NCBI GenBank assembly: GCA_963737905.1
Contig: CAVTUQ010000037.1
Location: 64,001-128,000, forward strand
Source of the DNA: an uncultured delta proteobacterium
GTDB lineage: Bacteria; Desulfobacterota; Binatia; UBA9968
DNA length: 64,000 nt
Direction of reading: 5' to 3'
Part shown: one piece after another, positions 1 through 64,000 of the stretch
Layout: every line of letters starts with the position of its first letter
How positions within the stretch are numbered: the stretch's first letter is position 1
Program-made: the position numbers and the translations under genes
Notes under the pieces: model-generated
What the model was told of the DNA's origin: nothing
What the model saw: only the letters and a program-made list of their open reading frames with translations
Database searches by the model: none

Positions 1-1055
1 GGCGGCGGAATTTATAACGCCGGAGAGTTAAGCGTTGCTCGGACCAATCTAGTGAACAATCTACCCCTCGCGGCGGGGGACTTGCCAATTTTGGCGGAGC
101 CCACTTGAACCGAGTTTTTATTTGGTTAAACGATAGTTTCATTCATTTTCCGGGTTCGGGCGGGGGAGGCATCTTTAACAACAGCAGCATGGAACTCAGT
201 ATCCTCGCGAGCACGATTGCGGAGAACACGGCAGAAACCGAGGGCGCCGGTATCTTTAATGTCAGTGGTCGCGTAACAGTTACGAACTCAACGATCGCGG
301 GGAACCGGAGTGCATTTTTAAGCCTCGGGAGAGTCGGAGGAGGTATAAGCAATCAAGATCAACTGGAAATCCAAAACTCTATCGTCGCACTGAATACCGC
401 TGGTATAGCCCCCGATTGCAGCGGTTCTCCTTTGTCGCTAGGCCGTAACATCATCGGGGACACCTCTGGTTGCCTAATTATACTGAGACAGACGGATCTT
501 ACAGGTGATCCAGGGCTGGGAGAGTTAGTCGTAGAGGATCCTCCGGGTCGGGGTTACTATCCGCTCCTTGCGACTAGTCCGGCGATCAATTCCGGCAATC
601 CCGACGCATGCCCGCAGACTGATCAGCTTGGACTTCCACGACTAGGAAACTGCGATATTGGCTCGGTGGAATTTCAGGGCGGAAGAATGGTGGTTTCGGT
701 GGACATTAGACCCAAAAAAGACGCCAACAGAATCAATCCCGGCAGTAACAAGAATGTTAATGTGGCAATTTTCAGTGTCAATGGCTTTGACGCCACCAGT
801 GTTGATACAGGCACCGTTCGTTTTGGTGCGACGGGCGCTGAGGCAACTCCTATCGATGTTCGCCTGACAGACGTTGACGGAGACGGGCGCCGCGATATGG
901 TATTCCGCTTTCAAATCCAGGACACGGGAATTCAGTGCGGCGATACTTCGGCTTTCCTTGCCGGACAGATTTCTGGGGGGCCGTCTTTTATTGGTTCAAG
1001 TCCACTTACGACAGTACAGTGCAAGAAACCGCCACAACCCTTTGTATCGCGTTAG
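1..1055 (+). CDS. Surface/secreted beta-helix protein (GGGIxN repeats, choice-of-anchor Q-like region, C-terminal DxDGDG domain); 5' end outside window, frameshift near nt 60
   Basis: Frame 1 reads GGGIYNAGELSV; frame 3 continues GGGLANFG, GGGIFN, GGGISN, SPAINSG..TDQLGLPR..CDIGSVE and DVDGDGRRD. Confidence 0.7.
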
Positions 1056-1216
1056 CCTGTCTTAGAAGTGAAGCCACAGAGTCCGGCGAGTTATCCCGCC
1101 CACGAGGTATGAATCTCATCCGGGCCGCTCCTGGAAAGGATTCCACTACCACCGGATCTTATCTAGCGCGGCGGCCTATTGCTTCCTGACGCCGAGAATC
1201 CGAGCTAACGAACTGG

Positions 1217-2314
1217 TTAGTAGTTCTCGGCTCCTACCGCTTCCGTGATTGATCGGAATCCATCCCGTTCCATGAGACGGATCAGACCTCGGTTGATTCT
1301 TTTGACCGCCGCCGGCCCCTCGTAAATAAAACCGGTGTAGATCTGCACGGCGCTGGCGCCGGCTTTAATTTTTTCGTAGGCATCGGCGGCGGTAAAGATT
1401 CCACCTACGCCGATAATCGGCAGCTTGCCGCCGACCGCGCGATAAAGATGGCGCACAAAAGAAGTCGCTAAAGCGCGCAGCGGTTTGCCGCTCAATCCCC
1501 CGGGCTCCTGGCTGCCGGAAACCAAGGTATCACGCAAGAACGCCGTTGCGTTGGTGGCGATGATGCCGCTGATTTTTTCCGACATCGCCACCCCAACGAT
1601 ATCGTCGGCCTGAGAAAAGTCCATATCCGGAGCGATCTTGACGAGAATCGGCTTGAGTGCCTCTCCAAAGCGGGAGCTGAGTTGGACATTTTTCTCCTGG
1701 ATGGCCCGGAGCAATCCTTGCAGGAGACCTCTCGCCTGGAGGTCCCGCAACTCGGGCGTATTGGGAGAGCTCACATTGAGTGTAAAGAAGTCGCCATAAG
1801 GATAGAGCTTGTCGAATGAGGAGACGAAATCCGCCACCGCGTTCTTGGTCTCAACGATCTTGCTTCTACCGATATTGATTCCAAGCGGAATCTTAAGATG
1901 CGTTCCGTTCCCTCGGAGCGTCCTAAGCCTTTCGGCGATGGCGGTCGCCCCTTCATTGTTGAAACCCAATCGATTGATGAGCGCTTCGTCCTCCGGCAGA
2001 CGATAAAGCCGCGGTTTCGGATTGCCGGGTTGCGCCAATGCCGTTACGGCACCGATCTCGATGAAACCAAAACCAAACCCGGCGATGGTTCTTACTGCGA
2101 CCGCGTTCTTATCGAATCCCCCCGCCAGTCCGACCGGGTTGGGAAAGGTAAGGGGACCCACCCTGACCTGCAGCCTGGCGTCTTGTACACAGAATAACCG
2201 CTCTAAGACTCCTTCAAAGGGTTGGATTTTGGCGAGCAAAGCCAAAGTCTGCTCATGGGTCTTCTCCGGGTCGCCGAGAAAAAGCAGCGGGCGAATCAGA
2301 TTCTTGTAAAGCAC
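1217..2314 (-). CDS. pyrD: Quinone-dependent dihydroorotate dehydrogenase (class 2)
   Basis: NPVGLAGGFDKN, QPGNPKPRLYRL, NVSSPNTP, GGLSGKPL motifs. Confidence 0.97.
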   Translation of the reverse strand: MLYKNLIRPLLFLGDPEKTHEQTLALLAKIQPFEGVLERLFCVQDARLQVRVGPLTFPNPVGLAGGFDKNAVAVRTIAGFGFGFIEIGAVTALAQPGNPKPRLYRLPEDEALINRLGFNNEGATAIAERLRTLRGNGTHLKIPLGINIGRSKIVETKNAVADFVSSFDKLYPYGDFFTLNVSSPNTPELRDLQARGLLQGLLRAIQEKNVQLSSRFGEALKPILVKIAPDMDFSQADDIVGVAMSEKISGIIATNATAFLRDTLVSGSQEPGGLSGKPLRALATSFVRHLYRAVGGKLPIIGVGGIFTAADAYEKIKAGASAVQIYTGFIYEGPAAVKRINRGLIRLMERDGFRSITEAVGAENY

Positions 2315-2331
2315 AGGTTCTTCGATACAAC

Positions 2332-2376
2332 CCGTTCAAAACGTTCCAAAGGTTCAAGCAGTTCAAAACGTTGAAG
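2332..2376. repeat. 9-nt-period GTTCAA tandem array
   Basis: gttcaaaac gttccaaag gttcaagca gttcaaaac; similar arrays at about 3618-3645 and 13117-13242. Confidence 0.7.
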
Positions 2377-2412
2377 AAAAGAAGCCACAGTCAACCAAAG
2401 CGCAAAGGGCAA

Positions 2413-2572
2413 AGCGCGACGAAGCCGCAACCAAAATAAAAAGAGAGATTTAGCCGCAAAGAACGCAAAGGTCACAGAGAAGAATTATTTTTTTGTGTTC
2501 TATGCGTTCTTTGTGGTTAGTTCCTCCGATAGAAAATTTGCGCAAGCTGCGAAAGCTCTCGACATAGTAGTA
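2413..2572 (+). repeat. REP/MITE-like element copy A (GCCGCAACCAAA ... ATTTGCGCAAGC ... CATAGTAGTA) with internal hairpin
   Basis: Closely similar to the reverse complement of 3842-4008; ends shared with 14303-14530. Confidence 0.8.
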
Positions 2573-2615
2573 TAGAGAATAGAGCGCTTTGCGCTATGCC
2601 CTTAGCGAACTTTCG

Positions 2616-3593
2616 CTACCGGTACAGCTCCTTCAACAGCCCGCTCTTCTCGAGATTGTCGAGGAACCGCATGTCGATGAACTGTTCAGGCTTCGCCTCT
2701 TTTGCCGCGGGCACCGTCCTGGCCAAGTCATCCAGCGCATTTTTCATCCCTGCCATGTTAATGTAGGGAGCCCTCTCCAAAACCTTGCCGACGTAGAGAT
2801 CGTAGGCCTTCTGGAGGACGGCGGGGTCCTCGATTTTGGTGTACTTGGCGATGGACTTAAAGGTGAATTCTTTGTTGGTCTTGGCGCGGTGGATCCCTCG
2901 TACATAGGCGCGCATGAATCGATCGACCAGGTCCGGCTTTTTTTTCATGACGCCACCTTGCACGATCAATGACGGGTTGGGAAAAGCGAGATCCATATCG
3001 GTGATACTGACAAGTTCCTTAAACCCGAGTTTCTCCACTGCAAACAGAGTGGGCGGGGAAACTACGCCGGCTTCAATCGAACCGCCTTGGAGCCCACCCA
3101 TGATGGAGCTCATCGCTCCCATTTGTAAGATTGTCACGTCCTTCTGGGGATCGAGGTTGTGTTTTCTGAGGGCAAACCGCGCCGAGATGTCCGTGGCAGA
3201 TCCAAAACGCGTGACACCGATTTTTTTCCCCTTCAGGTCCTCAATAGTTTTTATCTCGGGTCGGACATAAATGGAAAAAATCAACTTGTTTGTGGTGTTC
3301 CCAACGACCTTGAGATCGGCTCCTTGAAGGGCGGCGGCCATCGCCGAACTGCCGTTCAAGGCGGCGATGTCAACCTCTCCGGCGGTCACTACCTGGGCGA
3401 GCTGGCTGCCGCTGGGGATAAGGATCATCTGGTCGTCCAACCCCTCCCTAGAGAAGAACCCCGCGTCGTGGGCAACCCACAAACCCAAGTAGGAACCGCT
3501 GATGGAGCTATAGCCGATGCGGATGTGATCGGCCGCCGTCGCCGCGGAAAAAAACAGCAGCACAAACCATGCGGCCAGGACCATGCGTTTCAT
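2616..3593 (-). CDS. ABC transporter substrate-binding protein, NMT1/THI5/SsuA-like
   Basis: Signal peptide, GFFSREGLD, DLKGKKIGVTRFGS; GAGG RBS before ATG 3593. Confidence 0.85.
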   Translation of the reverse strand: MKRMVLAAWFVLLFFSAATAADHIRIGYSSISGSYLGLWVAHDAGFFSREGLDDQMILIPSGSQLAQVVTAGEVDIAALNGSSAMAAALQGADLKVVGNTTNKLIFSIYVRPEIKTIEDLKGKKIGVTRFGSATDISARFALRKHNLDPQKDVTILQMGAMSSIMGGLQGGSIEAGVVSPPTLFAVEKLGFKELVSITDMDLAFPNPSLIVQGGVMKKKPDLVDRFMRAYVRGIHRAKTNKEFTFKSIAKYTKIEDPAVLQKAYDLYVGKVLERAPYINMAGMKNALDDLARTVPAAKEAKPEQFIDMRFLDNLEKSGLLKELYR

Positions 3594-3664
3594 AGAAACC
3601 TCATATGTATGCACCCGTGTTCAAGCCGTTCAACACGTTCAAGGATTAGGAGTCACGCTCAAAA

Positions 3665-3745
3665 GATTGGAGTGATGGAGTATGAGAGCATATGGCTGAT
3701 GGCTTATGGCATCATCCGGCTCGTACTCCAACACTCCATTTCTCC
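3665..3745. repeat. 8-nt TGGAGT/ACTCCA hairpin enclosing a 7-nt ATGGCT array
   Basis: 3679-3712 is the exact 34-bp reverse complement of 4866-4899. Confidence 0.75.
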
Positions 3746-3841
3746 CTAGACGCCTTACTCGGAGATTGCACCGCGGAGGCGCGGAGGGCGCGGAGTAGAG
3801 AATTTTTAATCAAAATACATTCCGGGACTCTGCGAACTCCG

Positions 3842-4008
3842 TACTACTATGCTGCGAAATTTTCGCGGCTTGCGCAAATTTTCTATCAGAGGGATTAACC
3901 ACAAAGAACGCATAGAACACAAAAAAGATAATTGTTCTTTCCTGCGACCTTTGCGTTCTTTGCGGTTAAATCTCTCCTTTACTTTGGTTGCGGCTTCGCC
4001 GCGCTGGG
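3842..4008 (-). repeat. REP/MITE-like element copy B, nested in a CGCGGAG 9-mer hairpin (3768-4020)
   Basis: Inverted copy of 2413-2572; it interrupts the arm ctctgcgaactccgt / tctctgcggtg. Confidence 0.8.
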
Positions 4009-4048
4009 TCTCTGCGGTGAATACGTCTTCTGTAAACCCATCCCCCGC

Positions 4049-4666
4049 TTATTTGAACGGGGCGCAGGCCGAGGGGGTCAACAACATGTTTTCCTGCATC
4101 ACCAGGAACTCTCGCGTCGCCGGCGGCCATCCTTCCACCGTCTTTGAGGCTTCGGCCCGGAGCCGCTCGCGTTCCCCGGCATCCTTATACGCCCAAACGT
4201 GAATATATTGATTGAGCGGCCCGACAAGCGTATGTCCGGCGAACACCAGCGGCGAGACTTTTGTGCGCCCCGCCATCACCTTGCCAAACCGTTCTAGCAC
4301 CGTCGGCATCGTGCCCGGCTGGTACGTATAGGTCCGGAACTCATAGAGATTGCCCAGCTTGCTTGCAGGTAACGGCGGCGAAAAAGGCGCTGGCTGGATG
4401 ATTTTGTTCTCCTGAGTGATGATGAATTCTTGGGTCTTCGGCGGCCACTTGCCGGTTTTTCTTGCTTCCTGGCCAATCCGCTCGCGGTCTTCAAAACTTT
4501 CATAGGGCCATATATGAACGACCCTATTGAGTCCGCCCACTTCGGACTGCCACAGGCCGAGCAGCTTCGAGAATTGCAGGCGCGCCGTGAGCCCCTCGGC
4601 GAAGCGCTCCACGAAATTGTTGGTCATACCCGGTTTCAACACATAGGTTCTCATCTCGAGAAACAT
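4049..4666 (-). CDS. NIPSNAP family protein (two domains)
   Basis: Two repeats: EMRTYVLKPG...VHIWPYESFEDR and EFRTYTYQPG...IHVWAYKDAGER. Confidence 0.9.
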   Translation of the reverse strand: MFLEMRTYVLKPGMTNNFVERFAEGLTARLQFSKLLGLWQSEVGGLNRVVHIWPYESFEDRERIGQEARKTGKWPPKTQEFIITQENKIIQPAPFSPPLPASKLGNLYEFRTYTYQPGTMPTVLERFGKVMAGRTKVSPLVFAGHTLVGPLNQYIHVWAYKDAGERERLRAEASKTVEGWPPATREFLVMQENMLLTPSACAPFK

Positions 4667-4789
4667 AGCTTACCTCCTTGGTAAAGTTTTCCTATCCTTC
4701 CCACATATGCCGGAATAATTGCAACAGTTTTATTGCCGGGCTTCCAACCGTTCCCAAACCGGATCGAATCTGCTAAGAGGCGATAATAG

Positions 4790-6043
<1,254 letters not shown>

Positions 6044-6045
6044 CG

Positions 6046-6310
6046 CCGGCCTATAGCCTATGGCTTATAGCGTATGGTTTCTTGGTACCGTCTATAGGCC
6101 ATCTATATGCGATAAGCGATTAGCCATGAATGAGGCATGAGCATATAGCTGATAGCTTTCGGGCGAATGACGGATATAGAGCTGAAACCATAAGCCATAC
6201 GCCATCCGCTATAAGCATCTGGCTCTCGGACATCGGCCTATCGCCTATGGCTTATAGCATATGGTTCCTTTGTACCATCTATATGCCATAAGCGATCAGC
6301 CATATGCGAT
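6046..6310. repeat. Cluster of three 7-nt-period hairpins (ATGGC/ATAGC versus GCCAT/GCTAT)
   Basis: First and third units are near-duplicates (ggcctat.gcctatggcttatagc.tatggtt...atctatatgc.ataagcgat.agccat). Confidence 0.75.
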
Positions 6311-6317
6311 TTCGGTC

Positions 6318-6357
6318 GCGCGCCTTGCCTCTGAGATCTTTTGAGCAGCCTGCAAAC
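6318..6357 (+). mobile_element. Right-end fragment of the MITE at 12284-12414
   Basis: gcgccttgcctctgagatcttttgagcagcctgcaaac matches about 12379-12417. Confidence 0.65.
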
Positions 6358-6389
6358 GGAGTTTTCGCAACCTGCTGGACTAGTCCAGA

Positions 6390-6806
6390 CTAGCGGCTCT
6401 GGAGTACTTGTCCCGCCAGATTCGTCACGCGATCGACGCGGATGATTACCGCGGCACCTTTTCGCTCAGGGTCTTTATCGATCTCATCCTTCACCGTCCG
6501 CGCCATGACTTGGTCTCTAAGCGCGCCTTGCTCGTGCAACGTCGCCGTACCATGGAAGCGCCAATTGACCCGGGTTTTGGTGTCTCGGAATAGAACGACG
6601 ACTTTCGGATTTGCCTGGACGTTCTTGAGATGCTGACGGCGAGTTCGTTCCCAATAGGCAAGGGACTCGTTGTCAAAAATCATCATGCTGCCTTTGTAGC
6701 CGATATCCGGCTCACCCTCGGCAGAAACGCTCGCCAAAATGCAGGGGGAACCGTTGGCTAGAGCAGGGTCGACCAAATTGCGCATATCGTCGGTTAGATT
6801 AATCAT
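6390..6806 (-). CDS. Pyridoxamine 5'-phosphate oxidase-like (FMN split-barrel) protein
   Basis: LASVSAEGEPD..KGS, KNVQANPKVVV, RFHGTA; AGGAGG RBS before ATG 6806. Confidence 0.8.
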   Translation of the reverse strand: MINLTDDMRNLVDPALANGSPCILASVSAEGEPDIGYKGSMMIFDNESLAYWERTRRQHLKNVQANPKVVVLFRDTKTRVNWRFHGTATLHEQGALRDQVMARTVKDEIDKDPERKGAAVIIRVDRVTNLAGQVLQSR

Positions 6807-6844
6807 GTTCTCCTCCTTGGAAATTGGTTTGCTGCATTTGTACC

Positions 6845-7516
6845 CTAAATTCGCCACTTCTCCAAGCCGTAGGCCTGATCCCAAAATAGGTACTCGTACC
6901 GGCTGCTGAGAAGAAAATGCGAGGACATTCGTTTTTTGGCGTCCCGTCCTGCGGTCGCCCCTAATTCATCCATCAGGTGAATCTGCTCGCGCAGCGGTTT
7001 CCAGTACTCCTCAGAGGCGTAAGTCTCGATCCATTCCCGGTAGATCTTTGGCTTGCCCGGACGACCTTTGTAAAGCCTTCTGCCGACTTCACCGTAGATC
7101 CAGTAGCACGGCAAGATGGCGGCAACGATGTCTCCCAGGCTCCCACCTCCTGCGACGGCCTGTAGGTGACGCGTGTAGGCCTCAGTGATGGGACCTTTGG
7201 GAAAGCGATCGAGCTCCGTCGCGGAGAAACCAACAGTTCTGCCGAAGCTGGCATGAAAATGACGCTCGACCTCGACGGCGATCAGCGCATGGCGCGCGAA
7301 GACTTCCAACGTTCGCAAATTCGGCGATTTCGCGCCTCCATGACAGAGAACCTGCGCAAAGTCCAACAAGTAAAGATAGTCCTGGAAAATAAAATAGGTA
7401 AAGCGCTCCATGGACAAGGTCCCGGCATGGAGCTCGCGTAGGAAGCGATGACCATGAATCGCACGCCAGATCGAATCTCCGCGACGCCGCAACTGCGCGC
7501 TAAATTTTTCTGCCAT
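6845..7516 (-). CDS. tenA: Thiaminase II / aminopyrimidine aminohydrolase
   Basis: QDYLYL, LPCYWIY with catalytic Cys, YREWIETY, YEYLFWD. Confidence 0.92.
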   Translation of the reverse strand: MAEKFSAQLRRRGDSIWRAIHGHRFLRELHAGTLSMERFTYFIFQDYLYLLDFAQVLCHGGAKSPNLRTLEVFARHALIAVEVERHFHASFGRTVGFSATELDRFPKGPITEAYTRHLQAVAGGGSLGDIVAAILPCYWIYGEVGRRLYKGRPGKPKIYREWIETYASEEYWKPLREQIHLMDELGATAGRDAKKRMSSHFLLSSRYEYLFWDQAYGLEKWRI

Positions 7517-7631
7517 AATAAGGATAAAACGGCTTGCAGTTTAGCCAATTTCTTTCTATATAGAAAGCCCAAGCACGTATTCCCGGTCTACACGAAAACT
7601 CGCTTCGACGAAAGCTGAGAAAGGAACAGCG

Positions 7632-8099
7632 ATGAATAAGAAGATAAAATTGCGCGTCAACGGAAAGAAGGTCGAATCGGAAGTTCCAACCAATCGTCTT
7701 TTGATCGATTTTCTGCGCTACGATCTCGGGCTTACAGGGACCAAAGAGGGTTGCAGCGTCGGCGTTTGCGGCGCCTGCACGGTTCTCATGGACGGCGATA
7801 TGGTGAGCGCCTGTTTAGAATTGGCCGTCTTCGCCGACGGTCATGACATCACCACTGTTGAAGGCTTGGCCAAAGATGGCGTGCTCCATCCGGTGCAGAA
7901 GAGCTTTATTCAGTACGGCGGTTTTCAGTGCGGCATATGCACCCCGGGTCAGGTGGTCGCGGCCAAAGCACTTCTCGATGAAAACCCGAGACCCAACGAG
8001 GATGAAATTAAGGACTGGATGATGGGCAACCTCTGCCGCTGCACGGGCTATTACAAGATCATCGAATCGATCCAGAAGGCATATCAATTCGCCAAATAA
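7632..8099 (+). CDS. Molybdenum hydroxylase small (2Fe-2S) subunit, CoxS/CutS family
   Basis: GCSVGVCGACTV, QCGICTPG, NLCRCTGY. Confidence 0.93.
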   Translation: MNKKIKLRVNGKKVESEVPTNRLLIDFLRYDLGLTGTKEGCSVGVCGACTVLMDGDMVSACLELAVFADGHDITTVEGLAKDGVLHPVQKSFIQYGGFQCGICTPGQVVAAKALLDENPRPNEDEIKDWMMGNLCRCTGYYKIIESIQKAYQFAK

Positions 8100-8110
8100 G
8101 GGACACAGCC

Positions 8111-9043
8111 ATGATACCTTTCGAATACCGCACTCCCAAAAACCTCAAGGAAGTCCACGCTACGCTGAAAGAATTCGGAACCGATGCGAAGCTTATTGCC
8201 GGTGGCACCGCATTGGTGATTATGATGAAGCAGCGTTTGGTCCGGCCGGGCTGTCTCGTAAGTCTTCGCTCGGTGCGCGGGCTCAATGCCATCGAGCTGA
8301 AAGACGGTGGTTTGCGTATCGGCGGTTTAGCCACGCATCGCGAAGTGGAAGATTCGTCACTGGTCCGCCGGCGCCTTCCATTGCTCGCCGAGACTTATCA
8401 CCACGTCGCGACGATTCGGATACGCAATAGGGCCACCGTCGGAGGGGGTTTGGCTCACGCGGACCCAAACCAGGACCCGCCGCCAACCTTGATTGCGCTT
8501 GGCGCAACCGTTAAAGCAACGTCGCCCAACGGAAGCCGGGTTATTCCTCTCGATGAGTTTTTCACCGACTACTATGAGACCGTGCTTAAACCTGACGAGA
8601 TCGTCACAGAGGTTTTCGTTCCGAAACTGGCCGCCAATACAGGCGGCGCCTACCTGAAGTTCCTGCCCCGTACAGCAGACGACTACGCAACGGTCTCCGC
8701 TGCGGCGGTATTGACCTTGGATAAGAATAAAAAAACCGTTAGTGATGTCCGGATTGCTCTGGGGAGCGTCGGGATTACGCCCATCCGAGCTACGGCCGCA
8801 GAAGCCATTCTTCGGGGTCAGCCCCTCAAGGCCGAAGCCTTCGCTGAAGCGGGAGAAAAGGCCAAGGAGGCCGTGGATCCCGTCAGCGATTTTCGTGGCT
8901 CAGCCGGGTACAAGAAAGAGATGGCCGGCGTATTCGTTAGGCGCGCCCTCGAAAAGGCCCTCGCTGCCATTCGTCAGTCAGCCCGAAGCAAGTCCGCGGC
9001 AAAAACAACCAAGAAGACGGTGAAGAAAAGGAGAAAACGTTGA
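8111..9043 (+). CDS. Molybdenum hydroxylase FAD-binding medium subunit, CoxM/CutM family
   Basis: AGGTAL, IRNRATVGG, SDFRGSAGYK; Lys/Arg-rich tail. Confidence 0.92.
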   Translation: MIPFEYRTPKNLKEVHATLKEFGTDAKLIAGGTALVIMMKQRLVRPGCLVSLRSVRGLNAIELKDGGLRIGGLATHREVEDSSLVRRRLPLLAETYHHVATIRIRNRATVGGGLAHADPNQDPPPTLIALGATVKATSPNGSRVIPLDEFFTDYYETVLKPDEIVTEVFVPKLAANTGGAYLKFLPRTADDYATVSAAAVLTLDKNKKTVSDVRIALGSVGITPIRATAAEAILRGQPLKAEAFAEAGEKAKEAVDPVSDFRGSAGYKKEMAGVFVRRALEKALAAIRQSARSKSAAKTTKKTVKKRRKR

Positions 9044-9492
9044 AGTTTACCCAGAGCGCGCAGATTCCGGTTGCCCGTGAGCCTCTTTGGAAGTTTCTCA
9101 TGGACGTGCCCAAGGTGGCGCAGTCGCTTCCCGGGGTTGAATCTGTGAGCAAAATCGATGACACGACCTATCAGGGGGCGCTGAAAGTCAGAGTGGGGCC
9201 CATCTCTCTCAACCTACAGGGAAAGATAATCGTCGAAGAACAGGACCATGAGAACTGGCGCGCAGCTCTGCGCGCCGAGGCGAAAGATCGTATGGCTGCC
9301 GGTGCCGTGAACGGCAAAACCAGCATGATGCTCAAAGAGTTGGGCGCCGATCAAACCGAACTCTTGGTGGAAACCGACGTCAATATTCTGGGGAAGATTG
9401 GGGAGTTTGGTCAACCCATCATCCGCAAGAAGGCCGACGCCATGCTGAAAGAGTTCGTAGAGAACATCAAGAAACAGTTAACTGGAAAATAG
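9040..9492 (+). CDS. CoxG/SRPBCC family protein
   Basis: W..L.D......SLPG, VRVGPI, GKIGEFGQPII; overlaps the CoxM stop codon. Confidence 0.85.
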   Translation: MKFTQSAQIPVAREPLWKFLMDVPKVAQSLPGVESVSKIDDTTYQGALKVRVGPISLNLQGKIIVEEQDHENWRAALRAEAKDRMAAGAVNGKTSMMLKELGADQTELLVETDVNILGKIGEFGQPIIRKKADAMLKEFVENIKKQLTGK

Positions 9493-10316
9493 GCCGCGGG
9501 AACTTTTTGGGTCCGTTGCCTCGTCGGCGTTCGAGTGCGCTCGCATTCGGCCCAATACACAATTGTAACAATCTTCGGCAAGTCTCTTTCTGCCTGCCGA
9601 GTTGTCTTCATATCGGGAACAGTCGATCTTCGGCCGGATCGTCACTCTCGCTTCGATCCGGCGCAGCGCGAGAAGCTTCCAAAAGTGGGGCACATCGGGC
9701 ATATCGTCGTAACAATAAACCAAGTCACGGTTGGCCGTCGAGATGGGTTGCTCGTCGATACTTTGATAAGCCAAAGTAAGCGGTACGATGATCGCCCGGC
9801 TTCTCAAAGGCGCCGCCAGCGGAGCGGTCTGAAAGGGCAGCATCCGCTCGCCATTGGTCGCGGCCCCCTCGGGAAACAGCAAAATATTTGCTTGTTGCTT
9901 AAGTTTCTGGCTGATCTCCTTAACCGCCAGCGGAATCAGGCCTTTGCTTTGCCGATTGATAAAAACGGTGCCGCAAAGTGTCGTCCACTGACCCACCACC
10001 GGCCAGCTTTTCACTTCCTGTTTTGAAACAAAAATGACCGGGAAAAGGCTTCCGAGAACAATCCCATCGAGATAGCCAAAATGATTGCTGATGATGACAT
10101 AGCCACCGCGTTGAAGCTGCCCGCGCGTCGCCCTCCACCGTTATTTTGATATTCAGAATTCTTACTCATTGACCAGGTAAAGCCTCGAATCCAGCGGCTG
10201 ACAATCTTCCAGCGGTTAGGAAGTCTTAGCACGCTGATGCACAAGTGCAGGACGACCAAGACGCCGAAGAAAAACAGCCCCAGGGAAAGAATAGCGATCA
10301 GCTTAATCCAGCGCAT
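9478..10316 (-). CDS. Lysophospholipid acyltransferase (PlsC family), two apparent frameshifts near 10165 and 10125
   Basis: Rejoined frames give RILNIKITVEGDA / QLQRGGYVIISNHFGYLDGIV...FVSKQEVKSWP...LFPEG (NHxxxxD and FPEG motifs). Confidence 0.8.
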
Positions 10317-10415
10317 GACACACCTGGGTTTCCATCACATCAAAACGGCCAATAGATTCAAGGCCCAACGTTTGAAGATCGAGCTTGCTAGACGCACGAT
10401 ATGTCTCTTGCAGCA

Positions 10416-10461
10416 TCACTGCTTATCTGCTCACTGCTTACCGCTCACGGCTCACTGTTTA
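10416..10461. repeat. 7-nt-period TCACTGC array (single arm)
   Basis: tcactgc ttaccgc tcacggc tcactgt. Confidence 0.55.
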
Positions 10462-10467
10462 CGCCAT

Positions 10468-11229
10468 CTAACGGTGCATCCACATAGGTTTTCTTTTCTC
10501 AAGGAAGGCGCGGATGCCCTCGTCCACATCATTGGTACGCAGAAGTTCGTCGCGATACAACTCTTCTGATCTTTTGAGCGCATCGGAAAATCCCCTGAGA
10601 GAAACTTCCCTTAGGCCTTTCAGTGCGATGCGCAAAACAGCGCCGCTCTTTCCAAGCAGCTCTTCCAATAGAGATGTAAGGCCGGTCTCCAGTTGATCGC
10701 TTGCCAGTACACGGTTGATCAATCCGATGGCGAAGGCCTCCTGAGCGGAAAACCTTCGTCCGGTGAGAATCATCTCCGCGGCGCGATGATAACCGATCAG
10801 CGAAGAGAAACGCGCCAAAGCGACCGGCGGATAACATCCCACATCGATTTCTGGCGTAGCGAAAGAACTATCGTCCGACGCAATAACAAAGTCGCAGGAA
10901 GTTGCCAATTCGCAACCTCCGCCGAGACAGACGCCACGAACCAAGGCAATGGTGACTTGAGGTAGAAGAAGAAGTTTGCGGATCACACCGTGCACGACGT
11001 CGAGCATCTCGGGAACATTTTCACGCGTGTGGTCACGGATATCAACGCCGGCGGAAAAGGCCCGTTGGCCAGCACCTTGGATGACCATAACATCGGTTGC
11101 GGTATTCTCTATGTACGCCGCCAGCACGCCGTCGAGCTCCCGCAACAATGAAATGTCCAGAACATTCAAAGGCGGCCGGTCCATTGCGATGCGGACCACC
11201 CGTTCTTTATTTTCAACCTTTACACCCAA
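10468..11229 (-). CDS. Enoyl-CoA hydratase/isomerase family protein
   Basis: AFSAGVDI, GGGCELA, PEIDVGCYP, EGIRAFLEKRKP. Confidence 0.92.
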   Translation of the reverse strand: MGVKVENKERVVRIAMDRPPLNVLDISLLRELDGVLAAYIENTATDVMVIQGAGQRAFSAGVDIRDHTRENVPEMLDVVHGVIRKLLLLPQVTIALVRGVCLGGGCELATSCDFVIASDDSSFATPEIDVGCYPPVALARFSSLIGYHRAAEMILTGRRFSAQEAFAIGLINRVLASDQLETGLTSLLEELLGKSGAVLRIALKGLREVSLRGFSDALKRSEELYRDELLRTNDVDEGIRAFLEKRKPMWMHR

Positions 11230-11399
11230 CGTTCGATATCTCCGAAAAGTGCCCCTCTCAACCCCGTAATCGGGCTTCGACGCCTACCCGAAGGCTGATT
11301 CCGGCACGCTCATCCTTAGCGAACTCCATGTCCTCACTATCCCAAATTTTTCTCGCACAAACGAGCCCCTCTTACAAGGAAAATTCCACCCGCGCGAGT

Positions 11400-11428
11400 T
11401 TGACAAGAAGGGGGCCAGACCTTACACT
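11400..11428 (+). promoter_or_regulatory. Sigma70-type promoter for the OmpA-family gene
   Basis: TTGACA-N17-TACACT. Confidence 0.65.
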
Positions 11429-11459
11429 TAGCTGCCTGTGAGCTGATAAGGAGGGTTTT

Positions 11460-12221
11460 ATGAAGAGTTTACGGCTTCTAGTGCTCGTTATGATTCTATG
11501 CCTTACCCTGGGACCCAAACTTAGCATCGCTGCCCCCGACGAGTACGACGACAGCCAATCTAACCCTTTCAGGGTAGCGGCTTACCTGCTCTATCCTGCG
11601 GGATTCATTCTGGAGTGGACGGTTTTCCGACCCTTCCATTTCCTCGTTAGCAGCACTGAGCCAGCTGAGGCCTTTTTCGGCCACCAACCCCATCCTCCTG
11701 CTATCTCCGAGCCCCGGCCCTATCCATACTATGGAGCGTCCCCTAGGGTCCCATTGCAGGAGCCGCCGCCTCCGGCAAAAGTGACGGCGGCACCAGAGCC
11801 ACCGAAAGAAGTCATCAAGGTAGTTGAGGTTCCCGTCGTTAAGGAAGTCATCAAAGAAGTGCCCAAAATTGTCGAAGTCGAGCGGGTCGTCTTTCCGAAT
11901 GTCGCTTTCCGCTTTAACTCAGCGGAGCTTACGGATCTCGGCAAAGGCGAAGTCTATCTTGCCGCGCAAAGGCTTAAAGAGAAGGCTAATGTTACGATTG
12001 CTATCGAGGGGCATACCGATGACGTCGGGAACAATGAGTATAACGACAAGTTAGGAATGCGTCGAGCCGAAACCGTCATGAAAGAGCTGGCGTCCTTGGG
12101 GGTGGATCCCGGAAGAATGTCTGCAGCCAGCCTGGGAGAGACCCAACCGTTGATCGGCCAGGAAACCGCCTGGGCCCGAGCCGTAAATCGCCGGGTTGAG
12201 TTTCAAGTTAAGGGTCAATAA
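11460..12221 (+). CDS. OmpA/peptidoglycan-binding domain protein with Pro-rich linker
   Basis: Signal peptide; IEGHTDDVG..YNDKLGMRRA, NRRVEF. Confidence 0.9.
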   Translation: MKSLRLLVLVMILCLTLGPKLSIAAPDEYDDSQSNPFRVAAYLLYPAGFILEWTVFRPFHFLVSSTEPAEAFFGHQPHPPAISEPRPYPYYGASPRVPLQEPPPPAKVTAAPEPPKEVIKVVEVPVVKEVIKEVPKIVEVERVVFPNVAFRFNSAELTDLGKGEVYLAAQRLKEKANVTIAIEGHTDDVGNNEYNDKLGMRRAETVMKELASLGVDPGRMSAASLGETQPLIGQETAWARAVNRRVEFQVKGQ

Positions 12222-12245
12222 ACTAATCTAAAATCAGCAGTGCGG

Positions 12246-12279
12246 AGGCCCAGCCTAACTTTTAGGCTGGGCTTTTTTT
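12246..12279 (+). terminator. Rho-independent terminator
   Basis: gcccagccta / taggctgggc stem followed by T7. Confidence 0.8.
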
Positions 12280-12283
12280 CTCG

Positions 12284-12414
12284 TGCAGGCTGCTGAAAAA
12301 GACTCATATGCGTCGTTGCGCTCGACCGATTTCGCGTCAACGTACAAGAAGAGTACGCCTCCGCTCATCGATCTTCGTGCGCCTCGCCTCTGAGATCTTT
12401 TTGAGCAGCCTGCA
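12284..12414. mobile_element. MITE, about 131 bp, with 19-bp terminal inverted repeats
   Basis: TGCAGGCTGCTGAAAAAGA / TCTTTTTGAGCAGCCTGCA (18 of 19 match); no transposase; partial second copy at 6318. Confidence 0.75.
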
Positions 12415-12446
12415 AACCAAAGCTTTACAGCAACCATCGAAAAATC

Positions 12447-13052
12447 ATGACCTACAAGCCCCAGGACACCTATTACAAAAAAGCCAAGCAAGAAGGCTAC
12501 CGATCACGCGCCGCGTATAAGCTGCTCGAGCTGCAACAGCGCTTTCGTTTCATGAGACCTGGTGATGTAGTCGTCGATCTGGGAGCCGCTCCGGGCGGCT
12601 GGCTCCAGGTGGCCGCAAAGTTCGTCGGCCAGAACGGAAAAGTTATTGGCGTCGATCTCCGGCCCATCGAGATATTGCGCGAACCTAATATCATTTTCCT
12701 CCAGGGCGACATCACGTCTTCCGAGATTTTGACAAAAATAGAAGAGCTCGTTCACCGCAAACCTGATTGTGTCTTGTCGGATCTGGCACCGCGGCTAAGC
12801 GGGATTCGCGACGCGGACGCTGCGCGCTGCTTGGAGTTGAACAGAACCGCTTTGGCGGTGGCAATCGCCCTGCTCCGGCCAGGCGGATCTTTTCTTGCCA
12901 AAAGCTTCGTCAACCAAGAGCTTCAGACCTTTACACTTGAACTCAAGCAGCACTTTCGTTCCGTGGATCGCACACGGCCGGAGGCCACCCGGCAAGGGTC
13001 TTCGGAGTTTTATTTTTTTGCTAAGGATTTTCATGTGAATCCCAGGAACTAG
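12447..13052 (+). CDS. rlmE: 23S rRNA Um2552 methyltransferase
   Basis: YRSRAAYKL, VDLGAAPGGW, SDLAP, SSEFY. Confidence 0.95.
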   Translation: MTYKPQDTYYKKAKQEGYRSRAAYKLLELQQRFRFMRPGDVVVDLGAAPGGWLQVAAKFVGQNGKVIGVDLRPIEILREPNIIFLQGDITSSEILTKIEELVHRKPDCVLSDLAPRLSGIRDADAARCLELNRTALAVAIALLRPGGSFLAKSFVNQELQTFTLELKQHFRSVDRTRPEATRQGSSEFYFFAKDFHVNPRN

Positions 13053-13116
13053 CAGGACTATTATTCACCGGACGAGAAACAGCATGATAGACTGCACACC
13101 GAGCGAGGAGATATTC

Positions 13117-13242
13117 CAGTTCAAAACGTTCAAGTCGGTTTAAGCTCGGTCAAACCCCCACCTGTATCCTCCCCCGCGTCGCGGGTGAGGAATAAAAGGA
13201 GGAGCTGGAACTATTGGAACTTTTTGAACGAATTGAACGGCT
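13117..13242. repeat. GTTCAA/TTGAAC 9-mer hairpin enclosing a GC-rich REP-like palindrome
   Basis: gttcaaaacgttcaag ... cctcccccgcgtcgcgggtgagg ... ttggaactttttgaacgaattgaac. Confidence 0.7.
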
Positions 13243-13294
13243 CCACTGTTGGATGTTCATTGCCCGAGCTACGTCACGATCCTGAGGCTATCGT

Positions 13295-14281
13295 ATGCCA
13301 GAATTTAGAAAAGATCCCGTCGCCGATCGCTGGGTCATCATTGCCCCCGAAAGAGCGAACAGGCCCGTACACCGCGAAGCTTCGGATACCGCTCCGTGTC
13401 CTTTCTGCGCAGGAAATGAAAACATGACTCCCCCGGAAGTTCTGGTCTTGGGTGGCGAGAGCGACCTATCCAGTTTACCGAACTGGAGCGTCCGCGTGGT
13501 CCCTAACAAGTATCCCGCCCTCGTTCCGGATGGAAGCGGACTTGAGATTGCCGATAAAAATTTCGAGGCACGCAGCGGCATCGGCGCGCACGAAGTCATT
13601 ATCGAAAGCCCCGATCATGTAAACGACGTGGCGCTGCTCGGCGAGCGACAGTTTGAAATAATCCTTCGAGCCTACCGTCGTCGAATCATGGAACTTCGAA
13701 CCGACAGACGATTTCGCTATATTCTTATTTACAAGAACCAGGGCATCGAAGCGGGGGCGACCCTCGAACATGTTCATTCGCAGTTGGTCGCGATGCCGAT
13801 GATACCCAAACGGATCCTGGAAGAGATCAAAACCGCGGAAAATTACTACGTAGCAAACCGGCGCTGCGTTTTTTGTGACATCCTTCGGAAAGAAACCAAG
13901 CAGCGCGAGCGCGTCGTCATCGAAAATGCGCGTTTCCTCGTGATTTGTCCCTTTGCGCCCCGTTTTCCTTACGAGACCTGGATACTACCCAAGAAACACT
14001 CGTCCTTTTTTGAGCACAATACTCAACCGGATGACATCGATCTCGCTCAGATGTTGCGAGAGATATTGACCCGGCTCAAGCACAGCCTCGGCGCTCCGGC
14101 GTTCAATTACGTCATCCATTCCAATCCGCTCGATGGGAACGACAACGATTACTACCACTGGCACGTGGAGATCCTGCCCAAGACGATACGAGTCGGGGGA
14201 TTTGAGTGGGGATCGGGTTCTTACATCAATCCAGTAACGCCAGAACAGAGCGCGCGCTCACTCCGCGCGGCGATGCCGTAA
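13295..14281 (+). CDS. galT: Galactose-1-phosphate uridylyltransferase family
   Basis: CPFCAGNE, VVPNKYPAL, HEVIIESPDH, AGATLEHVHSQ. Confidence 0.9.
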   Translation: MPEFRKDPVADRWVIIAPERANRPVHREASDTAPCPFCAGNENMTPPEVLVLGGESDLSSLPNWSVRVVPNKYPALVPDGSGLEIADKNFEARSGIGAHEVIIESPDHVNDVALLGERQFEIILRAYRRRIMELRTDRRFRYILIYKNQGIEAGATLEHVHSQLVAMPMIPKRILEEIKTAENYYVANRRCVFCDILRKETKQRERVVIENARFLVICPFAPRFPYETWILPKKHSSFFEHNTQPDDIDLAQMLREILTRLKHSLGAPAFNYVIHSNPLDGNDNDYYHWHVEILPKTIRVGGFEWGSGSYINPVTPEQSARSLRAAMP

Positions 14282-14302
14282 CCAATCATAATCCAGCTTG
14301 AA

Positions 14303-14530
14303 CCCAGTGCAGTAGGCCGCAACCAAAGAAAAATGGATATCACCACGAAGCACACGAAGACCACGAAGGAAGAAAAATATTTCTTTAAGAATCGATATTC
14401 TCTCCTTTATCCGATCTTCGTGTCCTTCGCGACCTTCGTGGTGTAAAAGTCTTTCGTCGAATGGTGTATCCGTGCTAACAACCGCTTGAAAGATTTGCGT
14501 AAGCCGCGAAAACTCTTAAGCACGGTAACC
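14303..14530 (+). repeat. REP/MITE-like element copy C with a different internal 9-mer (CACGAAG) hairpin
   Basis: ggccgcaaccaaa and atttgcgtaagccgcgaaa ends shared with copies A and B; lies between convergent galT and glmS. Confidence 0.75.
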
Positions 14531-14547
14531 CGAAATAGTCCGACCCG

Positions 14548-16378
14548 CTACTCCACGGTGACGCTTTTCGCCAGATTGCGCGGTTGATCAACGTCCGTGC
14601 CACGATGAACTGCAATATGGTAAGCAAGGAGTTGAAGCGGAATGCTCAGCACGATGGGTGTAAGAAAATGGGAGGCTTTGGGTACAGTCAACATGCCAAA
14701 GGACGAGATCTCCGAGGGGAGCTTCGTCTCGTCGGTTAAGTATGATGACCTTGCCCCCGCGGGACTCCACCTCTTTTAAATTACCCAGGGTTTTCTGAAA
14801 GTAGCGATCGCGGGGCAAGAGCACGACGACCGGCATCTTTTCGTCGATAAGCGCTATGGGGCCGTGCTTCATCTCGCCCGCGGGGTATCCCTCGGCATGG
14901 ATGTAAGAGATTTCCTTCAGCTTCAGCGCGCCCTCGAGGGCGATCGGATAGTTGATGCCCCGGCCAAGATACAAAAAATCGGTATTGTCGGTCAGGTTCC
15001 GCGCCAAGACTTCCACCTCGTTTTCGACCTTCAGCGTCTCTTCGATCCAGTGCGGCAGATACATCAGGTCGGCGAGGAGTTTCTTCGCCTGCGTCTTGCT
15101 CAGGCTTCCCCGGCGCCGCCCCAGCGCGATAGCCAGAAGATAGAGCGCCGTGAGTTGCGTGGTGAAGGCTTTGGTGCTCGCGACACTGATCTCGGGCCCC
15201 GCATGGGTGTAGAGAACTCCATCCGATTTTCTGGGGATTGACGAGTCAACAACGTTGCAGATGGATAGCACCTTGGCTTTCTTGAGCCGCGCGATCTCGA
15301 CGGCCGCCAAAGTGTCCGCGGTTTCGCCCGACTGGCTGACCATGAGCAGAATCGACCGAGGGTCCATCAACGGCGAGCGGTATCTAAATTCCGAACCGTA
15401 GTCCACCTCCGCCGGAATTTGCGCGATCTCCTCGATCATGAACTTGCCCACGAGGCATGCATGCCACGCCGTCCCACAGGCGACAAGATGAACCCGCTCG
15501 ACCTGGCGCGCCTGGCTCGTCGTAAGACGAATGTCTTCCAGTGACACCTCACCGTCTCTCAAAGAGATGCGCCCGCGAAACGTGTCCGCCACGGCCCGCG
15601 GCTGATCGTGAATCTCTTTGAGCATGAAATGACGATAGCCGTCCTTGCGCGCCGCCACCGCGTCCCAGGTGATTTCTTTGAAAGGTCTTTGAACCGATTT
15701 GCCTTTGCCGTTAAACAGCCGAAACGAACCGATTGAGACTTCCGCGACTTCGCCGTCCTCCAGGAAAGCGACCTTGCGGGTATAGTCGAGCAATGCGGGA
15801 ATATCGGAGGCGATGAAGGTCTCGCCGTCACCCCCGCCAATCACAATGGGAGTCGAGTTCTTGGCAACGACGAGCCGTTTGGGATCTTTCTGGTTGAGAA
15901 ATAGCAAGGCATAGGAACCCCGAATTTCCCTGAGACTTTTTCTCACGGCCTCGAGGAAATCCATGCCTTTGTCAACTTTCTCCGCGACAAGATGAGCGAC
16001 AATCTCTGTATCTGTCTCGGAGGAAAATTTTGTGCCCCGGCCGATCAGTTGTTCTTTGAGATCAAGGTAGTTTTCGATGATCCCATTATGCACAACCACC
16101 ACGTCGCCCGCGCGATGGGGGTGCGCGTTGGTCTCGGACGGCCGGCCGTGAGTTGCCCAGCGCGTGTGGCCGATGCCGATCGTCCCGATCATCGGATCCC
16201 GATCGAGTAGGGTTTCCAGATTTTTGAGCTTACCTTCACAACGGCGCACCGCGACATGGCCATCGTTCACCACGGCGATCCCGGCGGAATCATAGCCCCG
16301 GTACTCGAGCTTCCTCAGGCTCTCCAGGATCAGCGGCGCGGCGTCCCGTTTACCGATATATCCGACAATGCCGCACAT
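14548..16378 (-). CDS. glmS: Glutamine--fructose-6-phosphate transaminase; apparent +1 frameshift at about 14737
   Basis: MCGIVGY start at 16378; HTRWATHG; the shifted frame ends [15 protein letters not shown]-stop at 14548. Confidence 0.95.
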
Positions 16379-17773
16379 TATTTCTTGGTCCCTTTCATCT
16401 TCTCTCGCTTCTGTTCCGTCCAACCTTCCCGCACTCGCTCCTGCCGTTCGTTGAAAGCCAGATGCCCCGGCGGGAATGTCGTGACGAAGGGTCGTGGCCG
16501 TGGCGACGTACACGTCATCCCCCAGGGAAATAGGCGCCACTAGCGTGGTGTCGCTGCCCACCTGCACGCGATCGCCGATTTTTGTGCGATATTTATGAAA
16601 CCCATCATAGTTACAAACAATGGTTCCCGCTCCAATGTTGCCGTCGCGGCCGATCGTCACATCTCCCAGATACGTAAGATGGTTCGCCTTGGTATTGTCT
16701 CCAATCGTCGCCTCTTTGGTTTCAACGAAGTTGCCGATGTGAACGTTGGCGCCCAGCGAGCTGCCCGGACGAAGATGCGCAAAGGGCCCGATAATCGCAC
16801 CGGCGGCCACCCGAGAGCTGGTCATGACGACGGAAAATTTCAGCTGAACTGCATCGCCGATTTGAGTATCCGTCAGGTAGGCGCTGCCGTCGATTTGACA
16901 GCGCTCGCCGATGACCGTGTTTCCACGCAGATGCGTGTTCGGCCCGATAACGGTATCCCTGCCGATCACCACGCCCTCTTCGATGTAAGCCGTGTTGGGG
17001 TCTTTGAGGGTGACGCCGTTATCCATCCATTTTCGATTGATCCGTTCCTGCAATGTCTTCTCCATCAGAGCGAGCTCCTCTCGGGTATTGATGCCCATCA
17101 CTTCATGCGCGTCGTCCACTTTCATAGTGGCGACTCGCTCTCCTTCTTTCAACGCAATGGCCACGGTATCGGGCAAATAGTATTCGCCCTGTTCGTTGTG
17201 GTTTTTTACCTTTTCCAGAGCAGAAAATAGAAACCGCGCGGACGCAACATAGATTCCGGCGTTGACTTCTTCAATCCGCTGCTGGGCATCCGTCGCGTCT
17301 CGCTGTTCGACAACGCCGGCGATCTCGCCATCAGCATGGCGCAGGACGCGACCATAGCCCGTGGATTCTTTCAGCGATGCCGTCATAAGGGTCAGGGATG
17401 CCTTGTGCTCCCGGTGCAAATGAATGATCGCGCTCAAGGTCCGTACCGAAATCAGCGGCACATCCCCGCTGAGAATGAGAATATCGCCGGCAAATTCGCC
17501 GAAGCTATTTCTGGCGCAGAGAACGGCGTGGGCGGTGCCGAGCTGCTGTTCCTGAACGATCCACGTAACATCGTCGCCGCGGTAAGCGTCCTTGACCGCC
17601 TCGGCGCCGTGTCCGATAATGACGGCCACTTTGCCTGGATTGAGCCGCCGTGCGGTGGTCAAAACATGGAACAATAAAGGCTTCCCACTCAGGGGATGCA
17701 TAACTTTGGGCAAACTGGATTTCATCCGTTTGCCCAACCCAGCCGCCAAAATAATTACGCCGACTTCGTTCAT
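16378..17773 (-). CDS. glmU: Bifunctional UDP-GlcNAc pyrophosphorylase / GlcN-1-P acetyltransferase; apparent +1 frameshift at about 16462
   Basis: LAAGLGKRMKS, GNFVETK, NYDG; removing one base restores ALAFNERQERVREGW...KK-TAA overlapping the glmS ATG (TAATG). Confidence 0.95.
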
Positions 17774-17928
17774 CTTGTGTAACCTCGAGGCACTAAAGGT
17801 CGATTATAGCGAAAGTAGGAATTCAATCAAAGTGAACCTTTCCCTACGGCCGTTCTTGGCAGCACCGAAAACTTGAACACTTCTTTGCATAAAGCTATAG
17901 AACTCGCCCCGGCAAGCTCGGTAAGGGA

Positions 17929-18210
17929 TCAAGGCGAGGGCGGTTTTCGAGCGCCGATCGCATGAGCTCCTGGAGGGGCGGTTGAGGCCAGATCGACGAC
18001 CGTAGATTGATTCTTAACCGGAGCGCGGGGCCCTTGTTGTAGCGGGTAAGGCAATCGATCCTGGCAGGCCCGAAGGAAGAACATGAGAAGCCCCACCGAA
18101 CTGACGATAGAGGTGAGCGTGATGAAGGGCGTCCAAAAGGCGCTCCAGCGCGCGCGTCGCCGCTCTTCTCTGAGTTCTTCCAAACTCTTTTTCGGTGACG
18201 GCTTGTCCAC
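17929..18210 (-). CDS. Hypothetical single-pass membrane protein
   Basis: Basic segment then a hydrophobic helix (FWTPFITLTSIVSSVGLLMFFL); GTG start uncertain. Confidence 0.5.
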   Translation of the reverse strand: MDKPSPKKSLEELREERRRARWSAFWTPFITLTSIVSSVGLLMFFLRACQDRLPYPLQQGPRAPVKNQSTVVDLASTAPPGAHAIGARKPPSP

Positions 18211-18386
18211 TGATTTATGGTTTTTCCAGCCGATTCGACTAGTTGTCTCTGGCTGGTATAATATGAGCGCCGGCTGAAGTCCAACGGGACAAATTTCATG
18301 GCTGTAAATATTACTTGTCAACCAGCATCAATTCAATTACAAGAAACCATCATGAGTGATTCGTCTAGATCGCTCCACGGAGACCC

Positions 18387-18578
18387 ATGATGAGCCGTAC
18401 GCCGGACGGATCTGCTTATCGCACGGCCCCGGAATCTACAGAAAAGGAAGAAACGCGGGAAGACTGGTGGGAGGTTTGTCCCGTGTGCGGCTGGCGGCTC
18501 CACAATCACAAATGCCGCTTTGTCTGCTCCAATCCCCAATGCCATTTCTTCATGAGCTGCAGTGAGTTCGATATGTAA
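18387..18578 (+). CDS. Small Cys-rich CPxCG zinc-finger protein
   Basis: CPVCG-x6-KCRFVCSNPQC-x4-SCSEFD; GGAG before start. Confidence 0.65.
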   Translation: MMSRTPDGSAYRTAPESTEKEETREDWWEVCPVCGWRLHNHKCRFVCSNPQCHFFMSCSEFDM

Positions 18579-18633
18579 CGGTTTCCCAAACGCTGAGTTT
18601 GCTTGCTATCATTCCATTCGGTAGAAGAAGAGC

Positions 18634-19362
18634 ATGGCAAAAACCGCCGGTATCGTTATCATTGGCAATGAGGTGCTGTCCGGAAAAACCCAGGACATCA
18701 ATTCTCACTTCTTCTGCGGCGAGTTGCGCCAGCTCGGCGTGGACGTCCAAAAGATCTCAACGATTCCCGACGAAATCGAATGGATCGGCCGAGAAGTCGC
18801 CGCTTTCTCGAAACGCTTTGATTGGGTCTTCACTTCCGGAGGTGTGGGGCCGACCCACGACGACGTCACCATCGACGGAATCGCCCACGGCTTTGGACTC
18901 AGAGTTGTCCGTCATCCCGACATCGAACAACGGATGCGGCAACGCCTTGGCACGGAGGTTAATGAGGCGCGGCTGAGAATGGCGAACGTCCCCGAAGGCG
19001 CGGAGCTTTTGGCGACGGAGGCCCTTTTCGCCCCGGTCGTGAAAATCCACAATGTCTTTATCTTTCCCGGAATTCCAAAAATACTCCAGGAACGATTTAT
19101 CGCCATCAGGGAAAGATTTCGCGACGCGCCGTACTTCCTCAAAGTCGTATACGTCCGGCAGGGGGAAGGCGTCATTGCCAGTCTTATGAACGATCTGCTG
19201 CTCAAGTATCCACAACTGCTGCTCGGTTCCTATCCAGTGCTGGATATTCCGGACTACAAGGTCAAAGTCACGCTTGAGTCGAAAGACTCCGATTATCTCG
19301 ATCAGGCCCTGCAAGCCTTTCTGTCAGCGCTACCTGACGGCGCGGTCCATCACGTGCAATAG
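18634..19362 (+). CDS. CinA N-terminal-like molybdopterin-binding domain protein (COG1058-like pyrophosphatase)
   Basis: IGNEVLSGKTQDIN, SGGVGPTHDDVT, FPGIP. Confidence 0.88.
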   Translation: MAKTAGIVIIGNEVLSGKTQDINSHFFCGELRQLGVDVQKISTIPDEIEWIGREVAAFSKRFDWVFTSGGVGPTHDDVTIDGIAHGFGLRVVRHPDIEQRMRQRLGTEVNEARLRMANVPEGAELLATEALFAPVVKIHNVFIFPGIPKILQERFIAIRERFRDAPYFLKVVYVRQGEGVIASLMNDLLLKYPQLLLGSYPVLDIPDYKVKVTLESKDSDYLDQALQAFLSALPDGAVHHVQ

Positions 19363-19372
19363 CATTCAGCAC

Positions 19373-20812
19373 ATGTCCGGCAATCCGTCTTGGGGCATTC
19401 TTCCGCGCTTTAGGAAAGCTCCTTTACCACCGCTTGTCAGCATGTGGGCGGCGCTTGGGCCAGGCGTGATCTTCATGGCCTTGGCCCAAGGAAGCGGGGA
19501 GCTGATCTGGTGGCCCTACATCATCGCCAAGTACGGCCTGTCATTTTTATTTCTGCTGCTCCCCGCTTGCCTTCTTCAATTTCCGGTCACTTATGAAATC
19601 GGCCGCTATACGGTGCTCACCGGAGAGAGCATCTTTCAGGGCTTCATTCGCCTGAATCGCGGCTTTGCATTTTTCCTCTGGATCTTGATGACCCTTTCAT
19701 TTCTTTGGTTCGGCGCGTTTGCGGCAGCCGGCGGGACATCACTGGCCGCGCTGACGCATTTCCCGGCGGGTTGGACCCCTAGAGGTCAGACTCTCTTTTG
19801 GGGTTACCTTTCGATGTTTGTGTTTCTGGCAGCGATTCTTCTGAGCAAAGTGATCTATCGCTTGGTCGAAACTTTCATGTGGGCCGTGGCGCTTCTTACC
19901 CTCGTGGGACTTTTGTGGGCGAGTGCCAACACCGAAGCGCTCCGCGCCCTGCCGGCTTTCGCCAAAGGCTTGTTCATTCCCGAGTCGCCGATGCCGAGAC
20001 CCTGGGATCCTGATGACGCAACAAAATTGTTGACCGCGATCACCTTCGCGGGACTGGGCGGATTTTGGACTCTCTTTTATTCCTACTGGGTTCGGGACAA
20101 GGGCGCAGGGATGGCCCATTATATGGGAAGAATCACCGGTCCAATCACGGGCAAAGCCGAGGCGATCCCTTCGTCCGGCGCCGTGCCGGGCGAAGATGAG
20201 GGATTAGCGCACGCCAGTCGCTGGAGACATTATCTGTTTTGGGACGTCAGCATCGGTATTGGGGGAAATCTCCTCACGACTCTCATGACCTGCCTGCTGG
20301 CTTATGCGCTATTATTTCCTAAAGAGCTTCTCCCCCAAGGGTACGAACTTGCGGTCGTCCAGAGCCGTTTTTTCGAAGTGAGCTGGGGTTGGCTTGGAAA
20401 ACTCCTCTTCTTGATCGTCGCCGCGGCATTTCTTTCCGACACTTGGCTCGCCACCGTCGATGCGGTGAGCCGCATTCACACGGATTGCGTTTACGCTTTT
20501 TTTCCACGGACACAGTCCGTGCCGGTCCGCTCCTGGTATTTGATCTTCCTGTTTCTACTCACCGCCATCACCGCCGCTACTATGGGCTTTGCCGAACCCG
20601 GACCCCTGATCCTGCTCTCAGCCGTTATCGGATTCGTGGGTACCGTACTTTTCTCGGTGGCGTTGATTTTTCTAAATCATGTTTACTTGCCGCGGTACTT
20701 GCCTGCCGCCGTCCGTCCCGGCCGCGTCAACTTGGTTTTCCTCTGCATCGCCTGCGCGGCCTACCTACTTCTCGCCATAGCCTACCTTCTGGCCGTCACC
20801 CGCCTCGTTTGA
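19373..20812 (+). CDS. Nramp-like/APC superfamily membrane transporter
   Basis: LGPG...GSGELIWWP, EIGRYTVLTGES, about 11-12 hydrophobic helices. Confidence 0.8.
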   Translation: MSGNPSWGILPRFRKAPLPPLVSMWAALGPGVIFMALAQGSGELIWWPYIIAKYGLSFLFLLLPACLLQFPVTYEIGRYTVLTGESIFQGFIRLNRGFAFFLWILMTLSFLWFGAFAAAGGTSLAALTHFPAGWTPRGQTLFWGYLSMFVFLAAILLSKVIYRLVETFMWAVALLTLVGLLWASANTEALRALPAFAKGLFIPESPMPRPWDPDDATKLLTAITFAGLGGFWTLFYSYWVRDKGAGMAHYMGRITGPITGKAEAIPSSGAVPGEDEGLAHASRWRHYLFWDVSIGIGGNLLTTLMTCLLAYALLFPKELLPQGYELAVVQSRFFEVSWGWLGKLLFLIVAAAFLSDTWLATVDAVSRIHTDCVYAFFPRTQSVPVRSWYLIFLFLLTAITAATMGFAEPGPLILLSAVIGFVGTVLFSVALIFLNHVYLPRYLPAAVRPGRVNLVFLCIACAAYLLLAIAYLLAVTRLV

Positions 20813-20889
20813 ACGCCTGCCGGCCGATGACTTCGTCGCGCCGAGTTGCAGATGCAAAGGAGATTGGAAAAACCATATCTCGCGCAAAG

Positions 20890-21128
20890 TAATTCATGTA
20901 CCAATCGGTACAACACGGCGGATGAAAATGGTAGCGTCGCATTGCCGAAGGCCAATGACCGGCGGTCGATTTGCGTCTAGCGCCAAGAGCCTGGGCAAAG
21001 TAGGACCCGAGCATTCTAAGGAAACACGGTCTGTTGCTCCCAGTATAGGGAAGCACGCATAAGAGAATCTTTTCAAGACGAGTGCTCCTTTGGTCTTGGG
21101 AAATTAGCTTTCGATAGGGGGTGAGGCA
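20890..21128 (+). ncRNA. Putative IS110 bridge RNA region (left non-coding end)
   Basis: TTTGCGTCT (20970-20978) is complementary to target AGACGCAAA; CATAAGAG (21058-21065) is identical to the donor end 22374-22381; both lie next to short stems. Confidence 0.65.
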
Positions 21129-22364
21129 ATGCAAGTGATTTACCAACGCTGTTGTGGGTTGGACGTTCACAAGCGAAGTATCACGGCGTGTCGGCTGAAG
21201 TGGTTGGGTAGTGCTTGGGAAAGAGAGATTCGACAGTTTGGGACGATGACCAAGGATCTGCTGGGGCTGGCGGATTGGCTGGCGCAGGAAGGGTGCACGC
21301 ACGTGGCGATGGAATCGACGGGGGTTTATTGGAAGCCGGTCTATAACATTCTGGAAGGGCAATTTGAGTTGCTGGTGGTCAACGCGCAGCATCTCAAAGC
21401 GGTGCCCGGTCGCAAGACCGATGTTCGCGATGCCGAGTGGATAGCGGAGTTGCTCGCGCACGGATTGCTGCGAGGTAGTTTTGTACCACCCGCCGATGTC
21501 CGTGAATTGCGCGAGTTGACGCGGTATCGGAGCTCCTTGGTGCGCGACCGCGCCCGCACCCTCAACCGACTTCAGAAGGTGCTGGAGGCGGCCAATATCA
21601 AGTTGTCGAACGTGGTCAGCGACATCGACGGGGTCTCGGCGCGACTGATGCTGGAGGCGCTGGTGGCGGGACAAAGAGACACCCAAGAGCTGGCCAGCTT
21701 GGCCAAGGGCCGGCTCAAAGAGAAGCGTGCGCAACTGGTAGAGGCGCTCTCGGGTCGGCTGCAGCCCCATCAGAGCTTTCTGATCGCCGAGCATCTGGCG
21801 CAGATCGACTATCTGGAAGGAGCGATCGAACGGCTCAGCGGTGAAATCGAGGCGAGACTGCGCCCTTTTGAGCAAGAGATCGCCTGGCTCGATACCATTC
21901 CCGGAGTAAGCCAGCGCACGGCCGAGGTGTTGTGGGCGGAAACCGGTGGTGACATGAGCCGCTTTGCGAGCGCCCGGCATCTGGCATCGTGGGCGGGTAT
22001 GTGCCCTGGGAACAACGAGTCGGCAGGTAAGCGTCGCACCGGGCGCACGCGTAAAGGCAGCCCGTGGTTGCGTCACTGCCTGGTGGAAGCCGCGCATGGG
22101 GCCGCGCACACCAAGAATAAATATTTGAGCTCCCAGTATCACCGCATCGGTGCTCGGCGCGGCAAGAAGAAAGCTCAGGTGGCGGTCGGCCATTCGATTT
22201 TGGTGATCGCTTATCATCTGCTCACGCGCAAACAGCCCTATTCGGATCTGGGTGCGAACTACTTTGATGAACGCGACCGTCAGGCTGTCACCAAACGCTG
22301 CGTGACCCGGCTACAAAAACTCGGCTATGAAATCAGCTTGGAGAAATTGCAGATGGCTGCGTGA
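21129..22364 (+). CDS. IS110 family recombinase/transposase (DEDD RuvC-like)
   Basis: GLDVHK, AMESTGVYW, KTDVRDAEWIA, TIPGV, GNNESAGK. Confidence 0.96.
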   Translation: MQVIYQRCCGLDVHKRSITACRLKWLGSAWEREIRQFGTMTKDLLGLADWLAQEGCTHVAMESTGVYWKPVYNILEGQFELLVVNAQHLKAVPGRKTDVRDAEWIAELLAHGLLRGSFVPPADVRELRELTRYRSSLVRDRARTLNRLQKVLEAANIKLSNVVSDIDGVSARLMLEALVAGQRDTQELASLAKGRLKEKRAQLVEALSGRLQPHQSFLIAEHLAQIDYLEGAIERLSGEIEARLRPFEQEIAWLDTIPGVSQRTAEVLWAETGGDMSRFASARHLASWAGMCPGNNESAGKRRTGRTRKGSPWLRHCLVEAAHGAAHTKNKYLSSQYHRIGARRGKKKAQVAVGHSILVIAYHLLTRKQPYSDLGANYFDERDRQAVTKRCVTRLQKLGYEISLEKLQMAA

Positions 22365-22478
22365 CTGTATTTTCATAAGAGACGCAAAATACGCCACGTT
22401 CAAAAAAAACTTTCTTTGCGTGCTTGGCGTCTTGGCGCGATACCGTTTTTTGTCACTAAATTTTTACGGGTTCCGTCC

Positions 22479-22910
22479 CTAAGGACGAGCGAGGGGTTGG
22501 CCGCTCTGGGTGCCGATCCAGATTTCGCCGCCTTCATAAACTTCTTTTTTCCAGATCGGCACTGTTTTTTTGATTTCCTCGATGGCGAACCGGCAGGCGG
22601 CAAATGCAGCCTCGCGATGCGCCGCTGAAACGGCAATGACGACGCTGGGCTCGGTAATCTGAACCGGACCTATTCGATGCACGATGGCCATGCGGCAGAT
22701 CTGCCACTTTTTTGTTGCCTCCTCTCCCAGACGGGTCAGTTCTTTTTCGGCCATTTCCGGATAGGCTTCGTAGTCTAACGCAATCACTTTGCGTCCTTCG
22801 TTGTTGTTGCGGGTCGTACCGATGAAAGTCGCAATGGCTCCCGCCTCGGGGTCGGTGACGAAATCGACCAGCTCTTGAAGACTGATAGGCTTATCGGTAA
22901 CGCGAAACAT
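22479..22910 (-). CDS. moaE: Molybdopterin synthase catalytic subunit
   Basis: GAIATFIGTTR, LDYEAY, HRIG, PIWKKE. Confidence 0.95.
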   Translation of the reverse strand: MFRVTDKPISLQELVDFVTDPEAGAIATFIGTTRNNNEGRKVIALDYEAYPEMAEKELTRLGEEATKKWQICRMAIVHRIGPVQITEPSVVIAVSAAHREAAFAACRFAIEEIKKTVPIWKKEVYEGGEIWIGTQSGQPLARP

Positions 22911-23157
22911 TTCGACCCCCGCTTACCGGAGGAATAAAGACGACTTCGTCGGAATTTTTTAGGACGCGATCGGGCTTCACATAATCCTGATTGACAGCGT
23001 AAAGTAGCCTAATCCCAGGAACAGCCAACTTTGGGTAATCTTCTTGCAGCGCTGCCCAGAGATCGGCTACGGTGCTGCCTTCGCTGATCTCTTTGGTAAC
23101 TTCCGCCGCTCCCGCGCGCTCTCTTAACATCGCGAAGAGTTTGACTTTGACCTTCAT
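22891..23157 (-). CDS. moaD: Molybdopterin synthase sulfur carrier subunit
   Basis: LFAMLRE, AVNQDY, PPVSGG followed by a 7-aa extension RNVSRYR. Confidence 0.9.
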   Translation of the reverse strand: MKVKVKLFAMLRERAGAAEVTKEISEGSTVADLWAALQEDYPKLAVPGIRLLYAVNQDYVKPDRVLKNSDEVVFIPPVSGGRNVSRYR

Positions 23158-23660
23158 TTTCCCTGCAGCTGAGAGACCATGTGACGCAGCTCCGGCAAGA
23201 TCAATTTCTCCATGGCCAATCTCACGGCGCCTTTGGAGCCGGGAAGCGAGATAAGAACTTTACCTTGCGCCGAACCCGCGACAGCCCGGCTCATGATCGC
23301 AGCGGAGCCTATGTCTTGGTAGCTCAGATACCGAAAAATCTCCCCGAACCCGTCGAGTCTCTTGTCGAGTAACCCCGCAATGACCTCGTACGTTCCATCG
23401 CGGGGCGAAATACCCGTCCCGCCGTTAACGATCACTCCCTCAACCTGCTCGTTGGCAAGCGCTTCGCGCAGCAGTGCCTCAATCTCAGCCGGCTCGTCCT
23501 TGACAATGCGATAACCGGCCAACCCGTGCTTCTCGTCGATGAGCAGTGATCTGATCAATTGTCCGCTCTCATCTGTAGTCTCATCACGTGTGTCGCTCAC
23601 CGTGACAACAAAGCATTGAATGCTTCGCTTGCCCTTTGCTTTGTGCTCTTCTACGGACAT
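23154..23660 (-). CDS. moaB: MoaB/MogA molybdopterin adenylyltransferase family
   Basis: TVSDTR..TDESG, GGTGISPRDGT, SRAVAG, LPGS. Confidence 0.9.
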   Translation of the reverse strand: MSVEEHKAKGKRSIQCFVVTVSDTRDETTDESGQLIRSLLIDEKHGLAGYRIVKDEPAEIEALLREALANEQVEGVIVNGGTGISPRDGTYEVIAGLLDKRLDGFGEIFRYLSYQDIGSAAIMSRAVAGSAQGKVLISLPGSKGAVRLAMEKLILPELRHMVSQLQGK

Positions 23661-23903
23661 AGGATCGCCTCTTTATCGGCTCCAAAATTATACCAACCAG
23701 GTTGAATGATTTCAAAAGTCATGGATTCATCGCCTGAACCTGATAGGCGAATATCATCGCGCGGGGAAAGATTCAACGTTTTCCGACTTGAAGGTGATAA
23801 TCTGCCAGCCCGCATACCCTTGACAACCGATGCCGGAAGCATAAAGGTAAGGCCGTTTTGATGGCTTTGGTTATTTTGTCGGGAATAAGGGACTCTGGAT
23901 TCC

Positions 23904-24461
23904 ATGGCTAAGTGGCGCTGGCTCGAACAATTGACGGATCGCGAACAGTTATTGCGCGTCAGACTGCTGGAGAGCGTTCCCCTCTTTGCGGGCTTGAGCC
24001 GAAGGCAACTGGGCAAGCTTTTAGTAAAATTCTTCGAAAAAGAATATCGACCGGGCGAGACAATTTTCATGGAAGGGGAGCCCGGGAAAGCGTTGTTTAT
24101 TATCCTCGCGGGCACCGTATCGATCTGCCGTGCCCTTGGTGAGGGAGAAGAAATACTTGTGACCCTTACCGCAGGCGGTTATTTCGGCGAGCTGGCGCTG
24201 ATCGACGATCAGCCGCGCTTTGCCAGCGCTCGTGTCACGGAAGCCTCGCGCCTGCTCATATTATACCGAAGTGATTTTGAAGATCTCATGGAGGGCCAGA
24301 GAACCCTGGCAATTCAAGTGATGGGCAATCTCTTGAAGACCCTCGCCGGTTATGTGCGCCGAGCTCAGTCCCAAGGGAACGGGCGCAAAAGCACGATCGT
24401 GGGCCAAACCGTCGCGACGGACAAACCCGGAATGACTTCGAAAGGCATTTCCCGTGATTGA
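23904..24461 (+). CDS. Stand-alone cyclic-nucleotide-binding domain protein
   Basis: VPLFAGL, IFMEGEPG, FGELALIDDQPRFASA (intact phosphate-binding cassette); no HTH. Confidence 0.9.
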   Translation: MAKWRWLEQLTDREQLLRVRLLESVPLFAGLSRRQLGKLLVKFFEKEYRPGETIFMEGEPGKALFIILAGTVSICRALGEGEEILVTLTAGGYFGELALIDDQPRFASARVTEASRLLILYRSDFEDLMEGQRTLAIQVMGNLLKTLAGYVRRAQSQGNGRKSTIVGQTVATDKPGMTSKGISRD

Positions 24462-24506
24462 AGAACGCCCCGCAGGAGCTTTCGGGTTTCCCATCGACCC
24501 AAGTCA

Positions 24507-25592
24507 TTGATGCCACCCCTTTCTATCATATGGGCCCTGGTAATCGCGGTTGTCGCTCTTCTCGTATACGTATCGCAGGATTTTGTCCTGCTTCTACTGT
24601 TGTCGGCTACCCTCGCTTATCTGATCAACCCGATAGTAAAAATCGCCGAAAGCGCCATGATTAAGCGTACCGTAGCTGTCACCGCGATCTACCTGGGAAT
24701 CGGCGTTGCCTTCCTTATCACAGCCTACTTCGTATTTCCGCATTTGCGCGCCGAAGTAAACACGCTTTCGCGCAACTTGCCTTCTTTCAGCCAACGGTTT
24801 GACGAAGCCGTCGATGCTATCCAAAGTGAGATCGTCGCCAAATACCCCGCCGCGGATTCGTTGTCTACGACTCGCGAAGTTCGCTACGAGAGATTGAATG
24901 CCTTTATCGAGCAACAGGTAGCGGATGTTCCGCTGCTTCTCACTCATGTGGCGTCGATTGTGCTGGCCGCTGTGTTGATTCCATTTTTCTCCTACTTCTT
25001 TCTGCGTGATAGCCGAAGGATTATAGGTTTTGTGTTGGACCGTTTGCCGCCCGGCCACATTGAGACGACGGTTGCGGTTTGGTGCGAGATCGATCGCACC
25101 GTGGGTCGGTACCTCCGCGGCTTGGCTATTGAGGGTATAACGGTAGGCGTCTTTGCCGCCTTGGGCCTCGCGATCCTCGGTGTCAATTATCCGCTTTTGC
25201 TTGGTGTCGTGACAGGCTTGGCCAACGTGGTCCCCTATCTGGGCCCGATCATCGGCGGTACCGCCGCCATCCTAGTTGCCCTGGTCCAATTCAAGAGCCT
25301 TTCGGTTATTGCCCAGGTGGCTATTCTCTACCTTTCCCTGAAGCTGCTCGATCTGTTAGCGATCCAACCTTTGGCCGTCGGCAAAGGCAACGACTTGCAT
25401 CCAGTCCTCCTCATCGCGTCGATCATCGTCGGCGGTCATGCTCTGGGGATCATCGGCATGGTCATCGCGGTGCCGACCATTACTATTCTTCAGAGAATCG
25501 CGAAGCTCTTGCTTGAGCGTCGCCGCTATCCCACTCACGCGCTCGATTCCCGCCCGAACAGCGGTGTGCAGTCACAGCCCTATGTCTGTTAG
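24507..25592 (+). CDS. AI-2E (PerM) family transporter
   Basis: LAYLINPIV, YLRG, NVVPYLGPIIG, LHPVLL, IAVPT; start uncertain. Confidence 0.88.
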   Translation: MMPPLSIIWALVIAVVALLVYVSQDFVLLLLLSATLAYLINPIVKIAESAMIKRTVAVTAIYLGIGVAFLITAYFVFPHLRAEVNTLSRNLPSFSQRFDEAVDAIQSEIVAKYPAADSLSTTREVRYERLNAFIEQQVADVPLLLTHVASIVLAAVLIPFFSYFFLRDSRRIIGFVLDRLPPGHIETTVAVWCEIDRTVGRYLRGLAIEGITVGVFAALGLAILGVNYPLLLGVVTGLANVVPYLGPIIGGTAAILVALVQFKSLSVIAQVAILYLSLKLLDLLAIQPLAVGKGNDLHPVLLIASIIVGGHALGIIGMVIAVPTITILQRIAKLLLERRRYPTHALDSRPNSGVQSQPYVC

Positions 25593-25631
25593 GATGAGAC
25601 ATCGAGGGTCGCTGGCACGGGGCGGGCTAAC

Positions 25632-25979
25632 TCATCCATGCTCTTTTCTATTTCTTCGCGTCTCATTCTCGCTAGTGGATTGACCCTTGATAGGAACCAA
25701 AAATATTTGCTTTGTGTCCTTCTGGATAAATTGCCTCCCCGTCAAGTGGCATGTGAGAATAGTGCCAGAAAGAGTTGCGAGGCTTTTTGGAAGGCTTTTC
25801 CCGTTGTAAAAGTCGCCGATACTTCGCTTATCAACGGGGCCGCCTTCGAGCGTAATGGACATCCCGGTTTCGTGCATCCCAGCGCATTTGTTGCAAGATA
25901 CAAGGATGCTGTACTGAACCGTTGAGTTGTGCACACTGGAGGATGGGGCCGCTTCTACGCCAAGTTTTAGCTCTGTCAT
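25632..25979 (-). CDS. Hypothetical protein with CxxCxxxH...CxxTG (possible metal site)
   Basis: CNKCAGMH...CHLTGRQF; GGGAG before ATG 25979. Confidence 0.6.
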   Translation of the reverse strand: MTELKLGVEAAPSSSVHNSTVQYSILVSCNKCAGMHETGMSITLEGGPVDKRSIGDFYNGKSLPKSLATLSGTILTCHLTGRQFIQKDTKQIFLVPIKGQSTSENETRRNRKEHG

Positions 25980-25992
25980 ACGCTCCCTCGTT

Positions 25993-26560
25993 TTAAGCCG
26001 CATATTGTCGATTGCTTGGTGGACCTTCAGGGCACCTGAGTTGCAACGTGGAGGAGGATTTTGGCTCGCTCAATCCTCTTGTGCTCCGTACCTTTGTGGA
26101 ACCGATGAGTGACCACGCCGTCTTTAAGATGAACTCGATGGGTCTGCGGAGAAAGCCCATTGTAGGAAGGTCATTCTGCGCCGACATTACGAGAGCGATC
26201 TCGGCCCCGCGACTATGATATTCCACCGCGCGTGACAAACTGCCGGTATAAACCTCCAGGGTCGCCTTTACTCCGATCTTTTGCAAAGCGTAACGCCATG
26301 GAGCAACCATCTCTTCGGCCAACACCCTTTGCCCCTCCCAGGAGTATTTCTCGATGACTTTCCTTCCCGCCAGTATGGCGTGTCTCGAAGATTCTGTTGT
26401 TATCCAGTGATCCCGGAACCATGCCCCGGGAACCTACTGGATAACGAACGAGGAAAACAACTCTCATGCCCGGTTTGGCGGTCTCTTCAACGACAGCGAG
26501 GGTTTCCTTAATCCGGTGATGTGGATTGAATGGAATCAAGATTTGGCCCGCCATAGTCAT
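25993..26560 (-). CDS. Universal-stress-protein-like hypothetical, paralog 1; apparent frameshift at about 26433
   Basis: Joined frames MAGQILIP...KPGMRVVFL...DHWIT...EGQRVLAE...LQKIGV..EVYTGSL...LVM align with 28554-29060. Confidence 0.65.
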
Positions 26561-26609
26561 TTCCTCCTTCTGTGTCATAACTTCTCGACCGCCTTCTCCA
26601 AACTCTACC

Positions 26610-26624
26610 GCAACCCATGTGCCA
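26610..26624 (-). promoter_or_regulatory. Sigma54 -24/-12 promoter
   Basis: TGGCAC-atggg-TTGC on the minus strand, about 50 nt upstream of paralog 1. Confidence 0.85.
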
Positions 26625-26788
26625 CGCTGCTAAGACCTCGGCTACTTAGCATAAGTTGCCGAAATGGATGAAAAATTTAAGCTCCAGTATACTTAGCCTA
26701 TGCGAAGCTACAGGACTCTAACTTAGTACCCTGGCCACGCTGATAGAGAACAAGCAACATAAGCCACTAAATACCTAGGTTTTTTAAT

Positions 26789-26824
26789 TGTAGACGTTGT
26801 CAACAGTTGTAGACTTCGTTGACA
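26789..26824. promoter_or_regulatory. Tandem enhancer-like (UAS) sites TGT-N11-ACA
   Basis: TGTAGACGTTGTCAACA and TGTAGACTTCGTTGACA, 19 bp apart, 165-200 bp from the sigma54 site. Confidence 0.55.
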
Positions 26825-26904
26825 GCTCGACGATCAAATGCTAAAGGTCGTTCAAACACTGACCGCGAAGCCAAACACTTGCGATTTATGCGAGAGGCGA
26901 GGGA

Positions 26905-28455
26905 ATGGATTCAACCAGTCAACCATTTGGCGAAAAGCAGAATCATCTTGGAGAGAAACTTTTTCCGATTCTAAAAATCTGCCAGAAAATGAATTCGGAA
27001 AGGGACCTTGCGGCCCTTTTAGACTTAATTGCTAAGGAAGCCACTAAACTGATGGAGGCCGATCGAGCCAGTCTTTTTATGCTCGATCGGGCACGGGGCG
27101 AGCTTTGGTCAAAGGTTGCACTTGGCAGCAAGGAGATTCGATTTGACGCTCGCTTGGGCATCGCTGGAGCCGTGGCCCTCACCGGACAAACGATCAATGT
27201 CGAGGACGCCCACGGAGACCCGCGCTTCTATGGTGAGATTGATCTTCGTAGCGGGTATCGCACGCGAGGCCTTCTCGCCATCCCGCTGCGAAACCATGAA
27301 GGAGAAATCATTGGAACGTTTGAGGTACTGAATAAAAAGATAGGGGCATTCGGCAAGGAGGACGAAGAGATTCTGAAAGCATTAGCCGCTCAAGCGGCGA
27401 TTGCTATAGAAACGGCGCAGCATGTGGAAGAGATGAGGCGGCATCGGGACCAACTCCAAGAGGAGAACGCCCAGCTATGGAAGGAGGTAGAGGGGAGATT
27501 TTCCACTCAAAGTATTATCGGCACCAGCGAAAGAATTCACGCCGTCTTAAGATTGATCGACCAGATCAGCAACAGTTCCGTGAATGTGTTGATCACCGGG
27601 GAAAGCGGTACCGGCAAGGAACTGGCAGCGAAGGCGATTCACTACAAGAGTCTGCGGGCTCGAAAGCCGTTCGTAGCTCTGAATTGTGCGGCGCTTCCTG
27701 AAAGTCTAGTGGAAAGCGAGTTGTTTGGGATTGAGCGAGGCGTGGCGACCGGCGTGGAACGGCGTTTGGGAAAGTTCGAAGCGGCGAATGGCGGGACATT
27801 GTTTCTGGACGAGATCGGAGATCTAAGTTTGACAGCGCAAGCCAAACTTCTACGCGTTCTCCAAGAGAGAGTGATCGAACACTTGGGCGGGAGGAAGCCC
27901 ATTCCTGTCGATGTGAGAATTCTATCGGCGACGAACAAAAATCTGGAAACGGAGATTCAAAAAGGGACCTTTCGCCAAGATATTTACTATCGTTTGAAGG
28001 TGATCCACATTCAGATGCCGCCGCTTCGTGAGATTCGGGAGGACATTCCGGGCTTAGCCAACTATTTGCTAGCCAACTATTGTCGCGAAATGAAGAAAGA
28101 CGCGATGAACTTGGCTCCCCAAGCCGCAAATGCCTGCATGAATTATCCTTGGCCCGGAAACGTCAGAGAATTGGAAAATGAGATGAAGCGGCTGGTTCTT
28201 TCGGTCTCTGGAAATACGATTGCAAGAGAGGATCTATCTGAAGCCATACGCAGAAGCACTACCGAAGTCGCCTCCTCGTTATCCACGCCAAGGTTTATAA
28301 AAGACGTTGTTTCCGAGATAGAAAAGCGCATGATCCAAGAGGCTTTACAGCAGACCAAGCAGAATCAACTGCACGCAGCAAAAGCGCTAGGTTTGAGCCG
28401 TCACGGGTTGATAAAAAAGATGAAGCGATACAACATTGGATTGCGCGACTCCTGA
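26905..28455 (+). CDS. Sigma54-dependent enhancer-binding protein, GAF-AAA+-Fis HTH
   Basis: GAF with LNKKIGAFGKEDE; GESGTGKE, ESELFG, GVATGV, LFLDEIG, WPGNVRELEN, C-terminal HTH. Confidence 0.95.
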   Translation: MDSTSQPFGEKQNHLGEKLFPILKICQKMNSERDLAALLDLIAKEATKLMEADRASLFMLDRARGELWSKVALGSKEIRFDARLGIAGAVALTGQTINVEDAHGDPRFYGEIDLRSGYRTRGLLAIPLRNHEGEIIGTFEVLNKKIGAFGKEDEEILKALAAQAAIAIETAQHVEEMRRHRDQLQEENAQLWKEVEGRFSTQSIIGTSERIHAVLRLIDQISNSSVNVLITGESGTGKELAAKAIHYKSLRARKPFVALNCAALPESLVESELFGIERGVATGVERRLGKFEAANGGTLFLDEIGDLSLTAQAKLLRVLQERVIEHLGGRKPIPVDVRILSATNKNLETEIQKGTFRQDIYYRLKVIHIQMPPLREIREDIPGLANYLLANYCREMKKDAMNLAPQAANACMNYPWPGNVRELENEMKRLVLSVSGNTIAREDLSEAIRRSTTEVASSLSTPRFIKDVVSEIEKRMIQEALQQTKQNQLHAAKALGLSRHGLIKKMKRYNIGLRDS

Positions 28456-28553
28456 TCGGCCATTGTGTCGGCCGTGACCAACTCGCTGCTTCCCTCGTGC
28501 ATTCCTTTCGTAGATTAGGCATTCACCTGTTTGCAGTGTTACGCCTTCAAACT

Positions 28554-29060
28554 CTAAACCGCGGCAGTCGAATGGAGTACGAGTATGGGGGCCAAAGTCG
28601 GGCGTTTGACCAAGCCAAAAACGGGGAACGCCTTGTGGAGAAAATCCATCATCAGTTCCCTTTTTGCCCGCATCACGATTAGATGAACATCGCCCTTACA
28701 CGTGTAACTCTTCACTGCTCTCCTAAAAGAACCCGTGTAAATGTCCACAGTGATCTCGATCCCTCTTTTGCGCAGAGCCTCCAGGGCGAGAAACACTTTG
28801 TGCTCGGTCGATAACCTTTGCTCCTCCATCGACTGCATCCCGGTAAACCGCGGCTTCTCTAACTCTCCCTCGAAGAGCCCTGATTCCTCTGGGTACTGTA
28901 ACCTTATCCAGTCGCGCCGCGACGCTTGAGAGGCCGGTGGCGGGGCGAAACGAATGAGCAAAACGACTTGCATCCCTGGTTGGGCGATGTTCTCGATGTA
29001 AGGAATCATCTGGCTGAGTCGATCTTCACTTTTTAACGCAACCAAAATCTGCGCGGCCAT
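28554..29060 (-). CDS. Universal-stress-protein-like hypothetical, paralog 2
   Basis: MAAQILVAL...QPGMQVVLL...LRKRGI...DIYTGS...HLIVM...PILVL resembles the USP strand pattern. Confidence 0.65.
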   Translation of the reverse strand: MAAQILVALKSEDRLSQMIPYIENIAQPGMQVVLLIRFAPPPASQASRRDWIRLQYPEESGLFEGELEKPRFTGMQSMEEQRLSTEHKVFLALEALRKRGIEITVDIYTGSFRRAVKSYTCKGDVHLIVMRAKRELMMDFLHKAFPVFGLVKRPTLAPILVLHSTAAV

Positions 29061-29102
29061 GATTTTCCCTCTTTTCGTCCACACTTCTAGTGAGTCGTAG
29101 AG

Positions 29103-29117
29103 GCAATCTAGGTGCCA
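29103..29117 (-). promoter_or_regulatory. Sigma54 -24/-12 promoter
   Basis: TGGCAC-ctaga-TTGC on the minus strand, about 43 nt upstream of paralog 2. Confidence 0.85.
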
Positions 29118-29188
29118 ACCCGAAAAGACTTAATGTACTGAGGCAATGGGATAATTATAAGACATCCCGGCTATTTTCCCGCTACGGG

Positions 29189-29228
29189 TGTGTCATTTCG
29201 AATACACCCATGTGTTTTTTCGGATACC
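29189..29228. promoter_or_regulatory. Tandem enhancer-like sites TGT-N12-AC(A/C)
   Basis: TGTGTCATTTCGAATACA and TGTGTTTTTTCGGATACC, 22 bp apart. Confidence 0.5.
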
Positions 29229-29236
29229 CCTAACGA

Positions 29237-31907
29237 CTAACCCATCAGCCCCAAATATCTCCAATATGGGATAGCCGCGATCAGCGCCACGAGATATGCC
29301 AGCGCATAAAAGAAATTGATTCGTGACATGAAGGAGTAGCTGAATCCCTTACCTTCGGTGGTTGAGTACGCAAGGGTGTGCCAGTCTACCTGGAACTTGA
29401 AGAACCAGACTTCCGACGCCATGAGGATAATCATCACCATGATCCATGGACTAATGCCCATATCGATGGACAACGGGAGCAGAGCGACGGTAAGCGTGAC
29501 GACGGTGAGAAAGCTCGTAAAAAACAATTTAACGGCGTAGGCGATGAGAGCGATAGCAATAAACGAGAGCGCCGGGTGATCCAAAAGCGGAAGGATCACC
29601 GGGGACGCTAAGCCAACCAACCATTCATCAATTTTTGCCTGGGTTAAGAAGGGTAGGTATACTTAACGTCGCGCCCATATAGATGAGCAATTCCCAATCG
29701 ATCCCTTTCTTCAACATGCCCCAGCCCAGCACGCCCGTATTGATTAAAACACAAAGCGAAATGAGGGAGATCCAGGCGCCGTCGATCCCATGGTAGGAAA
29801 TAGTCAACCAACCCGCCACGGTGAAACAAAGCAGCCCAAGCGTGATCCATTCTTTGTGCGATAGCGCTCCCAGAACTTCGAGCTGGTTCTGGACCATTTT
29901 ATAAGACACCTGAGCTTTCGACTCGGGGCGATAGAGAAACATGGCGCTGACTATAATGATAATGGCAACGACCAGAGTGGGAGGTAACGCAGCAAGAAAC
30001 CAATAGCCCCAGGTAAACTGCTCGCGGACATCGGCGGGTAGAAGTCCCCAGGCGATTAGGCTCGTCGTGGAACCTGTCAGAAAGAGAAAACCGAGCTGCC
30101 CCAAGCCCAGGAAGCTCGCAACAAAAAGGCCGGTTGATGCTTTGGACGGGTTTTTATAGCCGAGGCTTTCAGAGAGATTGACAAGCATTTGGCTGATAAT
30201 CGCAGTGCGGGCACTTTGTTGCGGGATAAGGGCCATCACGACGATCCCCATCAAACCTAGAGCGACAATCTGCCAGTAGTATTTCAAAGGGAAAAAGCGG
30301 ACCAGTTGCAGTGACAGGCGGTAAAAGAGCCCGGAGCTAGTGATGGCCGCACCCAAACCCAGTACTCCGAGGGTCATAAACCAGGTGGTGCTTGCGAAGC
30401 CGCCGAGCACTACCTCTGGCCTTCCCAGGTGAGTCAAGATCAGTCCCAAGGGAAAAATCAGAGCGACTCCGTAGTCCGGAAAGACCCAAAAGACCCAGTA
30501 GATTAACGTCAGGGAGAGTAAACCGAGCAATTTGGTTGCGCCATGGTCCAGGCCAATGTCGGGTGTCCAGAACCAGAGATAACTCCAGACGGCAAGACCC
30601 AAAACTCCGCCTACCCACCGACTCACCGAAGAGTCTTTGTGAGAAAGAGCAAAGCGAGAGACCAGATGTGACCAGATGGAGCCCGTTCCAGACATTGTGC
30701 CAGGGAGCGATGACGCCTGGGCCACCTTGGCCCTGTCCCGGTAAGGCTCCGTCATGTCTTCAGCCATGGTTCCCGTCTCCTGCTCCACCAGGTTGAGCGC
30801 GCTGCGAAGACAGGTGAGCGCCTGAGCATATTCTCTCTTTTGCACCAAGGTATCTGCCATGCTCTGGTAACGGGCTACGGCTTCAGCGATTAGGGTTCCT
30901 GCGCCTCTTTGGGAGAGGACTTCTTTATAGATCCTGACGGCTCCTCCCAAGTCACCCATATGAGCGAGCGCTCTGGCCTTGACGTCCGCTAAATGCGGAT
31001 CAGCGAAGAAGTGGTCCGGCGGGATTCTTTCAACCGCATTCTTCACGAACGGGGAGGAGCCGTTCAGCAACACCTCTTGATGTTTGATAAGGAGCTGCGC
31101 TGCTCTAGACCATTCTTCGGCTTCCAGAAAATGGTGGATAGTCTGCTTCCAATCACCCAGCGTCTCGTATTGCGCTGCAATCTGAGCCTGCAGTTGCTGC
31201 TCGGTTTCTCTGCCTTCGACCTTAAGGAGTTTTTCCCTCAAAAAGTCTCTAAAAAAAACGTGGAGCTCGTAACGATTCGCTTCCAAAGACCGGATCAAAG
31301 GAAACTCGCTTTTTTCAAGATCCTCCACGAATCGCTTTGCCCCTTCGGTTTGCAGCAACTGGTCCGCGGTCTGCGTATCTATGGTGGTCAATAATGAGGC
31401 GCGGCGAGAAAACTGTTGTTGCTCAGGGCTCCTGGAGCTATAGAACTCCTCGGCCAGGGAGTTGAACGCATCGCGTCCCTGGGAGTATTGCTGTTCTACG
31501 TGTGCGAGTCTTTTGCTCAGTGTAGCGGCGTAGTGGAGGAGCCAAGTGGGGTACTTCTCGATCAGTTCAATCCAAGCCTCGCGGGTAAGCCTCCACACCG
31601 TGGTATCCTTGACGGTGATAATAGTCGCCGAGCGTGGTTCTCCCGATAGAAGGGCCATTTCTCCAAACGAATCTTGCGGGCCCAGGACCGCGATGCTTTC
31701 CCTTCTGCCTCCACCTCCCTCGAGGACCACTTGGACGGCGCCAGATTGGATAATGTAGAAGGAGTCGCCTTGATCTCCTTGGGAGAGGATCGTCGTTCCA
31801 GCATTAAAAAATCTTTCCTCCAGCCTGCCGAGAATTTTCGCTATATCCTCGCGCGAGAGTCCGGAAAACAGGGGGTTGGTTCTGATCGTATCCGCTAAAT
31901 CAGCCAT
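29237..31907 (-). CDS. CNB + MalT-like helical/TPR + SLC13/DASS permease fusion; apparent +1 frameshift at about 29645
   Basis: FGEMALLSGEPRSA; RYELHVFFRDFLREKL; TPR-like helices; LGGFASTTW, LIPQQSART, IDWELLI; removing one base joins LLTQAKIDEWLVGLASP. Confidence 0.8.
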
Positions 31908-31921
31908 AAGCCCTTGGTCCG

Positions 31922-32908
31922 TTATCGGATGACTCTATCCGCCTTCTTCAGTACGTCAGGCGGGACGGTGAGGCCAATCGCATTTGCCGTTCTGAAGTTG
32001 ATGACCAAATCAAATTTTATAGCCGGTTCCACCGGAAGATTCTCCGGTTTTTGACCCTTCAGTATCTTGTCTACAAGGCCGGCGGCCTGGCGACCCATCT
32101 GGTAGTTGCTTGGGCCATAGGCGGCAAGCGCCCCTTTGATGGCCCACACCTCTTCGGTAAACATGGTGACTAGCTTCTTTCGCCTTGCCGCCTGAAAGAT
32201 AAAATCCGCTTCGCTGCTGACCAAATTATCTGGAATCTGAAAAAGTGCGTCGCCTGCTTCGTTCTGAAGATTACTTAAGGATGTCCTCAATTCCTCGGCT
32301 GACTTGGTGCCGTGCTCCACCACTTCGAGTCCAAGCTTTTCCGCTGACTTCTTCGTAAAAGCAAAATTGTCGCGCGAAAATTTATCATTCAGGTCATAAA
32401 AGATGTGCAGCCGGCGGACTCCTGGGACAACTTGCCGCAGAGTTTCCAGCCTCTTTCCGGTCATTTCCAAGCCAAAGCCAGCCACGCCGGTGACATTCCC
32501 TCCAGGCCGCGTGTTGCTCTTGACCAAACCCACCGTCTGTGGGTCACCCGGGTAACGGAAAATAATAGGTATGTCACTCGTTTCGGCCATGGCAACCTGA
32601 GTGGCCCTGGTCCCAGTCGTAAAGATCACGTCGACCTTTTTGTTTACAAGCTCATTGGCCATGGGTTTTAGAGCTGCCCGGTCGCCCTTGGCATCTCGCA
32701 TTTCCACGATAATGTTTTCTCTTTCTTTGTACCCCAACTCTTTGAGCCCGTCCCGCAGTCCCTTGACGCTCTGAGTCTCCGGTCGTCCAGATTCCGGGAT
32801 GAGAAGACCGATGCGGGACAGGCGTGGGGTTTCCCCAGCTTCGATTGCGGATGAGCCGAGCAGGTAAAGAACCATTGCTGAAAGAATCACTGCCAATCTC
32901 CCGATCAT
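31922..32908 (-). CDS. ABC transporter substrate-binding protein (ABC_sub_bind type)
   Basis: DPQTVGLVKS..RPGGNVTG, GALAAYG, DKILKGQKPENLPVE, LVINFRTA. Confidence 0.88.
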   Translation of the reverse strand: MIGRLAVILSAMVLYLLGSSAIEAGETPRLSRIGLLIPESGRPETQSVKGLRDGLKELGYKERENIIVEMRDAKGDRAALKPMANELVNKKVDVIFTTGTRATQVAMAETSDIPIIFRYPGDPQTVGLVKSNTRPGGNVTGVAGFGLEMTGKRLETLRQVVPGVRRLHIFYDLNDKFSRDNFAFTKKSAEKLGLEVVEHGTKSAEELRTSLSNLQNEAGDALFQIPDNLVSSEADFIFQAARRKKLVTMFTEEVWAIKGALAAYGPSNYQMGRQAAGLVDKILKGQKPENLPVEPAIKFDLVINFRTANAIGLTVPPDVLKKADRVIR

Positions 32909-33147
32909 GCGGGTTCTCCTATCTAATCTACGCTAAAAATGGGAGGTCCTTCTTTGGAGCATCCATTACCTCTTTTTCACAGTTTCCGCCACAAAAAAAC
33001 ACTGTCCTTTGGCTTCGCTTCCCTTTACAATTCAGTCTGAGTCTAATATCTCTTTGGGGCGCTCGCCAGGAACCGGGACCAACTGAGTCGTCGTTTGTCC
33101 TTGTAAGTAACAGGGGCTGTAAATTCACGGGCGGAAGGAGGAGAGCG

Positions 33148-33918
33148 GTGAAATTTCGCGTTCTGGGTTGCTCTGGAGGACAACTTCCCGGCTATAATCT
33201 GTCGTCGTTTCTTATCGATGATTCGCTGCTCATTGATGCCGGCTCCACCACCGCGGCGTTGACTCTCCCAGCGCAACAGAAAATCAGAAATATATTGGTT
33301 ACTCACATCCATCTCGATCACGTGATGGCGCTTGGCACCTTGGCTGACAATCTCTACGGCAAATGCAAAGTTCCCATCAAGATTTGGAGCGTGGGTCGAA
33401 TCATCGATGGATTAGCCAAGTCCTTTTTCAACAATCAGGTGTGGCCAGACTTTACGCGCATTACCGGCCCAACCCAACGAGTTCCTGTGCTGAGACTTCG
33501 CCGCTTGCCTGAAGGTAAAGCCACGAAAGTTGGCCACCATGCCATCACGGCTATCGGCGTCGATCATGTGGTTCCTACCATTGCTCTTTTCGTCGAAGCC
33601 AAGAACACGAGTTTGCTCCATGTCGGCGATACCGGACCTACGGAAAACGTTTGGTCCTTCGCCCGTAAGCATAAAAATCTCGGCTCGCTTGTGATAGAGA
33701 CTTCTTTCCCGAACCGTCTCCAGGACGTTGCCGACATGAGTTGCCACTTGACACCTCAAACTTTGGCCCAGGAGCTCGACAAGCTCGCGGTGAATTCACC
33801 GCAAATTTTAATTACTCACCTTAAACCTGAGTTCCGCCGGGAGATCATCGCAGAGCTGCACAAGCTCAAAGACCGCCGTCTGCGCATCCTGCGGGATGGC
33901 GACGTGTTGCGGCTTTAG
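33148..33918 (+). CDS. Class II 3',5'-cyclic-nucleotide phosphodiesterase (metallo-beta-lactamase fold)
   Basis: VLGCSGG, LIDAG, THIHLDH, GDTGP, ETSFPN, HLTP, THLKP; AGGAGGAG RBS before GTG 33148. Confidence 0.85.
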   Translation: MKFRVLGCSGGQLPGYNLSSFLIDDSLLIDAGSTTAALTLPAQQKIRNILVTHIHLDHVMALGTLADNLYGKCKVPIKIWSVGRIIDGLAKSFFNNQVWPDFTRITGPTQRVPVLRLRRLPEGKATKVGHHAITAIGVDHVVPTIALFVEAKNTSLLHVGDTGPTENVWSFARKHKNLGSLVIETSFPNRLQDVADMSCHLTPQTLAQELDKLAVNSPQILITHLKPEFRREIIAELHKLKDRRLRILRDGDVLRL

Positions 33919-33973
33919 CAGGGCTCACTCTTGAGGTGTTGTAGCGCCCTTCTTTGGTCACTATGATGGGTCT

Positions 33974-35146
33974 ATGATGCCCGCCGACAAAGCGCCCTTT
34001 TCCCTGTACGTTCATATCCCCTATTGCGTGAGCAAGTGTCCCTACTGCGATTTCAATTCCCACGTCGTCCCGGACATCCCGGAACGAAGTTATACTGCAG
34101 CATTGATTCAAGAATTGCATCACTATGCCCGTAAGGATGATTGGCGGGGCAGAACCATCCGAACGATCTTCTTCGGCGGCGGCACGCCGTCGACTTTTCA
34201 GCCAGCGAGCATCGCGCGCATTCTCGAGAGCGCGGCGGGGTTGTTTCCTGTCGACTCTATCTGTGAAATTACCTTGGAAGCAAACCCGGGAACCGTGGAG
34301 AGCGCCAACTTTGCCGGTTACCGCGCCTGCGGCGTGAATCGTATCAGCCTCGGCGTGCAGTCTTTCCAGCCTCGCCTGCTCAAGTTTCTCGGTAGAGTTC
34401 ACTCCGCCGATGAAGCGGTGAAAGCATTGCAAGTCATCGGCGACGCGGGATTCAAAAACTTCAGTCTCGACATGATCTACGCCAACCCGGGCCAGACCTT
34501 GCGAGATCTCGAAAACGACCTGGACACGGCCCTCAAGTTTCAGTCGCCCCATGTCTCGGCCTACAACCTCACCATCGAAGAAGGGACTCCCTTCCACCAC
34601 GATTATCGCAATGGGCGGATTAGACTCTTAAGCGAAGAAGAGGAAATCGCGATGGCGGAGCTGATAGAACAACGGCTTAGCGCCGCCGGGTTGCACCGCT
34701 ACGAGATTTCCAATTACGCGCGACCTGGTTTTCATTCCCGGCACAACGTCAACTATTGGCAGAGCGGTGATTATCTCGGAATCGGTGCCGGCGCGCATAG
34801 CTACATGAGTGTTTGGAGTGATGAAATTTACGGACGACGGTGGTGGAATGAGAAAAATCCGGCTCGCTATATAAGCATGATCAACAAAAGTTCACAGGCC
34901 GCGACCGACCTAGAAGAAAGTGATCTGACCAGAGCTATGGGAGAGTATATGTTTTCCGGCCTAAGACTCATCGACGGAATATGCCTTGACGCGTTTGCCA
35001 TCCGGTTCGGCAAAAACGCCGTGGAGCTATACCCGCAAATCTCAGGCTGGGTCAGCGAAGGACTGATGGAAACTGACGGCAACCAGCTTCGGCTCACGCC
35101 CCGGGGCATTTTGGTCGCCAACTCCATATTCGTGCATTTTGTCTAG
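33974..35146 (+). CDS. hemW: Radical SAM heme chaperone
   Basis: YVHIPYCVSKCPYCDFNS, FFGGGTPS, YEISNY, HNVNYW. Confidence 0.92.
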   Translation: MMPADKAPFSLYVHIPYCVSKCPYCDFNSHVVPDIPERSYTAALIQELHHYARKDDWRGRTIRTIFFGGGTPSTFQPASIARILESAAGLFPVDSICEITLEANPGTVESANFAGYRACGVNRISLGVQSFQPRLLKFLGRVHSADEAVKALQVIGDAGFKNFSLDMIYANPGQTLRDLENDLDTALKFQSPHVSAYNLTIEEGTPFHHDYRNGRIRLLSEEEEIAMAELIEQRLSAAGLHRYEISNYARPGFHSRHNVNYWQSGDYLGIGAGAHSYMSVWSDEIYGRRWWNEKNPARYISMINKSSQAATDLEESDLTRAMGEYMFSGLRLIDGICLDAFAIRFGKNAVELYPQISGWVSEGLMETDGNQLRLTPRGILVANSIFVHFV

Positions 35147-35160
35147 CAACGCTCAATACA

Positions 35161-36360
35161 ATGGAGGCAAGTTTGATGAATTCATCGTCAGCGGAAGATT
35201 TGAAACGACTTCGCATCGATCATATCGGCAGCCTCGTTCGACCTGAAAGATTGAAAGAAGCGTTCGCCCGCTTCGATCGCGGGCGGCTTAGTCACGAACA
35301 ATTGCGCCTTGCCCAGGACGAGGCGATCCGTGAAGTGATCGTCGGACAGGAAGCGCATAAGCTTCCGGTTGTGACGGATGGCGAGTTTCGCCGACATAGT
35401 TTTCAGGAAAGTTTTTCCGAGGCGGTTTCAGGTTTCGACGTGCCGAAAGGTGTGGGTGTCTATTACGAGCAGCGGCAGCTCAACCTGAACCCGCTAGAAC
35501 GAGCGGAGCAGAACTTTGACGAGAGGGGACCGGCGATCGTTACTCGACGGCCCGCCGTTGAGCGGCTGAAGCTCGTTAGAAATATTCCTCTGGACGAGTT
35601 TCGCTTCGCCCAAAGCATCGCGCAGAAACCGGTGAAAGTCACTCTCATCGGCCCCGACCGCATCGCCCAGCGATTCAAGTGGGAATCATCAAAGGGCGTC
35701 TACAAGGACTTGGACGACTTCGTCGCCGATGTCGTTGCCATCGAGCGTCGAATGATTGGGGAGCTGGTGGAAGCCGGTTGCAAGTACATCCAGATCGATG
35801 CTCCCGGTTATACGGCCTACGTCGATCAGGTTTCCCTTGACCGAATGCGTTCGCGCGGCGAAGATCCTGAGCGAAATCTCCAACGTTCCGTCGACGCCGA
35901 TAACGCTCTCATTGAAGGTTTTGCCGATGTGACGTTCGGCATTCATATCTGCCGCGGCAACGCGCGCACCATCGATCCCAAGACCGGCAAGCTCGTTCCG
36001 CAATGGCACCGCGTGGGCCACTACGACGCCATCGCCGAGCGGCTTTTCACAAGCCTCAAGCATCATCGGTTATTGCTGGAATATGACAGCGAACGGGCCG
36101 GGGGCTTTGAACCGCTGAAATTCGTGCCCAAAGATAAAGTGGTCGCTCTCGGTTTGGTCACGACCAAAAGCTCCGAGCTTGAATCGCTCGACAAACTCAA
36201 GCGGCGAATCGATCAAGCCTCTCGCTACGTCCCCCTCGATCAGCTCGCACTGAGCCCCCAGTGCGGCTTCGGCGGCATCGATTCCAAGATGATGAGCGAG
36301 GACGAAATGTGGTGGAAATTCGATCGAATCGTGGAGGCAGCGGAACAAGTCTGGGGCTAG
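35161..36360 (+). CDS. Cobalamin-independent methionine synthase II family (single barrel)
   Basis: HIGSLVRP, TDGEFRR, HICRGN, LEYD, SPQCGF (Zn ligands). Confidence 0.85.
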   Translation: MEASLMNSSSAEDLKRLRIDHIGSLVRPERLKEAFARFDRGRLSHEQLRLAQDEAIREVIVGQEAHKLPVVTDGEFRRHSFQESFSEAVSGFDVPKGVGVYYEQRQLNLNPLERAEQNFDERGPAIVTRRPAVERLKLVRNIPLDEFRFAQSIAQKPVKVTLIGPDRIAQRFKWESSKGVYKDLDDFVADVVAIERRMIGELVEAGCKYIQIDAPGYTAYVDQVSLDRMRSRGEDPERNLQRSVDADNALIEGFADVTFGIHICRGNARTIDPKTGKLVPQWHRVGHYDAIAERLFTSLKHHRLLLEYDSERAGGFEPLKFVPKDKVVALGLVTTKSSELESLDKLKRRIDQASRYVPLDQLALSPQCGFGGIDSKMMSEDEMWWKFDRIVEAAEQVWG

Positions 36361-36361
36361 C

Positions 36362-36649
36362 TTAGTGGCTTTCTTCCGGTTGCAGTGAACTCAGCCATTC
36401 TTCATGCACGTCGACCCAAATCGAATCTTGATCGTGGCAAGTCGATACTTCGCTCAAGTCGAATCTGACCGTGTATAGTGGGTTATGAATACCACGGTGG
36501 TCTCTGATGTTTTCCAAAACCCCATGGACGAAACCGATGACGCCGCGCTTGCCCCTGATGTAGCGAGGCGTGCGCGGGTTACCGGTGGGATTTTCGGCCG
36601 CAACCAGTACAGCGTCGCCGATCTTATATTTGCTGTTGGGGAGTTCCAT
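36362..36649 (-). CDS. Nitrile hydratase beta C-terminal SH3-like subunit (thiocyanate hydrolase alpha-like)
   Basis: YKIGDAV, PRTPRYIRGKRG, LYTVRF, VDVHEEWL. Confidence 0.85.
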   Translation of the reverse strand: MELPNSKYKIGDAVLVAAENPTGNPRTPRYIRGKRGVIGFVHGVLENIRDHRGIHNPLYTVRFDLSEVSTCHDQDSIWVDVHEEWLSSLQPEESH

Positions 36650-36658
36650 AGTATTCTC

Positions 36659-37732
36659 TCAATCCGGCCTCATTCTGGGGGCTTCCTGTGTCGCTCCTAA
36701 TTTCTCCGCTTCTTTCTGCTGCGAAGGTTCCAGTGCGTAGCCGGCGCCGATCAAACTATCGACAGTGACGAGCTTGGCTAATTCTTCTTGCGACAATCCC
36801 TCCGTACCCACGGGACGTTGGGGTAGAACAAAATACCGAATATCGGAAGTGCTATCATACACTTGAACTTCTTTAGTGCCGGGAATATCCAGCCCGAACA
36901 TATCCCGCACGCAGGCGCGGGGATTTTGTACGATCTTCGTTCGGTAGCTCTCGTGCTTGTACCACCACGGCGTATCGCCAAGAATGTCGTAGGGATAACA
37001 GGAGCACAACGTACAAACGATGACGTTGTGAACCTGGTCGGTATTCTCCACCACTACCAACTTGCCGACTTTCCCCTGGTGCACGCCCATCTCTCGGAGC
37101 GCCTCGCGGCCGGTCGACAGCAACGCCTGCTTGAACGCCGGATCCGTCCACGCTTTGGCGACGATCACTCCGCCGGCCCACGGGCGTTCCTCATGGAGCT
37201 CCTGCCAACGCTGCTGCAACTGCTCGCGCGTAGACCAACCCCGCGTGATAAGCGCTTGGACAAATACCTCAAGCAGATCTTGGTAATCTTTCAAATCCTG
37301 CTCCACGTTCACCATGCGTTCTTCGAGAGTGCCGTGGTGTTCCTTCTTCTTGATTTTAAAAAAGTCGTCGTAATCGCCGCGCTCCTTCCGGTTGTCTTCG
37401 GTTACCATGTCCATAGCTTCGACGGCGCGGGCAGACACCAACGCGATGCCCTTCACGTATTCATCGAGCCATTCTTCCAGATGGCGCACCCGCGCTTCGA
37501 TGTTCTTGCCCTGTGGTTTTTTCAGCTTGAAGAATTGGTTGCTGCGACTGAGCGCTACCCTTGCTTTTAGCAAATCGTAGAAGGTCACAACCCCGCGACG
37601 AATCAAATAAATGATGCGCGGCTCAAACCGTTTGGCCCGGTAATATTCCAGGTCCTCTTCGACGGCCCGAATATGAGCCTCGATGTCATGCATGTGTCCC
37701 TCAAAGGGTTTGTGGTCATGTTTCCCTGACAT
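36659..37732 (-). CDS. Co-type nitrile hydratase alpha / thiocyanate hydrolase gamma-like subunit with a long helical N-terminal extension
   Basis: VAKAWTDPAFK, VCTLCSCYP, DSTSDIRYFVLPQRP, LVTVDSLIG. Confidence 0.88.
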   Translation of the reverse strand: MSGKHDHKPFEGHMHDIEAHIRAVEEDLEYYRAKRFEPRIIYLIRRGVVTFYDLLKARVALSRSNQFFKLKKPQGKNIEARVRHLEEWLDEYVKGIALVSARAVEAMDMVTEDNRKERGDYDDFFKIKKKEHHGTLEERMVNVEQDLKDYQDLLEVFVQALITRGWSTREQLQQRWQELHEERPWAGGVIVAKAWTDPAFKQALLSTGREALREMGVHQGKVGKLVVVENTDQVHNVIVCTLCSCYPYDILGDTPWWYKHESYRTKIVQNPRACVRDMFGLDIPGTKEVQVYDSTSDIRYFVLPQRPVGTEGLSQEELAKLVTVDSLIGAGYALEPSQQKEAEKLGATQEAPRMRPD

Positions 37733-37767
37733 CGATTTCCTCCGAAATGATCCGCGAGCAGCCGGGA

Positions 37768-39483
37768 TCAGTGGGTATCGAACACTTCCTGGTATTGCTT
37801 CAGCTTTGCTTTGGTCGCTTCCGTTTCTGCTTCCGTCGGTTTATTGGGATCAACCGCCGGCGGTAGACTGCCCACCCTCATTAAGCAAGCCATAAGTAAC
37901 AAACGCGCTTTGGTTGCGGTGAGATTGCTCCCGGCAATCGCCAGCGGATCGCGGCTGGCATCGACGAAACCACTCGTGTTTCCCCTTGAAACTTTAACTA
38001 CCGGCATGCCGCTGAACGTCCCGCGCTTGAGCGCGGCATCCACGGAGTTGCTCATGGCGCCGAAGGGCGCCGAACCCTCGGCAACGAATCCGGCCAACGG
38101 CGCATCGATTAGATTCTTTTCAATGCGGGCGAGAATATCGACTTCTTCGTCCGCGTTGCCCGTTGTATCTTCCGGCAAATAACGCGCATGCTTGACGATC
38201 ATGACTTTCGGAATCGCCGTTGGCAGCAATTCTCCCGCATTATTTTTGATCGGCACCGTGATGGCAACGACCTTGGAACTTTGAAGCCTTGAACCTTGAA
38301 CCTCTATCGGCAGTCCCGCCGTATTTACGGATGAGTTGTAGGTATGCCGCTTGACCGTCTTAAACGAGAACTGTGGTAAACCGGGATGCCCTATTCTGCC
38401 GATGATGCCGCCATGGCCGCCCGTGGCGATGTAACCCCCGGGGCGCGCGTCGGCTTTTTGCACGTCCCGCGCGGTGAAAATCTGTTCGTCAAGGATCGCA
38501 ACTGCGCCGATACAGTCGCGCCCGCTTTCGTCGGCCCAAATGCGAGACGTGATGTAGTCCACGGAATCGACGATATTGCGATCTCCGTCATTGCCTACGG
38601 CCCCATGGGGCCGCTGCGATGAATTGCCAACGATCGGCACCTTCGTGTCGATCAGCAGGTTCAGCCAGTAAATCGTCTCTTCAACAAACGGGCTCCCCTC
38701 AAGCCATATCCCGCCCAGATACTTGCCGCTGCTAAGCGCACGCTGAACCACATTGGTCAGGCGCGCTAACGCGGCCATAGGAGGTTCTTTACGCAAGTAA
38801 CCCGGCCGGTACGGAAAGAAATCTACGCCGCGAACTTCCGGTGTGATGTCTCCATCGCCGACGTCGGTTCGTTCACCCGCGCTCCGACCTTTTGCGTAGC
38901 CGCCGGACGGCAGCGCACGGTAGAAATCGAATTCGGCTTTCGCCGTAAGCAGGCAACCGACGCCTTCGTCAGAGATGCCGAACCGATCGATCTCTTCAAA
39001 TAAACGCGCGCCATCCGGAAAGAACGGCACCCGGCAAAGTTCCGCCGGGGCGTTTTTTTCGGTGCCGTCCATCTCCCAGGGCTGACCGTTGGCTTGCCGC
39101 GCCATATAGGGCAACGGATACAGGCCGTCCTCCGGCTTCAGAGTTATTTCGTAGACGGGTTTGTCATTGGGACGGGTGCGCTCTTTGTGAAAAACGCCCC
39201 CGGAATCCAAATAGCCGTCGGGCAACGCGTAAAGCTCGGCGGCATCCCGTTCCAGCGGGTGAGCACTGAATTGTTCAACGTAAACCGTCACGGGTGCGGC
39301 CAAACGTTGCGCGCGCAACACGTCGTAGCGCATGGGCGAGCCGTCCGGACTCGTGCGCAATGGCAAGCCGCATTTTTCACGCGCCTTGTTGCTCGTGACA
39401 AGCGGCTCGCTGTTTTGAATTGTAGCGGTGGGCCCCGAAAAGACAGCGATGCGGGGTCTATCGCCAGTTCCTGATTCTGCCAC
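37768..39483 (-). CDS. Asparaginase/glutaminase-fold protein, divergent (571 aa)
   Basis: SGPTATIQN, EGSPFVEETIYWL, PIVGNSSQRP, NDGDRNI, RDVQK, NLTATKARLLLM. Confidence 0.75.
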   Translation of the reverse strand: MAESGTGDRPRIAVFSGPTATIQNSEPLVTSNKAREKCGLPLRTSPDGSPMRYDVLRAQRLAAPVTVYVEQFSAHPLERDAAELYALPDGYLDSGGVFHKERTRPNDKPVYEITLKPEDGLYPLPYMARQANGQPWEMDGTEKNAPAELCRVPFFPDGARLFEEIDRFGISDEGVGCLLTAKAEFDFYRALPSGGYAKGRSAGERTDVGDGDITPEVRGVDFFPYRPGYLRKEPPMAALARLTNVVQRALSSGKYLGGIWLEGSPFVEETIYWLNLLIDTKVPIVGNSSQRPHGAVGNDGDRNIVDSVDYITSRIWADESGRDCIGAVAILDEQIFTARDVQKADARPGGYIATGGHGGIIGRIGHPGLPQFSFKTVKRHTYNSSVNTAGLPIEVQGSRLQSSKVVAITVPIKNNAGELLPTAIPKVMIVKHARYLPEDTTGNADEEVDILARIEKNLIDAPLAGFVAEGSAPFGAMSNSVDAALKRGTFSGMPVVKVSRGNTSGFVDASRDPLAIAGSNLTATKARLLLMACLMRVGSLPPAVDPNKPTEAETEATKAKLKQYQEVFDTH

Positions 39484-39543
39484 GGTTACCTCAGAGGTTG
39501 GAAGTTCCTATAACGACGAACGAAAATCAGGTTTGTGACTTGC

Positions 39544-40119
39544 TTATTTCAATTCGTAGGGAATCTGCTCCGGACCGTAACCCTGCCAGTATTTTTTCGT
39601 CGCTGGATCGTATCGACCCTGCAGGAAGCCGCCGGCTTTTTCCGCCCGAACGATAATCGCCACGGTTCGCTCTTCTCCGCTCTCTTCCGCATGAATTTGA
39701 TACGGCGCAACCAGATCGACTTTGCCGGGCCCTACCTTCACATTTTCCGTCTGCCGTACATCGGCGAATTCGGGCCTTGATCGATCGTCCATGCGCTCGT
39801 AACGCTCGATGGTCTCGTGACCGTCGAGGACACCATACAGAGTCCAGTTGTGGGCATGATCGTGGATTTGGGTGCGTGACCCTGGATCTTTGATCAATCC
39901 GTTAATGACGAACTTGTAGTCGGGGTCTTCGTAGAAGAGTAGGTTTTGTGCTCGATCGCTTTGCCGGCAAGCAGGCCAACTTTTCGATTGCTCCTTGACC
40001 GCCGGGTCGGTGATCAGCTCCTGGAGCAGCGGCGTCATTTTCTCCCAGCGTTTCACGGCATCTTTTTCCTCGGCGTGAAGCTTGCGGGCGGAGGCGATAA
40101 ATGTTTGCACTGCATTCAT
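39544..40119 (-). CDS. Cysteine-dioxygenase-like cupin
   Basis: TQIHDHAHNW..YGVLDGHE...YER, QIHAE (putative 3-His metal site). Confidence 0.7.
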   Translation of the reverse strand: MNAVQTFIASARKLHAEEKDAVKRWEKMTPLLQELITDPAVKEQSKSWPACRQSDRAQNLLFYEDPDYKFVINGLIKDPGSRTQIHDHAHNWTLYGVLDGHETIERYERMDDRSRPEFADVRQTENVKVGPGKVDLVAPYQIHAEESGEERTVAIIVRAEKAGGFLQGRYDPATKKYWQGYGPEQIPYELK

Positions 40120-40218
40120 GGTGTCCTCCTTGTACGTTCAGACTTGATAGATCCTTCAGGACATTATTATTCCGGCGGCTAGCTCTAGGTCAAGCTGTCC
40201 TTTGGCGTTGATGAAAAC

Positions 40219-40258
40219 AAAAGGCCTCGGAAAGCATCCGGCCTTCCGAAGCCTTTTG
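40219..40258. terminator. Rho-independent terminator after ahcY
   Basis: aaaaggcctcggaa ... ttccgaagcctttt hairpin with flanking A/T tracts. Confidence 0.65.
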
Positions 40259-40280
40259 AAGAAAATTCTTGATGCGAAGG

Positions 40281-42754
<2,474 letters not shown>

Positions 42755-42820
42755 TGAAGTTACCTCCAGGGCGCTAAATGAATCAGTTTTCTATATCGGA
42801 TAAGAGAGGTCGATTCAACC

Positions 42821-43096
42821 TCACTCGTTTTCATTGAATTTCCTATCAATCAATTTTTCGATGGCCCGAACCACTCGTTCCGCTTCTTCGCCGGTCGCCT
42901 CGACTTGGATCTTGCTACCCTGCGCCGCAGCTAACGTCAATACTCCCATGATGCTCCGGCCGTCGGTTGTTTGACCGTCTTTGGAAAAAGTCACTTGGGC
43001 TCCGAATTTATTTACAGTTTGCACCAGCAAGGCCGCCGCTCGAGCATGGAGCCCGAGCTTGTTTTTGATCTCCAACTTCTTGATAACTTTGCTCAT
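42821..43096 (-). CDS. ptsH: HPr/NPr phosphocarrier protein
   Basis: GLHARAA, DGRSIMGVLTLAA. Confidence 0.93.
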   Translation of the reverse strand: MSKVIKKLEIKNKLGLHARAAALLVQTVNKFGAQVTFSKDGQTTDGRSIMGVLTLAAAQGSKIQVEATGEEAERVVRAIEKLIDRKFNENE

Positions 43097-43100
43097 TCCG

Positions 43101-43967
43101 CTATTTATCGATATCTCGGTGTTTGGCATGGACGGGGAATTTATCCTTGCTTAATCTTTTCTGCAGCTCCTCAACCAGGACAACAGAGCGATGTCGTCCC
43201 CCCGTACATCCCAAGGCAAGGGTCAAACTGCTTTTTCCCTCCCGTTCGTACAGAGGTAACGTAAACTCCAAAAGCGCCAGAAGCCGATCGAGAAATATCC
43301 GCGTCTCTTCGACTTTGAGGACATACTCTTTAACCTCGCGTTCCAGACCGCTTTTTGCTCTGAGTTCCTGGACGAAATGTGGATTGGGGAGGAATCGAGC
43401 ATCGAAAATGATATCGGTGTCGTGCGGAATGCCATACTTGTATCCGAAGGAGGTCAGAAACACAGTCATACGGCGGGAGTCTGAGATCTGGCAAAAATTC
43501 TCCTCCATCTCACTCTTCAGCTGGTGAACATTCAACTCACTCGTATCGATCACCTTATCCGCGAGTTCCCGCATGCCTTCCAACGCTTTACGCTCCCGCG
43601 TAATCCCCTCCTGAATCGATCCTTGACCCGCCTGGGGGTGCGGGCGCCGAGTCTCATTAAATCGGCGCAGCAATACCTCATCCGAGGCATCGAAGAAAAG
43701 GACTTGGACATGATGGCCAGCGGCGCGCATCTCAGTTAAGACTTCCGGCCAAGGTTGCAGGAACTGGCCGCCTCTTAAATCAACGCCGAGGGCGATCCGT
43801 TTGATCTCTTCTTGATACCCTTGGCAAAGATCAATGAATTTTGGGATCAACAGCGCGGGCAAGTTGTCGATGCAGAAGAAGCCGTTGTCTTCTAACGCGT
43901 GGATAGCACCGCTTTTCCCCGAACCGGAAAGGCCGGTGATGATGAAGATATCCAGACCATCGGCCAT
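43101..43967 (-). CDS. rapZ: RNase adapter RapZ
   Basis: TGLSGSGKS, ETRRPHP, SFGYKYG, GCTGGRHRSV, HRDI. Confidence 0.96.
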   Translation of the reverse strand: MADGLDIFIITGLSGSGKSGAIHALEDNGFFCIDNLPALLIPKFIDLCQGYQEEIKRIALGVDLRGGQFLQPWPEVLTEMRAAGHHVQVLFFDASDEVLLRRFNETRRPHPQAGQGSIQEGITRERKALEGMRELADKVIDTSELNVHQLKSEMEENFCQISDSRRMTVFLTSFGYKYGIPHDTDIIFDARFLPNPHFVQELRAKSGLEREVKEYVLKVEETRIFLDRLLALLEFTLPLYEREGKSSLTLALGCTGGRHRSVVLVEELQKRLSKDKFPVHAKHRDIDK

Positions 43968-43973
43968 AAGGGG

Positions 43974-44435
43974 TCAGAACTTTTGATCTTCTTGGGCGAT
44001 GATTTTGAAGATATCTTGCCCCGTCTTCCCTTCGATAAGGCGGCTGCGAAAAGTGGGGTCCTTGAGCAATCGGGAGATTCTCGCCAATGCTTTTAGGTGA
44101 TCGGCGGCTGCATTCTCCGGGGCGATCAACACGAAAAACAAGTGCGTCGGTCCGCCATCGAGAGAAGCGAAATCGATTCCCTCCAGACTACGGGCGAAGA
44201 TTCCGACCACGCGTTCGACCCCCCGAAGCTTTCCATGCGGGATCGCCACGCCTTCACCAATGGCCGTGGTGCTGATCCGTTCCCGTTCCAATAAAACTTC
44301 AAGAACCTTTCGCTCATCCAGCTCTGGATGATTAGCAACCAACCCGGCCGCCATTTCTTTTAGGACAGCATTTTTTTCGCGCGCCGTGAGTGCAGGGATG
44401 ACCGCTTCCTCAGTCAGAAAATCTGTAATCTTCAC
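43974..44435 (-). CDS. ptsN: PTS EIIA (Ntr-type)
   Basis: ERERISTTAIGEGVAIPH, HLKALARISRLL. Confidence 0.92.
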   Translation of the reverse strand: MKITDFLTEEAVIPALTAREKNAVLKEMAAGLVANHPELDERKVLEVLLERERISTTAIGEGVAIPHGKLRGVERVVGIFARSLEGIDFASLDGGPTHLFFVLIAPENAAADHLKALARISRLLKDPTFRSRLIEGKTGQDIFKIIAQEDQKF

Positions 44436-44749
44436 TCTTTCGCCCTTCTTCGGTTAAGCTTGGTCTTTTCTTTTTGCTTTTGCACCTGGCGCTGAAGCTT
44501 GTCAATCACTAAGTCAATGGCTGAATAGAGATCGTCGGTTTCTTCCTTGCCGTGGATCATGGCTCCATGCGTATGCAGCTCGATTTCCGCCGTATGGCGT
44601 TCCTTAGAGTCCACGGAAAGAACCACATGGGCTTCCAAAGACCGTGAGAAATGCCGTCCGAGGCGGTGGACTTTCTCTTCAGCATAACGTTTCAACGCGT
44701 CCGTGGGTTCCATGTGGCGGAAAGTCACCGCAACTTTCACGTCGCTCAT
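44432..44749 (-). CDS. hpf: Ribosome hibernation factor (short form)
   Basis: FRHMEPTDALKRY, DLYSAID; directly downstream of rpoN. Confidence 0.92.
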   Translation of the reverse strand: MSDVKVAVTFRHMEPTDALKRYAEEKVHRLGRHFSRSLEAHVVLSVDSKERHTAEIELHTHGAMIHGKEETDDLYSAIDLVIDKLQRQVQKQKEKTKLNRRRAKE

Positions 44750-44772
44750 TGTGAAATCCACCCCTTCGCCGC

Positions 44773-46245
44773 TTATTTTCTGAAGTAGGGCTGTCTCCGC
44801 TTCGACGAGGGAAGAATGCCCATGGCCTCCCGGTACTTGGCCACCGTACGACGCGCGATATCGATCGAGTCGTTCGACAAAAGCGCGGCGATGTGTTGGT
44901 CGCTGTGGGGTTTTCGCGGGTCTTCGGAGGCGATAATGCCGCGGATTTTCTCCTTTACACTTTCGCTCGCGACGTCGTCCCCGTTACCGCTCTTGAGACC
45001 GCTTTGGAAAAAGAACTTGAGCTCAAACAGCCCCTGCGGTGTGTGCACGTACTTGTTCGCCGTGGCTCGACTCACCGTGGATTCATGCATGTGTATATCT
45101 TCAGCCACATCCCGAAGCACCATGGGTTTTAGCTGGCTCACTCCGTGATCGAGAAATTCCAGTTGAAATTTAAAAATGCTTTGGGTCACGCGATAGAGGG
45201 TTTGTTGTCGCTGCTGAATGCTTTTGATCAACCATGTCGCTGCGCGCACCTTCTCTTGGAGGTATTGGCGCGCCTGTTCTTCTGCCGCGCCTTCCTGGCC
45301 CGCCATGCGCCGGTAAAGAGAACTTACCCTTAACCGCGGCACACCGTCGTCGTTCAAGTAGATGACATATTCGTTCCCGATTTTCTCCACGAAGACGTCG
45401 GGCAAAACGGTAAGAACTTCCTCCTGCCCGAAACCACGGGACGGCTTCGGCTCAAGGGAGGCAATCACATGAGCCGCATCCGCGATTTCATCCACGGTAA
45501 CGCCCATCTCGCGAGCCATCTTTTCGTATCGTTTGGATTCCAGGTAATTCAGGTAATCGCGCACGATTCGAGCCGCCAAGCTATCACCGAACTGGAGACT
45601 CTCAAGCTGGACCAGGAGACATTCCCTGAGATCACGCGCTGCAACCCCTACCGGATCAAAGAAATGAATGCGCTTTAGAACTTTCTCGGCTTCCTCAGCG
45701 CTACTTTCTGTAGCCTTGCAGAGCTCCTCTAGAGACAGGGCCAAGTAGCCATTCTCGTCCAAGTTGCCGATGATGTAAAACCCGATGCTCTCTTCGCGTT
45801 CAGAGATCTTCGAGAGACGAAGTTGCCAAATCAGATGATCTTCGAGCGAGCTCTTCTTGGTTAAGCTATTCTCCCAGGAGGGCGGGCTGTCACCATCGTC
45901 TCCGGTGGCCTCGGCGGTCAGAGATCCGTGGATGGAGTTGGAATGGGTATCGAGATATTCTTGCCAGTCCAACGTACCGATCTTGTCAACGGCAGGTTCG
46001 CGGTTGATCACCGGCTCCGTTATTGACTCCGCGCCATCGGGTGCCAACTCCAACTTGGGTTGGTCTCCATTTTCACTCTCTTCGGTGGTTCCTTCCTCTA
46101 GGGCGGGGTTATCCTGCAACTCCTTCGAGATCGTCTCCTGTAATTCGAGACGGGACAGCTGAAGCAGCTTGATCGCCTGCTGCAGCTGGGGTGTCATGAC
46201 CAATTGCTGCGCGAGTTTCTGGACCTGACGAATCTCTAGTGCCAT
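44773..46245 (-). CDS. rpoN: RNA polymerase sigma-54 factor
   Basis: MTPQLQQAIKLLQL, HESTVSRA, ARRTVAKYRE (RpoN box). Confidence 0.98.
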   Translation of the reverse strand: MALEIRQVQKLAQQLVMTPQLQQAIKLLQLSRLELQETISKELQDNPALEEGTTEESENGDQPKLELAPDGAESITEPVINREPAVDKIGTLDWQEYLDTHSNSIHGSLTAEATGDDGDSPPSWENSLTKKSSLEDHLIWQLRLSKISEREESIGFYIIGNLDENGYLALSLEELCKATESSAEEAEKVLKRIHFFDPVGVAARDLRECLLVQLESLQFGDSLAARIVRDYLNYLESKRYEKMAREMGVTVDEIADAAHVIASLEPKPSRGFGQEEVLTVLPDVFVEKIGNEYVIYLNDDGVPRLRVSSLYRRMAGQEGAAEEQARQYLQEKVRAATWLIKSIQQRQQTLYRVTQSIFKFQLEFLDHGVSQLKPMVLRDVAEDIHMHESTVSRATANKYVHTPQGLFELKFFFQSGLKSGNGDDVASESVKEKIRGIIASEDPRKPHSDQHIAALLSNDSIDIARRTVAKYREAMGILPSSKRRQPYFRK

Positions 46246-46247
46246 AA

Positions 46248-46970
46248 CTAAAACTTAAAACCTTCTCCCAAATAAAATTTTCTCGCCTTCGTGCTCGAGG
46301 CGATCTTGTCCGGCGTTCCTTCTTCCAGAACGGTGCCTTCGCTAAGAATATAGGCTCGGTCACAAATTCCCAACGTCTCTCGGACATTGTGATCGGTGAT
46401 GAGAATCCCGATTCCGCTCGCGATCAATCTACGGATGATTTTCTGAATTTCGGCAACGGCGATGGGATCCACACCCGTAAAAGGTTCGTCGAGAAGAACA
46501 AAGTAAGGAGAAAGGACCAAGGCACGGGCAATTTCTACTCTTCGCCGCTCTCCACCCGATAACGTAAACGCCCTGTGGTCGGCTAGGTGATCTACACCGA
46601 GCATTTTCATAAGCGCCTGACATCTCTCTTCCTGTTGCGCGCCGCTGAGATCAAGGGTCTGCAAAATCGCAAAGAGATTATCCTCTACGGTTAGGCGGCG
46701 AAAAACCGACGATTCCTGCGGAAGATAGCTGATTCCCGCCCGCGCCCGCTGGTAAATGGGCGCGGCGGTCAGATCCTGATCGTTCAAAAGCACCTTACCC
46801 TCGTCCGGTTGAACCAAGCCGACCATGATATGAAACGTCGTGGTTTTCCCTGCGCCATTGGGGCCAAGCAAGCCAACAATCTCACCACCTCTAACCTCAA
46901 TATTGACTCCGTTGACGACGCGACGACCGCTGTAGGATTTTGCCACCGCCTCCGCTGTAAGAACGCTCAT
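46248..46970 (-). CDS. lptB: LPS export ABC ATPase
   Basis: GPNGAGKTT, YLPQESSVFR, LSGGERRR, LDEPFTGVDP. Confidence 0.96.
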   Translation of the reverse strand: MSVLTAEAVAKSYSGRRVVNGVNIEVRGGEIVGLLGPNGAGKTTTFHIMVGLVQPDEGKVLLNDQDLTAAPIYQRARAGISYLPQESSVFRRLTVEDNLFAILQTLDLSGAQQEERCQALMKMLGVDHLADHRAFTLSGGERRRVEIARALVLSPYFVLLDEPFTGVDPIAVAEIQKIIRRLIASGIGILITDHNVRETLGICDRAYILSEGTVLEEGTPDKIASSTKARKFYLGEGFKF

Positions 46971-46972
46971 CT

Positions 46973-47542
46973 CTAATTACTCGGAGCGGTTTCTCCTTTG
47001 TCCTGCTTCCCTAGCTCTTCGGGAAATATCGTCGCCTTCACCCTTACTTTGCCGTCTCCTTCAGCCACAGCTTTATCCTGCTCGACAAAATAGATGACCC
47101 GCGATCCACTGATTTGGCTATTGCCTTGCCGCATAATCGGATTACCGGTCATCGTCACCGTTTTGGCCTGGTCGTCAAATACCGCCTTCTCTCCCGTGGC
47201 TACCCGATCGCCTTGCGTGGCGTTCACTTTCCCCTCGGCAACGATTTGCTTAATCTGCTTCATATCCGAAGTATATTCGGCGGTCAGGGTCTCACTTCTT
47301 ATGGTCATATCTCCTTGGATTGTAACCACATGCCCCTTATACGTGATCGTACCCTTGGTCTGATCAAATTCCATCCAGTCGGAGTTTATGTAAATAGGAT
47401 CCTTTTTGTTGAGTTCAAACCCCGGTCCGCCCTTTTTCTTCGACTCATCTTTCTCCGGCGTCGCAGCGTCGCCTAGCGCAATCACCATGGAAGCAGATAA
47501 GAGGAAAAAAAATAGCGATACCCTTAGCACTGAATAACCCAT
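46973..47542 (-). CDS. lptA: LPS transport periplasmic protein
   Basis: Signal peptide, PIYINSD, OstA-like beta pattern, position in the lpt operon. Confidence 0.9.
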   Translation of the reverse strand: MGYSVLRVSLFFFLLSASMVIALGDAATPEKDESKKKGGPGFELNKKDPIYINSDWMEFDQTKGTITYKGHVVTIQGDMTIRSETLTAEYTSDMKQIKQIVAEGKVNATQGDRVATGEKAVFDDQAKTVTMTGNPIMRQGNSQISGSRVIYFVEQDKAVAEGDGKVRVKATIFPEELGKQDKGETAPSN

Positions 47543-48172
47543 TTACCCTCCGCTCATCTGGTTCGGGCCGGATTTTTTGTCTTTTCTTGCCACCTTGTCA
47601 GGCTCGATCTTGGTCTTGACGTTCTGCATCAAGCGCACTTTTTTGACCTCCATTTCAATCTCCATCCGCGATCCTTCTACTTCCAGGCCGTTCCCCACCA
47701 CGGTTGCTCGCTTCGGTAAAACAATCCGTCCAGTGTCGGCGAAATAGGTCGCTTCCTCGGACTTCAGCACGTACCCCTGATAGGTTACTTGGACCTCACC
47801 CTGGAGCTGCATTTTCTCCAACTCTTTCTCGTTAAAGAATAGCCGCGCACTATTGCCGGTTGTTTCAGCGGTCTCGCCTTGTTTGTTGTAGTAGTAAAAG
47901 CGTGGCTTTTTTATGACCGCTTCTTTCTGCTCCTTGAAATAGTTTGCCTCATCGCCGAAGAGTTCCCACAGCTTTTTTCCATTTTCGATTTTTGCACGGC
48001 GAAAATCCTTCATCTGAAGCGCCGACTCTGGAATATAATCCAGCGCCTTAAGTGGATTTTTTCTGATCTCCTCGGCCTTCATAATCCAAAGACTCTCGGC
48101 GACTTTGTAGCCCACACCTCCCAGAGATAGAAAAATGACCACCAGCAATATGAGCCTTTTACGCCTACGCAT
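47543..48172 (-). CDS. lptC: LPS export protein LptC
   Basis: N-terminal TM anchor, beta-jellyroll pattern, position between kdsC and lptA. Confidence 0.85.
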   Translation of the reverse strand: MRRRKRLILLVVIFLSLGGVGYKVAESLWIMKAEEIRKNPLKALDYIPESALQMKDFRRAKIENGKKLWELFGDEANYFKEQKEAVIKKPRFYYYNKQGETAETTGNSARLFFNEKELEKMQLQGEVQVTYQGYVLKSEEATYFADTGRIVLPKRATVVGNGLEVEGSRMEIEMEVKKVRLMQNVKTKIEPDKVARKDKKSGPNQMSGG

Positions 48173-48197
48173 TGATGAACCCCCGGGATAAGCTATA

Positions 48198-48226
48198 AAA
48201 ATACCATTCTTTGAAAAAACTGTAAA
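48198..48226 (-). promoter_or_regulatory. Internal sigma70-type promoter for lptC-lptA-lptB-rpoN
   Basis: TTTACA-N17-TATTTT with a TG extension. Confidence 0.5.
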
Positions 48227-48231
48227 GCAAT

Positions 48232-48247
48232 GGGCACGAAAATTGCT
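48232..48247 (+). promoter_or_regulatory. Sigma54 -24/-12-like site, opposite orientation to the operon
   Basis: GGGCAC-gaaaa-TTGCT. Confidence 0.55.
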
Positions 48248-48279
48248 AAAGCCCCGGAGAAATCAGGCTTATCTTCACC

Positions 48280-48807
48280 TTAGCGCTCTGTGAGATCCTT
48301 CCACATATTCTGCGCTTTAAGTACCAGCTCTGAAACCTCCCTCACGGCCCCCCTTCCTCCCCCACTTTTAGTAACGTAATCGACCCGCGTTTTAAGACCT
48401 GGCCAACCATCCCTAACCGCAATCGCCAACCCCACCTGTCGCAATACGGGTAGATCCAGAATATCATCTCCCACATAAGCGATTTGCTCGTCCTTAAGTC
48501 CGGTTTTCCGTTTAATACGAATGTAGATCTCGGCCTTGTTTTTCACACCTTGATGGACAATGGTTACGCCTAGTTCTTTCGCGCGATGGCGCACAATATT
48601 GGAGTAACGTCCGGTGATAAAGCCGACTCTGATTCCGCAACGGATAAGCAACGTGATGCCTTGGCCGTCGCGCACATCGAAGCGTTTGGCCTCCACTCCC
48701 CGATCGTCGAGGATGATGCCGCCGTCCGTGAGAACGCCATCGACGTCAAGGAGGATGAGTCTTATTTTGGCGGCTTTCTTTTGCACGCCGGGAGAGATGT
48801 GCTTCAC
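48280..48807 (-). CDS. kdsC: KDO 8-phosphate phosphatase
   Basis: LDVDGVLTDG, AYVGDD..D, GGRGAVRE. Confidence 0.95.
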   Translation of the reverse strand: MKHISPGVQKKAAKIRLILLDVDGVLTDGGIILDDRGVEAKRFDVRDGQGITLLIRCGIRVGFITGRYSNIVRHRAKELGVTIVHQGVKNKAEIYIRIKRKTGLKDEQIAYVGDDILDLPVLRQVGLAIAVRDGWPGLKTRVDYVTKSGGGRGAVREVSELVLKAQNMWKDLTER

Positions 48808-48813
48808 CGCTTG

Positions 48814-49803
48814 CTAAACGATCCCGGCTTTGAGGAGGTCGTGAATGTGAAGGACCCCAATCGGTACCCTATGACCGGGTTTGTCCACAACAAAAAGCGA
48901 GGTGATCGGGCGGGGCACATTCTCTTCCATCTTTACCAGAGCCTGTGATGCGAGGGCATCCTTCTCGATCGATTTCGGGTTTAAGGTCATAATTTCTTTC
49001 GCTCTCTTGCTGAGAACGCCATCGCCGTGGGCTTGCAGTCCTCTCCGCAAGTCGCCGTCGGTGATAACCCCAATCAGATCACCGCGTTTATCGGTAACTC
49101 CCGTGACACCCAAACGCTTCGAAGTGATGACTAGAACGGCCTCCTTCATGAGAGTTTCTTCATCTACCAGCGGTAAATCGGCATCCCGATGCATCAAGTC
49201 CTCGACCCGAAGCAGCAATTTGCGGCCGAGTATTCCCCCCGGATGGCGCAGCGCAAAATCCTCTTCTTTGAACCCCTTTTTCTCTAAGAGAATAACCGCA
49301 AGGGCATCCCCCAGAGCGAGCGCCGCGGTGGTACTCGCCGTCGGCGACAGCCCGAGAGGGCAGGCCTCTTCCATGACGCCTGCATCGAGAACGACGTCAG
49401 CCGCACGGGAAAGGGTTGAGCCGTGATTCCCGGTCATGACGATGAGCCTCACACCGATACGCTTAAGAATGGGGATCAAGGTTAAAATCTCTTCGGTCTC
49501 CCCGCTATTGGAGACGGCGAGAACAACGTCTCCTTCCTTAATCATCCCCATGTCGCCGTGATTTGCATCCCCAGCATGAAGGAAAAAAGAAGGTGTGCCC
49601 ATGCTCGAAAAGGTAGCAGCGATTTTTCGGCAAATCAGCCCAGATTTTCCCAACCCGGTAACGACCACTTTGCCGCGACAGTCGTCAAGCAATTCGACCG
49701 CTTGGATAAAGCGATCATCAAGGCGATCGATCAGCGAAACAATACCTGTCGCTTCGATGTTCAGCACTTCTCTCGCTCGCTGCAAGATGACGGCTTTGTT
49801 CAC
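48814..49803 (-). CDS. kdsD: Arabinose 5-phosphate isomerase (KpsF/GutQ)
   Basis: GLGKSG, HGDMG, SNSGET, PTASTT, HPGG, CBS pair. Confidence 0.95.
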   Translation of the reverse strand: MNKAVILQRAREVLNIEATGIVSLIDRLDDRFIQAVELLDDCRGKVVVTGLGKSGLICRKIAATFSSMGTPSFFLHAGDANHGDMGMIKEGDVVLAVSNSGETEEILTLIPILKRIGVRLIVMTGNHGSTLSRAADVVLDAGVMEEACPLGLSPTASTTAALALGDALAVILLEKKGFKEEDFALRHPGGILGRKLLLRVEDLMHRDADLPLVDEETLMKEAVLVITSKRLGVTGVTDKRGDLIGVITDGDLRRGLQAHGDGVLSKRAKEIMTLNPKSIEKDALASQALVKMEENVPRPITSLFVVDKPGHRVPIGVLHIHDLLKAGIV

Positions 49804-50636
49804 GTCCCCAATTCCTGTTTCAAGATGCCATCAATTTCCTTAACAATCCGCAGCACTCCTTCAAACTCCTGCAATGGCAGTGAGTTGGGACCGTCACTGA
49901 GCGCTTGATCCGGATTTTCGTGAACTTCCATGAAGAGCGCATCGACACCCACAGCGACCCCGGCGCGCGCCAACGGGCCAATGTATTTTCTTTCACCGCC
50001 GGATGCTTTTCCTAACCCGCCGGGAAGCTGCAAGCTGTGGGTGGCATCGAAGACCACAGGATACCCGAGTTCTCGCATAATCAGCAACGACCGCATGTCG
50101 GAAACCAAATTGTTGTAGCCGAAGGAAACTCCCCGTTCGGTCAGTAAGATTTGATCGTTGTTGGCGGAGCGTATTTTGTCGACGATATTGCCAATATCCC
50201 AAGGCGCCAGAAACTGCCCTTTCTTTACATTGACGACTTTCCCTGATTGAGCGACCGCGACAACGAAGTCTGTCTGCCGGCAGAGGAACGCGGGGATCTG
50301 GAGCACATCGGCGACTTCGCTCACAGGCGCAACTTGCTCTCTCTCATGCACGTCCGTCAATACGGGCACCCGCATCTCTCTTTTGACCTCGGCGAGGATT
50401 TCCAAGCCCTTGTCCAATCCCGGCCCGCGATAGGAATCGGCTGATGAACGATTCGCCTTATCGTAGGAAGATTTGAAGATGTAGGGAACCCCAACCCGAT
50501 CAGCGACTGCTTTAAGCGCCGAAGCGTGTCTTAAGGCCGACTCCCTGCTTTCGATCACGCAAGGACCGGCGATAACCGCAAGGGGGCGCCCGGCACCGAT
50601 CTCGATATTTCCTACTTTTACGCGCTTGGTGCTCAT
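49800..50636 (-). CDS. kdsA: KDO 8-phosphate synthase
   Basis: AGPCVIES, KANRSS, PAFLCRQTD, DATHS, SDGPN; start taken as ATG 50636. Confidence 0.96.
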   Translation of the reverse strand: MSTKRVKVGNIEIGAGRPLAVIAGPCVIESRESALRHASALKAVADRVGVPYIFKSSYDKANRSSADSYRGPGLDKGLEILAEVKREMRVPVLTDVHEREQVAPVSEVADVLQIPAFLCRQTDFVVAVAQSGKVVNVKKGQFLAPWDIGNIVDKIRSANNDQILLTERGVSFGYNNLVSDMRSLLIMRELGYPVVFDATHSLQLPGGLGKASGGERKYIGPLARAGVAVGVDALFMEVHENPDQALSDGPNSLPLQEFEGVLRIVKEIDGILKQELGT

Positions 50637-50665
50637 GGATAAAAAGGCCCGACGGCTCGCAACAA

Positions 50666-52321
<1,656 letters not shown>

Positions 52322-53095
52322 TCAGTTCCTATGCTGTCTCCAATATTTTTCCGCCTTTGCCAAATCCTCCGCCGTATCGACCTCTACGGATCGCTCTTCC
52401 ACGGCTGCAACAAATATCCGATGACCGTACGCCAAAGCCCGGAGCTGCTCAAGACTTTCGATTCGCTCCAGCGCCGTGGGCCGCAACCGCGAAAACTTCA
52501 GCAGAAAATCACGCCGATAGACATAAAGGCCTATATGGCGATTACCCCATAATCGGCTTTCTGGACGGCGTCCTGTTTTCCGATCATTGAGATCAACGGC
52601 GCCATTCCGAACATAGGGAATCGGCGAACGGGAAAAATACAGCGCAAAGCCCTTACGATCTGTAAGAACCTTGACGATGTTCGGGTCGCGCCATTCCGCT
52701 TCATCAAAAATCGGCGTACCGATGGTGCCCATGGGAATCGAGCGGTCACGGCGCATGGGGCGAACCGCACGCGTGATCGTATCGGACTGAATAAACGGCA
52801 AATCCCCTTGTACATTTACGAACCAATCCGCCTTGATCTTTCGTGCCACCTCAGCCACACGATCCGTCCCGCTGGCGTGGTGCTTCGATGTCATCATCAC
52901 CTCGCCGCCAAACCCCCGGACTGTTTCCTCCACCCGCCGGTCGTCGGTAGCCACCAAAACCCGATTTAAACCTCTCGCCTTTGACGCACTTTCGTAAACA
53001 TGCTGGATCATCGGTTTGCCGCCGATTCTGGCTAAAGGCTTTCCCGGAAGCCGGGTCGAACCATAGCGCGCCGGAATGATTGCCACGACAGCCAT
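52322..53095 (-). CDS. kdsB: CMP-KDO synthetase
   Basis: IPARYGSTRLPGKPL, SGTDR, NVQGD, LYFSRSPIP, ESLEQLRAL. Confidence 0.96.
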   Translation of the reverse strand: MAVVAIIPARYGSTRLPGKPLARIGGKPMIQHVYESASKARGLNRVLVATDDRRVEETVRGFGGEVMMTSKHHASGTDRVAEVARKIKADWFVNVQGDLPFIQSDTITRAVRPMRRDRSIPMGTIGTPIFDEAEWRDPNIVKVLTDRKGFALYFSRSPIPYVRNGAVDLNDRKTGRRPESRLWGNRHIGLYVYRRDFLLKFSRLRPTALERIESLEQLRALAYGHRIFVAAVEERSVEVDTAEDLAKAEKYWRQHRN

Positions 53096-53157
53096 CGGTT
53101 TACTGTTTTATAGCTACCCTGAGAAACGGAAGAGACCGAAAATTGCGCGCCCGCTCC

Positions 53158-53201
53158 AAAAATAAAAAACCGCAATGGCCTTCTAGGAAAGCGCATCACG
53201 G
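53158..53201 (-). terminator. Leader terminator (attenuator) upstream of kdsB-pyrG
   Basis: CCGUGAUGCGCUUUC-CUA-GAAGGCCAUUGCGG followed by UUUUUUAUUUUU. Confidence 0.8.
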
Positions 53202-53207
53202 ACTTAA

Positions 53208-53236
53208 AATATACGCCGAGGCCGAAAGGGTGTCAA
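53208..53236 (-). promoter_or_regulatory. Sigma70 promoter of the kdsB-pyrG operon
   Basis: TTGACA-N17-TATATT, followed by TTAAG-TCCG. Confidence 0.85.
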
Positions 53237-53607
53237 TGACGAATCGCAGAAGTTTCTCTACGATCTCGGATTATTCACCTTACGAGGGAAAGCATGACCG
53301 AACCGAGGAGTGAGCCTCGAAGCGAGCGGGCACAGGAGCGTAAAAACACACCGACTTAACTGGTGCTTGACTAAAAGCTCGCCTTTCTTAAGCAAAGTAT
53401 GCTTCACCACTCAAATTTGCAGGCCTCCTCAAGGTAGAGGTCCATTGCCCGCGACCGGAGAGGCTTACTCCTCGGGCCGTCTTACCCCGGGAATGAACCG
53501 TGCTAGCAACCTTTTGGGGGAGCATTAGAAAAAAGATCGGCACTGAAACTTGACTTATTATTGCCGGCCTATGATAGGAGTGACATTAAGAATCCATAAG
53601 GACAGGC

Positions 53608-54543
53608 ATGACGGACCTCATTAAGATCAACGCAGGATTCGCTACCATCGGGCAAGGTGCCGGGCCGATGATGGTGACGTGGAAAGCCGACCTGTTTCAG
53701 AAATATGGCCTGGCTGTCGAGAAACCCGCCATCATGGGCGGCGCGAAGGGCGTCGTGCGCGGCTTGATGTCAGGGGAGATCCAATTCGGTAATCTGGCAG
53801 CGCCGGCACCGCTCAGAGCCAATGTTAAGGGTGAAGCGGATTTGATCTTTTTGACCGGGGGTATCAATCAGCAATTCATCATGGGAAAACCCGGTATCAC
53901 CGACCGTAGAGACTTGGCGGGCAAAAAAATGGGTTTCGTTGGCGATGGAGGTTTGAACGATGCCCTGGTGCAATTTGTCATCGAAAAGCTGAACGCCACG
54001 GGTATACGGGGCTTGCAGAAGGAACCCATTCCGGCCGGCGGTGACAAAGAGCTCGAAGCGCTTCTGAGCGGCAGGTGCGACGCGATTGTCATCACACCTC
54101 CGGAGTCCGTTTACGGTCGAAGAAGAGGTTGCAAGTACCTCGTCGATTTCGCCGAATACGGGTTGAACTACGCCCTCGGAGGGATCGCGGCTCGTCGCGA
54201 TTACGTTGAAGAGAATCCTGAAATTACGAGGAAGTTTATCAAAGCCTATGTCGAAGGAATGCACCGTTATCGCACAGACCGAGAGTTCACGGTCGACGTC
54301 CAAGCCGAATACAGCGGCATCGCGGATCGAAGCGTGGCGGAGGAAACCTACGACTTGACCCAGCCAGGCATGCCGAGCGTTCCCTACCCTGTTGTCTCTT
54401 CCCTCCAAACGTTGCTCGATTTCATGGCCAAGGAACTTCCTGAGGCCAGAGACGCTGATGCGAGGCGATTTGTCGACGATCGGTTTATCCGCGAGCTTGA
54501 CGAGAGCGGATTTATCGCCTCGTTGTCCAACCAACGTCGATGA
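53608..54543 (+). CDS. NMT1/THI5-like substrate-binding-fold protein without an evident signal peptide
   Basis: LFQKYGL, DLAGKKMG, FIKAYVEG, FVDDRFIRELDESG similar to 2616-3593. Confidence 0.8.
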   Translation: MTDLIKINAGFATIGQGAGPMMVTWKADLFQKYGLAVEKPAIMGGAKGVVRGLMSGEIQFGNLAAPAPLRANVKGEADLIFLTGGINQQFIMGKPGITDRRDLAGKKMGFVGDGGLNDALVQFVIEKLNATGIRGLQKEPIPAGGDKELEALLSGRCDAIVITPPESVYGRRRGCKYLVDFAEYGLNYALGGIAARRDYVEENPEITRKFIKAYVEGMHRYRTDREFTVDVQAEYSGIADRSVAEETYDLTQPGMPSVPYPVVSSLQTLLDFMAKELPEARDADARRFVDDRFIRELDESGFIASLSNQRR

Positions 54544-54555
54544 CGAGCATCCCCC

Positions 54556-55563
54556 ATGGCCCGGTTACAAAGATGGTTGGTCCTTTTCCTGCCTTTGTTT
54601 GTTGGCTCGCTTCCAATCGCGCGCGCCGCGTCAACGGATGCTACATCCGAGGCTGCGCGGCGTGAGGGCGAAGTCGTATTCTACGCTTCGATGAATTTAG
54701 GTGAGGCCAACATCATGATCGCCGAGTTCGAAAAGCGTTATCCGTTTATAAAAGTTAAACTCAATCGAGCGGGCAGCGAAAAGCTTTTGACCCGGGTCCT
54801 CGCCGAGGCCAGGGCTAAGAGGGTTTCCGCTGACGTCATTCAAACGGTCGAATTTAGCATGCATATCCTCAAACGCAGCGGCGTGCTGGCGCGCCACGTT
54901 TCTCCGAACGATGCTCTCTATCCAAAGAATTTTAAGGAAGAAGAATTTTGGACAACCGTCTATTACAACCCCTACGTCGCTGCCTATAACACTAGGCTCG
55001 TGGCGCCGCGAATGGCACCCAAAACTTACGACGACCTCCTCGATCCCAAATGGAGAGGAAAGCTGATGATGGAGGGCACGAAGGCGGACTGGTTTGCCGG
55101 AATGTTGCAGATCATGGGACGGGAGCGCGGTCTTCAATACATGCGTCAACTCGCCAAGCAAGAACCGATGCTTCGGGAGGGACACGAGCTATTGGCACAG
55201 CTGGTGGCTGCTGGAGAAGGCCTTTGCGATATAAACATTCCGGCGTCTTCGGTGGACCGCGTGAAAGAAAAAGGCGCTCCCATCGACTGGATCGCGTTGG
55301 GCGAGGCACCGGCCATCATGGTAGGCATCGGATTAGCCTCGCAAGCCGCCCATGTAAACGCGGCCAAGCTTTTCATTGAATTTGCATTGTCTCGCGAGGG
55401 ACAGAAACTCCAGCAAGGTTTTGGGCGACTCGTCGCCCGAACCGACCTTGCATCCGAGCAGCCGGCGGCGATAAGACAAATTAAGATGGTGCCCGTTAAT
55501 CCGGAACTGGCGGAAAAGATGAACGACTACGCCAAACAACTCAGAACGATCTTCGGTAGCTGA
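54556..55563 (+). CDS. Extracellular solute-binding protein (Fe3+/thiamine/polyamine-type)
   Basis: Signal peptide, EGEVVFYAS, YNTRLV..PKTYDDLLDPKWRGK, NAAKLFIEFALSREGQ. Confidence 0.88.
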   Translation: MARLQRWLVLFLPLFVGSLPIARAASTDATSEAARREGEVVFYASMNLGEANIMIAEFEKRYPFIKVKLNRAGSEKLLTRVLAEARAKRVSADVIQTVEFSMHILKRSGVLARHVSPNDALYPKNFKEEEFWTTVYYNPYVAAYNTRLVAPRMAPKTYDDLLDPKWRGKLMMEGTKADWFAGMLQIMGRERGLQYMRQLAKQEPMLREGHELLAQLVAAGEGLCDINIPASSVDRVKEKGAPIDWIALGEAPAIMVGIGLASQAAHVNAAKLFIEFALSREGQKLQQGFGRLVARTDLASEQPAAIRQIKMVPVNPELAEKMNDYAKQLRTIFGS

Positions 55564-55611
55564 AGAGCCTTGATCAGCGCCACAGCCTATTGAAAAAAAA
55601 GGAGTCATTCT

Positions 55612-56385
55612 ATGCGTATTATGTTCTTGAACCATTCCTTCGTGCGTCATTCAACGGCATTGGAAGCTCACATTAGAAAGCTTCTCGCGAGCTATGCCTC
55701 ACCCGGTACGACGTTTGAATTGGCGTATCCTGATGATCTCGGCGGCGGGGCAGTATTGAGCCTCTTGGAGGAACGAAAAGCCCTCTCCGGCCTGCATCAT
55801 ATCTTGGAAACTCCGGCCCTCGTGCAAAAGGCCATCGAGGCTGAGCGTTCAGGGTTCGATGCCGTGATGCAAAGCAATACCTTTGATCCTGGAGTAGAAG
55901 CCAGCCGGCTTGCTGTGCGCATACCGGTGATCGGTCTGCTACGCGCTTCGCTTCACTTTGCCGCCAGCATCTGCGACCGCTTTGGTCTGATCGTTCCCCT
56001 CGAGACCCACATGCCGCACACCATGAGATTGGTGCAAAGCTATGGGATGACCCCTTTTGTCTGCGGCATGAGAACAGTGGGTCTCTATGATACCGGCGAT
56101 CTATCCGGTTACCATGACGTTGTCGTCGAGCGCACCCTGGCCGTCGGTAAAGAGCTAGTGGAGCAAGGTGCCCAGGCGATTATCCCGTTGGGAGGCAAGA
56201 TTTATCCTTATGTTGTCACCCCGGAGGAGCTAGAGCCGCATCTCGGGGTGCCCGTCATCAATACCAAAGCCGTGGGAGTGGCCTACGCCGAGCTGATGGT
56301 GCGGTCAAAGATCAGCCACAGCATAAAGGCTTATCCCTGCCCGACCGGACTCTCTCCTGAGGCAGTCTCCAAACGCTCGAAGTGA
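55612..56385 (+). CDS. Asp/Glu/hydantoin racemase-fold protein lacking both catalytic Cys
   Basis: GFDAVMQSNTFDPGVEASR..IPVIG, GAQAIIPLGG, LGVPVI. Confidence 0.8.
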   Translation: MRIMFLNHSFVRHSTALEAHIRKLLASYASPGTTFELAYPDDLGGGAVLSLLEERKALSGLHHILETPALVQKAIEAERSGFDAVMQSNTFDPGVEASRLAVRIPVIGLLRASLHFAASICDRFGLIVPLETHMPHTMRLVQSYGMTPFVCGMRTVGLYDTGDLSGYHDVVVERTLAVGKELVEQGAQAIIPLGGKIYPYVVTPEELEPHLGVPVINTKAVGVAYAELMVRSKISHSIKAYPCPTGLSPEAVSKRSK

Positions 56386-56434
56386 GACGCGACAGTTCAA
56401 CTGGATACGAAGAGGATCCTAGTAAAGAAAGGAC

Positions 56435-57535
56435 TTGGCAATGATCATTGACGGCGATGGTCACTTTTTTGAAACGGAAGAAATGTTTGAAAAGTATATG
56501 GAGCCTTCGCTCAGAAACTATCGTCCGAGACTGCTCACTGATGACCAAGGGTATAATTTCTGGGTTGTTGACGGCGAGACTCCGTACAAAAGGCCTTCGA
56601 TCAAAGGGGCCGGTGCTCCCGGCACGGCTGCGCCTCCCGGAAAAGCGATACAATCCGCGCGGCGCGCGTCCGCAGGCAGCCAGACTCTAACCAACATTAA
56701 AGACCGGCTTGACGATCTGGACAAAGAAGCCATCGACATGCAATTCCTTTACCCGAGCTTTCTTTTGCATGTCAACGCATGGCCGGACGGCATCCTGGCG
56801 ATGGGTGTTTGCCGCGCTTACAATACCTGGCTGGCGGAGGCCTGCAAAAAAGCACCGGATCGTCTCAAAGGTGTCGGCGTCGTGTCTCTGCAGAATCCCG
56901 AAGGTGCCGCCAAAGAGCTGTCACGTCTCAAAGAGCTGGGGATGTCTTCAGTGATGATTAACGGAACCGCCGGCGCCAAGCGGCTCGACCATTCCGACCA
57001 CGATCCGTTCTTTGCCGAGGCCGATCGTTTAAATCTGCCCATTGCGGTTCACTTCAGCCTCCAGTTTCCATTGGTCGACAAACTTTTTGAGCACCATTTT
57101 CCGAATCGGGTGCTGGCTGGCATATTCCCCATCATGGCGGGTCTGACCAGCGTGCTCTGCTCCGGCCTATTGGACCGCTACAAGAATCTCAAGTTTGCCT
57201 TCCTCGAAGGAGGCATCAGTTGGGTTCCAGCTCATGTAGAGCGCATGGACGATCACTTTGACAATCCCCGTTATAACGCGCGAGACCTCATTAGCCACCC
57301 GCCGAGCGATTACTTGAAATCCGGCAGGATCTTCTTCGGCTGCGAGGGCAATGAACCTTTTCTCGGCCGCGTGGTAGAAGAAGTCGGAGAGGATCTGTTC
57401 ATCTATTCATCCGATTATCCACACGCGGACCGGACAGAAGGGACGGCACAGTATCTGAAGCTGCGGGATGATATCCCGGGAGCTGTCCGAAAGAAGCTTT
57501 TGGAAGACAACGCCCGTCGGTTTTACAGTCTCTGA
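56435..57535 (+). CDS. Amidohydrolase_2 family protein (decarboxylase/hydratase-like)
   Basis: IDGDGHF, AYNTWL, PIAVH, FLEGGISW, SSDYPH, NARRFY. Confidence 0.9.
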   Translation: MAMIIDGDGHFFETEEMFEKYMEPSLRNYRPRLLTDDQGYNFWVVDGETPYKRPSIKGAGAPGTAAPPGKAIQSARRASAGSQTLTNIKDRLDDLDKEAIDMQFLYPSFLLHVNAWPDGILAMGVCRAYNTWLAEACKKAPDRLKGVGVVSLQNPEGAAKELSRLKELGMSSVMINGTAGAKRLDHSDHDPFFAEADRLNLPIAVHFSLQFPLVDKLFEHHFPNRVLAGIFPIMAGLTSVLCSGLLDRYKNLKFAFLEGGISWVPAHVERMDDHFDNPRYNARDLISHPPSDYLKSGRIFFGCEGNEPFLGRVVEEVGEDLFIYSSDYPHADRTEGTAQYLKLRDDIPGAVRKKLLEDNARRFYSL

Positions 57536-57685
57536 CCCGGTGATCGTTCTGATTCGCGTATTGAAAACGGTTTGTGAAGCAATCTGGACGCTTCGGCTCT
57601 TCATCTCCCTTGCGTTTTTTTCTTCCCTGTTCAGTTTGAAGCATTTTATAATAGTGGCGTCTAATGAAGGAGAGGAGGTGATATT

Positions 57686-58030
57686 ATGAAAAGCATGCTC
57701 AAGGTTTTAGTTATCGCTTTAACCGCCTTGGCTTTTAGTGGCGTCAGCTTTGCAGCCGATACGGCAACGAAGTCAAAGCCGAAGGCCATTAGCGCCACGG
57801 GTGCAGTTACGGCGGTGGATGCCAAGGCGGGTACTCTGAGTGTCAAGACCAAAGATAAAGATCTTGACCTGACCGCTACTTCCAAAGCGAAAGGCACTCT
57901 GGGAAAGGTCAAAGTAGGTGACACGGTTAAGGTTTCCTACACCGCGAAAGACGGCAAGATGAACGCCAGCAGCATAACTATGGCTAAGGCCCCGTCCAAA
58001 GCCCAGGCTGAAAAGGCTGACACGAAGTAA
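57686..58030 (+). CDS. Small secreted Lys/Ala-rich OB-fold-like protein
   Basis: Signal peptide, GAVTAVD..GTLSV, VKVGDTVKVSY; GGAGG RBS. Confidence 0.75.
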   Translation: MKSMLKVLVIALTALAFSGVSFAADTATKSKPKAISATGAVTAVDAKAGTLSVKTKDKDLDLTATSKAKGTLGKVKVGDTVKVSYTAKDGKMNASSITMAKAPSKAQAEKADTK

Positions 58031-58051
58031 CCGTTTGTTCGTGACACTTTG

Positions 58052-58091
58052 AAAGAGGGATAGTAGACAAATCTGCTGTCCCTCTTTTTTT
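58052..58091 (+). terminator. Rho-independent terminator
   Basis: agagggatagtaga / tctgctgtccctct stem followed by a T tract. Confidence 0.75.
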
Positions 58092-58230
58092 GGATCCGTC
58101 CAGAACGCGATCTCGCTTGAGCTTTTCGAGCTTCACTCGGCCAAGATCGCCCGCTTGATTCCAACCTGCTCGATACTATAGAATTTTGCTTTGTGAAGGG
58201 TTGTTTGGCGCGCTGAAAGGAGGAGTGGAG

Positions 58231-58413
58231 ATGGACCTGCCGAAATGCCAAAAATGCAACAATGGGATTCTTATCCCGTTATCAGACTACGGACAGGATG
58301 GCGCAGCGGTAATATTCAAAGCCTGGGTTTGTACGAATCCGGAGTGCGGTTTCTCACTGCGGGTGGATAAAGGCGAGGTCAGTTACGGCAAGAAAGTCGA
58401 ACCTAAGCACTGA
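58231..58413 (+). CDS. Small zinc-ribbon protein
   Basis: CQKC...WVCTNPEC; AGGAGGAG RBS before ATG 58231. Confidence 0.75.
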   Translation: MDLPKCQKCNNGILIPLSDYGQDGAAVIFKAWVCTNPECGFSLRVDKGEVSYGKKVEPKH

Positions 58414-58481
58414 TTAAATCAAGCAAATCGGCGATTCTCGATCGGAGCCCGTATCTAATCGTCGCTCTCCACGTCTTAATC

Positions 58482-59138
58482 TTAAGCGGCAATGGTTCGA
58501 TTAAAGCTCTGAATTGCCCGGCCAAAAAGCTCACATCCAGTTTGCAGGGCCTCTAAACAACGCTGTTGCGTCTTCGCATCTGTGCCATAGCGACGTAGCA
58601 CCTCAGGCGCCAGCCACTCGTGACCCGCCTCATCGGCTAAGAGCGTATCTCGATAAATGGACGCAGTCTCTGGATCGATGGGCTCGATCCGTTCGATGAA
58701 TGACTTTGAAGTTCGGGGAAAGAATTCCTCGTGACCATACTGTACGCTCGCGAAAAGCTCGCAAAAAGAGCCCAGGGCAGCATGAAAATCCCAAAGGCGC
58801 CCAAGTTCTTCCAGAGGTTTGTTCCACAAGGCGTCGGGATCGCCGTTGAGCTCCGTGATCCTCTTACGCAGAATGGAGGCGTGCTTCAGCTCATTGGCCA
58901 CGTACTCCGACAGACAGTGTTGCAGTTCCAGCTCAGGCAGATGCGATACCCAGGGGGCGCTGACTTCGGCAGCCTTTCGCTCCATCACGACGCCAAACTG
59001 CAACCGCCGCAGGATAATCTCAGGTGTCAGGGGTTTTTCCGCGCCATAGCTCTTGCGTTCCGTGGTCATCTTTTCCCAAAAGGCTTCGCGACGATCCGAC
59101 AATCGCTTCAGAAAGTCCTCGGGGCTCAGTGCTTCCAT
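58482..59138 (-). CDS. Ferritin-like diiron-carboxylate fold protein
   Basis: E...NELKH...EE...DEAGH (two ExxH motifs). Confidence 0.7.
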   Translation of the reverse strand: MEALSPEDFLKRLSDRREAFWEKMTTERKSYGAEKPLTPEIILRRLQFGVVMERKAAEVSAPWVSHLPELELQHCLSEYVANELKHASILRKRITELNGDPDALWNKPLEELGRLWDFHAALGSFCELFASVQYGHEEFFPRTSKSFIERIEPIDPETASIYRDTLLADEAGHEWLAPEVLRRYGTDAKTQQRCLEALQTGCELFGRAIQSFNRTIAA

Positions 59139-59278
59139 CGTTCACCTCTCATGCATCAAAAAACGGTGATTGACTTAGGAAACCTTTTAGGTTTTAACAA
59201 TACAGAAAATTCCCTTTATGTAAAGGCTCATTGGAGTCAGTCTAACCTCTGAATTTTATCTCCAACCGTTGGATTTTC

Positions 59279-60022
59279 ATGGATCCTATCGAAGCCAAAG
59301 CCTACGTCGACAATCTGTATCACGAACTCTATCTCCATTGGGAACGGAAGATTAGTCAAGGACCGTTCATGACCCAACTGAGAGAAGGGCGCCTGCCGTT
59401 GCCTTGCATGCGCCGCTTCTTTAAAGATTGGGGGCTTTTTTCCGTGGAGGTGGTTGCCTTGAACGCGGTCTCCTATTACGTTCATCTGCCATTTTTTATT
59501 GGCAACTATGATCTCCTGCCCGGGTTCACGGAAAAGATCGCTGAGGAGTTGATTTCGCCCAAACCTCCCGGACATACGCTAATCTTGCTCGAAACCGCGG
59601 AAGCGCTAGGGCTTTCCCGGCAAGAAGTGCTCGAGCAACCTGCTTCCGCCGCCGGAAGGGCTATCAGCGATTATTGCCGGCGCATTTTCCAAGACGGCTC
59701 GATCATAGAGCTCTGGGGCATGCATGTCTACGAAGAAACCCTCGGCTATTGGTCGAAGCAATGGGCGGAAGCGCTGGTCTCCAACTACGGTTTGAACCAG
59801 AAACAGGCCGCTTATTTTACCGCCCACGCCGAAGCGGACTTGGTTCAGCACGACGGGCGCATGGGTCACGGCCCGCTGAATCGTATGATCCTCCAGCGCA
59901 TTCTGGAGCAAGGCATGACAGCCAAAAAGCTGGGCTATGATCCAAAATACTGCGCTTTCACCATGGTAGATCTTCAGTCGCTCATGGAAAACAACGCTCT
60001 CGAGAACCCGTATCCCGCTTAG
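59279..60022 (+). CDS. Heme-oxygenase-like (TenA/PqqC/CADD) diiron protein
   Basis: AEELISPKPPGH, VYEE, YFTAHAEADLVQH. Confidence 0.75.
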   Translation: MDPIEAKAYVDNLYHELYLHWERKISQGPFMTQLREGRLPLPCMRRFFKDWGLFSVEVVALNAVSYYVHLPFFIGNYDLLPGFTEKIAEELISPKPPGHTLILLETAEALGLSRQEVLEQPASAAGRAISDYCRRIFQDGSIIELWGMHVYEETLGYWSKQWAEALVSNYGLNQKQAAYFTAHAEADLVQHDGRMGHGPLNRMILQRILEQGMTAKKLGYDPKYCAFTMVDLQSLMENNALENPYPA

Positions 60023-60097
60023 AACCTTGAGTCTCATTCGATTCTTAGAGAAACACCTTCCATTGCTAGCTGTTTTCACCTCCTTTGTGGGTTCGGT

Positions 60098-61057
60098 ATG
60101 AATAAGGTTTTAAACACGTACATCAAGCCTATGTTCGTAGCCTCGCTTTTCCTTGCTCTTTGTTTCCATTCTCTTGTGAGCGCCGCTGCGCAGCCACGAG
60201 GAAAGTGGGTGATTCGCACGCCTCTGCCATCGACGAGAACCGAAGTGGCCGCCGTTGAGCTTAACGAGAAAATCTATGTGATGGGCGGTTACGAAAAAAA
60301 CGGCGATCTCGTAGAAGCCTATGATCCGGCTAAAGATAGCTGGCAGCGCCGCGCCGCGCTCCCGCGGCCGTTGCATCATGTGGGCGCCGCCGCGGTGGGC
60401 GGAAAAATCTACCTCATCGGCGGATACATCTCCGGCGAAGGTCCGGTCAACACGGTCTATGAGTATGATCCAGTCATGGATCAATGGCGTATGCGGGCGG
60501 CCATGCCGACGGCGCGAGGTGCATTGGCCGTCGGTGTGATTGAGGGAAAGATCTACGCCATCGGTGGTGTGGGCTCGAATCGCAGAAACACGAACGCAAA
60601 CGAATCCTATGATCCCGTCCAAGATCGTTGGGCGAAACTCGCCCCCATGCCGACGCCGCGAGACCATCACGCGATCGGCGTTCTGAACGGCAAGCTCTAC
60701 GCCATCGGCGGGCGCATCAATGGTAGGCACGATAAAAGCATTACGGAAAACGAAGAATATGATCCTGCAACAAACCATTGGCGGGCCCGGGCCCCATTGC
60801 CTACTGTGAGAAGCGGAATTGTGGCTGCTTCTCTAAACGGCCAAATTTTTGTTTTCGGCGGCGAGTCCAATTCCGGAACCCACAGCCAAACCGAGTCCTA
60901 CAACCCGGCTTCAAATCGATGGCAATCCTGGGCTCCCATGCCCACCCCCCGCCACGGATTAGGAGCCGCGGTGCTTGGTCACTCCATTTACGTCATCTCG
61001 GGCGGGCCCAAGCCTGGCGCCACTTTTTCCTCGGTAAACGAAGTCTTCACACCGTGA
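60098..61057 (+). CDS. Secreted Kelch-repeat beta-propeller protein
   Basis: Six repeats of KIYxxGG...YDP..W....MPTxR; N-terminal signal peptide. Confidence 0.92.
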   Translation: MNKVLNTYIKPMFVASLFLALCFHSLVSAAAQPRGKWVIRTPLPSTRTEVAAVELNEKIYVMGGYEKNGDLVEAYDPAKDSWQRRAALPRPLHHVGAAAVGGKIYLIGGYISGEGPVNTVYEYDPVMDQWRMRAAMPTARGALAVGVIEGKIYAIGGVGSNRRNTNANESYDPVQDRWAKLAPMPTPRDHHAIGVLNGKLYAIGGRINGRHDKSITENEEYDPATNHWRARAPLPTVRSGIVAASLNGQIFVFGGESNSGTHSQTESYNPASNRWQSWAPMPTPRHGLGAAVLGHSIYVISGGPKPGATFSSVNEVFTP

Positions 61058-61123
61058 ACTTATATCTGCAGACTACTGTAGTGGGAACATGCGAACCATA
61101 CGCTATAAGCCAACCGAAGCACG

Positions 61124-64000
61124 CTAGCTTTTTAACTCTTCCGGCGCCACAAACCCATGACGCAAAGTGTTTTCAGAAATAGTCCTGGGTTCAAGAAATT
61201 GGAGCAGATAATCCGGGCCGCCGGCTTTAGAGCCGATGCCAGACAGCTTAAGGCCTCCGAAGGGTTGTCGTTCGACAATGGCGCCCGTGATGCCGCGGTT
61301 AATGTAAAGATTACCCACACGAAACTCCCGGCGCGCTCGATCGATATGCGCGGGCGAACGGGAGAAAACGCCACCCGTCAACCCATAGGCCGAGCGATTC
61401 GCGATCTCCAACGCACAACTGAAATCCTTGGCTTTGATAACCGAAAGCACAGGTCCAAAAATTTCCTCGTTAGCCAGGCGATGATCCGGCTCAATCTCGC
61501 TGAAAATGGCCGGTCCAACAAAAAATCCCTTCGTTGGTGCTTGCCCCTCGAGCACGCATTTTCCTTCCCGCTTGCCGAGAGCGAGATAGCCGATGATCTT
61601 TGAGTGCGCGGCGGCATCGATGACCGGACCGATAAAATTCCTCGGATCCTCGGGCGGACCGATCTTGAGGCTCCGAACCGCTTCAATCAACCGTTCCAAC
61701 AGAATGTCATGAATTTCATCGACAAGGATGATGCGCGAAGCAGCCGAACACTTCTGACCCTGGTACCCAAAGGCCGACTCGACGATGTGAACTACAGCTT
61801 CGTCCAGATCGGCATCTTCATCGACGATGATGGCATTCTTGCCGCCCATCTCGCACACGACCCGCTTTACATGCTCTTGGCCCGGTTGATGATCGTAAGC
61901 CGTGCGCAGAATTTCCAAGCCGACCTCCCGCGATCCGGTAAAAGCGATGAGTTGCACCGAGGCATGGCGTACTAAATAGGCCCCCAATTCGCCACCCCCT
62001 TGAACAAGTTGGACCGCAGAACCCGGCAAACCGGCCTCACGGAGGATCTCTACCAACAGGGCGCCGAGCACGGGCGACTGCTCCGCCGGTTTTACTACGG
62101 CGCAGTTTCCCGCCACCAAAGCCGCTGCCGTCATACCGGTGAGAATTGCCAGCGGGAAATTCCACGGTGCAATCACGATGGCCACTCCCCGGGATTCGTA
62201 AAGGTAAGCATTGATTTCTCCGGGCAATCTTTGGGTTACCCTCGGTGCGCTCAGCCGCAGCATCTCCCGGCCGTAATACTCAAGGTAGTCAATGGCCTCA
62301 GCGACGTCGGCATCCGCTTCGCGCCAGCCCTTGCCAACTTCAAAGACTTCCCAAGCTGCCAGTTCAATGCGGCGGCCGCGCATGATCTCAGCGGCGCGGA
62401 ACATAAAAGCGGCACGCTCCTTGGCCGGCGTGTGTCCCCACTGAGGAAAATACTCCGTTGCATTAAGGAGAGACCGCTCTGCCTCGCCTCGCCCCGCAAC
62501 AGGGACACGGCCGATGATTTCTTGAGGAGCGGCCGGGTTCACCGAATCGATCCATGTTTTTGTTTCCACATCCTCCCCACCGATCCAGAGTGGGTAACTA
62601 CGAGCGAATTGTTTTCTGACAGTCTTCAGCATCTGGGCAAACTGGCTCCGGTTTTCCACACGTGAGAAATCCAAGAGCGGTTCATTTTGGAACGGCTCCA
62701 CCACGTCGCTCGCTGCTCTTTTCCGCGTGGTCTTGCGGGCCTGCGTGAGTGTCTTCTTCGGCATCGGCGGTCATAATCAGTCTATCGATCTGTTCTTCCT
62801 CGGCGTAAGTCTGGCGCAGGAATGAGGTATTCGACGTGTTCTCCATCAGCCTCCGAATGAGATAGGCCATGCCCGGAAGGAGCCTACCCACCGGAAGGTA
62901 GACACGCACCCGCTGGCCATTTTGAACGATCGCCTGCCTAATCGGCTCGCCCATACCGTAGAGCATCTGAATCTCGTAGCCCCGATTCGGCATGCCGATT
63001 TCCTTAGCCGTTACGATCGCATGCGCGAGGCTGCGGATGTTGTGGCTTCCGAAGGCCGCATCGATCACATCGTGGCTCTCCAAGAGCAAGCGCGTTAGCC
63101 GCTCGTAGTGGGTGTCGGTCTCCGCTTTGTCCAGGAAAACCGGTATCGGCCAGCCCTTCTGTCTGGCCCAGGTAATCTCGCTGTCCCAATAGGCTCCTTT
63201 CACAAGACGCACGCCAATGCGTCGCTTTCTGGCGCGCGCCCATTGAATCAGCTCTGTCACGTCATGTTCCGCATCCCGAAGATAGGCCTGAATGGCAATG
63301 GCGGCATGCGGTTGGCTTTCAAATTCGGATTCTTCGAGGAGGTTTTGGAAAATCGCTAAGGTCAAATCTTTAAACGAATATTGTTCCATGTCCAAGGTCA
63401 GTGCGGCATCGAGTCGGGCGGCCTCACGAAATAGCGGCCGAAGACGATCCCGGACAATTGTTTCGCTCTCAGGGTCCAGCGGATCAAAGCGGGCACAGAG
63501 CGATGAGACTTTCACCGACAGATTGACCCTTGGGAGCGGACCGGTTGCGCCCTGATCGATTTGCGGAATGGGCCGCCAACCGGCAGAGATTGTGCTCAAA
63601 CTTTGCAACAGATCGAGGTAGCGGCGCTGAGTCGCCACCGCTTCCTTTTCGCTCAGGGTCGCCTCGCCGACCACGTCGAGCGTGAATGCCGCGGGTTCTT
63701 TGCGCAGAGTTTCAAGCGCCGAGCGAAGCGCCTCCGGTTCCTCGTCGACGATGAAGCGTCGCGCGAGTCGGGTGACGTTATGACGCGCCACCGGCGCCAA
63801 CAGCCAGCCCGCACGAAGCGCTTGAGCGAGAAAAACCAAACCGCCGAAAGCATGATCCACCTTGGCAAAATACTCTTCGAGGTGGCGGCCGATCTCGGCA
63901 GCGGAATCCAAACTGGGTAGAACATCGACGAAGCGAAACAGCGCGACGCGCAGGGACTCATCCTCGAGCGACCACTCGATCATCTTACCCAGCCAGTCCT
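61124..64000 (-). CDS. putA: Bifunctional proline dehydrogenase / glutamate semialdehyde dehydrogenase; 5' end outside window; apparent +1 frameshift at about 62771
   Basis: RLVKGAYW, AYLIRRLMENTSN (PRODH); PWNFP, EMGGKN, GQKCSA, EEIFGP (GSALDH); removing one base gives LIMPPMPKK. Confidence 0.9.

Follow-up and report, generated by a model that had tools for sequence, protein, structure and literature searches.

The 64-kb stretch of DNA analysed here, to which we refer as the window, carries on its plus strand an IS110-family insertion sequence of 1492 bp with an AG core (20890-22381; Table 1). The protein encoded by its transposase (recombinase) gene matches the Pfam domains PF01548 (1.4e-32) and PF02371 (1e-22) and scores 287.5 bits against the NCBIfam model NF033542, 'IS110 family RNA-guided transposase', for which the cut-off is 140. 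The solved recombinases of IS621 and ISCro4 are distant matches; in a phmmer alignment to IS621, a serine of the query (...NES...) stands opposite the IS621 serine (...YES...), at a residue count close to the published S241 without coinciding with it. A homologous-protein search with the transposase returned no informative names among the matches, and the closest IS-named transposase in the plasmid collection, with 46.5% identity, belongs to ISArsp3 of the Arthrobacter sp. FB24 plasmid NC_008538.1. Non-coding sequence makes up 239 nt at the left end (20890-21128) and, past the stop codon, 17 nt at the right end (22365-22381).

AG stands at both junctions (20888-89 and 22380-81) and is all that the left flank has in common with the right end; empty sites carry a single AG. 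A second copy, 100% identical, lies in the same genome (G000:C25:70280-71771, minus strand) between different outer flanks, both copies are outside long ORFs, and contigs from DNA runs stop exactly at 22381/22382. TTTTC is the conserved anchor of the right end, and the ATGAAAA contained in ATGAAAAT (20922..20929, plus strand) is invariant in 49/49 aligned homologs. The sole inverted-repeat candidate pairs this ATGAAAAT with ATTTTCAT at 22369-76; the first lies 32 bp inward of the left end, the second 5 bp inward of the right. The genome contains the element's last 11 nt five more times, in what look like chance matches within unrelated sequence. The element is autonomous and moved recently. 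No contig of four public runs links the right end to the left end; a joint in run X2 that leads from 20889 to 22403 across 20 other letters comes from a paralogous repeat and is not an excision product.

Table 1. Features of the element, its left-end RNA region and its target (window coordinates)
Feature	Position	Strand	Remarks
Left half of target, ATATCTCGCGCAAAG	20875..20889	+	core AG = 20888-89; these 15 nt also adjoin the second copy
5' stem-loop of left end (helix 1), GTACC-AATC-GGTAC	20898..20911	+	95.6% of cells paired; both-side changes in 4/4 pairs (49 homologs)
Site A, AACACGG	20912..20918	+	same sequence and sense as 21023-21029
Helix b, 5' strand GGTC	20964..20967	+	pairs with 21004-21007; closes target loop
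Right-target guide, TTTGCGTCT	20970..20978	+	reverse complement of core + right flank, 22380-22388
Hairpin D	20979..20992	+	separates the two target guides; 99.5% of cells paired
Left-target guide, GGCAAAG + 2-nt extension TA	20994..21002	+	same sense as left flank, core and element's first two bases
Helix b, 3' strand GACC	21004..21007	+	RNAalifold and covariation
Helix P, 5' strand GAGCATTC	21009..21016	+	pairs with 21080-21087
Helix c, 5' strand AAGG	21018..21021	+	pairs with 21068-21071; closes donor loop; 84.2% of cells paired
Donor loop, 5' strand X	21022..21035	+	position expected for right-donor guide; same sense as site A
Hairpin G, inner hairpin of donor loop	21036..21054	+	94.4% of cells paired; size-variable loop inserts in homologs
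Left-donor guide, CATAAGAG	21058..21065	+	covarying heptamer ATAAGAG (21059-65) = element's last 7 nt
Helix c, 3' strand TCTT	21068..21071	+	covariation
Helix P, 3' strand GAGTGCTC	21080..21087	+	RNAalifold and covariation
Transposase (recombinase) gene	21129..22364	+	411 aa
Right end	22369..22381	+	conserved ATTTTC, then variable left-donor pentamer, then core AG
Right half of interrupted hairpin repeat	22382..22439	+	fold and repeat-family members

The hairpin repeat at the insertion site

The element interrupts a REP-like hairpin repeat within one of its arms, at the boundary of the first and second 9-nt units, and the left flank together with the core reads CGCGCAAAG (20881-20889). Deleting the element restores a long hairpin of -26.7 kcal/mol, against -14.6 +/- 3.1 for 200 shuffles (z -3.9). 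The repeat family is many-copy and palindromic, and its position between genes was checked at the window copy. Without the element, ATATCTCGCGCAAAG occurs at 8 other genomic places, 5 of which run on into [A/G]CGCAAAG; empty sites read TCGCGCAAAG followed by [A/G]CGCAAAG. Genome-wide, the 13-mer GCAAAG[AG]CGCAAA is present 45 times (0.38 expected), which gives 45 remaining empty target sites; TCGCGCAAAG is present 76 times (14.7 expected), and double units number 83 against 0.66 expected per strand, 15 of the 83 pairing as hairpins. In a comparison of positions 20500-22800 with Rfam 15 (E<=1), the single match was a sub-threshold STnc240 hit in the right flank; the left end was matched by no family.

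The second copy occupies another member of the same repeat family. Relatives of 96% and 93% identity are inserted in the same repeat motif, the loci L086 and L087 have the same target, and so do 4/8 miniature derivatives in the related genome G013. A contig from run X15 likewise places a 93-94% relative at this target; RNA-library contigs over a 93-94% relative could derive from DNA. The hairpin-repeat family that the original prediction named as the target is the motif shared by the second copy, the two relatives and the miniature derivatives, and no copy of this element was found at an unrelated sequence. The same prediction, of an IS110-family element with an AG core and guides in its left end, is supported by the second copy and the homologs, and its suggestion that the repeat offers the element a 'safe harbour' may be kept as an interpretation.

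Guide blocks and fold of the left end

In order to compare left ends, 160 homolog sources were filtered to 130 with a donor-guide match of at least 6/7, to 82 passing the left-guide-block pattern and to 70 with enough upstream sequence; 63 were kept, 58 were non-redundant, and the 49 that measured 205-250 nt and had helix P at its usual offsets form alignment A1. These sets were selected by the same motifs as those tested, and the shuffle tests below overstate independence because the homolog sequences are related.

Three guide blocks covary with their DNA partners across these homologs. The last 9 nt of the left-target guide block agree with the locus's own upstream junction at 8/9 positions or more in 63/70 loci (controls 31/1400), and the boundaries of the block were confirmed by comparing multi-copy elements; at this element's own sites the match is limited to 6 contiguous letters and the 2-nt extension, and the first G of the guide stands opposite C. 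The right-target guide TTTGCGTCT, already recognised as a target guide in the original prediction, fits its own site in 9/9 positions and pairs with the flank of the second copy by way of one G-U pair. For the right-guide test, 47/49 homologs had the full right flank; in a fixed register the mean was 5.09/9 against 3.53 for controls, with 0/5000 permutations as high, in a noisy test that left 20/47 loci at 4/9 or below. The left-donor guide shows 7/7 identity in 124/158 loci across 43 different heptamers (controls 4/1519), and the core letters of the left-target and left-donor blocks vary jointly (AG, AC, AA). Within the window, the only occurrences of TTTGCGTCT are the one in the left end and a minus-strand one at the right junction, and those of CATAAGAG are at 21058-65 and at the right end (22374-81); these counts of 2 each, against 0.76 and 1.13 expected, are not significant alone.

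Close relatives show clear natural retargeting, in which changed guides match changed 9-nt-unit repeats (CGCAAAG, CACAGAG, CACAAAG, CACGAAG). L090 (90% aa) and L166 carry the left-guide block CACAGAG+TA at the flank CACAGAG|TA, and the right guide of L090 fits its own flank in 8/9 positions. The block of L092 is GACAAAG+TA and its flank CACAAAG|TA; a diverged relative on contig C33 of the same genome combines the block CACGAAG+TG with the flank CACGAAG|TG. The left end of another relative in this genome, on contig C26, has no recognisable motifs of this kind.

From 5' to 3' the target loop is ordered right guide, small hairpin, left guide. RNAalifold, given the 49-homolog alignment, predicted helices b, D and P unprompted. 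Helix b is paired in 196/196 cells (49/49 homologs), with exchanges of G-C to A-U and of U-A to C-G, and pair 126/141 of hairpin D is G-C in 26 sequences, A-U in 15 and C-G in 7. Both sides change in 8/8 pairs of helix P, which the homologs form as helices of 7-11 bp with many sequences at the same offsets; pair 174/239 of helix c (n=49) is G-C in 31, A-U in 13, U-A in 2 and C-G in 2. Over the whole fold, 92.1% of cells are paired in the 49 sequences, against 78.1% when shuffled (0/500 as high) and 38-46% when slid, and 20/27 pairs have changes on both sides. Folded as a single sequence, the left end did no better than shuffles (z -0.26).

In the donor loop, strand X, in the right-donor position, matches the internal left-end site A in the same sense: across the 49 homologs the identity of the two averages 6.18/7 against 4.88 when shuffled, 0/5000 shuffles reach the observed value, and site A is kept in the miniature derivatives. 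A 9-nt right-donor guide complementary to the core and the start of the left end, which the original prediction had not clearly identified either, was not found in the homolog set, where own and control score distributions were alike. A column-wise mutual-information scan linked the element's first bases with the left-guide extension only, and candidates for a third segment complementary to strand X were scattered in position and scored the same as shuffled queries. A candidate at about 21102-21111 was rejected; it needed a bulge and was absent by eye from L007, L008, L010 and L011.

Most probable reading and alternatives

Altogether, we consider it highly probable that this recently moved, autonomous IS110 element is guided into a REP-like repeat by a bridge (seek) RNA of its left end. 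This reading builds on the observed boundaries and core, on the two copies and the repeat family, and on the covariation of three guide blocks with their DNA partners and of five helices. By analogy with IS621, ISEc21 and the IS1111-type elements, the 239-nt left end would be transcribed into a bridge (seek) RNA that binds the recombinase, and the element would excise and close into a circle at its AG core. The RNA-loaded recombinase would then insert the circle where the two guide strands of one internal loop match, with a recombination chemistry presumably like that of these elements.

The left-end blocks could instead act as DNA, as internal copies of the junctions that serve as alternative ends or protein-binding sites, while the protein itself picks the target. 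Block-junction covariation alone fits an RNA guide and a DNA-level requirement equally, and the evidence for transcription of the left end leaves room for the latter: the RNA-library contigs are possibly DNA-derived, a search of the integrated copy turned up no sigma-70-like promoter, and the best promoter hexamer pair spanning the computed right-end/left-end circle junction reached 7/12. Against this, the blocks occupy both strands of internal loops that covarying helices close, a property of RNA; of the three blocks, one is in reverse complement and the other two in the same sense, exactly as in the RNA guide rules given for IS621 (Durrant et al., 2024, PMC11208160; Hiraizumi et al., 2024, PMC11208158), and RNA dependence is described as shown by experiment for IS621, ISEc21 and the IS1111-type elements (PMC11208160; PMC11208158; Siddiquee et al., 2024, PMC11187229). 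We regard action as DNA as very improbable. A different doubt concerns the target, since the hairpin repeats might be footprints or miniature derivatives spread by the element rather than an independent host family. A related genome does contain miniature derivatives of the element, and repeat and element co-occur in several metagenomes; yet the repeats contain no element end sequences, 45 empty sites face 2 element copies, relatives with other guides occupy other repeat families, and IS110-family excision is described as scarless in the IS621 papers (PMC11208160; PMC11208158). Such an origin of the repeats is very unlikely.

The guide order within the RNA can also be drawn otherwise. The original prediction followed an IS621-type layout, with a left guide GCCGAAG (20944-20950) upstream of the right guide and with the stems GACC/GGTC (20957-60/20964-67) and AGCAC/GTGCT (21052-56/21082-86). 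All the strings that it named are present in this single sequence where it placed them, or at most one base away. Across the homologs, the columns of the proposed left guide match their own left flank in 26.8% of cells (92/343), and the two stems are complete in 4/49 and 2/49 aligned homologs; GGTC pairs with 21004-07 in 49/49, and GTGCT is part of helix P. The left-target guide is found downstream of the right one, at 20994-21002, and of the proposal for CATAAGAG the donor part stands, in that ATAAGAG covaries as left-donor guide, while the enclosing stem is not conserved. This leaves an IS621-type layout with next to no credibility, and the order right guide, hairpin, left guide is retained below.

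Comparison with known systems and significance

The element resembles IS621 of E. coli, whose bridge RNA has been described (PMC11208160; PMC11208158), in its DEDD + Tnp recombinase, in a long non-coding left end of the kind that encodes the RNA, in a 2-nt core of target and donor and in a REP hairpin repeat as natural target. As these papers set out for IS621, left guides are same-sense with the left flank and core, and the right guide is the reverse complement of core and right flank. Unlike IS621, its recombinase is distant (411 versus 328 aa, E 3e-11) and its core is AG instead of CT. The same papers place the left guide on the 5' side of the inner hairpin of each loop and the right guide on its 3' side, an order that is reversed here; a 2-nt extension follows the left guide, whereas the IS621 handshake bases are described after the right guides (PMC11208160; PMC11208158). 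The right-donor guide of IS621 has no counterpart found here.

Other relatives share different traits. In the account of the IS1111-family seekRNA elements ISEc11, ISKpn4, ISPst6 and ISPa11 (PMC11187229), the top-strand complement likewise lies 5' of the bottom-strand segment, and ISPa11 targets REP; unlike in this element, where the RNA region is upstream, the RNA is placed downstream of the transposase gene. The same account describes the inverted repeats of IS1111-type elements as subterminal and 7-17 bp long, the extensions measuring 7 bp (occasionally 6) at the left and 3 bp at the right, as against the one 8-mer pair at unequal distances from the ends seen here. ISEc21, with an IS110-type seekRNA, has a non-coding region upstream of the gene and an RNA matching both target strands, as here, but is described with the bottom-strand match first, in contrast to the top-strand complement first in our element (PMC11187229). 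Site-specific insertion into many-copy intergenic palindromic repeats is also reported for the REP-specific ISPpu9, ISPpu10, ISPsy8, ISRm19 and ISRm22 (Tobes and Pareja, 2006, PMC1525189), from which the present case differs, on that description, in the host and in a repeat built from 9-nt units; for ISPpu10 a preprint reports that the hairpin itself adds specificity (10.64898/2026.03.19.712850). The left end of ISArsp3 has the same succession of right-guide block, hairpin and left-guide block, the latter equal to the left junction plus 2 nt, and a GAGCACG-N-heptamer whose heptamer is the right end of ISArsp3; guides and host are different, and G-U pairs together with a shift of 2 nt are needed to fit the right-guide block of ISArsp3 to its single flank.

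Bridge-RNA-guided IS110 insertion into REP-like repeats is already published, as far as the descriptions in PMC11208160 and PMC11208158 go. The RNA layout is possibly undescribed, although PMC11208160 may already contain it in Fig. 6d, Extended Data Fig. 10c or its supplementary tables. Our literature search found bridge RNA paired with IS900, IS116, IS117 or IS1110 in no paper, and ISAar29 in Durrant et al. only. Going by PMC11187229, the guide order has so far been published for IS1111-type RNAs only, and here it occurs in an upstream RNA. We put forward tentatively, with more doubt than conviction, that the large clade of this element, which takes in ISArsp3-like elements and thousands of soil-metagenome relatives, uses a circularly permuted left-end bridge RNA whose geometry is unlike that of IS621. 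In such an RNA the 'right' strand of both loops may precede the inner hairpin and the 'left' strand follow it, the left-target guide may cross the core 2 nt into the element as a handshake on the bottom strand, and the right donor side may be read about 23 bp inside the left end, by 21023-29 in the same sense as site A at 20912-18. If this were true, strand-exchange order and donor-design rules would differ from those of the published system.

At the level of the genome the biology is ordinary, with a REP-like landing site as for IS621, ISPpu9/10 and ISPa11. The value of the element lies in comparative data, in that three guide blocks and five helices are fixed by covariation in a recombinase clade far from IS621, which offers bridge-recombinase engineers a second, well-constrained RNA architecture to test.

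Boundaries, core and target of the element

The single long open reading frame of the element encodes a 411-aa protein with matches to the Pfam families PF01548 (DEDD_Tnp_IS110; 1.4e-32) and PF02371 (1e-22) and to the NCBIfam model NF033542 'IS110 family RNA-guided transposase' (287.5 bits, cut-off 140). Its only matches to solved structures are the recombinases of IS621 (E 3e-11) and ISCro4 (5e-10), both weak. The gene is flanked by non-coding ends of 239 nt on the left and 17 nt past the stop codon on the right. A second copy in the same genome (46 contigs, 6.7 Mb; contig C25, 70280-71771, minus strand) is 100% identical across all 1492 bp, and the existence of two identical copies argues for recent movement of the element. 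The element also assembles as a contig of its own in two runs of soil DNA, with an end exactly at 22381/22382.

All sequence strings quoted in the original prediction are found in the window, and its main inference, an IS110 element with an AG core and guides directed at hairpin repeats, is upheld, with one guide relocated and both stems replaced. Comparing the flanks of other copies, as it had proposed, showed that the identical C25 copy follows the same 15-mer, ATATCTCGCGCAAAG, that stands directly 5' of the window copy. The right flanks differ, with ACGCAAA... after the window copy and GCGCAAAG... after the C25 copy. The 15-mer also occurs without the element at eight more genomic places, followed by [A/G]CGCAAAG at five of them, and is therefore target rather than element. 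Only AG is common to the left flank and the right end of the element, which thus defines the crossover core as AG.

The target belongs to an abundant repeat family. TCGCGCAAAG has 76 occurrences where 14.7 are expected. Double 9-nt units of the form CGC[AC]A[AG]G-NN-CGC[AC]A[AG]G number 43 on one strand and 40 on the other, with 0.66 expected on each, and 15 of these units form hairpin pairs. When rejoined, the flanks of the window copy form one long hairpin (-26.7 kcal/mol; shuffles -14.6 +/- 3.1), and the insertion point lies in its 5' arm between the first and second 9-nt units. Unoccupied sites with GCAAAG[AG]CGCAAA, the 13-mer that the guides read, number 45 against 0.38 expected. RNA-guided insertion of IS110-family elements into REP-like repeats is already established. 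More arrays of 9-nt units and their complements (e.g. CCGCAAAGAACGCAAAGG...) are located at 2450-2520 and 3895-3970; they fall into the same broad class of repeats, without a match to the 13-mer.

Fold and guides of the predicted upstream RNA

Homologous loci were fetched with the element protein from species-representative genomes (79) and metagenome contigs (80), at 51-96% amino acid identity, and filtered stepwise by motifs. Their upstream regions consist of conserved blocks with short variable blocks between them. Because these sequences are mutually related, the shuffle tests below overstate independence. RNAalifold was run unguided on 49 left ends, and two stem-loops were added by hand (table). 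The resulting five-element structure pairs 92.1% of 1250 cells, against 78.1% in column shuffles (0 of 500 as high) and 38-46% when the partners are slid, and 20 of its 27 pairs have both-sided changes. The central pair of the helix closing the donor loop is G-C in 31, A-U in 13, U-A in 2 and C-G in 2 of the 49 sequences. The stems originally predicted are fully formed in few homologs (GACC/GGTC in 4 of 49, AGCAC/GTGCT in 2 of 49); their GGTC is used by the helix 20964-67/21004-07 and their GTGCT by another covarying helix. In some relatives (L018/L020, L012/L013) short tandem repeats, of GAACGC units or GATCAGATCG units, separate the RNA region from the start codon, and the inner donor hairpin of L018 has in addition a large insert in its loop.

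Features of the element and its predicted upstream RNA (window coordinates)
Feature	Position	Basis or content
IS110-family element	20890-22381	1492 bp
5' stem-loop	20898-911	added by hand to RNAalifold structure
Target-loop closing helix GGTC/GACC	20964-67 with 21004-07	RNAalifold, 49 left ends; encloses right-target guide (5'), hairpin, left-target guide plus 2 nt (3')
Right-target guide TTTGCGTCT	20970-78	9 nt immediately before next hairpin
Small hairpin between both target guides	20979-92	RNAalifold
Left-target guide GGCAAAGTA	20994-21002	variable block between GAGCC-N-G and [GT]GA[CT]C
Long-range helix	21009-16 with 21080-87	RNAalifold
Donor-loop closing helix, 4 bp	21018-21 with 21068-71	covariation, 49 sequences; encloses strand X (5'), hairpin, ACG then left-donor guide (3')
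Strand X, expected right-donor place	21022-35	contains variable heptamer 21023-29
Inner donor hairpin	21036-54	added by hand to RNAalifold structure
Left-donor guide ATAAGAG	21059-65	equals heptamer at right end
Recombinase ORF	21129-22364	411 aa

The left-target guide runs in the same sense as the left flank and continues through the core and two bases into the element. The last 9 nt of this block recur in the locus's own upstream region, with at least 8/9 matches and always 96-129 nt upstream, in 63 of 70 loci, against 31 of 1400 trials with blocks from other loci. Where the same element sits in different flanks (window/C25/L086, L012/L013, L077/L081, L142/L161, L143/L151), the flanks begin to differ a few bases 5' of the predicted end, and the block therefore matches flank, not element. 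The left-guide candidate originally proposed, GCCGAAG (20944-50), lies elsewhere, and its columns agree with each homolog's own flank at only 26.8%.

The right-target guide is the exact reverse complement of the core plus ACGCAAA and pairs with GCGCAAA of the C25 copy through one G-U. This assignment, taken from the original prediction, held in the guide-target covariation check: in a fixed register, 47 homologs average 5.09/9 Watson-Crick pairs with their own right flank and 3.53 with other flanks (0 of 5000 permutations reach 5.09). Scores of at least 7 are found in 12 of the 47 loci, against 3.1% of controls, and scores of 4 or less in 20; some low scores reflect register shifts, and others may come from copies at non-preferred sites.

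On the donor side, the heptamer following conserved GCACG-N is identical at 7/7 positions to the one after the conserved TTTTC of the right end in 124 of 158 loci, which use 43 different heptamers, against 4 of 1519 trials with heptamers from other loci; the donor match CATAAGAG had thus been correctly assigned. The cores of these loci are AG (102), AC (11) and AA (11), and the core letters of each locus recur at the matching place in its left-target block. For the right-donor guide, homolog scoring and column comparison found no strand complementary to the core plus element start. The heptamer within strand X is instead identical, in the same sense, to 20912-18 (site A), directly 3' of the 5' stem-loop. 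The two agree at 6.18/7 positions in 49 homologs, against 4.88 when shuffled (0 of 5000), and rare variants appear jointly at both places; the close relatives L090 and L166 show one or two mismatches. No third segment complementary to strand X was found in the element. An 8-bp inverted repeat has one copy in the left end, ATGAAAAT (20922-20929), and one in the right end, ATTTTCAT (22369-22376); every homolog examined conserves the core of this repeat, and ATTTTCAT shares three bases with the site of the left-donor guide.

Relatives, miniature derivatives and expression

Close relatives L086 (96% amino acid identity) and L087 (93%) are inserted in the same repeat motif, and their guides are identical or almost identical to those of the window copy. 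L090 (90%) and L166, the latter from another genus of the same family with 82% nucleotide identity across the left end, carry the left-guide block CACAGAG+TA at the flank CACAGAG/TA, and the right-guide block of L090 has one change, which tracks its flank (8/9). In L092 (69%) the block is GACAAAG+TA and the flank CACAAAG/TA. A diverged IS110 relative in the source genome (contig C33, about 30000-33000, minus strand; L004/L006) has a left-guide block, CACGAAG+TG, equal to its own left junction and a donor heptamer that agrees with its right end at 6/7 positions; the hairpin repeat around it is another one with 9-nt units, made of CACGAAG. Soil metagenomes contain many proteins with 85-93% identity, for the most part on contigs 1.4-4 kb long. 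A TTCGCCA-N-CA[GA]-type left flank is common to L098, L100, L104, L109, L116, L120, L131, L133, L136, L138, L142, L143, L149 and L151, elements from different metagenomes whose proteins are only about 55-65% identical. The left flanks of L010, L071, L076, L125, L139, L154 and L155 start with TTTTC and resemble a right end.

Genome G013, from the same family, contains miniature non-autonomous derivatives (L170, L180, L181, L183, L185, L187, L188, L189), of which the four whole ones measure roughly 190 bp. They retain the right end and, of the left end, only the initial ~40 nt, including site A and a conserved ATGAAAT motif, with unrelated filler between. A CCGCAAAG-type flank precedes four of the eight. 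Upstream of the remaining four lies sequence that resembles the right end of the element itself, as though a right and a left end stood side by side in the chromosome.

Two soil metatranscriptome runs (X15, X16) yield contigs that share 93-94% identity with the left end and gene, and the same target motif precedes this relative's copy. These contigs are only a hint of expression, as neither RNA ends nor strand are visible and DNA carry-over is possible. The 19 left-end differences among the 40 listed (61 more exist) all fall outside the three guide blocks, which has an estimated chance of about 1 in 9 and is not significant.

Guide order compared with known systems

Both loops of the predicted RNA follow the same plan of closing helix, 5' strand, inner hairpin and 3' strand. 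In IS621 (PMC11208158; guide rules in PMC11208160), left guides occupy the 5' strand, and the 3' strand holds the right guides with two handshake bases after them; relative to IS621, the target loop studied here is reversed, with the right guide 5' and the left guide 3'. Siddiquee et al. (PMC11187229) place the top-strand complement first in the IS1111-type seekRNAs of ISEc11, ISPa11, ISKpn4 and ISPst6, and give the opposite order for ISEc21, which is IS110-type. The RNA therefore has an upstream position, as is typical of IS110-type elements, together with a guide order typical of the IS1111 type. A search of the running text of the literature returned no description of such a layout for an upstream RNA.

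The nearest IS-named transposase in the plasmid collection, ISArsp3 (46.5% identity), has the same RNA layout, which thus belongs to a large clade and not to this copy alone. What merits work at the bench is the permuted RNA encoded upstream, together with the extension across the core and the match in the same sense.

Follow-up and report, generated by a model that had tools for sequence, protein, structure and literature searches.

A candidate promoter-embedded attenuator, with its stem in the transcription start window, upstream of kdsB-pyrG in Binatia

Introduction

Why should a set of essential genes stand behind a promoter whose own transcript appears to begin with the stem of a terminator? 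This question is raised by the leader of kdsB-pyrG-kdsA-kdsD-kdsC in a 64,000-nucleotide stretch of DNA (hereafter, the window) from an uncultured delta proteobacterium of the Binatia, a lineage described as yet-uncultured (PMC8262859). The original prediction, made from this DNA, held that transcripts started at the first C of a TCCG start region would complete the terminator, that those started at the following G would read through, and that the CTP level would decide between the two.

Two systems provide precedents for this idea. The start window of enteric pyrC is numbered T6-C7-C8-G9. In pyrC and pyrD, as outlined in PMC6524683, the two extra 5' C's of the C-started RNA complete a hairpin when the CTP/GTP ratio is high, the G-started RNA lacks them, and the choice needs no regulatory protein. 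The leader of Bacillus pyrG, by the account in PMC7039003, starts with GGGC, and at low CTP up to 10 G's are added that pair with a pyrimidine-rich 5' arm and block termination. Both precedents are as the original prediction described them.

General rules of initiation and termination also bear on the locus. Use of positions 6, 7, 8 and 9 downstream of the -10 element is given as averaging 8, 55, 29 and 7%, with position 7 modal; the preferred start is a purine with a pyrimidine at -1, and the choice varies with the concentration of initiating substrates (PMC5730371). YRY and YRR "start elements" have been described across 49 species (bioRxiv 10.1101/2025.01.23.634641). For terminators, the last two stem bases at the edge of hairpin and hybrid, together with RU after the U-run, are listed as required features (bioRxiv 10.64898/2026.05.29.728758).

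In this study, we analyzed the kdsB leader in the window, in its source genome and in relatives, and weighed the resulting model against other explanations.

Results

Promoter, start region and hairpin in the window

The elements of the leader and the genes of the unit, all on the minus strand, are listed in Table 1. TTGACA-N17-TATATT agrees with the consensus at 11 of 12 positions and is the best promoter-like site within 52000-54500; its hexamers have the 16-18 nt separation of a sigma70-type promoter, which it is predicted to be. The -10 hexamer is followed by T1, T2, A3, A4, G5, T6 (53202), C7 (53201), C8 (53200) and G9 (53199). C7 is the first base of a predicted hairpin, in which G53170 and G53171 are the partners of C7 and C8. 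The sequence and fold thus bear out the original reading of this region, i.e., the promoter, the TTAAG-TCCG stretch behind it, the hairpin beginning at C7C8 and the U6AU5 tract, and its "about 60 nt" between hairpin and kdsB proved to be 62 nt from U-tract to ATG.

Table 1. Elements of the kdsB leader and genes of the downstream unit (window coordinates)
Feature	Position	Strand	Basis or remark
-35 hexamer TTGACA	53231..53236	-	promoter-like-site scan and sequence
-10 hexamer TATATT	53208..53213	-	17-nt spacer from -35 TTGACA
Start region T6-C7-C8-G9	53199..53202	-	candidate alternative starts C7 (53201) and G9 (53199), from sequence
Terminator hairpin	53170..53201	-	predicted fold; 14 bp: 8 bp, bulged C, 6 bp, loop CUA
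U-tract U6-A-U5	53158..53169	-	immediately 3' of stem
Remaining leader, terminator to kdsB ATG	53096..53157	-	62 nt; ATG at 53095
kdsB (CMP-KDO synthetase), leading gene	52322..53095	-	Pfam PF02348 (CTP_transf_3), E 1.6e-56
pyrG (CTP synthase)	50666..52312	-	Pfam PF06418, E 8.8e-124, and PF00117
kdsA	49800-50810	-	Pfam DAHP_synth_1
kdsA, kdsD (SIS+CBS), kdsC (HAD)	48280..50810	-	closely packed 3' of pyrG

Folded from C7, the RNA reaches -16.5 kcal/mol (z -4.38; 0 of 200 shuffles equal it). Folded from G9, it reaches -11.9 kcal/mol (z -2.77), and both 3' G's are predicted to be left single-stranded. The predicted structure has the GC-closed stem-loop and adjoining U-run of an intrinsic terminator; it is absent from the output of a simple terminator scan, probably due to the bulge in the stem.

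Downstream of the terminator the genes follow in the order kdsB-pyrG-kdsA-kdsD-kdsC, then a 107-nt gap and lptC; no regulator gene was found within the five-gene unit. A consensus scan detected no second promoter-like site between terminator and kdsB, and a word resembling TTGAC, present further along the leader in close relatives, was rejected as a second promoter because it lacks a -10 partner. Since essential genes lie 3' of the terminator and no second promoter-like site serves them, read-through must occur.

RNA data were available as assembled contigs from four soil metatranscriptome runs, in which the shares were small (0.04-0.08). In each of two studies, an RNA-library contig of a relative spans the U-tract into kdsB (X4 record 22, 52997-53182; X1 record 2). 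They offer weak support for read-through, as contigs show no RNA ends and DNA carry-over is possible. No RNA contig covers 53212-53287, a gap that we do not take as a sign of the start site.

An Rfam search had been proposed with the original prediction. Rfam 15, searched over 50000-56000 with E up to 1, holds no family that matches the leader; 16 diverse leaders gave one chance-level match, below its gathering score, and no family. Our literature search found no published description of a kdsB-pyrG promoter-embedded terminator.

Occurrence across genomes

In the 6.7-Mb source genome, 3 of 335 promoter-like sites (at least 10 of 12 consensus positions) lead into a hairpin and T-tract, and the kdsB-leader site is the strongest of them. 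It again stands out among the 26 matches of a relaxed promoter-to-terminator scan; neither scan revealed a comparable second case elsewhere in this genome, in which the hairpin pattern is present once. YCCG occupies positions 6-9 at 6 of the 335 sites (about 3.4 expected) and is not a general promoter habit of the genome.

A strict pattern was then searched in approximately 186,000 species genomes. It occurred at 70 loci, where by our own estimate about 0.3 would be expected by chance, and 69 of these were in Binatia-type MAGs. At all 67 loci that could be checked, kdsB follows directly and has the same orientation. The recurrence of the promoter-terminator arrangement is not chance, and the combination of promoter, hairpin and U-tract is restricted to the kdsB leader. 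Discarded as chance matches were locus L048 of the strict scan, situated within a glycosyltransferase ORF in an organism of low GC content, and three genomes outside the class that matched a generic pattern among 401 phylum genomes and have no kdsB or pyrG downstream.

The constant position bears on whether the unit could be an independent small-RNA gene, yielding a free, functional RNA about 45 nt long, with kdsB expressed by another route. The unit is indeed self-contained, with a near-consensus promoter, and GraL is described as a short leader RNA with effects of its own (PMC2836576). A separate gene would not be expected to sit upstream of kdsB in 67 of 67 cases, with the kdsB ATG immediately after the U-run in several families, with a hairpin interior that differs between families and with no other promoter-like site left to serve kdsB. 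We consider this explanation very improbable.

kdsB and pyrG are neighbors in nearly all of 70 sampled genomes, with or without the motif. As this adjacency is class-wide and extends to families that lack the motif, no correlation between motif and pyrG can be drawn, and the idea that the motif tracks the presence of pyrG in the operon was dropped as uninformative.

Fixed register and invariant basal pairs in families f1 and f2

We aligned 32 relatives that were anchored on kdsB and chosen without the pattern. The -35 TTGAC is invariant (32/32) and TA...T of the -10 element is also conserved. Relatives in general carry TATATT, TATAGT, TATTAT, TATGAT, TAGTAT or TAATAT at the -10 position. The pairs C7-G, C8-G and G9-C are present in all 32 sequences. 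Inner stem pairs change while pairing is kept, with compensatory changes among them (UG 27/UA 5; GU 17/AU 8/GC 7; AU 30/GC 2; UA 26/UG 4/CG 2); 93.1% of cells over the 32 sequences are paired, versus 42-54% when partners are slid. Invariance at the start positions next to variable inner pairs indicates that base identity, not pairing alone, is selected there. It also means that covariation supports the inner pairs, and supports neither the presence of C7 and C8 in the RNA nor their pairing with GG. A reading of the bulged C and tandem G-U pairs as an aptamer or protein site was rejected, since the pairs differ between sequences (UG/UA, GU/AU/GC) and several relatives lack the bulge.

The register relative to the promoter is fixed as well. 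When the distance from -10 to CCG was left free at 2-10 nt in 401 class genomes, it was exactly 6 nt in all genuine leader matches, and the sixth base was a pyrimidine in every one.

Within f1, the strict pattern is present in 48 of the 63 genomes. Among the 15 that do not, all 8 readable leaders keep N5-T-CCG...CGG and the T-run, and they missed the pattern solely by -10 or T-run variants. Six f1 genomes (G274, G338, G360, G381, G406 and G014; completeness 82-99%) gave no match to a leader/kdsB DNA query, and G309, in which a contig edge cuts the locus, was excluded from the readable leaders. In f2 the element is present in 5/5 genomes examined (4/4 sampled, and G045). Across the readable kdsB leaders of f1 and f2, the promoter, N5 spacing, Y6-C7-C8-G9, CC/GG closure and U-tract occur without exception. 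An alignment of kdsB/pyrG leaders had been suggested together with the original prediction, for which unconserved TCCG spacing or an unconserved terminator would have been fatal; in the alignment the spacing is fixed, the terminator is kept and the inner pairs covary. Comparison of the sequences thus establishes the promoter-like site, predicted hairpin and U-tract, and their register, conservation and covariation, as properties of this leader.

Among 70 distinct relatives, GG is separated from the T-run by 0 nt in 51 and by 1 nt in 19, and the seventh position after GG is a purine in 51. Comparison of the C7 and G9 folds predicts completion of the hairpin by the two C's in 70/70 and 17/17 relatives, and the two folds differ by about -4 kcal/mol on average. 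Leader length varies among relatives; in most of f1, as in the window, 60-75 nt separate the U-tract from the ATG.

A start-choice model does not require the degree of sequence conservation seen in f1 for the lower stem and for the A at positions 3-4 after -10. The nearly invariant lower stem, CCGUGAUGCGC, may be a binding site, which would suit a fixed start combined either with a leaky terminator that stops a set fraction of transcripts or with a trans factor (NusA/NusG-type, an RNA-binding protein or an sRNA) that tunes it. Such an arrangement assumes no unusual C starts, and a precedent is given by greA, where two-thirds of the transcripts from strong promoters are said to end at the leader terminator and growth phase is without effect (PMC2836576). 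However, a fixed start leaves unexplained why the stem begins exactly at position 7 and why the basal pairs never covary. The unit contains no regulator gene, and a constitutive brake behind a near-consensus promoter fits class-wide conservation poorly, though greA shows that it can exist. Together with the hairpin interiors of other families (below), these points make a fixed start unlikely in our view, yet it is the explanation that we take most seriously after start-site choice.

Further-diverged families

The start Y6-C7-C8-G9-U10, together with CCG/CGG closure and a U-tract, is also found in nine or more further-diverged families. Outside f1-f3, 58 kdsB-anchored leaders were compared; a promoter-like site followed by N5 and YCCG is present in 32, and the full terminator form in 16; the reverse strands of the same leaders gave 0/58 and 0/58. 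The full form was found in f7 (2/2), f11 (4/8), f12 (4/7), f14 (1/1), f16 (3/3), f17 (1/1) and f18 (1/1). Hairpins outside f1/f2 span 23-93 nt and have unrelated interiors, and all are closed by CCGU(R)...(Y)RCGG. With an interior so free to change across families, an aptamer or a site for a sequence-specific RNA-binding protein could hardly be accommodated. This also weakens the fixed-start model in its binder form, because with only the CCGU/RCGG closure and the -10 register kept there is almost nothing to recognize.

These hairpins are stable, at -16 to -57 kcal/mol, and 11 of 17 leaders outside f1/f2 have G-C as the fifth pair. Without the two C's they still reach -12 to -53 kcal/mol, and the rule of the simple terminator scan allows 0-2 nt between stem and T-run. 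Given such stability and a tolerated gap, read-through of a G9-started RNA is not assured. The original prediction had ascribed read-through in part to a weak G-C/U-G/G-U base remaining after a G9 start, a description that holds mainly for f1. Since the weak base is not general, any switch must act through the geometry of the junction between stem and U-tract, and how stable the hairpin is as a whole cannot be its basis.

Fifteen of the 17 terminator-form leaders outside f1/f2 have C at position 6, giving a CCC run. Such a run could allow a different form of nucleotide sensing, by reiterative C addition at C6-C8. A CCC initiation region with 10.1% slippage is reported for the E. coli pyrG promoter (PMC12709180), and reiteration is an established means of pyrG control in Bacillus (PMC7039003). 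In f1/f2, however, 66 of 70 relatives have T at position 6, which leaves two C's where slippage is stated typically to want at least three identical bases (PMC6524683), and added 5' C's would have no partners beyond GG. Sensing might instead reside at the U-tract, where UTP or ATP limitation would slow elongation and increase termination, but this is generic to all terminators and explains neither register nor CC. We regard sensing by either route as improbable.

Several families keep only parts of the element. In the sister family f3, all 11 leaders have a hairpin from position 7 (G7, G8) and no U-tract; GGGCUC was found only in f3, in 4 of 11 leaders. YCCG starts are kept without a U-tract in f8 (8/8) and f9 (7/9), with a CCGUGG/CCACGG 5' helix in f8, and in both families the role of the motif, or its output, may be a different one. 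Were the element ancestral to the class, f3, f5, f10, f13 and f15 would be the families that lost it. In f7, f11, f14, f16, f17 and f18, the U-run adjoins the kdsB ATG and there is no Shine-Dalgarno sequence.

The f3 hairpins, the f8 helix and the U-runs at the ATG would suit a 5' stabilizer of the mRNA against 5'-end-dependent decay, joined to a U-rich ribosome-loading leader, with termination as a side effect; the -10 register would follow if the stem has to begin at +1. We think this about as improbable as pool sensing by reiteration or U-tract kinetics, if marginally less so. Whatever else it may do, a GC-closed stem with 6-8 U's directly behind it makes a canonical intrinsic terminator, so that essential genes would still lie behind a stop signal. 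Stabilization requires neither a 5' C over G nor an invariant CCG/CGG, and a U-tract 60-75 nt from the ATG, the distance found for the window and for most of f1, cannot be a ribosome site.

Discussion

A model of start-site choice

The reading that we prefer is that the leader is a promoter-embedded attenuator of kdsB-pyrG-kdsA-kdsD-kdsC, in which a C7 start would complete the terminator and a G9 start would read through. On the comparative evidence we consider it evenly poised between right and wrong. RNA polymerase at the sigma70-type promoter may start at C7, a favored position with a disfavored base, using CTP as nucleotides 1 and 2. It may alternatively start at G9, a less favored position in a favored pyrimidine-purine-pyrimidine context, which would need GTP and then UTP. 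In the C7-started RNA, the two C's would pair with the GG before the U-tract, the stem would meet the U-tract, and the RNA would end after about 40-45 nt. The stem of the G9-started RNA would be 2 nt short, and two rG:dC pairs would remain where the hybrid has its upstream edge; RNA polymerase would then fail to terminate and would transcribe the operon. High CTP would thus turn the operon off, and low CTP with ample GTP and UTP would turn it on, with no protein or ligand needed for the switch.

From the conserved elements we infer that there are two start sites, that nucleotide pools govern their use and that the two RNAs meet different fates. With TCC at positions 6-8 and CGU at positions 8-10, position preference and base preference oppose each other. 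General rules favor purine starts, and transcription could begin solely at G9, or solely at C7. Feedback makes clear sense for pyrG but less for the KDO genes.

GTP is an activator of CTP synthase. A broader version of the model, which we advance tentatively and believe a shade less readily than the attenuator itself, would view the leader as a comparator free of protein and ligand, ancient in Binatia, that sets a CTP+CTP start (C7C8) against a GTP+UTP start (G9U10). It would weigh the product CTP against UTP, the substrate of CTP synthase, and GTP. Its core (register, YCCGU start, RCGG closure and U-run) would persist through free replacement of the hairpin body, and f8 and f9 would be derived forms with another output.

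If the model is correct, this would be a third way in which RNA polymerase itself senses pyrimidines, with start choice coupled directly to intrinsic termination; the other two are start choice acting on translation (pyrC/pyrD) and reiterative G addition acting on antitermination (Bacillus pyrG). It would also be about the smallest conceivable attenuator, approximately 80 bp with its promoter, that dispenses with leader peptide, protein, aptamer and alternative hairpin. The element is a natural test bed for the weight of the last two stem pairs at the junction of hairpin and hybrid, and it offers synthetic biology a compact, putatively nucleotide-responsive part. More generally, comparative sequence can reveal gene regulation in a wholly uncultured bacterial class.

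Comparison with known systems

The element resembles pyrC and pyrD of E. coli and Salmonella. Both have C-C-G in the start window 3' of the -10 element, here as Y-C-C-G at positions 6-9, and in both two 5' C's complete a hairpin that is unavailable to a G-started RNA, here according to predicted folds. In pyrC and pyrD the hairpin hides the ribosome-binding site and control is translational, whereas here hairpin and U6AU5 lie 62 nt before the ATG and the predicted outcome is transcription termination. The controlled genes also differ, being pyrG and the KDO pathway in an uncultured class whose candidate starts are read from DNA.

The pyrG leader of B. subtilis and other Gram-positive bacteria shares the CTP synthase target and an intrinsic terminator in the leader. 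If our model holds, it would also share sensing by RNA polymerase at the initiation stage, with the 5' end setting the fate of the terminator and no protein involved. Unlike that leader, the window has a TCCG start and no G run, and its terminator begins at +1. The proposed switch would remove two stem bases, whereas in Bacillus an antiterminator is added. CUUUCC is present in the 5' arm of most f1 leaders and is not kept in other families, and a source of poly-G is absent.

The E. coli greA leader (GraL), as described in PMC2836576, resembles the element in having strong promoter(s), an intrinsic terminator within about 50 nt, a gene that relies on read-through and a conserved terminator structure. 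Termination there is apparently constitutive and the stem does not start from +1, whereas here the stem is locked to the -10 element and starts with CC. Promoter-coupled terminators, in the account of Fletcher et al. (bioRxiv 10.64898/2026.08.19.745784), likewise place both elements within a few tens of bp; there the terminator belongs to the upstream unit and precedes or overlaps the next promoter, but here it lies 3' of the promoter and would act on the promoter's own transcript. Terminator-embedded riboswitch aptamers such as the HMP-PP thiS motif (PMC6478431) are described as similarly tiny leaders in which the terminator hairpin is the regulatory element. Riboswitches keep a ligand-binding core, whereas the interior here is unrelated between families and matches no Rfam model. 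What would be new in the kdsB-pyrG leader is the combination of start-site choice of the pyrC type with attenuation of the pyrG type.

Anatomy and gene context of the kdsB leader

On the minus strand of the window, the promoter of kdsB-pyrG runs directly into a predicted terminator. The components named in the original prediction, i.e., TTGACA-N17-TATATT, TTAAG-T6-C7-C8-G9 (numbered downstream from the end of the -10 element), a hairpin from C7, and U6AU5 ahead of kdsB, are all present. RNA started at C7 is predicted to fold with -16.5 kcal/mol (z -4.38; equaled by 0/200 shuffles), and RNA started at G9 with -11.9 kcal/mol, leaving single-stranded the two 3' G's that adjoin the U-run. A consensus terminator scan did not list this hairpin, probably because of its bulge, and a consensus promoter scan found no second promoter-like site between terminator and kdsB.

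Features of the kdsB-pyrG leader and its surroundings in the window
Feature	Position	Strand	Remarks
-35 TTGACA	53236-53231	minus	consensus scan; 17-nt spacer to -10
-10 TATATT	53213-53208	minus	with -35, 11/12 consensus positions
TTAAG, then T6, C7, C8, G9	T6 53202, C7 53201, C8 53200, G9 53199	minus	directly 3' of -10
Hairpin starting at C7	53201-53170	minus	8 pairs, bulged C, 6 pairs, CUA loop (predicted fold)
U6AU5	53169-53158	minus	immediately 3' of hairpin
kdsB ATG	53095	minus	62 nt past U6AU5
lptC-lptA-lptB-rpoN-hpf-ptsN-rapZ	43101-48172	minus	classical gene row
TTTACA-17-TATTTT with TG	48226-48198		weak promoter-like site
MITE-like repeat	53302-53475		~175 nt; longer copies match 53267-53507
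TTGACT-N14-TATGATAGGAGTG	53550-53586	plus	upstream of NMT1/THI5-like gene
NMT1/THI5-like binding-protein gene	53608-54543		divergent gene

By Pfam, the downstream genes encode KdsB, CTP synthase and KdsA, followed by KdsD (SIS+CBS) and KdsC (HAD) in a closely packed unit. This unit therefore encodes the entire CMP-KDO pathway together with the enzyme making CTP, and contains no regulator gene. Behind it, a 107-nt gap holding the weak promoter-like site precedes the lptC-rapZ row.

Two other sequences lie upstream. The TTGACT-N14-TATGATAGGAGTG block probably forms part of the promoter and ribosome site of the divergent gene; a spacing of 14 nt would be unusual for sigma70. In many relatives its reverse complement is conserved ahead of their kdsB promoter. 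A MITE-like dispersed repeat with inverted termini of ~17 bp (ACCGAGGAGYGAGCCTC ... GAGGCTYRCTCCTCGGT) lies between the divergent gene and the kdsB promoter. The window's genome holds 16 copies that reach at least 160 nt (23 further matches in all); relatives have many. The repeat has no match in Rfam, and its core (53302-53344) occurs in many RNA-library contigs with differing flanks.

Occurrence beyond chance

The window's own 6.7-Mb genome has 335 promoter-like sites matching at least 10/12 consensus positions. Only three lead into a hairpin and T-run starting 4-13 nt past the -10, and the kdsB element is by far the best of them. A relaxed scan of this genome gave 26 candidates, all with 8-10/12 promoters except the kdsB element. 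YCCG at positions 6-9 is no general promoter feature here, as it follows 6 of the 335 sites vs ~3.4 expected.

We then searched one genome per species (~186,000 species) with a strict pattern (TTGAC, N18-19, TATWNT, N5, YCCGTRRYG, N12-28, CGGNTTTT). It matched 70 loci, against our own estimate of ~0.3 by chance; 69 come from metagenome-assembled genomes, whose titles mostly read Candidatus Binatia or Deltaproteobacteria. At 67 loci the element precedes kdsB, with pyrG and kdsA behind it in nearly all cases, and two reach a contig edge. The seventieth, L048, from a low-GC organism, falls within an ORF and was rejected as a chance match. That the hairpin is a free small RNA is highly improbable, being contradicted by its constant place before kdsB (67/67).

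Conservation in the window's family and its neighbor

We aligned 32 distinct leaders, located via kdsB and not via the pattern, from the window's family (f1, 28 leaders) and a neighbor family (f2, 4 leaders). DNA similarity between the window and its relatives starts exactly at the -35. Unchanging in all 32 are TTGAC, the first two bases (TA) and the last (T) of the -10, A3, C7, C8, G9 and U10. Stem cells are paired in 93.1% of cases, vs 42-54% after shifting the 3' partners 1-3 columns. The next pairs inward change yet stay paired (UG 27/UA 5; GU 17/AU 8/GC 7; AU 30/GC 2; UA 26/UG 4/CG 2), while the three basal pairs are constant (32/32 each), so that covariation gives no proof that C7 and C8 pair in RNA.

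When the distance from -10 to CCG was left free (2-10 nt) across 401 genomes of the class, it was exactly 6 nt in every genuine leader match, the sixth base being T or C. Matches occurred in 48/63 f1, 4/4 f2 and 0/27 f3 (sister family) genomes; the remaining 17 families gave two chance-like matches. Of the 15 f1 genomes outside the pattern, 8 had a readable leader, 1 reached a contig edge and 6 lacked a match to the DNA query. All 8 readable leaders, G028 among them, have the element and were missed solely through -10 variants (TATGAT, TAATAT, TAGTAT) or a broken T-run. Without the unpublished genomes G006, G012 and G402, the f1 counts are 46/61 and 7/7. Conservation of the TCCG spacing and of the terminator, on which the original prediction had been staked, is borne out in the f1 and f2 leaders read, with covariation in the inner stem.

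Metatranscriptome coverage of the window is confined to small parts in four soil runs, solely as contigs of relatives (90-95% identity). Two contigs from two studies (X4 record 22, 52997-53182, and X1 record 2) bridge the U-run into kdsB; these are compatible with read-through transcripts, and as contigs they cannot show RNA ends and may reflect DNA carry-over.

Spread across the class

We further took the sequence upstream of kdsB from 58 genomes representing 14 other families. In 32 of these leaders, N5 and YCCG come after a promoter-like site; 16 have the full form, in which C7C8 open a stem that CGG closes ahead of a T-run. The opposite strand gave 0/58 in both tests. The full form occurs in f7 (2/2), f11 (4/8), f12 (4/7), f14 (1/1), f16 (3/3), f17 (1/1) and f18 (1/1). 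These hairpins (23-93 nt, -16 to -57 kcal/mol) are unrelated in sequence to that of f1, and all open with CCGU(R) and close with (Y)RCGG; the pattern used for tabulation forced CCGT and CGG, and an unforced listing gives the same starts. Judged from these leaders, the putative promoter-terminator design is class-wide, which the original prediction had not envisaged. The motif is absent from f5, f6, f10, f13 and f15. Outside the class, a generic pattern matched 3 of 401 phylum genomes, and in no case did kdsB or pyrG follow the match. Linkage to pyrG had no power as a test, since pyrG neighbors kdsB in nearly all genomes.

The T-run adjoins the kdsB ATG in f7, f11, f14, f16, f17 and f18, where a terminator would make up the entire 5' UTR of this essential operon. 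Leaders in which the U-run meets this ATG directly, without a Shine-Dalgarno sequence, are L131, L132 (f7), L133 (f18), L166, L190 (f14), L170, L173, L175 (f16), L171 (f17), and L157, L160, L163, L185 (f11).

A YCCG start and 5' helix with no T-run were found in f8 (8/8) and f9 (7/9). The f8 leaders (L146, L167, L168, L172, L176, L178, L179, L145) are 50-137 nt long, with a YCCGU start and a CCGUGG/CCACGG helix; they may be decayed versions of the element, or couple this start motif to a different output. The 11 f3 leaders (L032-L034, L036, L037, L041-L046) have TTGACAG-N-TATGAT, then C6-G7-G8-(G/A)9-C10. Their long, GC-rich hairpin begins with GG at position 7 and is followed by CCUC, with no U-run; in 4 of the 11, RNA would start GGGCUC, matching the six bases of the Bacillus pyrG initially transcribed region. 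Three genomes of genus g18 (G196:C9, G335:C166, G231:C98) carry a second small conserved hairpin with a T-run (TATTCTTCGGCCGTAGCGCGGGTGGAGCGATACGGATTTT and variants), unrelated to kdsB.

The f3 and f8 leaders, and the U-run adjoining ATG in several families, suggest a 5' stabilizer hairpin with a U-rich translation leader. We consider this improbable, as it does not explain CC/GG and does not fit f1, whose U-run lies 60-75 nt from the ATG.

A candidate start-site switch

At the sequence level, what is kept is the register from -10 to the first stem base, the identity of C7, C8, G9 and U10, the complementary CGG that immediately precedes the U-run, and the U-run. The hairpin body is not kept, the opposite of the pattern for an aptamer or protein-binding hairpin. 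Such constraint would be expected if the decisive events were initiation and the stem/U-tract junction.

According to PMC5730371, the modal start is position 7 after the -10 (mean use of 6/7/8/9, 8/55/29/7%), the preferred start is a purine with a pyrimidine at -1, non-GGG discriminators move starts downstream, and start choice varies with initiating-substrate concentration. A YRY/YRR "start element" is reported in 49 species (bioRxiv 10.1101/2025.01.23.634641). In the leader, the best position (7) holds C, and the best start context, C8-G9-U10, lies two bases further down. At pyrC and pyrD, a high CTP/GTP ratio favors the C start, which gives the RNA two additional C's that make a hairpin complete (PMC6524683). 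By analogy, C7 and G9 would be in balanced competition. Reiterative C addition or kinetic UTP sensing at this site is very improbable, being weakened by T at position 6 in 66/70 f1/f2 relatives.

According to PMC2836576, it has been proposed that the lowest 2-3 pairs of the stem must form for termination to proceed, and disrupting basal pairing in the greA leader reduced it. Terminators are also reported to require the two final stem bases, where hairpin meets hybrid, and RU downstream of the U-run (bioRxiv 10.64898/2026.05.29.728758). In the predicted kdsB fold, this junction is occupied by the two G's pairing with C7 and C8, and the seventh position after GG is a purine in 51/70 relatives.

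A start at C7, needing CTP twice, would give an RNA that terminates; a start at G9, using GTP and then UTP, would leave GG in the RNA-DNA hybrid and allow read-through. We infer the start sites, nucleotide dependence and termination efficiencies, and give about an even chance to start-site choice building or breaking the terminator. One detail of the original prediction, its argument from hairpin stability, did not generalize: loss of both basal pairs costs ~4 kcal/mol in all predicted folds, a minor amount beside the long stems found in other families. The switch, if real, therefore works via junction geometry and not via hairpin stability.

Transcription from one fixed start into a terminator that is constitutive or tuned by a factor has a real precedent in the greA/GraL leader (PMC2836576), but leaves the register, the invariant CC and the free hairpin body without explanation; we regard it as rather unlikely.

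Comparison with known systems

An Rfam search, proposed with the original prediction, found no match for the kdsB leader. Full-text literature searches, with subscription journals largely outside their reach, returned no description of start-site choice building or breaking a terminator, or of a kdsB-pyrG leader in this lineage. The start motif and logic are common to pyrC/pyrD, whose defining output, ribosome-site sequestration, does not occur in the kdsB element. The target gene and use of a leader terminator are common to Bacillus pyrG, whose defining GGGC start (PMC7039003) is missing. As predicted from its sequence, the kdsB element combines features of both known systems and is identical to neither.
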